Positions 1 to 27,689 of a stretch of DNA of 27,689 nucleotides are shown in pieces. The translations under genes were made by a program, and so were the position numbers. The notes below the pieces were generated by a model, which worked only from the letters and a program-made list of their open reading frames with translations, was not told where the DNA came from and made no database searches. Location: positions 609 through 28,297 of the forward strand of contig JAWABM010000009.1 in NCBI GenBank assembly GCA_038999215.1. Direction: 5' to 3'. Positions within the stretch are counted from its first letter, which is position 1; each line of letters starts with the position of its first letter. The DNA comes from Candidatus Aenigmatarchaeota archaeon. GTDB lineage: Archaea; Aenigmatarchaeota; Aenigmatarchaeia; Aenigmatarchaeales; JACQIB01.

Positions 1-141
1 CGGCTTCGGGTCCTTGTAAGAGTACCAGACCTTCCTCAGGCACGAGCCTATCTCGGAGGGGTAGTACCTTCCCTCCTCCTTGGCCTTGAATTCGCGCATG
101 ATGTGCCTTTCTATCATCTCGTCGAAGTTGAGCATGGACAT
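1..141 (-). CDS. Cas4-like / PD-(D/E)XK nuclease family protein, 5' part only (runs off the window)
   Basis: Not in the ORF track. Manual translation from ATG at 141 (or 135): MSMLNFDEMIERHIMREFKAKEEGRYYPSEIGSCLRKVWYSYKDPKP. 'YPSEIGSCLRKVWY' matches the N-terminal S-x-I/L-x-x-C-x-R-x-x-W/Y motif of Cas4/AddB-type nucleases. Confidence 0.7.
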   Translation of the reverse strand, partial: MSMLNFDEMIERHIMREFKAKEEGRYYPSEIGSCLRKVWYSYKDPKP

Positions 142-167
142 CTATTGTTTTGCCGGAATAAATTGCT

Positions 168-1361
168 TTACTCGTAGCGCAGGGCGTCGACCGGGTTCAT
201 CTTTGCCGCGCTCCTTGCGGGCAGCACGCCCGACAGGACCCCGACCCCGAACGAGAAGCCTAGACCGAGCAATATCAGCTCCGGGTTTATGGAGGCCTTG
301 AGTATCATGTAACCCGCATTGTGGGCGATCATCTCGACCGACTTGCTGAGGACGAAGCCAAGTGCTATCCCTATCGCGCCGCCGACAAGCCCGAGCACGC
401 CGGACTCGAAGAGGAATATGGACATGATGTCGCTGTTCCTCGCGCCGATGGCCTTCATCACGCCTATCTCGCGCGTGCGTTCGCGCACCGACGTGTACAT
501 GGTGTTCATTATCCCAACGCCGCCGACAAGGAGGGATATCGACGCTATGCCGATGAACACGAGCTGCACTATCCCCAGCACGGCCCCCACGGTCTCGGAA
601 AGCTGCGCGGACGTAAGGACAGAGAAGTCCTCCTGGCCCCTCGCGTCCTTCAGCTCCTCCTTTATGTCCTTGGCCACCTTCTCTACATCCGCCCCGCTCC
701 TGACCTGCAGGAATATGGCATCCACCTTGTCCGGCTCGTCGAAAATCTCCCTCGCCGTGTCCAGATGTATGTATATCTGCGTGTCGTCTGTCGGGTTCCC
801 GACCTCGCTGAGGAACCCCCTCACTTTGAAATCGGAGCCCGCTATCTGTATCTTGTCTCCGACAGAAACATCGTCCTTGAAGAAGTCGTCCTCTATCATC
901 TTGCCCGCTATAAGCCCGTACTTGTCGGTCTCGGATGGCATCCTTCCCTTTGTTATATGAAGGCCGCTCAGGTCGAACACGACCGATTCTATCTCATCGG
1001 CCGGAACGCCTATGACGAACGTGAGCCTGCTCTCGCCCCTGAACTTCACCTCCTGCGTGCGGTAAATCATCGGGACGACCGTGCCGACGCCCCGCACGCT
1101 TTCGATGATTTTCACGTCATCGTTCGTGAAAGGCTTTGAGCCGTAGCCGGCCGCAGGGCCGAGCCTGCCGGGCATTATCGTTATGGTGTCGGCGCCTAGC
1201 ATCTCGAACTGCTGCGCTATCGCCGCGTTCATGCCCTGGCTCAGGGATATCAGGCCGACGACAGCTGCTATGCCTATGAATATGCCGAGGATGGTGAGCC
1301 AGCTCCTAATCCTCCTGTGCTTTATGTTTTCAACCGCGACTGAAAGGTATTCAATCCTCAT
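168..1361 (-). CDS. ABC transporter permease, MacB/FtsX family
   Basis: N-terminal 'RSWLTILGIFIGIAAVVGLISLSQG' TM, a large extracytoplasmic domain, 'GGVGIMNTMYTSVRERTREIGVMKAIGA' and C-terminal 'PARSAAKMNPVDALRYE'. ATG at 1361 preferred over GTG at 1370. Confidence 0.95.
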   Translation of the reverse strand: MRIEYLSVAVENIKHRRIRSWLTILGIFIGIAAVVGLISLSQGMNAAIAQQFEMLGADTITIMPGRLGPAAGYGSKPFTNDDVKIIESVRGVGTVVPMIYRTQEVKFRGESRLTFVIGVPADEIESVVFDLSGLHITKGRMPSETDKYGLIAGKMIEDDFFKDDVSVGDKIQIAGSDFKVRGFLSEVGNPTDDTQIYIHLDTAREIFDEPDKVDAIFLQVRSGADVEKVAKDIKEELKDARGQEDFSVLTSAQLSETVGAVLGIVQLVFIGIASISLLVGGVGIMNTMYTSVRERTREIGVMKAIGARNSDIMSIFLFESGVLGLVGGAIGIALGFVLSKSVEMIAHNAGYMILKASINPELILLGLGFSFGVGVLSGVLPARSAAKMNPVDALRYE

Positions 1362-2121
1362 TGCTGCCACCGTTCGTTTTCCAAAGGAACTTCCTCGATG
1401 CCTCGTGGTCCTTTAGTATCCTGCCGTCCATTATGTTCACAAGCCTTTCTGCGCGGCCGGCAATGTAAGGGTCATGCGTGACCATGAGTATGGTCTTCAT
1501 GCTGCTCTCATGCAGCTTCCTTATGGCGTCCATTATCTGCTTGCCTGTCTTGGAATCAAGATTACCTGTCGGCTCGTCGGCGAGTATTATATCCGGGTCG
1601 TTGGCGAGCGCCCTTGCTATGGAGACCCTCTGCTGCTCGCCTCCTGACATCTCGGTCGGCTTGTGATGCAGCCTGTCGCCGAGGCCGAACATCCTGAGCA
1701 GCTCCTTCGCCCTCGCGGCCCTCTCCCTCTCCGGAACGCCCTGGAACAGCATCGGGAGCGCGACGTTTCCCATGGCGGTCAGCGTCTGTATCAGGTTGAA
1801 CTGCTGGAAAACAAACCCGACCTTCCTCCCCCTGAGCTGAGCAAGGCTGCTCTCGCCCATTTTGGCGATGTCATTTCCCTCAAGAAGTATCCTGCCGCGG
1901 GTCGGCACATCGAGCGCGCCAAGCATGTTCATGAGGGTCGACTTGCCCGAGCCGCTTGGCCCCATTATCGCGATGAACTCCCCCCTGCGGACCTCGAGGT
2001 CCACGCCCCGCAGGGCCGGAACGTTCACCTTCCCCATCTTATAAATCTTCCAGACGTTCTCAAGCCTTATTATCGGCTCGCCCTTGTGCTCGTGGACGCC
2101 GCTCCTGTTTTTTCCGGGCAT
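1351..2121 (-). CDS. ABC transporter ATP-binding protein, LolD/MacB (MJ0796-like) family
   Basis: Walker A GPSGSGKS, Q-loop FVFQQFNL, signature MSGGEQQRV, Walker B/D-loop ILADEPTGNLD, H-switch VTHD. Confidence 0.97.
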   Translation of the reverse strand: MPGKNRSGVHEHKGEPIIRLENVWKIYKMGKVNVPALRGVDLEVRRGEFIAIMGPSGSGKSTLMNMLGALDVPTRGRILLEGNDIAKMGESSLAQLRGRKVGFVFQQFNLIQTLTAMGNVALPMLFQGVPERERAARAKELLRMFGLGDRLHHKPTEMSGGEQQRVSIARALANDPDIILADEPTGNLDSKTGKQIMDAIRKLHESSMKTILMVTHDPYIAGRAERLVNIMDGRILKDHEASRKFLWKTNGGSNED

Positions 2122-2125
2122 CCCA

Positions 2126-3262
2126 TCACTTTTTCCTTAGCTTGAACCACCAGTAGCCGGCGCCGACCATTACGATGAGAACCAGCCATCCCCAAGGCAC
2201 TTCAATCGGGGCGCCGGTCGGCGCGGCAGACACCTTCCTTTCCACGGTGAACGGATTGTTGTAACTGTCCCTGTAGGACATTCCGACAGTGATATCGTAC
2301 TTTCCTGTCGCTGCCGCAAGGTTCTGCTCGACATCTATTGTCTCGGTGTCGTCGGGCTCGAGCCTGCCGACATAGGCCTCCTTCGAACCGTAAGGAGAGC
2401 TTATCTTCACTGTCATGTATTCGGCGGAGCCTGTGCCGCTGTTCGATATCGCTATTGTCACTATTCCTGTCCTGCCGAAATAGAAGCCGGTCGTCCTGTC
2501 CACAGTCACTATGAGGTCGGCAGTCCCCGATATCGGGAGGCCTATGCTTTTGGTCTCGTCATAGCTTGCCGATTTGCCCTCGTCATAATACACGAACTTT
2601 ACCGGTATCAGCTGCGTCCCGACCGAGGCCTTGGGGTCTATGGTTATGCTGAACTTGACCGTCTCCTTCCCCTTGGCCGCTATGGACGGGATGAAACCCT
2701 CGGACGAGCCTGAAACGGTGAAGAGGCCACTGCTCTGGGTGAGGGATATGGAAACGTCCTTGGCAGGGCCATCACCGTTGTTAAGAACATCAAAGCTCAT
2801 CTCGACCGTGGAGCCCGGCTCTGGCGCGGGCGCGAACTTCACGTTGGATATCTGCAGGAGCGGCGGGTTCCTTATCGTTATCGGCACGCTTATCCTGGTC
2901 TGCTTCGTCACTGCGCCTGAACCGTAGGAGGCATCAATGCTGATGTAGGACTGCTGCGCGCTGGCCGCCTGAGAGGCGGTGACAACGACCGATGCCTGCT
3001 GGGCAGCGGCTATCCCAAGGGTGCCGACCTCTATTAGGGAAGGCGTAACCGAAAGGCCAGGACCTGCCGACACCGCCACCTTGAGGTTACTCATCTCTTC
3101 TGTGGTGCTCGGGTTCGTGAATGTGAGCATCACTGTTGTCTGCGAGCCCGGCCTGACATAGCTGTCCAAAACGCTGTATGTTATTGTGAGCGAGGCCGCA
3201 AATGCCGCGCTGCCGATGACCGCAAGAACAGCAAGTAAGCATGCAAACTTTTTCACGAACAT
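2126..3262 (-). CDS. COG1361-type S-layer/surface protein with Ig-like (CARDB-like) domains
   Basis: N-terminal signal peptide (MFVKKFACLLAVLAVIGSAAFA), three beta-rich repeats including 'NNGDGPAKDV' and 'NSGTGSAEYM', 'Y.D' strand ends, and a C-terminal TM with a basic tail (WWFKLRKK). Typical position upstream of a MacB-like ABC pair. Confidence 0.85.
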   Translation of the reverse strand: MFVKKFACLLAVLAVIGSAAFAASLTITYSVLDSYVRPGSQTTVMLTFTNPSTTEEMSNLKVAVSAGPGLSVTPSLIEVGTLGIAAAQQASVVVTASQAASAQQSYISIDASYGSGAVTKQTRISVPITIRNPPLLQISNVKFAPAPEPGSTVEMSFDVLNNGDGPAKDVSISLTQSSGLFTVSGSSEGFIPSIAAKGKETVKFSITIDPKASVGTQLIPVKFVYYDEGKSASYDETKSIGLPISGTADLIVTVDRTTGFYFGRTGIVTIAISNSGTGSAEYMTVKISSPYGSKEAYVGRLEPDDTETIDVEQNLAAATGKYDITVGMSYRDSYNNPFTVERKVSAAPTGAPIEVPWGWLVLIVMVGAGYWWFKLRKK

Positions 3263-3331
3263 CCCCCATTTGTTATTGCACCGCCTCTTATAAAGATTTA
3301 ACCTTTTAAAGTCCGGGACCGAAGTTATCGT

Positions 3332-4039
3332 ATGCGCATGGTTTCTGAAATCAGAAAGACTTGGGGAGGGGTATTCGACGACAGGACCATAATGGCGCTG
3401 TACAAGCTGATGAACAGCGGCAAAATAAGCGAGCTGCTGGCCTTAATCAGGGAAGGCAAGGAGTCGAAGGTCCTGCTTGCCGATAGCAAAGCTGGGAAGG
3501 TGGCGGTGAAAGTTTACGCCACGGAGGCGGCGAACTTCAAGAGGATGCTTCCTTACCTCATAGGAGATCCCAGGTTCGAGAAGGTGAAGAAGGACAGGCG
3601 GAGCATCGTTCTCGCGTGGGCAAAAAAGGAATTCAAAAACCTCGAAAGGGCGCGCGAAGCCGGCGTGCGCTGCCCAAGGCCGCTGGCTCTTGAGAAGAAC
3701 GTGCTGGTCATGGAATTTCTCGGAGAGGACGGAGAGCCTGCGCAGAGGCTATCGCAGATACCAGTCAAAGAGCCGGAAAAGCTGTTCAGGCTAGTATTGG
3801 ATGATATGGAAAAATTGTGGGCAAGGGCGAGGCTGGTGCACGGGGACCTTTCCGAATTCAACATGGTGCTCTGGAAAGGCGAGCCGTGGATGATAGACCT
3901 CTCGCAGGCTGTGGTGCGCGACCATCCCGAAGCAAAGGAGCTCCTCAAAAGGGATTTAAAGAATATCTGCGCATACTTCAAGAGGCTCGGCGTCGAGCGC
4001 GACCACGAAAAGCTGTACGAGAAAATGGTGGGAAAATGA
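3332..4039 (+). CDS. rio1: RIO1-family serine protein kinase/ATPase (small-subunit maturation)
   Basis: GKESKV loop, AVKVY, 'WAKKEFKNL', 'NVLVMEFLG', catalytic HGDLSEFN, IDLSQAV, 'LLKRDLKNI'. Directly upstream of a KH gene and top6B as in many archaea. Confidence 0.95.
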   Translation: MRMVSEIRKTWGGVFDDRTIMALYKLMNSGKISELLALIREGKESKVLLADSKAGKVAVKVYATEAANFKRMLPYLIGDPRFEKVKKDRRSIVLAWAKKEFKNLERAREAGVRCPRPLALEKNVLVMEFLGEDGEPAQRLSQIPVKEPEKLFRLVLDDMEKLWARARLVHGDLSEFNMVLWKGEPWMIDLSQAVVRDHPEAKELLKRDLKNICAYFKRLGVERDHEKLYEKMVGK

Positions 4040-4518
4040 TAAAGGACGCGATACTCATTCCAGAGGACAGGCTGGAGTCCATGAAGAAAGCTAAGCTCAA
4101 GATAGAGAAAACGCTTGGCGTAAGCCTGGACTTCAGCGAAAATTCGGTCGAAATCGAGGGCGAGGACGGGCTCAAGGTCATGCAAGCGAAGAACGTGGTG
4201 AAGGCCATAGGAAGAGGGTTCGCTCCAGAAAGGGCGGAAAGGCTCTTCAAGGAAGAGCAGATGCTCGAGATATTAGATGTCGGTGCGAACGACAGGATAA
4301 AGTCCAGGATAATAGGCACTGAAGGCAAGACAAGGCATGAAATAGAGAAGAGCACGGACGCGTCCGTATCAGTCTACGGAAAGACCGTATCCATCATAGG
4401 CACGTGGGAGCAAGTGAAAAACGCAAAGGAAGCCATAGAAATGCTTATAAACGGATCAGAGCATAAAACTGTTTACAGGTTTTTGGAGAAGCTAAGAAAG
4501 GAGAAACTGCTGCTGTGA
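4036..4518 (+). CDS. dim2: KH-domain pre-rRNA processing protein Dim2/Pno1
   Basis: Start at ATG 4036 (ATGA overlap with the rio1 stop). 'VKAIGRGFAPERA', 'RIKSRIIGTEGKTR', 'SVYGKTVSIIG', 'AIEMLINGSEHKTVYRFLE'. The first KH domain appears shortened and lacks GxxG. Confidence 0.93.
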   Translation: MIKDAILIPEDRLESMKKAKLKIEKTLGVSLDFSENSVEIEGEDGLKVMQAKNVVKAIGRGFAPERAERLFKEEQMLEILDVGANDRIKSRIIGTEGKTRHEIEKSTDASVSVYGKTVSIIGTWEQVKNAKEAIEMLINGSEHKTVYRFLEKLRKEKLLL

Positions 4519-4523
4519 TTTTT

Positions 4524-6410
4524 ATGGCAAAGGGCGAACAGAGATCAAAGACTGCAGAGGAGATGGCGACGGAGCAAAGGGCCATATCTGTCGCAGAATT
4601 CTTCGAGAAAAACAGGCACCTGCTTGGATTTGACAACCCTGCGAAGGCGCTGCTGACGGTCGTTCGCGAGGCGGTCGACAACTCGCTCGACGCCTGCGAA
4701 GAAGCCAGGATACTGCCAGAGATAAAGGTCACGATAGAGGAGCCGAGGGAGATTTATTCGATAACTACGCCCGAAGGCGAGGGCATAGGAGAGTTCGTGA
4801 TTGAGGGCAAGAAGGCATCCCTTCTCATAGACGGACTTAGCGTTCCCATGGAAAGCAAGGAGGAGAAAAGGAACGGGAACTTGTACTTCTTCGTTGACAA
4901 GCAGGGCAAAAAATACAAGGTAAGGGAAACCGTCACAGAACTGGAAAGGATGGTGGACGTATCATCGGGAAAAACTGTCTACAAGGTCAGCAAGGCCCCT
5001 GCGGAAAGGTTCAAGGTGATAGTGGAGGACAACGGGCCTGGTATAGTGAAGGAGCAAATACCGAACGTATTCGGACGGCTGCTCTATGGATCAAAATTCT
5101 ACAAGCTCAAGCAGAGCAGGGGGCAGCAGGGCGTCGGCATCTCAGCGGCCGTATTGTATTCGCAGCTCACGACAGGAAAGACCGCGCTGATAACATCCAG
5201 GACTGGACCGAACAAGCCGGTGCACGCTTTCCAGATAAGGATTGACGTAACTAAAAACATGCCAGAAATAATAAAAGAGGAGGTAAAGAAGGACGGCTTC
5301 CAGGACAGCGGCGTGAGGATAGAGCTGGAGGTAGAAGGCAAATACATGGAGCGCTACCATTCGGTGCACGAATACCTGAAGCAGACCGCGGCTGTCAATC
5401 CCTTCGCCCATATAATATTCAACTCCCCTGACGGGACAAGGCACGACTTCAAGAGGGCGGTGAACGAACTGCCCGTGCAGCCGAAGAACATCAAGCCGCA
5501 CCCGCTCGGAGTCGAGGTCGGGATGCTTGAAAGGATGGCGAAGGCCACGAAAACGAGGAACATAACTGGCTTCCTGACAGGCGACTTCTGCAGGATCGGC
5601 CCGGACACTGCAATCAGGGTTGTTAAGCAAGCTGGCCTGAAGGCCAATTTGAACCCGAAGGAGATGACGCACGAGCAGATAGACAAGCTCTGGCGATCGA
5701 TACATGCCACGAGCTTCATGAACCCGCCTCTTGACTGCCTCAGCCCCATAGGCGAACGTAAGCTAGAAGAGGGGCTTAAAAAGGAGTACAAACCGGAGTT
5801 CATAGTAGCTGTCTCAAGGCCGCCAGCTGTCTACAGGGGCATGCCGTTCAAGATAGAGGCAGCGATAGCGTACGGCGGGGAGATACCGAAAGACGGGCCG
5901 GCAAAGATATTGAGGTTCGCGAACAGGGTGCCGCTGATATATCAGGCGAGCTCCTGCGCGATATCCAAAGCAATGAACAAGGTCGACTGGAAGCATTACG
6001 GCATTGAAAAGCAGGGCAACACGCTTATGGGCCCGATAGTGGTTGCCGTCCACATGGCTTCAGTATGGATACCTTACACTTCCGAATCAAAAGAAGCCAT
6101 CGACCCGTATCCAGACATCGTGAAAGAGATAAGGCTCGCTCTGCAGGATTGCGGAAGGAGGCTGCAGCGCTTCCTGTCCGGCAGGAGGAGAGCGGCGGAG
6201 GCGCAGAAGAGGATGAGCCTGTTTGAGAGGTACATACCGGAAATCGCGTTCGCGCTTTCAAACATAACGGGCGAGAAGAAGGAAAAAATAGCAAAAGACT
6301 TCGAGGCCGTGCTCAAGAAAGGAAAGGTACAAATAGAGGAGAAGTACGAGGAAACGGAGGAAAAAATAAAAGGTGAAACACGTGGCGAAGGAGCAGAACC
6401 CGAAGGATAA
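4524..6410 (+). CDS. top6B: DNA topoisomerase VI subunit B, with an ~85-aa insertion in the GHKL domain
   Basis: 'ISVAEFFEKNRHLLGF', 'REAVDNSLDACEE', 'VEDNGPGI', 'FGRLLYGSKF', 'QSRGQQGVGISAAVLYSQLTTG', 'RFANRVPL', 'PYTSESKEAI'. Start at ATG 4524 or GTG 4515. Confidence 0.98.
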   Translation: MAKGEQRSKTAEEMATEQRAISVAEFFEKNRHLLGFDNPAKALLTVVREAVDNSLDACEEARILPEIKVTIEEPREIYSITTPEGEGIGEFVIEGKKASLLIDGLSVPMESKEEKRNGNLYFFVDKQGKKYKVRETVTELERMVDVSSGKTVYKVSKAPAERFKVIVEDNGPGIVKEQIPNVFGRLLYGSKFYKLKQSRGQQGVGISAAVLYSQLTTGKTALITSRTGPNKPVHAFQIRIDVTKNMPEIIKEEVKKDGFQDSGVRIELEVEGKYMERYHSVHEYLKQTAAVNPFAHIIFNSPDGTRHDFKRAVNELPVQPKNIKPHPLGVEVGMLERMAKATKTRNITGFLTGDFCRIGPDTAIRVVKQAGLKANLNPKEMTHEQIDKLWRSIHATSFMNPPLDCLSPIGERKLEEGLKKEYKPEFIVAVSRPPAVYRGMPFKIEAAIAYGGEIPKDGPAKILRFANRVPLIYQASSCAISKAMNKVDWKHYGIEKQGNTLMGPIVVAVHMASVWIPYTSESKEAIDPYPDIVKEIRLALQDCGRRLQRFLSGRRRAAEAQKRMSLFERYIPEIAFALSNITGEKKEKIAKDFEAVLKKGKVQIEEKYEETEEKIKGETRGEGAEPEG

Positions 6411-7467
6411 GATAGTCGGCATAGGAAAGAAGGTCTTGAACGACGCGCAGAAGGGCGAAAACCCGAGGCTCGATATCCCGCTGAGGGCGCTGAGCAATGT
6501 GACCTTCGATCCGAAGCGCAAGCTCATAGTCATGGGCAACAAGATAGCCAGCAGGTTTTTCTTCAATGTTGCGCATGTCAGGAAGTTCGTGCAGACCATG
6601 GAAGTCGCGGCCACCGCAAAGGAGCTTCTGGAAGCAGGCAAGCACATAAGCCTCAGGCAGGCATTCTACAAGATGAGACGCACCATTCCAGGAACGAACA
6701 TAGACATAGTCGACGACCAGAGCGAGTCGGACGACGCTGTCGAGGACCTCGAGCTCCTGACGAACCTCTCAAGAGAGCAATTGAACATCAATGCAAACAA
6801 GAATGGTGCAGCGGCGGGCAAAATAATAATCAAGGACAAAGGGGACATAATTGACTGGTCAAAATTGGGAAGCGGAGGCTGGGCAATACCATCGAACACG
6901 GAAGACATAGAATTCAAGAAGGTGGACGCCAAGTTCGTGATATACATGGAAAAAGCGGCGATGTGGGAAAGGCTGCACGAAGACAAGGTCTGGGACAAGA
7001 TGGACTGCGCCATAATCGCATCGCAGGGACAAGCAACCAGAGGGATACGCCGTCTTCTGCAAAGGATGAACAACGAGCTCAAGCTGCCTGTGTACGTGCT
7101 GGCAGACTTCGATCCGTGGGGATTCTACATTTACTCCGTGCTCAAGTACGGCTCAATAGGACTGGCTAACCTTTCGGACAAATTGGCAATACCGAACGCC
7201 AAGTTCCTCGGAATGACCGCCGACGACGTGCAGAAGTACGAGCTCAAGAGGCAGATAATCAAGTTCAAGGACGTGGACATGAACAGGCTGAAGCAGATAA
7301 GCAAGTACGAGTGGTTCAAGGACAACAAAGGCTGGCAGAGGCAGTTCAAGATGATGGAAGAGCTCAAGGGCAAAGTCGAGCTCGATGCTCTCGTGGCCAA
7401 GGGCATAACGTTCGTCTCGGACAAGTACCTGCCGGAAAAAATCAAGGCGAAGGAATTCTTGGATTGA
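6382..7467 (+). CDS. top6A: DNA topoisomerase VI subunit A (Spo11 family)
   Basis: 'SLRQAFY' catalytic Tyr helix, 'DQSESDDAVEDLE', TOPRIM 'MEK' and 'DFDPWG', 'SQGQATR'. GTG at 6382 follows a GGTGA SD-like motif (6372-6376); the ORF track start is 6373. Confidence 0.97.
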   Translation: MAKEQNPKDKIVGIGKKVLNDAQKGENPRLDIPLRALSNVTFDPKRKLIVMGNKIASRFFFNVAHVRKFVQTMEVAATAKELLEAGKHISLRQAFYKMRRTIPGTNIDIVDDQSESDDAVEDLELLTNLSREQLNINANKNGAAAGKIIIKDKGDIIDWSKLGSGGWAIPSNTEDIEFKKVDAKFVIYMEKAAMWERLHEDKVWDKMDCAIIASQGQATRGIRRLLQRMNNELKLPVYVLADFDPWGFYIYSVLKYGSIGLANLSDKLAIPNAKFLGMTADDVQKYELKRQIIKFKDVDMNRLKQISKYEWFKDNKGWQRQFKMMEELKGKVELDALVAKGITFVSDKYLPEKIKAKEFLD

Positions 7468-7546
7468 TTTGACTTACTCACTCATATAAATTTTTTTGCT
7501 GCGCAAATTATTGGATGACCTATATCCAGCATTTCAAATCCGTGGC

Positions 7547-8011
7547 ATGGAACATAAGGGGCGAAGAAAAGAACCGCAAGAACCCGGTCATAGCCATAAG
7601 CGGACTTTCAGGCTCGGGAAAAGATACTTATTCGGAGCTTTTAAAGAGATGTTCAATATCGCGATGACAAGAGGCGGCATACTTGTAGGGCGACTAACAT
7701 ACGCTCTGGTTGGAGATAACGGATATAAGGTCTGGATAAACTGTGACACGAAGATCGCGGCTGAGCGCATAGCGAACGACAAGAACAGAAAAGAGTTCGG
7801 CAAGCCAGTTGCCGAAATAGAAGCATGCCTGCCCAAGAGAGATATGGCTGATATAAAGACATACGAACGCCTGTACGGCATAAGCTACTTCGGCCTTGCC
7901 GATAAGTGCGACTTCTTCCTGAACGGAAACATAGACGGCAAAGAAAAGAAGGTGCACATGCTAATCGATGTCGTAGTGCCATGGCTCAAGCAGAAAGGCT
8001 ATATCAAGTAA
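7547..8011 (+). CDS. Cytidylate-kinase-like protein lacking the N-terminal P-loop (divergent or truncated)
   Basis: 'GGILVGRLTYAL..YKVWINCDTKIAAERIA...KRDMADIKTYERLYGISY...CDFFLN' resembles the C-terminal two-thirds of archaeal Cmk (VLEGRL..KIWL.A..EVRAERIA..RE..E..RY...YGID...YDLVIN). No GxxGxGK[ST] is present. Confidence 0.55.
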   Translation: MEHKGRRKEPQEPGHSHKRTFRLGKRYLFGAFKEMFNIAMTRGGILVGRLTYALVGDNGYKVWINCDTKIAAERIANDKNRKEFGKPVAEIEACLPKRDMADIKTYERLYGISYFGLADKCDFFLNGNIDGKEKKVHMLIDVVVPWLKQKGYIK

Positions 8012-8028
8012 AGGAAAGCAATTTAAAA
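8012..8028 (+). promoter_or_regulatory. BRE/TATA promoter of tRNA-Phe
   Basis: Purine-rich AGGAAAGCA followed by TTTAAAA (8022-8028), about 24 nt upstream of the tRNA 5' end. Confidence 0.65.
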
Positions 8029-8051
8029 GCAAGCGCGTTAAAGTCTTATTG

Positions 8052-8128
8052 GGGGCAATAGCTCAGACCGGGAGAGCGCTACCCTGAAGAGGTAGATGTC
8101 GCGTGTTCAAATCACGCTTGCCCCACCA
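8052..8128 (+). tRNA. tRNA-Phe (GAA), intronless, CCA encoded
   Basis: Acceptor GGGGCAA/TTGCCCC, D-arm GCTC..GAGC, anticodon arm CTACC-CTGAAGA-GGTAG, T-arm GCGTG-TTCAAAT-CACGC, discriminator A then CCA. Confidence 0.97.
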
Positions 8129-8168
8129 TTTCTTAAAGCATTTATTAACTGGAAGCCTAACTATAGTT

Positions 8169-8720
8169 ATGCTCATACGAATAATACCGGTAGGCAACAT
8201 ACCAGAGAAGGTCCTGGAATCGGTGAAAGCCGCGCTGCCTGACATATTCAACGCAGAAGTAAGGGTGCTGGGGCAGCACGCCATACCGTCCGAGTCCTAC
8301 AACAACTGGAGGAAACAGTATGACGCCGAGAAAATAATAAGCATTCTGACCCAGGAAAAGGACGCGCAGTTCATAGACAAGGACATCCCCACTCTGCTTA
8401 TAGCGGACAAGGACCTCTATTATGACGGCATGAACTTCGTATTCGGCATAGAGGACATGACAAAAGGCTGCGCCATAATCTCCATAGCGAGGCTGAAGCC
8501 GGAATTCTACAAGAACGCGACCAACATGACCGTCCTCACGGAAAGGGTCATAAAAGAAGCCGTCCATGAGATAGGCCACCACCTAGGATTGGAGCACTGC
8601 AAGCATCCGTTCTGCGTTATGTGCTTCTCGCCGAGCATCGAGGATGTGGACAACAAGCAGAAATACTTCTGCAACGGATGCAAACTCAAGGCATCCACCA
8701 AAGGGATAAATCTGGATTAG
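8169..8720 (+). CDS. amzA: Archaemetzincin zinc metalloprotease
   Basis: HEIGHHLGLEHC...CVMCFS......D.K...FC..C (HExxHxxGxxH plus Cys4 zinc site), 'RKQYDAE', 'DLYYDGMNFVFG'. Start at ATG 8169. Confidence 0.95.
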   Translation: MLIRIIPVGNIPEKVLESVKAALPDIFNAEVRVLGQHAIPSESYNNWRKQYDAEKIISILTQEKDAQFIDKDIPTLLIADKDLYYDGMNFVFGIEDMTKGCAIISIARLKPEFYKNATNMTVLTERVIKEAVHEIGHHLGLEHCKHPFCVMCFSPSIEDVDNKQKYFCNGCKLKASTKGINLD

Positions 8721-8762
8721 CCGCTTTTATAAAGTCTTGCGCTCGATTCTAATTGTGGTAAA

Positions 8763-9251
8763 ATGAAGGCTGATATAAGGGAAGGCAAGGTCATAGCGGA
8801 CGGTACGGAGCTGTACAACAGCGGATGGTACGGGGATCTGGAAGGAAAGGGGGTGATGCTGAACCTCGTAGAGGCGATGTTCCTTCTGGAAAAGGGGAAA
8901 ATCGAGATAGCAAAGCATGATGCCGAATCCTTCTTCAGGTTCTGCACGAAGTTCGACCAGCATTTCACGGCCAGATACTCCGTGTACAAGGACCTGAGGG
9001 AAAGGGGCCTGCCTGTCAGGCTCGGCTACAAGGGCAGCGACTTCCGCGTCTATGAGCGCGGGGCGAGCGCGGGCAAGCCGGGCAAGGTGAAGTGGATAGT
9101 CTTTGCCGAGGCCGAGGATTATCAGTGCGAGATGGACAAGCTCGGTAAGGCGATAGGTCTAGCGAAGAACATAAGGGCGATAGCGTTGTGGGCTGTCGTT
9201 GACAACGATCTGGACATAACGTATTATGTGATAAATTCAATTTCGCCGTGA
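8763..9251 (+). CDS. endA: tRNA-splicing endonuclease, probable structural (beta) subunit
   Basis: 'LNLVEAMFL', 'VYKDLRERG', 'DFRVYERG'. Lacks the catalytic His and Lys but retains the acidic L10 loop 'VVDNDLDITYY'. Confidence 0.88.
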   Translation: MKADIREGKVIADGTELYNSGWYGDLEGKGVMLNLVEAMFLLEKGKIEIAKHDAESFFRFCTKFDQHFTARYSVYKDLRERGLPVRLGYKGSDFRVYERGASAGKPGKVKWIVFAEAEDYQCEMDKLGKAIGLAKNIRAIALWAVVDNDLDITYYVINSISP

Positions 9252-9787
9252 TGCTCATGATGAAGGCTCAGCTCGCTAAGGACAGGGTGATTGTCTGGGA
9301 CAAGAAAGGCGCAGAAGCGCTCTTCGATGAAGGCGCGTTCGGCAAGCTCGTGGCGGAAAGGCTGGAGCTGTCGCTAGTAGAAGCGGCATATCTTTCGGAA
9401 AAGGAAAGGTTGGAAATAATCGACGACGGCAAGGCAATCGGCACGGAAGCCTTCATAAAATATTGCAATATGGTCGACAGCAGGTTCGATTGCAGATACG
9501 CCGTTTACAAGGACCTGCGCGAAAGGGATCTTCCGGCGCGCACAGGCTTCAAGTTCGGCTGCGATTTCAGGGTGTATGCGAAAGGCGTGAAGCCTCTGAA
9601 GCGCGGGCCAAAGTCCGCGAAGGAGCACACCAAGTGGATAGTGTTCGCTGTACCGGAAGGATACGTTTTCAGCTTCCCCGAACTTTCAAGAGCAGTCCGC
9701 CTGGCACACAACATAAGGGCGAACATGCTCTGGGCGGTGGTCGGGAAGCAGGTCAGATATTACCAGGTCGAGTTTTTTAAACCTTAG
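9251..9787 (+). CDS. endA: tRNA-splicing endonuclease, probable catalytic (alpha) subunit
   Basis: 'DRVIVWD', 'LSLVEAAYL', 'VYKDLRER', 'TGFKFGCDFRVY' (Tyr), 'KEH' (His), 'RAVRLAHNIR', C-terminal 'KP'. The start could be 9248, 9251, 9257 or 9260. Confidence 0.93.
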   Translation: MLMMKAQLAKDRVIVWDKKGAEALFDEGAFGKLVAERLELSLVEAAYLSEKERLEIIDDGKAIGTEAFIKYCNMVDSRFDCRYAVYKDLRERDLPARTGFKFGCDFRVYAKGVKPLKRGPKSAKEHTKWIVFAVPEGYVFSFPELSRAVRLAHNIRANMLWAVVGKQVRYYQVEFFKP

Positions 9788-9829
9788 AACATATAAATAA
9801 AGGAATCCTACAATAAACTTAATGGAGGT

Positions 9830-10984
9830 ATGTTCATGCAGGTCGAAGACATAATGTCAAAAGACGTTCTTAGCCTGAAAGGAAATGACACGATAAGCGA
9901 TTTCATTTCGCTGATGGAAAGCGAGCATATACACGAGGTTCCGATAATAGAGGACGGCAAGCTTGTAGGAATGGTGAGGTTCAACACGCTCATGAGCAAG
10001 GGCGTAACCGACCCTGCAAACCAGAAACTCGGCAGCATAATGGACTTTCCACCGCCAGCGCTCAACCCAAAGATGAGCGTGGAGGAGGCCGCAAACATAA
10101 TCTCAAAGACAGGGCTCAGGGGCCTGCCGGTCGTAGACAACAAGAAAGTCGTCGGCATCGTATCGATATTCGACATACTTGAAGTGGCAGCAACATCTAA
10201 GGATTTCAGGCAGACTGCGGCAGGCGACATAATGTCAGAGGCGATCATAATTTCCGAAAACTCTGACATAGGAGCGGCCAGGGTGATGATGAGGGAGAAG
10301 GGAATATCCAGGATACCTGTCGTCGACAGCAATGGCAAGCTCATCGGCATAGTGACAGCCTTCGACATGCTCAGAGCGATAAGGCAGCCGAAGGAAAAGA
10401 TGACGTGGTACAACATGGCTGCGGAAATGGAGGCATTCACAGCCATGCCTGTCGTCAACATCATGAACAAGAATCCTCCAACCGTTAGCAAAAAAGATAG
10501 CCTGAACGAGGTCGTCGGGGACATGGTAAGATACAAGACGTCCGGAATAACGGTCGTTGAGGATAACGTGCCTGTGGGCGTCGTGACAGTCAAGGATCTT
10601 CTGGAAGTGTATGTCGCCGGTGGCCTACAGAAGGGAGTATATTACCATGCGATAGGGCTTGAGGACGAGGACGAATTCATAGTGAGCACTGTGCACAGGA
10701 TGATAGGCGACTGCATCAGCAAGATATCAAGCATATATCCCGTGCAATTCATGTTCGTGCACTTCAAAAAATACAAGTACAAAGGTTTGAAAGCGAAATG
10801 GTCGGTCAGAGCCAGGGTCATGACCGACAAAGGTATGTTCATATCCAAGTCGTGGGGATGGGACCCTAGGGACGCGGCCAACGATGCGCTCAGCAGGCTT
10901 GACAGGGAAATAGTCGACAGAAAGAAGGTCACAAAAGACAAGATCAAGCGCAATGCAAGGATGCTGAAGGACAGGATGAAGTGA
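9830..10984 (+). CDS. 4xCBS-domain protein with a C-terminal HPF/RaiA-like domain (putative ribosome hibernation factor)
   Basis: Four CBS repeats (VPIIEDGKLVGMV, LPVVDNKKVVGIVS, IPVVDSNGKLIGIVT, VVEDNVPVGVVT) plus a basic ~115-aa tail 'VHFKKY...WSVRARVMTDKGMFISKSWGWDPRDAANDALSRLDREI' with the HPF-like strand/helix pattern. GGAGGT SD upstream. Confidence 0.8.
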   Translation: MFMQVEDIMSKDVLSLKGNDTISDFISLMESEHIHEVPIIEDGKLVGMVRFNTLMSKGVTDPANQKLGSIMDFPPPALNPKMSVEEAANIISKTGLRGLPVVDNKKVVGIVSIFDILEVAATSKDFRQTAAGDIMSEAIIISENSDIGAARVMMREKGISRIPVVDSNGKLIGIVTAFDMLRAIRQPKEKMTWYNMAAEMEAFTAMPVVNIMNKNPPTVSKKDSLNEVVGDMVRYKTSGITVVEDNVPVGVVTVKDLLEVYVAGGLQKGVYYHAIGLEDEDEFIVSTVHRMIGDCISKISSIYPVQFMFVHFKKYKYKGLKAKWSVRARVMTDKGMFISKSWGWDPRDAANDALSRLDREIVDRKKVTKDKIKRNARMLKDRMK

Positions 10985-10993
10985 GGCACCAAC

Positions 10994-11125
10994 ATGCAGA
11001 CTACCTGCGATAAGTGCAAAAAATCGATCAAAGAAGTCGGAAGACTGAACAAGGTCAGCAAGCGCGGAGTGACTCAGAAGATCTGCAAGTTCTGCAGGAA
11101 GAAAATGAAGATATCCTATAGCTGA
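10994..11125 (+). CDS. Small basic CxxC...CxxC zinc-finger protein (43 aa)
   Basis: Below the ORF-track cutoff. MQTTCDKCKKSIKEVGRLNKVSKRGVTQKICKFCRKKMKISYS*. It fills the gap, starts 9 nt after the CBS gene stop, has a GTGAGG SD-like motif, and has codon style like its neighbours. Confidence 0.75.
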   Translation: MQTTCDKCKKSIKEVGRLNKVSKRGVTQKICKFCRKKMKISYS

Positions 11126-11736
11126 AGCATCCAGCGCCTTTCCCAGCTGTCCAGTTCCGCTTTGCTGAGCGGACCGCTGCTCTTCTGCCTCGGCTGCTCT
11201 CCGTATCTCTTCATTAGAGTATAGCCGTAAGCCAGTCCGAACGCCAGGCCGAAGAGGTGCGCTGCGTTGGCGGTCTGGCCGGGCGCAAACATGCCAACTA
11301 AGTCTATCAATGCCCAGACGAAGGCGGCAACGAACATCGGCATTGGTATGCCTGCCACCCAGACCACCATTTTCGGCCTGAGCATGGTGAGCGCGCCGAG
11401 TATCGCGAATATCGCTCCGCTGGCGCCAAGCGAAGCGTTATAAAATATCGCCGCGCCTATGCTGGCAAAGAACCCCCCTACAAAGAAGAGCACCAGGAAC
11501 CTCTTATGGCCTATTATCGATTCCAGCACCGTGCCGAACAGCACGAGAGCGAACATGTTGTAAAGTATGTGCTCCAAGGACCCGTGGAGGAAGATTGAAG
11601 TTATCAGCGTCCATGGGGCGAAGAGCACGTTCGACGACACGAGCACGAAAGCCTCGGTGAAGGGTTCGAACGACACCTGCGCAATGAATACGAATACGCA
11701 GAACAGTGCCAACCTGATTGACCAGCGCTCGAACAT
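11116..11736 (-). CDS. Rhomboid family intramembrane serine protease
   Basis: 'PWTLITSIFLHGSLEHILYNM', catalytic GASG, 'AHLFG', multiple TMs. Confidence 0.96.
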   Translation of the reverse strand: MFERWSIRLALFCVFVFIAQVSFEPFTEAFVLVSSNVLFAPWTLITSIFLHGSLEHILYNMFALVLFGTVLESIIGHKRFLVLFFVGGFFASIGAAIFYNASLGASGAIFAILGALTMLRPKMVVWVAGIPMPMFVAAFVWALIDLVGMFAPGQTANAAHLFGLAFGLAYGYTLMKRYGEQPRQKSSGPLSKAELDSWERRWMLQL

Positions 11737-11741
11737 AAAGA

Positions 11742-13199
11742 TTACTTCAGCTTCCCGCGTATGAAGTCCTTGAGACGGTCAGTCTCGACCCTCTCCTGCC
11801 CGGTGCTGTCCCTGTCCCTCACCGTGACGGTCCCGTCTTCAAGGGTCTGATGGTCCACCGTTATGCAGAACGCCGTTCCGATCTCATCCTGCCTGTAATA
11901 TCTCTTTCCTATGCTTCCGGTGTCGTCGTAGAAGCAATCGAACGATTCTCTGAGCATGCCGTACACTTCCATGGCCTTCTCAGGCAGGCCGTCCTTGTTC
12001 ACCAGAGGGAATATGGCCGCTGTAAAAGGCGAGAGCGCAGCAGGAAGGCTTATCAGCAGCCTTTCGCCGTCCTTCCTGTAATGCACGTCCATCATCGCAA
12101 GGATCATCCTGTCCACTCCGAACGAGAGCTCGAGCACGTGCGGCACGAACCTCTTGCTGTCGAAAAAGACCTCCTGTCTCTGCTTAGATTCTTTCTCGTG
12201 GCCCCTCAGATCGTGGTCCGTCCTGTAGTGGACGCCGCCCGTCTCCTTGAAGCCCCCTAGGCAGGAAATGTCGACCTCGATATCCCAATGTATCTTGTTG
12301 TAAAAGGCGCGCTCCTCCTCGGAAAGCTCCCTGAACCTGAACTTCTCCTTCGGCACCCTGAGCACGTTCAGGTAGAAGTCCTGGACCTTCGACATGTGGT
12401 ATACATAAAACTTCGGGAGCTTCAGGTCCTTGTTAGCCTCCTCGCACGTCATCTCGACCATCTTCTTCTTGAAAGGCAGAAGAACGAGCTTCTTCCTTTT
12501 CACGGCATCCCAACCGCTATGCTCGTTAATCTTGTCAGGATCGAAGAATATCTGCAGCTCGGCCTGATCGAACTCCCTCATTCTTGAGGTTAGCTGGCGC
12601 GGAGATATCTCGTTCCTGAATGCGCGGCCGATTATGGCCAATCCCAATGGCAGCTTCTTGCGGAGCACCTCAAAGGACTGGGCGAAATTCACATATGCGC
12701 CCTGCGCGGTCTCGGGCCTCAGATAACCGACCACGTCCCCTGTCGGTCCTATCGGAACTTTGAACATCATGTTGAAAATGCTCACGCTTTCTAATTCACC
12801 CTTGCACTTCGGGCACCTTACGCCCTTCTTCCTTATCACCTCTGCCAGCTGCTCGGCCGGCATGCCCTCGAATTTCTCGTGCAAGAATTCCTCCATTATG
12901 TGATCGGCCCTATGGGCCGTACCGCACTTACCGCACTTGGCTACCGGATCAACAAAATTATCCAGATGGCCTGAAGCCTTGAAAACCTTCTCGGACATTA
13001 TCTGCCTTGCGTCTACCTCGAAAAAGTTCTGGTCAAGGCCGAGGAAATACCTTCTCCAAGCGCCCTCTAGCTTGCGCTTGAATGCCGTGCCTATCGGACC
13101 GTAATCGTAAAAGCCCGCGAAGCCACCGTATAAGTCGGAGGAAAGCCAAAAAATGCCCCTCCTCTTCGCCAGCGCCTCTATCTCCTCTATTTTCGGCAT
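11742..13199 (-). CDS. glyS: Glycyl-tRNA synthetase (alpha2, archaeal/eukaryal type)
   Basis: 'GFYDYGPIG', 'VFKASGHLDNFVDP', 'YLRPETAQG', 'FRNEISPR', 'RMREFDQAE', 'ELSFGVDR', 'GSIGKRYYRQDEIGT'. Start at ATG 13199 after GGAGGG. Confidence 0.97.
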   Translation of the reverse strand: MPKIEEIEALAKRRGIFWLSSDLYGGFAGFYDYGPIGTAFKRKLEGAWRRYFLGLDQNFFEVDARQIMSEKVFKASGHLDNFVDPVAKCGKCGTAHRADHIMEEFLHEKFEGMPAEQLAEVIRKKGVRCPKCKGELESVSIFNMMFKVPIGPTGDVVGYLRPETAQGAYVNFAQSFEVLRKKLPLGLAIIGRAFRNEISPRQLTSRMREFDQAELQIFFDPDKINEHSGWDAVKRKKLVLLPFKKKMVEMTCEEANKDLKLPKFYVYHMSKVQDFYLNVLRVPKEKFRFRELSEEERAFYNKIHWDIEVDISCLGGFKETGGVHYRTDHDLRGHEKESKQRQEVFFDSKRFVPHVLELSFGVDRMILAMMDVHYRKDGERLLISLPAALSPFTAAIFPLVNKDGLPEKAMEVYGMLRESFDCFYDDTGSIGKRYYRQDEIGTAFCITVDHQTLEDGTVTVRDRDSTGQERVETDRLKDFIRGKLK

Positions 13200-13297
13200 A
13201 TCATTCCCTCCTAATTTTGTCCAGCGCTTATTTAAGGTTTTACATGGGAAGTGCAAAAGCCAAATTATAAAAGCGGGCCAAGATAATAGTTGGTATT

Positions 13298-14413
13298 ATG
13301 GCAGACGAAATGCTGGTCACGCCCTACGAGGTGAAGGGGGAGATAGATTATGATAGGCTGATCAAGGACTTCGGAATATCCGAAATAACTCCGGAGCTTA
13401 GGAAGAGGCTTGAAAAGCATCTCGGAGACAACATGTTCCTGAGAAGGGGGATATTCGGCTTCCACAGGGACCTTGATTTCATATTGAAGGAGTACGAAAG
13501 GGGGAACAAATTCCATCTTTACACAGGCAGGGGCCCTTCAGGGCAGACGCACCTCGGGCACCTCATACCCTACATTTTCACAAAGCAGCTGCAGGACGCC
13601 TTCAGGGTGAAGCTGCTATTCCAACTTACGGACGACGAGAAGTTCATGCACCGCCCGGAGCTGAGCATAGAGGACGCGAAGAACTTCTCGTATGACAACG
13701 CGCTCGATGTGATAGCGACAGGATTCGACCCCAAACTCACGGAGATATTCGTGGACACAGAATATGCCAAGACGCTATACAACCAGGCGATAAGGATAGC
13801 CAAGCATATCACTTTCTCGACCGCCAAGGCCACCTTCGGGTACGGGAACGACACGAACGTTGGCAAGATATTCTTCACCAGCATGCAGGCAGTTCCTGCA
13901 ATGCTGGAATCCGTGAGGAAAGGAAGGAACGTGCCCTGCCTGATACCGCACGCGGTCGACCAAGACCCGCATTTCAGGGTAGCAAGGGATGTCCTGCCGA
14001 AGCTCGGCTACCTCAAGCCGGCGTCGATACAATGCAAGTTCATACCTGGTCTTGGCAAGGGCGGGAAGATGTCGGCCAGCGAACCGGCGACCACCATATT
14101 CACGACGGATGATGACAAGGTTATAGAGAGCAAGGTGAAGGGAGCGTTCACCGGAGGCAGGGAGACTATAGAGGAGCAGAAGAGGCTCGGAGGAAATCCC
14201 GACATATGCCCCGTCTACATGTACTACTATTTCCTTTTCGAGCCAAATGACGGCAAGCTGAAGGAAAGGATGCTGGCATGCAGGGGCGGGAAACTCATGT
14301 GCGGTGAATGCAAAGCACATCTCATACCCCGCATGCAGAAGTTTTTCGCGGAGCACAGGAAGAAGAGAGAGAAGGCGAGGAAGCTGATGGACAAGTTCAT
14401 GGTGAAAGATTGA
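13298..14413 (+). CDS. trpS: Tryptophanyl-tRNA synthetase (archaeal type)
   Basis: 'LYTGRGPS', HLGH, 'QLTDDEKF', 'VDQDPHFR', KMSAS, 'AFTGGR'. Confidence 0.98.
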   Translation: MADEMLVTPYEVKGEIDYDRLIKDFGISEITPELRKRLEKHLGDNMFLRRGIFGFHRDLDFILKEYERGNKFHLYTGRGPSGQTHLGHLIPYIFTKQLQDAFRVKLLFQLTDDEKFMHRPELSIEDAKNFSYDNALDVIATGFDPKLTEIFVDTEYAKTLYNQAIRIAKHITFSTAKATFGYGNDTNVGKIFFTSMQAVPAMLESVRKGRNVPCLIPHAVDQDPHFRVARDVLPKLGYLKPASIQCKFIPGLGKGGKMSASEPATTIFTTDDDKVIESKVKGAFTGGRETIEEQKRLGGNPDICPVYMYYYFLFEPNDGKLKERMLACRGGKLMCGECKAHLIPRMQKFFAEHRKKREKARKLMDKFMVKD

Positions 14414-15645
14414 TGTACGTACTCACGAAGGAAGGAAAGGACTACCTTGACAACGGCCTGCCAGAGAAGAGGCTCCTGCATGTACTCAGGGCAGGAAAGA
14501 AGGCGGTGAGCGGCCTCAATCCGATAGCGGTCGGGTGGGCGAAGAAGAACGGCTGGATAAGGATAGAGGCGGGGTACGCGGAGCTAACGCAGGAAGGCAG
14601 GGAGATGGTTGGAAGGAAGACAAACATGGAAATCGCGCTAGAGGATGTAAGCAAAGGCGAGAAGGTCGACCAAAAGATAATCTCGGTACTGCTGAGCAGG
14701 AAGCTTGTGCAGGAGGAGGGGGCAGAGGCCGAGGAGGTAAGCGAGATAACGCAGCTCACGCCGAGCATGATAGCCGGTGGGAAATGGAAGGGCGTGCCTT
14801 TCAGGCCATACGACATCAAGGCTCCTGCTCCTGAGGTCTGGCCGGGCAAGAAGCACTTCTTCACGCAGGCAATCGAGCACATAAGGAAGGTGTGGCTTGA
14901 AATGGGGTTCACGGAAATGAGCGGGCCCATGGTTGAAACGGCATTCTGGAACTTCGACGCGCTATACCAGCCACAGGACCATCCTGCAAGGGACATGGCC
15001 GATACATTTTACATGAAGAACCCCAGGACAGGAAAAATTCCAGCAGCCATAGCAAGCAGGGTCAAGGAAATGCATGAAAGCGGGGACGATATAGACAGCA
15101 CTGGCTGGCAGTACAAATGGAGCTCCGAAGTGGCAAAGCAGCTATGCCTAAGGACGCACAGCACATCGCTCTCCGCGCGCACGCTCGCAAGCCTGAAACC
15201 TGAGGATCTGCCAGCGAAGTTCTTCTCAATAGGAAAGGTGTTCAGGAATGAGGTGCTGGACTGGAAGCACCTGTTTGAGTTCTTCCAGACCGACGGAATA
15301 GTCGTGGACGAGAACGTCAACTTCAGGCACCTGCTAGGATATCTCAGAAGGTTCCTGGACAAGATGGGCTACAAGAAGGTCAGGTTCAGACCGTCATACT
15401 TCCCTTACACGGAGCCTAGCGTTGAAATGGAAGTGTACATACCTGAGAAAAAGAGCTGGATGGAGCTTGGTGGCGCAGGCATGTTCAGGCCAGAGGTGGT
15501 GAAGCCTCTGCTCGGGAAGGAAATACCTGTGCTCGCATGGGGCCCTGGGCTAGAAAGGCTTATAATGGAGGCCTATGCGCTGAAGGACATCAGAGACGTC
15601 TACAGCAACAACCTTGCGATATTGAGGAGAACGAGGATGTGGTGA
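14413..15645 (+). CDS. pheS: Phenylalanyl-tRNA synthetase alpha subunit
   Basis: 'FWNFDALYQPQDHPARDMADTF', 'LRTHST', 'KVFRNE', 'FRPSYFPYTEPS', 'GAGMFRPE', 'AWGPGLERL'. Start at ATG 14413 (TGATG overlap with trpS). Confidence 0.97.
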   Translation: MYVLTKEGKDYLDNGLPEKRLLHVLRAGKKAVSGLNPIAVGWAKKNGWIRIEAGYAELTQEGREMVGRKTNMEIALEDVSKGEKVDQKIISVLLSRKLVQEEGAEAEEVSEITQLTPSMIAGGKWKGVPFRPYDIKAPAPEVWPGKKHFFTQAIEHIRKVWLEMGFTEMSGPMVETAFWNFDALYQPQDHPARDMADTFYMKNPRTGKIPAAIASRVKEMHESGDDIDSTGWQYKWSSEVAKQLCLRTHSTSLSARTLASLKPEDLPAKFFSIGKVFRNEVLDWKHLFEFFQTDGIVVDENVNFRHLLGYLRRFLDKMGYKKVRFRPSYFPYTEPSVEMEVYIPEKKSWMELGGAGMFRPEVVKPLLGKEIPVLAWGPGLERLIMEAYALKDIRDVYSNNLAILRRTRMW

Positions 15646-15646
15646 T

Positions 15647-17287
15647 ATGGCGCTCATAAATGTAAACACGAAGGACTTGCTGAAGCTCATCGGCAAGAGC
15701 ATGCCCCTTGACAGATTGGAACACAACCTTGCCATGTTCGGGGTAGTGCCAGAACGAGTAACGGATAAAGAATGCGAACTAGAGGTCTTCCCGAACAGGC
15801 CAGACATGCTCTCTGTCGAGGGCCTGGCAAGATCGTTCGCAGGCTTCATAGGAGCCAAAAGGGGGTATATTGAGTACGAGGTTCACAATTCTGACTACGA
15901 GGTCGAGGTGGGCGGTTCGACAAAGGACATAAGGCCAGAGATAGTCTGCGCCGTTGTCAAGAACGTGAAGCTGACTGATGAGCTTGTAACGAGCATTATG
16001 CAGCTACAAGAAAAGCTGCATCTCACCTATTGCAGGAAAAGAGCCAAGGCCTCGATAGGAATCTACGACCTTGATTCCATAATTTTCCCTGTGACATACA
16101 AGGCGGAGAAACCTGATTTCTCGTTCATGCCTCTGGATTTCAAGAGGAAGCTAACGCTGAAGGATATTCTCAAAGAGCATCCGAAGGGAAGGGATTACGG
16201 ATGGATAATAGGGAATATGCCAAGGTATCCTCTGCTCATAGACTCCAAAGGAACAGTACTCTCTATGCCGCCGATCATAAACTCGGAGGAATCGAAGGTG
16301 ACCGAACGCACGAAGAACCTGTTCATAGACGTCACTGGAACCGACAAGAAGACCGTGAACGAGGTGCTGAACATATTGGTCTGCGCCTTGGCGGACAGGG
16401 GTGGTAAGGTGTTCGGCGTCAAAGTAAGCTATCCTGCAAAAAAGATAACCACGCCGCAGCTCGAGCCTTGGAAGAACAGGGTTTCCATCGATTATGTGAA
16501 CCAGGTGCTCGGATTGGACATCAATGCCAAGGAAGCGGCAATCCTTCTGGAAAGAATGAGGTTCAATGCCAGTCCGGGGAAGGACGGCATGATAGAGGTG
16601 GAAATCCCGCCGTACAGGACCGATATAATGCATCCGATAGACCTTGTGGAGGACATAGCCATAATGTACGGTTATGACAATATCGAACCTTATCTGCCAG
16701 AAGTGGCGACGATAGGAAGCGAGAAGCCTATAGAGGCTACGACAAGGAAGCTCAGGGAGCTGATGATAGGCTCCGGATATCAGGAGGTCATCACTTACGT
16801 GCTTACTAGCAAGGAGAACCTGTTCAAGAAAATGGGAATCAAGGAGGAGGCTGTGGCCGAAACGTTGAATCACAAGTCCGAAGAATATTACGCTTGTAGG
16901 AACTGGCTGTTACCAAACATCATGGGCGTCCTTTACGCGAACAGGCATAACGCATTTCCGCAAAAAGTGTTCGAGATAGGGGACTGCATAACGCTCTCCA
17001 GCGACGAAACAGGAACGAAGGTCACAAGGAGGCTTTGCGGCGCCGAGAGCCACGAAAAAGCAAACCTGACCGGAATCAAGTCGGTTGCGGAAGAGCTGCT
17101 GAGGAACATGGGCATGAAGCACGAGATAAGGCAGCTCAGCCATCCCAGCTTCATAGAGACCAGGTGCGGGGAGATAATCATAAACGGGAAGCGCGCCGGT
17201 TTCCTAGGAGAAGTTCATCCGCAGGTGCTGAACAATTTCAACATAGAAATGCCCGTAGTGGCGTTCGAGATAGAAGTCCCTATCTGA
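15647..17287 (+). CDS. pheT: Phenylalanyl-tRNA synthetase beta subunit (archaeal type)
   Basis: 'PNRPDMLSVEGLAR', 'QLQEKLH', 'VLSMPPIINS', 'PPYRTDIMHPIDLVEDIAI', 'GEVHPQVL'. Confidence 0.97.
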   Translation: MALINVNTKDLLKLIGKSMPLDRLEHNLAMFGVVPERVTDKECELEVFPNRPDMLSVEGLARSFAGFIGAKRGYIEYEVHNSDYEVEVGGSTKDIRPEIVCAVVKNVKLTDELVTSIMQLQEKLHLTYCRKRAKASIGIYDLDSIIFPVTYKAEKPDFSFMPLDFKRKLTLKDILKEHPKGRDYGWIIGNMPRYPLLIDSKGTVLSMPPIINSEESKVTERTKNLFIDVTGTDKKTVNEVLNILVCALADRGGKVFGVKVSYPAKKITTPQLEPWKNRVSIDYVNQVLGLDINAKEAAILLERMRFNASPGKDGMIEVEIPPYRTDIMHPIDLVEDIAIMYGYDNIEPYLPEVATIGSEKPIEATTRKLRELMIGSGYQEVITYVLTSKENLFKKMGIKEEAVAETLNHKSEEYYACRNWLLPNIMGVLYANRHNAFPQKVFEIGDCITLSSDETGTKVTRRLCGAESHEKANLTGIKSVAEELLRNMGMKHEIRQLSHPSFIETRCGEIIINGKRAGFLGEVHPQVLNNFNIEMPVVAFEIEVPI

Positions 17288-18038
17288 GCCAGCCGAAGAG
17301 CTGCTCGAATATCCCTGGCTTGTACTCGTATTTCTCGCCGAGAAGCGCTGCGGCGGCCCTCTTGAAACCCACGGCCGCCTTTGAGCGCGGCTTGAACTGG
17401 ACAACAGGCATCCTGCTGCTTATCGACTCAGGCACAGCGGAATCCTCAGGAATCACACCAAGGATATCGTAGCCTAGCATCTCCTGAACTTCTGGCAGCC
17501 TCATCTCATATCTCTTGCCAGCAACTCGATTTACTATGACGCCAGCTATCCTTGTGCCTTTCCTCTCTGCAAGCTTTATCGCCTTGAAGGCATCGGTGAC
17601 CGCCGGGAGTTCGGGATTCGTGACCACTATGACGCCGTCGGAGGCGTACATCGACGCCCTGGCTTCCTTGCCAAGGCCGGCTGCACCGTCAATAAGTATG
17701 AAACCTTTCCTGTCGAACAGGCTCCGCAGGGTCCTATGCAGCTTCTCGGCGTGCGAGCTGCGCACGGCGCTGACAGAGAGCGAGGCCGGTATGACCTTTA
17801 CCCCTGACGGATGGATGTATGTCGCCTGAGAAAGCGTAGCCCTTCCGGAAAGCACGTCGTGCAGGGTCACAGGATAAAGCGGCACACCAAGATGCATGCC
17901 TAGGTTCGGCGTGGTTATATTGCCGTCTATGGCTATCACGCTCTTGCCCATCTGCACAAGCGCGGCAGCAAGATTAGCGCAGGCAGTAGTCTTGCCGACA
18001 CCGCCCTTTGCAGACAGTATGGAGAGTATGACTGTCAT
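17280..18038 (-). CDS. minD: MinD/ParA family ATPase (archaeal MinD)
   Basis: Deviant Walker A KGGVGKTT, 'PNLGMHLG', 'TLHDVLSG', 'LIDGAAGLG', 'VTNPELPAVTDA', 'VIPED'. GGGTGA SD upstream. Confidence 0.93.
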   Translation of the reverse strand: MTVILSILSAKGGVGKTTACANLAAALVQMGKSVIAIDGNITTPNLGMHLGVPLYPVTLHDVLSGRATLSQATYIHPSGVKVIPASLSVSAVRSSHAEKLHRTLRSLFDRKGFILIDGAAGLGKEARASMYASDGVIVVTNPELPAVTDAFKAIKLAERKGTRIAGVIVNRVAGKRYEMRLPEVQEMLGYDILGVIPEDSAVPESISSRMPVVQFKPRSKAAVGFKRAAAALLGEKYEYKPGIFEQLFGWLR

Positions 18039-18088
18039 GCTATCACCCTATTATTCGCTTTTCCAGAATAAAAAAGGCTTGCGGTCCT

Positions 18089-18661
18089 TTAGAGGTATAT
18101 CCTGAAAATGTTGTCCGGTGCCCCTGCCACGCCTTCGGGAACATACCTGTTCCACGGCCTGTCGACAAGCATGACATCTGTCCCAACCTCTGCGACTTTC
18201 ACGGCCGTTTCAATACAATCCTCGAAGAGCAGGTCTACTCCAAGCTCTTCACAGGCAAGTTCCTTGCTGCGGTAATCGCATTCGCCATTGCTGTCGTATT
18301 TGTCTCCTGTATGATAATTTGCATAGAAGTCCTTCGGGTAATGCGTCTCCAACCATTTGTTGGTTTTGGCTTCCACTCTAGCGGGCCTGGAAGTCATTGT
18401 TATCGCCTTGCCCCTATTCGCATAGTCCCTGACAACCTTTTTCATCTCAGGATATGGCTGCATTTCGTCAAAGTAATGAGAATCGAAGAACATCTCCATC
18501 CTTCTCGCGCCTTCAATCCGGCTGCATTTCCATATCCTCCAAAGATCGTAATGCGTGATGTCATCATATTTCAGGTTCGTGGCAAATGCCCCGTTGTGGA
18601 AGGCGTTTATGGCGTCAGCGCAGTTGGCCAGCACGCCGTCGATATCGAAGGCCGTGAGCAT
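18089..18661 (-). CDS. HAD-superfamily 5'(3')-deoxyribonucleotidase-like phosphatase
   Basis: Motif I FDIDGVLA, motif II MTSR, 'TNKWLETHY', motif III K, motif IV FED, C-terminal 'RPWN'. Confidence 0.85.
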   Translation of the reverse strand: MLTAFDIDGVLANCADAINAFHNGAFATNLKYDDITHYDLWRIWKCSRIEGARRMEMFFDSHYFDEMQPYPEMKKVVRDYANRGKAITMTSRPARVEAKTNKWLETHYPKDFYANYHTGDKYDSNGECDYRSKELACEELGVDLLFEDCIETAVKVAEVGTDVMLVDRPWNRYVPEGVAGAPDNIFRIYL

Positions 18662-18692
18662 TCACAATAGATTGCTGGAAAAAGATTTAAGA

Positions 18693-18808
18693 TGGTGCCC
18701 CGCACGGGATTCGAACCCGCGACTTCCAGCTTTCATCGCCCACAAAGGGCTCAACCCTTCTATGAACATAGAAGGCTGGCACTCTAATCCAAGCTGAGTT
18801 AGCGGGGC
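18693..18808 (-). tRNA. tRNA-Arg (TCT) with a 37-nt intron at 37/38 (intron 18732-18768), CCA encoded
   Basis: Reverse complement: GCCCCGC TA ACTC AGCTTGGATTA GAGT G CCAGC CT TCT A [TGTTCATAGAAGGGTTGAGCCCTTTGTGGGCGATGAA] A GCTGG AAGTC GCGGG TTCGAAT CCCGT GCGGGGC A CCA. Confidence 0.93.
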
Positions 18809-18870
18809 CCTAAACAAATCTTAATACGGAGAGCTTATATTTATTAGGGATTTTAGCGAATAGTGATAGC

Positions 18871-21645
18871 ATGGACATCCGGAAGATAGAAAAGAAATGG
18901 CAGGACAAATGGGCCAAAGGAAGAATCTGGGAGCCCAGAAAGGGCAAGAAGAAGTTTTTCATGCATTTCGCCTATCCCGGCATATCAGGCTACCAGCACG
19001 TCGGCCACATGAGGGGCTTCACGTATACGGATGCCATATGCAGGTACAAGAGAATGACCGGACACGGCGTCTTCTTCCCGATAGGAACGCATGCCTCAGG
19101 CAACCAGGCCATAGGATTCGCGAACAAAGTCAAGAAGGGCGATCGGAAATGGATCGAATATCTTATAGCAAACGGCTATCCTGAGGGAAAGATGAAGGAC
19201 ATGGAGGATCCCAAAAAGGTCGTTGATTACTTCAATGCGAACTATATAGAAAACTGGAAAAAATACGGGTTCCTGGCAGACTGGGACTCGTTCACCTGCA
19301 CCATCTATCCTGATTACGGCAAGTTCATAGAATGGCAATTCAGGAAGCTGAACGCACTGGGACTGCTGGTGAAAAAGCCTTACTTCGCCACCTTCTGCTC
19401 CAACTGCGGTCCGGTGGCAGTCGACCCGTCAGAAACCGACATATCGAAGGGAGGCAATGCACAGAAGCAGGAATTCACGCTAATCAAGTTCAAGCTCGGA
19501 GACGCTTACCTAGTCGCAGCCACGCTGCGGCCGGAAACGATGTTTGGGCAAACTAATCTATGGGTGGACCCAAATTTCGAATATGCTATTGCACAGGTAG
19601 GAACGGAAAAATGGATATGCTCGCCGCAGTGCGTGGAGAAGCTGAAAAACCAGAAGAGCGGCGTGAAGGAATCCGGTAAAATAAAAGGAGAGGAGCTCAT
19701 CGGGAAATACGCCAATGCCTTGTCCATAGGCAAGGACATAATAATACTCCCTTGCGAGTTCTGCGATCCCAACGTTGGTACCGGCATAGTGACGTCAGTT
19801 CCGTCCGATGCGCCCTACGACTGGATGGCACTGAAGGACCTGCAGAAAAACTGCAATGGCAGCTACTGCGCTGATGTCAAGAAGCTGAAGCCGATACCAA
19901 TCATAATCTCAAAGGAGTACGGCGACCTGCCTGCCGTCAGGATATGCGAAGAAATGGGGATAAAGGACCAGCATGACCCAAAGCTCGAGGAAGCTACCAA
20001 AATAATCTACAAGAAGGGATTCCATACCGGCGTGATGAACCAAAACTGCGGAAAGTACGCGGGTATGCCTGTCGAAAAGGCGAAGGAGAAGATAAAGGAA
20101 GAAATGATAAACGGAGGCAAGGCGGACGTGCTCTACGACCTCTCCGAGGAAGTCATATGCAGGTGCGGCGCAAAGGTCATAATCAAAAAAATACCCGACC
20201 AGTGGTTCATCAAGTATTCGGATGAAAAGCTGAAAGAAAAATCAAAGGCACACGCGAGGACAATGAGGGTGTATCCGCAGGACTATTACGAGAGCCTGCC
20301 GAGCGTGATAGACTGGTTCCAAGACAGGGCCTGCACAAGGTTAGGCAACTGGCTGGGCACAAAGATGCCGCTAGACACCAAATGGACAATAGAACCCATA
20401 GCTGATTCAACACTCTATCCTGCATATTATATCGTATCGAGATTCATTAACAGCAAAAAACTAAAAACGTCCGACCTGACCGAGGAGTTTTTCGACTATG
20501 TCTTCTTGGGCGAAGGGAAGCCGAAGAACGCGATATGGGATGTTGTGAAAGCCGAGTTCGAATACTGGTATCCTGTTGACATAAACCTCGGGGGAAAGGA
20601 GCACCAGACGGTCCACTTCCCGGTCTATGTGATGAACCATGTCGCGATAATGGGCAAGAAGAGCTGGCCTAAAGGCATATTCGTCAATTACTGGCTGACA
20701 GGCGAAGGAGGCAAAATATCCAAATCCAAAGGCGGGGCCGCAGCCTCGCCGCAGCAGGCGGCCGAAATGTACGGAGCAGATTCCCTCAGGCTCTACTATG
20801 CCCATATAAGCTCGCCTCACGCGGACGTGGTCTGGAACGAAGACAATGTTATTTCATACAAGAACCATGTAGCCGGCATTTATGAAATGGTCAGCGCACT
20901 CAAATCATTGAAAGGCGACAGCATGACGAGCCTTGAGAGATGGCTGCTCTCAAAGGCCAACACGAAGCTCAAGCAATATCTTGATTATATGGAGGAATAT
21001 AATCTAAGGAAGGCGGTCGACATAGCTCTCTTCGAGTTCATGAACGATATGAACAGGTACCGGAAGCGCGGAGGCAACAACAAGAAAGTGGCCGCAGCCG
21101 TAGCCGAGATGTGGCTGAAGATGCTTGCGCCATTCACACCGCATATTTGCGAGGAATGCTGGGAAATTCTCGGAAAGAATGGAATGATATCAACTGAACA
21201 GATGCCGGCTCCGGACGAAAAAATGATAGATAAGAGGCTGGAGGCCATGGAAGAATACGTGCACAAGGTACTGAAGGACATAGAGGAAATAAAGAAGATT
21301 GCCAAGATAGAAAAGCCAAGGAAGATAACAATCTTCATATCGCCCTCGTGGAAATACGAAGCCTACAACCATGCGCTCGAGGGCAAGGATATCAAGACCG
21401 TGATGCAGACGCCGCTCAAGCAGCATGGCAGCGCGCTCGCCGCCTACTATCAGAAGCTTCTCAAGAACAGGCCGACGGAGGAGCTTTTCCTTACAGCCTC
21501 GGCCGAAACAAAAAGTCTGAAAGAAAACGAGAAGTTCTTCAGGGAAGAATACGGATGTGAAATAGAAATAGTGCCTGCTGAGAAATCGGAACATCCCAAA
21601 GCCAAATCGGCAGAACCCGCAAAGCCGGGAATATTGCTGAACTAA
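18871..21645 (+). CDS. leuS: Leucyl-tRNA synthetase (archaeal/eukaryal type)
   Basis: 'IEKKWQDKW', HVGH, 'FIEWQFRKL', CP1 editing motifs 'ATLRPETMFGQTNLWV' and 'GTGIVTSVPSDAPYD', 'FEYWYP', KISKS, 'YGADSLR', 'APFTPHICEE', 'A.PAKPGI'. Confidence 0.97.
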   Translation: MDIRKIEKKWQDKWAKGRIWEPRKGKKKFFMHFAYPGISGYQHVGHMRGFTYTDAICRYKRMTGHGVFFPIGTHASGNQAIGFANKVKKGDRKWIEYLIANGYPEGKMKDMEDPKKVVDYFNANYIENWKKYGFLADWDSFTCTIYPDYGKFIEWQFRKLNALGLLVKKPYFATFCSNCGPVAVDPSETDISKGGNAQKQEFTLIKFKLGDAYLVAATLRPETMFGQTNLWVDPNFEYAIAQVGTEKWICSPQCVEKLKNQKSGVKESGKIKGEELIGKYANALSIGKDIIILPCEFCDPNVGTGIVTSVPSDAPYDWMALKDLQKNCNGSYCADVKKLKPIPIIISKEYGDLPAVRICEEMGIKDQHDPKLEEATKIIYKKGFHTGVMNQNCGKYAGMPVEKAKEKIKEEMINGGKADVLYDLSEEVICRCGAKVIIKKIPDQWFIKYSDEKLKEKSKAHARTMRVYPQDYYESLPSVIDWFQDRACTRLGNWLGTKMPLDTKWTIEPIADSTLYPAYYIVSRFINSKKLKTSDLTEEFFDYVFLGEGKPKNAIWDVVKAEFEYWYPVDINLGGKEHQTVHFPVYVMNHVAIMGKKSWPKGIFVNYWLTGEGGKISKSKGGAAASPQQAAEMYGADSLRLYYAHISSPHADVVWNEDNVISYKNHVAGIYEMVSALKSLKGDSMTSLERWLLSKANTKLKQYLDYMEEYNLRKAVDIALFEFMNDMNRYRKRGGNNKKVAAAVAEMWLKMLAPFTPHICEECWEILGKNGMISTEQMPAPDEKMIDKRLEAMEEYVHKVLKDIEEIKKIAKIEKPRKITIFISPSWKYEAYNHALEGKDIKTVMQTPLKQHGSALAAYYQKLLKNRPTEELFLTASAETKSLKENEKFFREEYGCEIEIVPAEKSEHPKAKSAEPAKPGILLN

Positions 21646-22391
21646 ACCTTTTCAGATTTCTTCCAGAACTCCTCGAACTTCTCCTTGTAGTCGGTAGGTA
21701 TGTTGAGGAACCAGCGCCCGCCGTCTCCGAACTCCTGTGTTATGCCGTGACGTCCGTCCGATACTATCACGAAAGGCCAAGCCTTGCCTAGCCTCATCTC
21801 TATGCCAATCTTTCTCAGCTTGTCGGAAAGATTGGAATCAACCTCTTCGGCTATCACCCTTATCTTGACACCGCGCTCAGCGGCCCTTCTAAGCGAATCT
21901 ATAAAGATGCAGTCATTGCTGAACTGCTTCAGAACCATCAGAACGTCGACCCTCGAGATGTCAACTATGAAAGCAGCTTTGGCCAAGAAGTCCTTCTCGT
22001 AGTTCTCCCTTATCTTCTCCCCGCCCCAGACATCGCCCAATGGCACGAGCTTGCCATACATTCCTGACAGCCTTTCGAAGAGGTCCTTTTTGGCCATGTA
22101 TTCCCTTATGACATGGCTCATAAACCTCGGGAAAGGGTCCGCGCTAGCGCTGAGCCAGAAAATCTTGTTCTTGTCCTTGCTGCTTTCCACAAGCCCCTTC
22201 TCCTGAAGGGAATAAAGATACTTGTAGGCGTTTGTCACGGAGACATTGGCAGCAGAAGCAATCGTGTTGGCGTTGCATTTTATCTGCCGCTCGCGCCTGA
22301 GCATGAGCATGGCCTGCAAAACCTTGATTTCCAACTCGTCGAAATAGCCGCTCTGCTGGAGCGCTGCGCAGAATTCGTCGATGGAGACCAT
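21642..22391 (-). CDS. TrmB-family transcriptional regulator
   Basis: N-terminal winged HTH 'ANTIASAANVSVTNAYKYLYSLQEKGLV' and a C-terminal PLD-like effector domain 'LRRAAERGVKIRVI...FVIVSDG...FEEFWKKS'. Confidence 0.85.
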   Translation of the reverse strand: MVSIDEFCAALQQSGYFDELEIKVLQAMLMLRRERQIKCNANTIASAANVSVTNAYKYLYSLQEKGLVESSKDKNKIFWLSASADPFPRFMSHVIREYMAKKDLFERLSGMYGKLVPLGDVWGGEKIRENYEKDFLAKAAFIVDISRVDVLMVLKQFSNDCIFIDSLRRAAERGVKIRVIAEEVDSNLSDKLRKIGIEMRLGKAWPFVIVSDGRHGITQEFGDGGRWFLNIPTDYKEKFEEFWKKSEKV

Positions 22392-22493
22392 GCTATAAAT
22401 TATATATGAGGATTTAAATTATTAACACCATTATAAGCTGGCTTATAAAGCAGGCGGCAAACCTTTTTATAGTATTTTCTGCCATTAATTGCC

Positions 22494-23105
22494 ATGCAAA
22501 TGAACGATTTCATAAGGATAACGTTCACGGGAAGGATAAAAGAGGGCGGACAGGTCTTCGATACCGGCGAGAAGGTGCCAGTCATAGTCGGCGCAGAATA
22601 CGTGATAAGAGGTCTCGACAAGGTGCTGCACGACATGACAGTCGGGGAGAAAAGGACGGTGGAGATATTCCCTGACGGCGCTTTCGGCGAAAGGCGCGCT
22701 GACTTCGTAAAAACCATACCTCGCGCAGAGTTCGTAAAGCACGGCACAGAGCCAAAGCCCGGCATGGTCGTGAACATGGACAACCTGCGCGGAAGGATAA
22801 TGAGCGTGAGCGGGGGGAGGGTGAAAGTCGACTTCAACCACCCTCTTGCAGGCAAGATCCTGGTCTATGATGTTGAAATAGTCAGCAAGATAGAGCAGCC
22901 AGAAGAAAAGATAAGGGCCATATTCGAATTCTACACCAAGACACCATCAGACAAGCTGAGGCTGGAAATCAAAGGAAAGGAGGCCGAGCTCTTCATTGCC
23001 CCGATAATCCATCCTGCATACAAGAAGCAGATGGCAGGAGACATGATAAGGTTCGCGGGAATGGAAAAAATCAAGTTCTCTGAGGTTTTCGAGAAGGAAA
23101 AATAA
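22494..23105 (+). CDS. FKBP-type peptidyl-prolyl isomerase (SlyD/long archaeal type)
   Basis: 'DFIRITFTGRIKEGGQVFDT', 'VIRGLD', 'PDGAFGER', IF domain, 'VDFNHPLAGKILVYDVEI', plus the archaeal C-terminal domain. Confidence 0.95.
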   Translation: MQMNDFIRITFTGRIKEGGQVFDTGEKVPVIVGAEYVIRGLDKVLHDMTVGEKRTVEIFPDGAFGERRADFVKTIPRAEFVKHGTEPKPGMVVNMDNLRGRIMSVSGGRVKVDFNHPLAGKILVYDVEIVSKIEQPEEKIRAIFEFYTKTPSDKLRLEIKGKEAELFIAPIIHPAYKKQMAGDMIRFAGMEKIKFSEVFEKEK

Positions 23106-23200
23106 AATTTCTACAAGGCTGCGCAAATTATAAATTTTCTTATAAAATCTTGCCCCTCTTTTATATACCACGCCCGAAAAAGATTATTCACCAAAGGCTA

Positions 23201-23206
23201 GGAGGT
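23201..23206 (+). promoter_or_regulatory. Shine-Dalgarno site of ftsZ
   Basis: GGAGGT 7 nt upstream of ATG 23214. Confidence 0.7.
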
Positions 23207-23213
23207 AGATAGC

Positions 23214-24287
23214 ATGGCAGTAAGATCAGATCCAACAAAGAACTCTTCAGTGGACGAAGAACTAAAGAAACTCCTGGAAACAAGGCGCGCAGAAATAAAG
23301 GTAGTGGGCATCGGAGGTGCGGGCAACAACACCATCTCAAGGATGATGCAGGTGGGCATAGTGGGCTCTGAAGTTGTGGCGCTCAACACCGACGCTCAGG
23401 ACCTTCTCTACACCGACGCCGACACTAAGATTCTCATAGGAAAGGAGCTGACGCGAGGCCTCGGGGCGGGCGCAAACCCGCAAGTCGGGATGGAAGCTGC
23501 AAAGGAAAGCAAGAGCGAGATAAAAGACGCCCTGGAAGGCGCAGACATGGTCTTCATAACCTGCGGCCTAGGAGGAGGGACAGGAACAGGAGCAGCACCG
23601 GTGGTGGCGGAGACCGCTAAGAAAATGGGCGCACTGACGGTAGCGATAGTCACGCTGCCTTTCACTATGGAAGGAAAGCAGAGGATGGACAACGCGAGAG
23701 GGGGCCTTGAGGAGCTGGAAAAGAACGTGGACACGCTGATAGTCATACCCAACGACAAGCTCCTTGAGATAGTGCCTGACGTGTCGATAATAACAGCATT
23801 CAAGGTCAGCGACGAAATACTCGTGAACGCGGTCAAAGGCATAGCCGAGCTTGTGACAAAGCCCGGACTGGTCAACCTTGATTTCGCCGACATAAAGGCC
23901 GTCATGGGAGAGGGCGGAATAGCCATGATAGGCATGGGCGAGAGCGACAGCGAGAACAGGGCCATCGAAGCCGTGGAGAAGGCGCTGAACAACCCGCTGC
24001 TCGACGTGGAAATAGATGGGGCAGAAGGAGCGCTGATAAACGTCAGCGGAGGCTCAGACGTGACTATAAAGGAATGCCAGACCATAGTCGAGGCGGTCTC
24101 GTCGAAGCTGCATCCCGACGCCAAGATAATCTGGGGAGCGCAGATAGTGAAGGAGCTCGGCGACGTCGTAAGGGCGATGCTGATAGTGACAGGAGTGAAG
24201 AGCCCTCAGATATACGGACAGGTAAAGACGTTCACAGGGGAGAAGGAGAAGGAAATCGAGAAAATCCTCGGGATAGACTTCGTATAA
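23214..24287 (+). CDS. ftsZ: Cell division GTPase FtsZ (FtsZ1-type locus)
   Basis: 'VVGIGGAGNN', 'NTDAQDL', tubulin signature GLGGGTGTG, T7 loop 'NLDFAD'. Precedes secE-spt5-rpl11. Confidence 0.99.
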   Translation: MAVRSDPTKNSSVDEELKKLLETRRAEIKVVGIGGAGNNTISRMMQVGIVGSEVVALNTDAQDLLYTDADTKILIGKELTRGLGAGANPQVGMEAAKESKSEIKDALEGADMVFITCGLGGGTGTGAAPVVAETAKKMGALTVAIVTLPFTMEGKQRMDNARGGLEELEKNVDTLIVIPNDKLLEIVPDVSIITAFKVSDEILVNAVKGIAELVTKPGLVNLDFADIKAVMGEGGIAMIGMGESDSENRAIEAVEKALNNPLLDVEIDGAEGALINVSGGSDVTIKECQTIVEAVSSKLHPDAKIIWGAQIVKELGDVVRAMLIVTGVKSPQIYGQVKTFTGEKEKEIEKILGIDFV

Positions 24288-24296
24288 GGCCTTCCC

Positions 24297-24320
24297 TTTT
24301 GTCTTTTTCTTCTTGTTTTT
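24297..24320 (+). terminator. Probable oligo-T terminator after ftsZ
   Basis: TTTTGTCTTTTTCTTCTTGTTTTT just downstream of the stop, followed by a new TATA (TTTAAATA, 24348-24355) for secE. Confidence 0.55.
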
Positions 24321-24391
24321 GCGGCCGGAGCGGCAGCGCTGTTAACATTTAAATAGTCTTCGTTATAATAGTCAGAATAGGTTCTGGTGAG

Positions 24392-24598
24392 ATGATGGGA
24401 ATAAAGAGCCTATTTTCGCCGGCAGCATGGAAAGAAAGGCTGACGCAATACAAGAGGACCGTCGAGGTCAGCAGAAAGCCGGACAGGATGGAGTTCAACA
24501 GCTCGGCAAAGATAACCGGGATAGGCATAGCGCTGATAGGTGCGATAGGGTTCGCGATATTCCTTGCCTACCATTTCATAATGCTGGTGGTCAAATGA
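24392..24598 (+). CDS. secE: Protein translocase subunit SecE (Sec61-gamma)
   Basis: 'YKRTVEVSRKPDRMEF..SAKITGIGIALIGAIGFAI'. Conserved position between ftsZ and spt5. Confidence 0.95.
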   Translation: MMGIKSLFSPAAWKERLTQYKRTVEVSRKPDRMEFNSSAKITGIGIALIGAIGFAIFLAYHFIMLVVK

Positions 24599-25062
24599 TA
24601 TTCACCATAAGGACGACTGTTGGCAGGGAGAACTCGGTGCTCGAGACCATTTCAAACAAGGCGAAAAACGTGGGCGCTAACGTCGCTTCAATGCTCCATC
24701 CTGAGGAGCTCAAGGGCTACATCTTCATAGAAGGCGACATAGACTCAATCGAGAAGGCCGTGGCAGGCGTCCCGCACATAAGGGGCATAATAAGGAAGGA
24801 AGTGAAGCTTGAAGAGCTGAAAAGGTTCCTCGAAGTCAAGAAGATGGAGATAAAGGTCAGCAAAGGGGACATAGTCGAGATAACCGGAGGGCCTTTCAAG
24901 AACGAGAGGGGCAAGATTGTCAGGGTGGACGAAGCAAAGGAGGAGGTCACAATAGAGCTGCTTGAGGCAGCCATACCAATCCCGATAACGGTCAACATGG
25001 AATCCATCAGGATTATAGAGTCGGCCGAAAAATCTGTGAAGCCAAAGGAGGAGGGCAAATGA
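24595..25062 (+). CDS. spt5: Transcription elongation factor Spt5 (NusG)
   Basis: Start at ATG 24595 (ATGA overlap). 'IRTTVGRE', 'LKGYIFIE', KOW 'GDIVEITGGPFKNERGKIVRVD'. Confidence 0.97.
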   Translation: MIFTIRTTVGRENSVLETISNKAKNVGANVASMLHPEELKGYIFIEGDIDSIEKAVAGVPHIRGIIRKEVKLEELKRFLEVKKMEIKVSKGDIVEITGGPFKNERGKIVRVDEAKEEVTIELLEAAIPIPITVNMESIRIIESAEKSVKPKEEGK

Positions 25063-25580
25063 TGGGAAAGCAATCGATAAAGGTTATGGTGGAGGGCGGC
25101 AAGGCCGTGCCAGGTCCGCCGTTGGGACCGGCGCTTGCAACTGCCAAAGTGAATGTCGGCAAAGTGGTCGCTGACATAAACGAAAAGACCAAAGAGTTCA
25201 AGGGAATCAAGGTTCCAGTCGAGGTCGTGGTCAACACCGATACGAAAGAATATGAGATAAGCGTCGGCAGCCCTCCGATATCGCAGATGATCAAGAAGGA
25301 GATAAAGGCCGAAAAACTCTCCTCGACGCCTTGGTCCAAGCCTGCTGCTAAGGAAGGCGAAGCCGCGCCAAAGGAGTTCAAGGAGAGCATAACCATGGAA
25401 GCCCTGATAAAGATTGCCATCTCAAAGAAGGACTCCATGAAGACGCCGGACCTGAAGGCGGCCGTGAAGGAGGCGCTAGGCAGCTGCCTCAGCTGCGGGG
25501 TCATGGTGGAAGGCAAGAACCCCAAGGAAATAATCAAGGAGATAAGCGAAGGCAAGTGGGATTCCAAAATCAGGGCATAG
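25059..25580 (+). CDS. rpl11: 50S ribosomal protein uL11
   Basis: 'VEGGKAVPGPPLGPAL', 'INEKTKEFKGIKVPVEV', 'AAVKEALGSCLSCGVMVEG'. Confidence 0.98.
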   Translation: MMGKQSIKVMVEGGKAVPGPPLGPALATAKVNVGKVVADINEKTKEFKGIKVPVEVVVNTDTKEYEISVGSPPISQMIKKEIKAEKLSSTPWSKPAAKEGEAAPKEFKESITMEALIKIAISKKDSMKTPDLKAAVKEALGSCLSCGVMVEGKNPKEIIKEISEGKWDSKIRA

Positions 25581-25649
25581 GAGCAACCTTTAAGAGCGTT
25601 TTTCCCGCCCAAAGCATGCTTAAATCTTTTTCTGCACAATACAATTGCT

Positions 25650-26177
25650 ATGAGTTTGGGGAAGCTGTTTTGGTTCACGGCAGCCAGCACAGCCATATTC
25701 CTGGCGATGTACGTGGCGGGCTTCGACCTGCTGAAGATAGTGCTTGCGCTTCTTGTGATAAACATGGTCGTCTTGAAGGCATCGCATGACGAGGCCTTCG
25801 AAAAGATAAACTTCAGCGGCTTCATCGCAGGCAAAATGGAGAAGGTCGAGGACGTGGTGTCGGACCTGACAAAATTCATGAGGGAAAAGGAAGGCTTCGT
25901 ATCAAAGGCCGGCGATGTCACATTGGGAGGAATAGAGGACGCGATGAAAAAACAGACCGAAAGCGTCAGGATGGAGATGAATGAGAAGCTGGACAAGATG
26001 GCTGAGAAAGCCATAGAGATAGAGAACAGGATGAGCGACCTGAAGAAGACGTTTTCAGCCGCAGTGGCGAGCCTGGACGACAGGCTCAACAGCGTCGAGA
26101 AACCCGAAGAAATAGAGGGCGTAGAGGAACCTGAAGGCGCGCCGGAGCTTCCGGCAGAAGGCGAGGAAGCCAACTGA
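25650..26177 (+). CDS. Hypothetical membrane-anchored coiled-coil protein
   Basis: Two N-terminal hydrophobic segments, a long E/K/M-rich helical region and an acidic Pro/Glu tail. Has its own TATA-like element and typical codon style. Confidence 0.8.
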   Translation: MSLGKLFWFTAASTAIFLAMYVAGFDLLKIVLALLVINMVVLKASHDEAFEKINFSGFIAGKMEKVEDVVSDLTKFMREKEGFVSKAGDVTLGGIEDAMKKQTESVRMEMNEKLDKMAEKAIEIENRMSDLKKTFSAAVASLDDRLNSVEKPEEIEGVEEPEGAPELPAEGEEAN

Positions 26178-26179
26178 TT

Positions 26180-26878
26180 CTAGAATAGCAGCATTATCAG
26201 CAACAGCAGAACGAACATATTTCCAAAGTCGGCCATCGAGGTGGTTACGGGTATGAGGAAATTGTCGGGGTCCTCGCCCTTTCTGTAGAAGTATCTCCCG
26301 AGCGTTATTGACACCATGAAAGCGGACGAAACGAACAACGCGATATCCGCTAAGGTTATGACCATAACTTTAAGGGCAAGCATGGCCGTGACGCCATATC
26401 CTGAGAGCATAGAAACAACCAACGCAACAGCAACGCTTATTGCGCCAAGACATATGGCCACGACAAATATCTGAATCAGCAGCTTCCTCAGCTCGGCGTT
26501 CCCCCAGGTGTTGCCACTTATCTTCCCCTCGTGGAGCATGGTGGAGTATCTTGAGGATATTATAGTACCGTAGTCGCCCAGCATGTCATTCAGGGCTGGC
26601 AGGAGCACGACCAACGGCATAAGCGAAAGGAAAAGCGGCCTTATCTGTTCAAGCGCAAGGCCACCGAAAGAGCTCAGCACCGAGGCCAGCAAAAGCACCT
26701 TTATGCTCTCCTTCACTATTGTGCCGAAAACGTTTGAATGCGGCCCGTACTCCTTCACATAGAAGAGGGTCTTTTTGGATATCCTGTGCTCCCTATGTAT
26801 TTTGTGGGTGAGAGGGTGATATTTCCTCCTTTCCTTCTTTCTCAAAACCTCCAGTTTCCTCAAAAGACGTTGCTTCAT
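26180..26878 (-). CDS. MgtE/SLC41 integral-membrane domain protein (half 2)
   Basis: 'LLPALNDMLGDYG' (Px6GN-like) and 'DPDNFLIPVTTSMAD' (PDx4Px6D). About five TMs and a basic N-terminal extension. Confidence 0.88.
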   Translation of the reverse strand: MKQRLLRKLEVLRKKERRKYHPLTHKIHREHRISKKTLFYVKEYGPHSNVFGTIVKESIKVLLLASVLSSFGGLALEQIRPLFLSLMPLVVLLPALNDMLGDYGTIISSRYSTMLHEGKISGNTWGNAELRKLLIQIFVVAICLGAISVAVALVVSMLSGYGVTAMLALKVMVITLADIALFVSSAFMVSITLGRYFYRKGEDPDNFLIPVTTSMADFGNMFVLLLLIMLLF

Positions 26879-27417
26879 ATCAACACCAAAGCAACCAGCA
26901 GCGACACAACGCTTGTTATATCGCCTGTCGTGGTTATGAACGGGCCCATTATGTTGTCAGGATCATGGCCCTTCCTGAAAAGGTAAAACGTCGCAAAAAG
27001 CGCCAGCGGGATCTCGACCGCATTTGCTATCAGGCCGGCAAGAAGCGGCACTATAATTATCTCGGGGTTCAGGACGCCGAGGACGAGCAGATTGAAGGAG
27101 GCAGCCAACAGGCCCAGCATCAGGGAAACGAACACGGCGAGGAAAAAGGACGCAAGTATGTTCGACCTTACTATCCTAGTGCGGAACCTGTTGCATTTGA
27201 TGACCCCAAGGAAAAGCCCAGAGGTCATCCTCGCGGAAAGCGTGCCGCTTATGTTCCCCCTCATCTCCAGGAAACCGGGCAGGAGAATGAGCATACCTGG
27301 CAACATGAACATCCTGTCAGTGTAAACCGCCAAGACAGTGCCCGCCAAAAGCCCTCCCGTTATCGAGATGAACTGGGCTGAAAATATGTCCCTGAAGTTC
27401 TTGTCGAAAATCCCCAT
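26875..27417 (-). CDS. MgtE/SLC41 integral-membrane domain protein (half 1)
   Basis: 'LLPGFLEMRGNISGTLSAR' (Px6GN) and 'DPDNIMGPFITTTGD'. About five TMs. Confidence 0.9.
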   Translation of the reverse strand: MGIFDKNFRDIFSAQFISITGGLLAGTVLAVYTDRMFMLPGMLILLPGFLEMRGNISGTLSARMTSGLFLGVIKCNRFRTRIVRSNILASFFLAVFVSLMLGLLAASFNLLVLGVLNPEIIIVPLLAGLIANAVEIPLALFATFYLFRKGHDPDNIMGPFITTTGDITSVVSLLVALVLI

Positions 27418-27440
27418 AAATATATCATCGCGTCTGCCGA

Positions 27441-27457
27441 TTATAAATCTTTAAATA
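27441..27457. promoter_or_regulatory. Back-to-back TATA boxes for the MgtE operon (-) and rpl1 (+)
   Basis: TTTATAA on the minus strand (27441-27447), about 24 nt before ATG 27417. TTTAAATA on the plus strand (27450-27457). Confidence 0.55.
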
Positions 27458-27514
27458 CCTTTCCCGGATAATAATATTCACTGCTTCGGCAGTAGCATTG
27501 TGCGCGTGTTGATT

Positions 27515-27689
27515 ATGGAAAAGACGGAATTCGTTGAAGCGATAAAAAAGGCCAGAGAAGGGGGCAAGGAAAGGAAGTTCAAGCAGTGCTTCGATTTGGC
27601 GATAAATTTCAGGAATCTTGACACGAAGAAGCCCGAAAACAAGATAAAGGCGGAGGTGTTGCTGCCGAAAGGCCTTGGGAAGGAATCTA
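27515..27689 (+). CDS. rpl1: 50S ribosomal protein uL1, 5' part (runs off the window)
   Basis: Manual translation MEKTEFVEAIKKAREGGKERKFKQCFDLAINFRNLDTKKPENKIKAEVLLPKGLGKES matches the archaeal uL1 N-terminus (RKF.QS.DL.IN...D.KKPENRI..EV.LP.G.GK). Confidence 0.95.
   Translation, partial: MEKTEFVEAIKKAREGGKERKFKQCFDLAINFRNLDTKKPENKIKAEVLLPKGLGKES

Follow-up and report, generated by a model that had tools for sequence, protein, structure and literature searches.

Loss of the triad lysine from tRNA-splicing endonucleases of Aenigmatarchaeota and Nanohaloarchaeota, and a loop L3 lysine as its candidate replacement

The catalytic subunit of the tRNA-splicing endonuclease (EndA) of an Aenigmatarchaeota archaeon carries alanine in place of the lysine of the Tyr-His-Lys triad. 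Judged from sequence, what is new here is an EndA that lacks a residue held essential, across much of two phyla and with one specific replacement candidate; the fold, the pathway, loop L3 and the two-subunit design are all previously known. Hirata 2019 (PMC6379350) describes the triad as conserved across the four archaeal EndA types and eukaryotic TSEN alike, and PMC10485636, PMC10539383 and PMC3241643 state likewise. Full-text searches of the running text of openly available papers found no report of a natural EndA without this lysine, and the word 'lysine' is absent from one Kaneta 2018 supplementary text file. The genes and residues concerned are listed below; positions count along the window, i.e. 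the whole 27,689-nucleotide stretch of DNA that was analysed.

8763..9251, + strand: endA beta (structural) subunit, 162 aa, without the catalytic His and with the acidic L10 loop
9201..9215, + strand: acidic L10 loop of the beta subunit, absent in alpha
9251..9787, + strand: endA alpha (catalytic) subunit, 178 aa, protein P0001, with Pfam PF01974 and PF02778
9575..9577, + strand: Tyr109 (TAT), triad tyrosine, invariant in the alignment
9578..9625, + strand: Tyr-His loop of 16 residues, carrying the L3 (Nanoarchaea/ARMAN-2) insertion (accessible parts of PMC5829648 and PMC3488258)
9611..9613, + strand: Lys121 at His-5 (five residues ahead of the histidine), candidate to replace the lost amine; corresponds to N. 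equitans Arg97, counted from His102
9626..9628, + strand: His126 (CAC), triad histidine, invariant in the alignment
9629..9631, + strand: Thr127 (His+1); in ARMAN-2 the backbone NH of its counterpart contacts the scissile phosphate, together with the lysine (PMC12397907)
9698..9700, + strand: Arg150, the conserved bulge-binding (cation-pi) arginine, invariant
9710..9712, + strand: Asn154, three residues before the lysine site (site-3); most canonical enzymes have Ser or Gly here
9719..9721, + strand: Ala157 (GCG), at the triad-lysine site after N-I-R, placed by alignment to solved EndA chains

Direct reading of the codons agrees with the earlier note on this DNA, which had placed the tyrosine and the histidine 16 residues apart and an alanine codon after NIR, with alanine again in the paralogue (GCG in the beta subunit, at 9177-9179). 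Aligned with phmmer, Ala157 faces the lysine of five solved chains, 1A79 (M. jannaschii), 3IEY (N. equitans), 5X89, 4FZ2 and 3P1Z, and because these helix alignments are gap-free, the register is fixed. The note had allowed that realignment might restore a lysine to the canonical site; against these chains the site holds Ala157. The triad lysine is K133 in N. equitans, K156 in M. jannaschii and K287 in A. fulgidus (PMC2761253), and Arg150 precedes its site by seven residues, as R275 precedes K282 in ARMAN-2. No lysine adjoins Ala157, the neighbours being Arg156 and Asn158. Among the best 120 homologues the site is Ala in 119 and Ser in one, in line with the note's view that a sequencing error is unlikely; the gap-free alignments and the 120 homologues together exclude sequencing error or misalignment as its cause.

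The PF02778 and PF01974 domains and the EndA fold, together with Tyr109, His126 and Arg150, place the protein in the archaeal EndA/VSEN family, and because Ala157 stands where a triad lysine belongs at the end of the RNA-binding helix, we class it as an EndA variant. Its top PDB sequence match is 3IEY_A (E 8.7e-32), its AlphaFold model has a pLDDT of 91.3 and a pTM of 0.86, and translation could also begin at an in-frame GTG at 9248. With the M. jannaschii alpha4 enzyme (1A79) it shares the fold (Foldseek TM 0.84), the tyrosine, the histidine and the cation-pi arginine; that enzyme differs in its 9-residue loop, its retained Lys156 and its homotetrameric build. The beta gene, whose stop codon overlaps the alpha start, has a loop of 10 residues. 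It has lost the histidine and keeps L10, which serves in tetramer assembly (PMC2761253), while alpha has lost L10; because these losses are complementary, we infer that the two subunits form an (alpha-beta)2 endonuclease. Genes for 178 and 162 aa do not fit the three-unit epsilon2 type of ~400 aa. A model of the alpha-beta complex scored 0.67 against 0.01 for the best control and passed the mark, which 116 of 157 solved pairs and 2 of 215 mismatched pairs reach; contacts agreed to at least 96% between runs, partner pLDDT was at least 88, and the modelled interface (alpha 169-178 with beta 153-162) is in favour of pairing through the C-terminal strands. Similar complexes have been solved, and the score may reflect no more than likeness to them. 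The N. equitans (alpha-beta)2 EndA (NEQ205 and NEQ261; 3IEY; PMC2761253) likewise has two subunits, a 15-residue L3 loop and an alpha subunit without L10, but it keeps Lys133, with Arg at His-5 and Ser at His+1, where the present enzyme has Ala, Lys and Thr. The subunit split would have arisen separately in the two lineages, since beta here nests among the alpha genes of its own order (NEQ261 itself lies outside the tree). The gene after endA (window 9830-10984, + strand) encodes four CBS domains, followed by ~110 C-terminal residues that match no Pfam family.

The loss of the lysine extends well beyond this genome. All 97 alpha genes read from phylum genomes have Ala, Ser or Thr at the site; these genomes comprise the 30 best-scoring of 201 searched, 60 hand-picked across families among strong matches, and 7 others, and their phylum, Aenigmatarchaeota, is judged by homologue labels (five of the six close homologues with a phylum label are Aenigmarchaeota, one Micrarchaeota). 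A distant Lys-less query gave 120 listed proteins, every one Lys-less, and all 15 that bear a taxon label are Nanohaloarchaeota. Lysine is kept in all 120 proteins listed for an N. equitans-like query, in each of the 17 genomes from the phylum to which an Undinarchaeales record led, and in 30 of 30 Hadarchaeota EndA genes read; the loops of the last have 9 residues, and they therefore contribute no L3 cases.

A quick maximum-likelihood tree, built from 140 sampled rows, groups the Lys-less L3 proteins in a single clade (78 rows, SH-aLRT 99), and in it the beta subunits nest with alpha genes of the same order (support 98). Many relatives have a single EndA gene that retains L10. We infer a single loss of the helix-end lysine, in the common ancestor that Aenigmatarchaeota share with Nanohaloarchaeota, and the Lys-less clade fits the Aenigmatarchaeota-Caliditerrarchaeota-Nanohaloarchaeota grouping given in 10.1101/2025.08.05.668663. 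As read from the alignments and the tree, the loss is real and ancient. The earlier note had counted alanine in both copies against a sequencing error. Beta nests among the alpha genes of the order: by its place in the tree, the alanine of both copies is an inheritance predating a local duplication and, because beta arose by duplication inside the order, not a second event. One Lys-less protein with a shortened loop and no L3 (P0189) is placed inside the Lys-less clade. Two further proteins of unassigned origin, P0236 and P0238, have Thr at the triad-lysine site, a 9-residue loop without L3, and Lys one place earlier (site-1); because they form a separate branch of the quick tree, apart from the main Lys-less clade, they possibly represent a second loss or a one-residue shift.

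A claim that the whole phylum is Lys-less was ruled out, as epsilon2 enzymes with lysine occur alone or alongside in several families. Weak matches only to our query were found in 34 of 201 phylum genomes, and the 10 of these that were checked all hold ARMAN-2-like epsilon2 proteins of ~400 aa with lysine. Among multi-hit genomes from other families, 5 of 5 checked carry both a Lys-less alpha and a ~400-aa epsilon2 enzyme with the canonical lysine. Because the two EndA types coexist in one genome, these cases suggest a division of labour or an ongoing replacement. In its accessible part, Kaneta 2018 (PMC5829648) records epsilon2 for Micrarchaeota only and states that the alpha'2 type is missing from DPANN. 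One further locus (L111:895-2133, - strand; protein P0121) encodes an alpha'2-like fusion of a degenerate L10-bearing unit with a Lys-less catalytic unit.

L149-L164, L222-L226: epsilon2 EndA genes in the phylum, ~400 aa, with the canonical lysine

The insertion between tyrosine and histidine, which the earlier note had taken to be new, is a known one: the same loop has 15 residues in 3IEY and 14 in 4FZ2, beside 16 here and 9 in 1A79. In the accessible text it was described with basic residues K93, K94, K96 and R97 (Hirata 2012, PMC3488258), and was named L3 and found across DPANN, including alpha4 enzymes, by Kaneta 2018 (PMC5829648), whose tree includes Nanohaloarchaea SG9. The present loop resembles it in place and basic make-up and is of similar length. 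L3 is reported to adjoin the triad (PMC3488258), and the available parts of both papers treat it as a possible substrate-binding loop of full-triad enzymes, whereas here it is paired with loss of the triad lysine; no mention of a coupling of L3 to that loss was found in these parts. Nor did the alignment of homologues that the note had proposed show insertion and loss going together: L3 also occurs with the canonical lysine in N. equitans-like and Undinarchaeota enzymes, and it is therefore not tied to lysine loss. That the two are always paired is refuted by 21 Lys-keeping long loops and by 3 short-loop Lys-less proteins. Essential lysines close to the scissile phosphate and borne by loops confined to one lineage have precedents, in ASL Lys161 of the ARMAN-2 epsilon2 EndA (4FZ2, 9W2K; PMC12397907, accessible part) and CSL Lys44 of crenarchaeal enzymes. 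However, ASL and CSL are N-terminal insertions (L2 and L1) added to an intact triad, and the present alpha subunit has no insertion there relative to 1A79 and a gap relative to 3P1Z. In four families (f16, f19, f25 and f28) the Lys-less alpha bears a 5-residue, Pro- and Glu-rich insertion at this site, which starts like the crenarchaeal CSL and has no conserved lysine inside.

L090, L093, L095-L098, L101, L103, L105-L107, L109, L110, L112-L115: genes with the 5-residue L1/L2 insertion

Three positions near the active site changed with the lysine. The comparison started from 745 profile hits; 46 that could not be parsed (beta subunits, fragments, odd motifs) were dropped. The remainder comprised 579 distinct catalytic cores; 295 lack the lysine and 284 keep it, and of these 292 and 21, respectively, have a loop of 15-16 residues. 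His-5 is Lys in 289 of the 292 Lys-less L3 cores (the remaining three have Asp, Glu and Arg), and in the 21 Lys-keeping long loops it is Arg in 17, Lys in two Undinarchaeota enzymes (L146 and L148) and another residue in two unrelated loops. His+1 is Thr in all 292 Lys-less cores and in none of the 284 Lys-keeping ones, which have only Ala or Ser, while site-3 is Asn in 273/292 against 4/284. When the aligned columns were scanned (292 against 18 cores, three atypical Lys-keeping loops having been dropped), Lys121 was the sole basic residue that separates the groups, and no new invariant acidic residue near the site appeared in the Lys-less group. In Nanohaloarchaeota-like proteins nearby loop lysines are often Glu or Asp, with His-5 still Lys in 117 of the 120 listed; one subgroup has lost the Gly-Pro before it. 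These counts are not independent trials, because the covariation is essentially one evolutionary event in one clade.

The genome appears to depend on this enzyme. Only two PF01974 and two PF02778 matches occur genome-wide, and no second EndA was found by Pfam searches, tblastn with 8 epsilon2 proteins or six-frame profile searches of the assembly, which is 88% complete; a hidden second EndA was set aside on the same searches. An epsilon2 gene was found in none of the 42 genomes of the order, where the query met only short alpha/beta proteins (37 genomes with a match, best 60 bits), so that the other canonical endA which the earlier note had allowed for did not turn up in the genome or its order. 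Five relatives assembled in 1 to 7 contigs have one EndA each, which is Lys-less in the three read (G139, G131 and G026), and the one-contig G139 has at least 6 intron-bearing tRNA genes in the stretches read. In the source genome we found 47 tRNA genes, 25 intronless and 22 intron-bearing; every gene found for the Asn, Cys, Lys, Met, Trp and Tyr tRNAs has an intron, and the genome encodes RtcB. A single RNA run gave three short, distant matches only, which speak neither for nor against expression and splicing in vivo. Because it is the sole EndA found, 22 of 47 tRNA genes have introns and RtcB is present, the Lys-less enzyme is probably active.

The pre-tRNA-Arg that the earlier note had seen in the window is there, with its intron at 37/38. 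Twenty distinct anticodon-loop introns were placed in the 37/38 register: 9 give a strict bulge-helix-bulge (BHB), 5 a central-helix mismatch, and 6 lack the inner helix; the Ile-UAU and Lys-CUU introns fit the register poorly. As folded here, relaxed splicing substrates exist in the source genome. The note had suggested that the rewired active site may permit relaxed substrates, an idea that found no support: N. equitans EndA, with L3 and its lysine intact, already cleaves relaxed motifs (PMC2761253), so such cleavage is not creditable to Lys-to-Ala, and ARMAN-2 L3 Lys-to-Ala mutants stayed active. Several features of the tRNA genes are worth recording beside this. Many introns begin with the reverse complement of their own anticodon loop, which folds with it into a hairpin of 7-10 bp incompatible with the BHB central helix. 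Against intron shuffles the hairpin had p<0.05 in 7 of the 20 introns (about 1 expected), with values of ~0.08 for Arg-UCU and Lys-CUU, and by eye the same hairpin recurs with altered letters in Arg-UCU of G001 and G004, Lys-UUU of G002, and Gln-UUG and Met of G026. The hairpin may be a folding switch or a codon mimic; a literature search found nothing on it. The initiator tRNA-Met gene has the genome's only intron found outside the anticodon loop, two identical intron-bearing tRNA-Asn genes lie 3.9 kb apart, and for both tRNA-Thr(CGU) and tRNA-His one gene has an intron and a second lacks it. In G026, which has a single Lys-less alpha4-type gene, introns are ~12-15 nt and by eye allow only bulge-helix-loop motifs.

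Window 18693..18808, - strand: pre-tRNA-Arg(UCU), 37-nt intron at 37/38 (18768-18732), BHB with one central-helix mismatch; hairpin-bearing
C3:36372-36486, C3:6484-6612, C3:4372-4476, C13:5673-5787, C14:13418-13539, C14:2807-2927, C21:9138-9254: other hairpin-bearing introns
L208, L209, L210, G026:C1:18490-18556, G026:C6:52906-52985: hairpin introns of relatives
C10:8802-8919, - strand: initiator tRNA-Met with a ~40-nt D-loop intron
C1:6996-7112 and C1:10909-11025: duplicate tRNA-Asn genes
C8:27745-27818 and C16:8050-8167; C5:11651-11763 and C17:5787-5861: with/without-intron tRNA pairs
G026:C7:53108-53188, G026:C7:55142-55223, G026:C1:7742-7815: short-intron tRNAs of G026

We propose, and give an even chance to, an active EndA in which Lys121 supplies the lost amine while Thr127 and Asn154 refit the pocket. 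Tyr109 and His126 would do the usual RNase-A-like chemistry, as their conservation suggests. The triad lysine, which neutralises the scissile phosphate, would have been lost once in the Aenigmatarchaeota-Nanohaloarchaeota ancestor, and a basic residue already present on L3 (Arg in most L3 enzymes with the lysine) would have given way to the fixed Lys121, five residues before the histidine, which would now provide an amine to the scissile phosphate; Thr127 and Asn154 may reshape the pocket vacated by the long side chain. L3 would have come first and the lysine loss second, and because the loop came first it would have permitted the loss rather than arisen with it. The earlier note's suggestion that a Lys or Arg of the loop replaces the lost lysine is thus kept in part: Lys121 is near-invariant where Lys-keeping enzymes mostly have Arg, but the insertion is neither new nor linked to the loss. 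The two Undinarchaeota enzymes that have both lysines would be the expected intermediate; equally, they show that a His-5 lysine is not peculiar to the Lys-less state. Against Lys121 stand the three Lys-less cores in 292 without the His-5 lysine, and P0189, P0236 and P0238, which lack L3 altogether. The ARMAN-2 L3 mutants K241A and K244A also retain activity, which the triad mutant K282A and the ASL mutant K161A lose (PMC3488258), though the L3 mutations are at other positions and K282 is still there in both. As PMC12397907 describes the RNA complex of ARMAN-2 EndA, one non-bridging oxygen of the scissile phosphate is bound by both K282 and the S252 NH (His+1), ASL K161 grips the adjacent ribose, and L3 residues 243-248 crowd the ASL/CSL site; because of this crowding, Lys121 may have a positioning role like that of ASL-K161 and not replace K282.

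The same structure bears on the strongest competing account, unlikely but deserving of weight, in which the enzyme is active with no one-for-one substitute for the amine: neutral donors, namely the NH or OH of Thr127 and Asn154, together with water or a divalent ion, would stabilise the transition state, and Lys121 would only grip the bulge, in the manner of ASL Lys161. Thr127 is the tightest of the coupled changes. A Lys-to-Glu mutant of the A. fulgidus enzyme (Calvin et al. 2008) is said to have regained activity with divalent metals, which we count for this account, although the Lys-less group has no new invariant acidic residue near the site. The Thr127 equivalent in ARMAN-2 touches the same phosphate oxygen as the lysine, and L3 adjoins the ASL site, which favours a positioning role (PMC12397907, accessible part). 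Yet ARMAN-2 K282A is dead despite having both ASL Lys161 and L3 (PMC3488258, accessible part), and the account leaves the Arg-to-Lys switch at His-5 unexplained. Less probable still is that the charge comes from another basic residue: Arg156 at site-1, Lys128 at His+2, Lys32 at the L1/L2 position, or a residue of the partner subunit. Site-1 is Arg in 289/292 Lys-less cores against Arg in 8 and Lys in 10 of the 18 L3 Lys-keeping ones, His+2 is Lys in 272/292, and the two separate Lys-to-Thr proteins without L3 have their lysine at site-1. The positions of Arg156 and Lys128, however, are already basic in Lys-keeping enzymes, including ARMAN-2 with its dead K282A mutant; Lys32 is Glu or Asp in 31/292, and single-gene alpha4 relatives have no beta subunit to contribute a residue.

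We think it very improbable that the Lys-less protein has little or no catalytic activity and plays an auxiliary part, and that another nuclease cuts the introns, such as an epsilon2 enzyme missing from the 88% complete assembly. The pairing of Lys-less alpha with canonical epsilon2 in the five multi-hit genomes, and the epsilon2 proteins of the weak-match genomes, speak for such an arrangement elsewhere in the phylum; against it are the absence of epsilon2 from all 42 genomes of the order and the single EndA of each of the five relatives of few contigs. Moreover, the tyrosine, histidine and cation-pi arginine of alpha are invariant, whereas beta lost its histidine.

If Lys121 does supply the amine, a catalytic residue would have migrated, and this clade would have a triad of Tyr, His and a lysine from L3, which would make a second natural design of the active site; we hold this fuller reading to fall a little short of an even chance. 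Were it true, L3 would gain its first defined function, and the Aenigmatarchaeota-Nanohaloarchaeota clade a three-residue shared character. Across much of two DPANN phyla, tRNA splicing appears to proceed in the absence of the triad lysine, and the Lys-less enzymes are natural reagents for two questions: what the lysine contributes, and what role is played by L3, for which one has so far been proposed.
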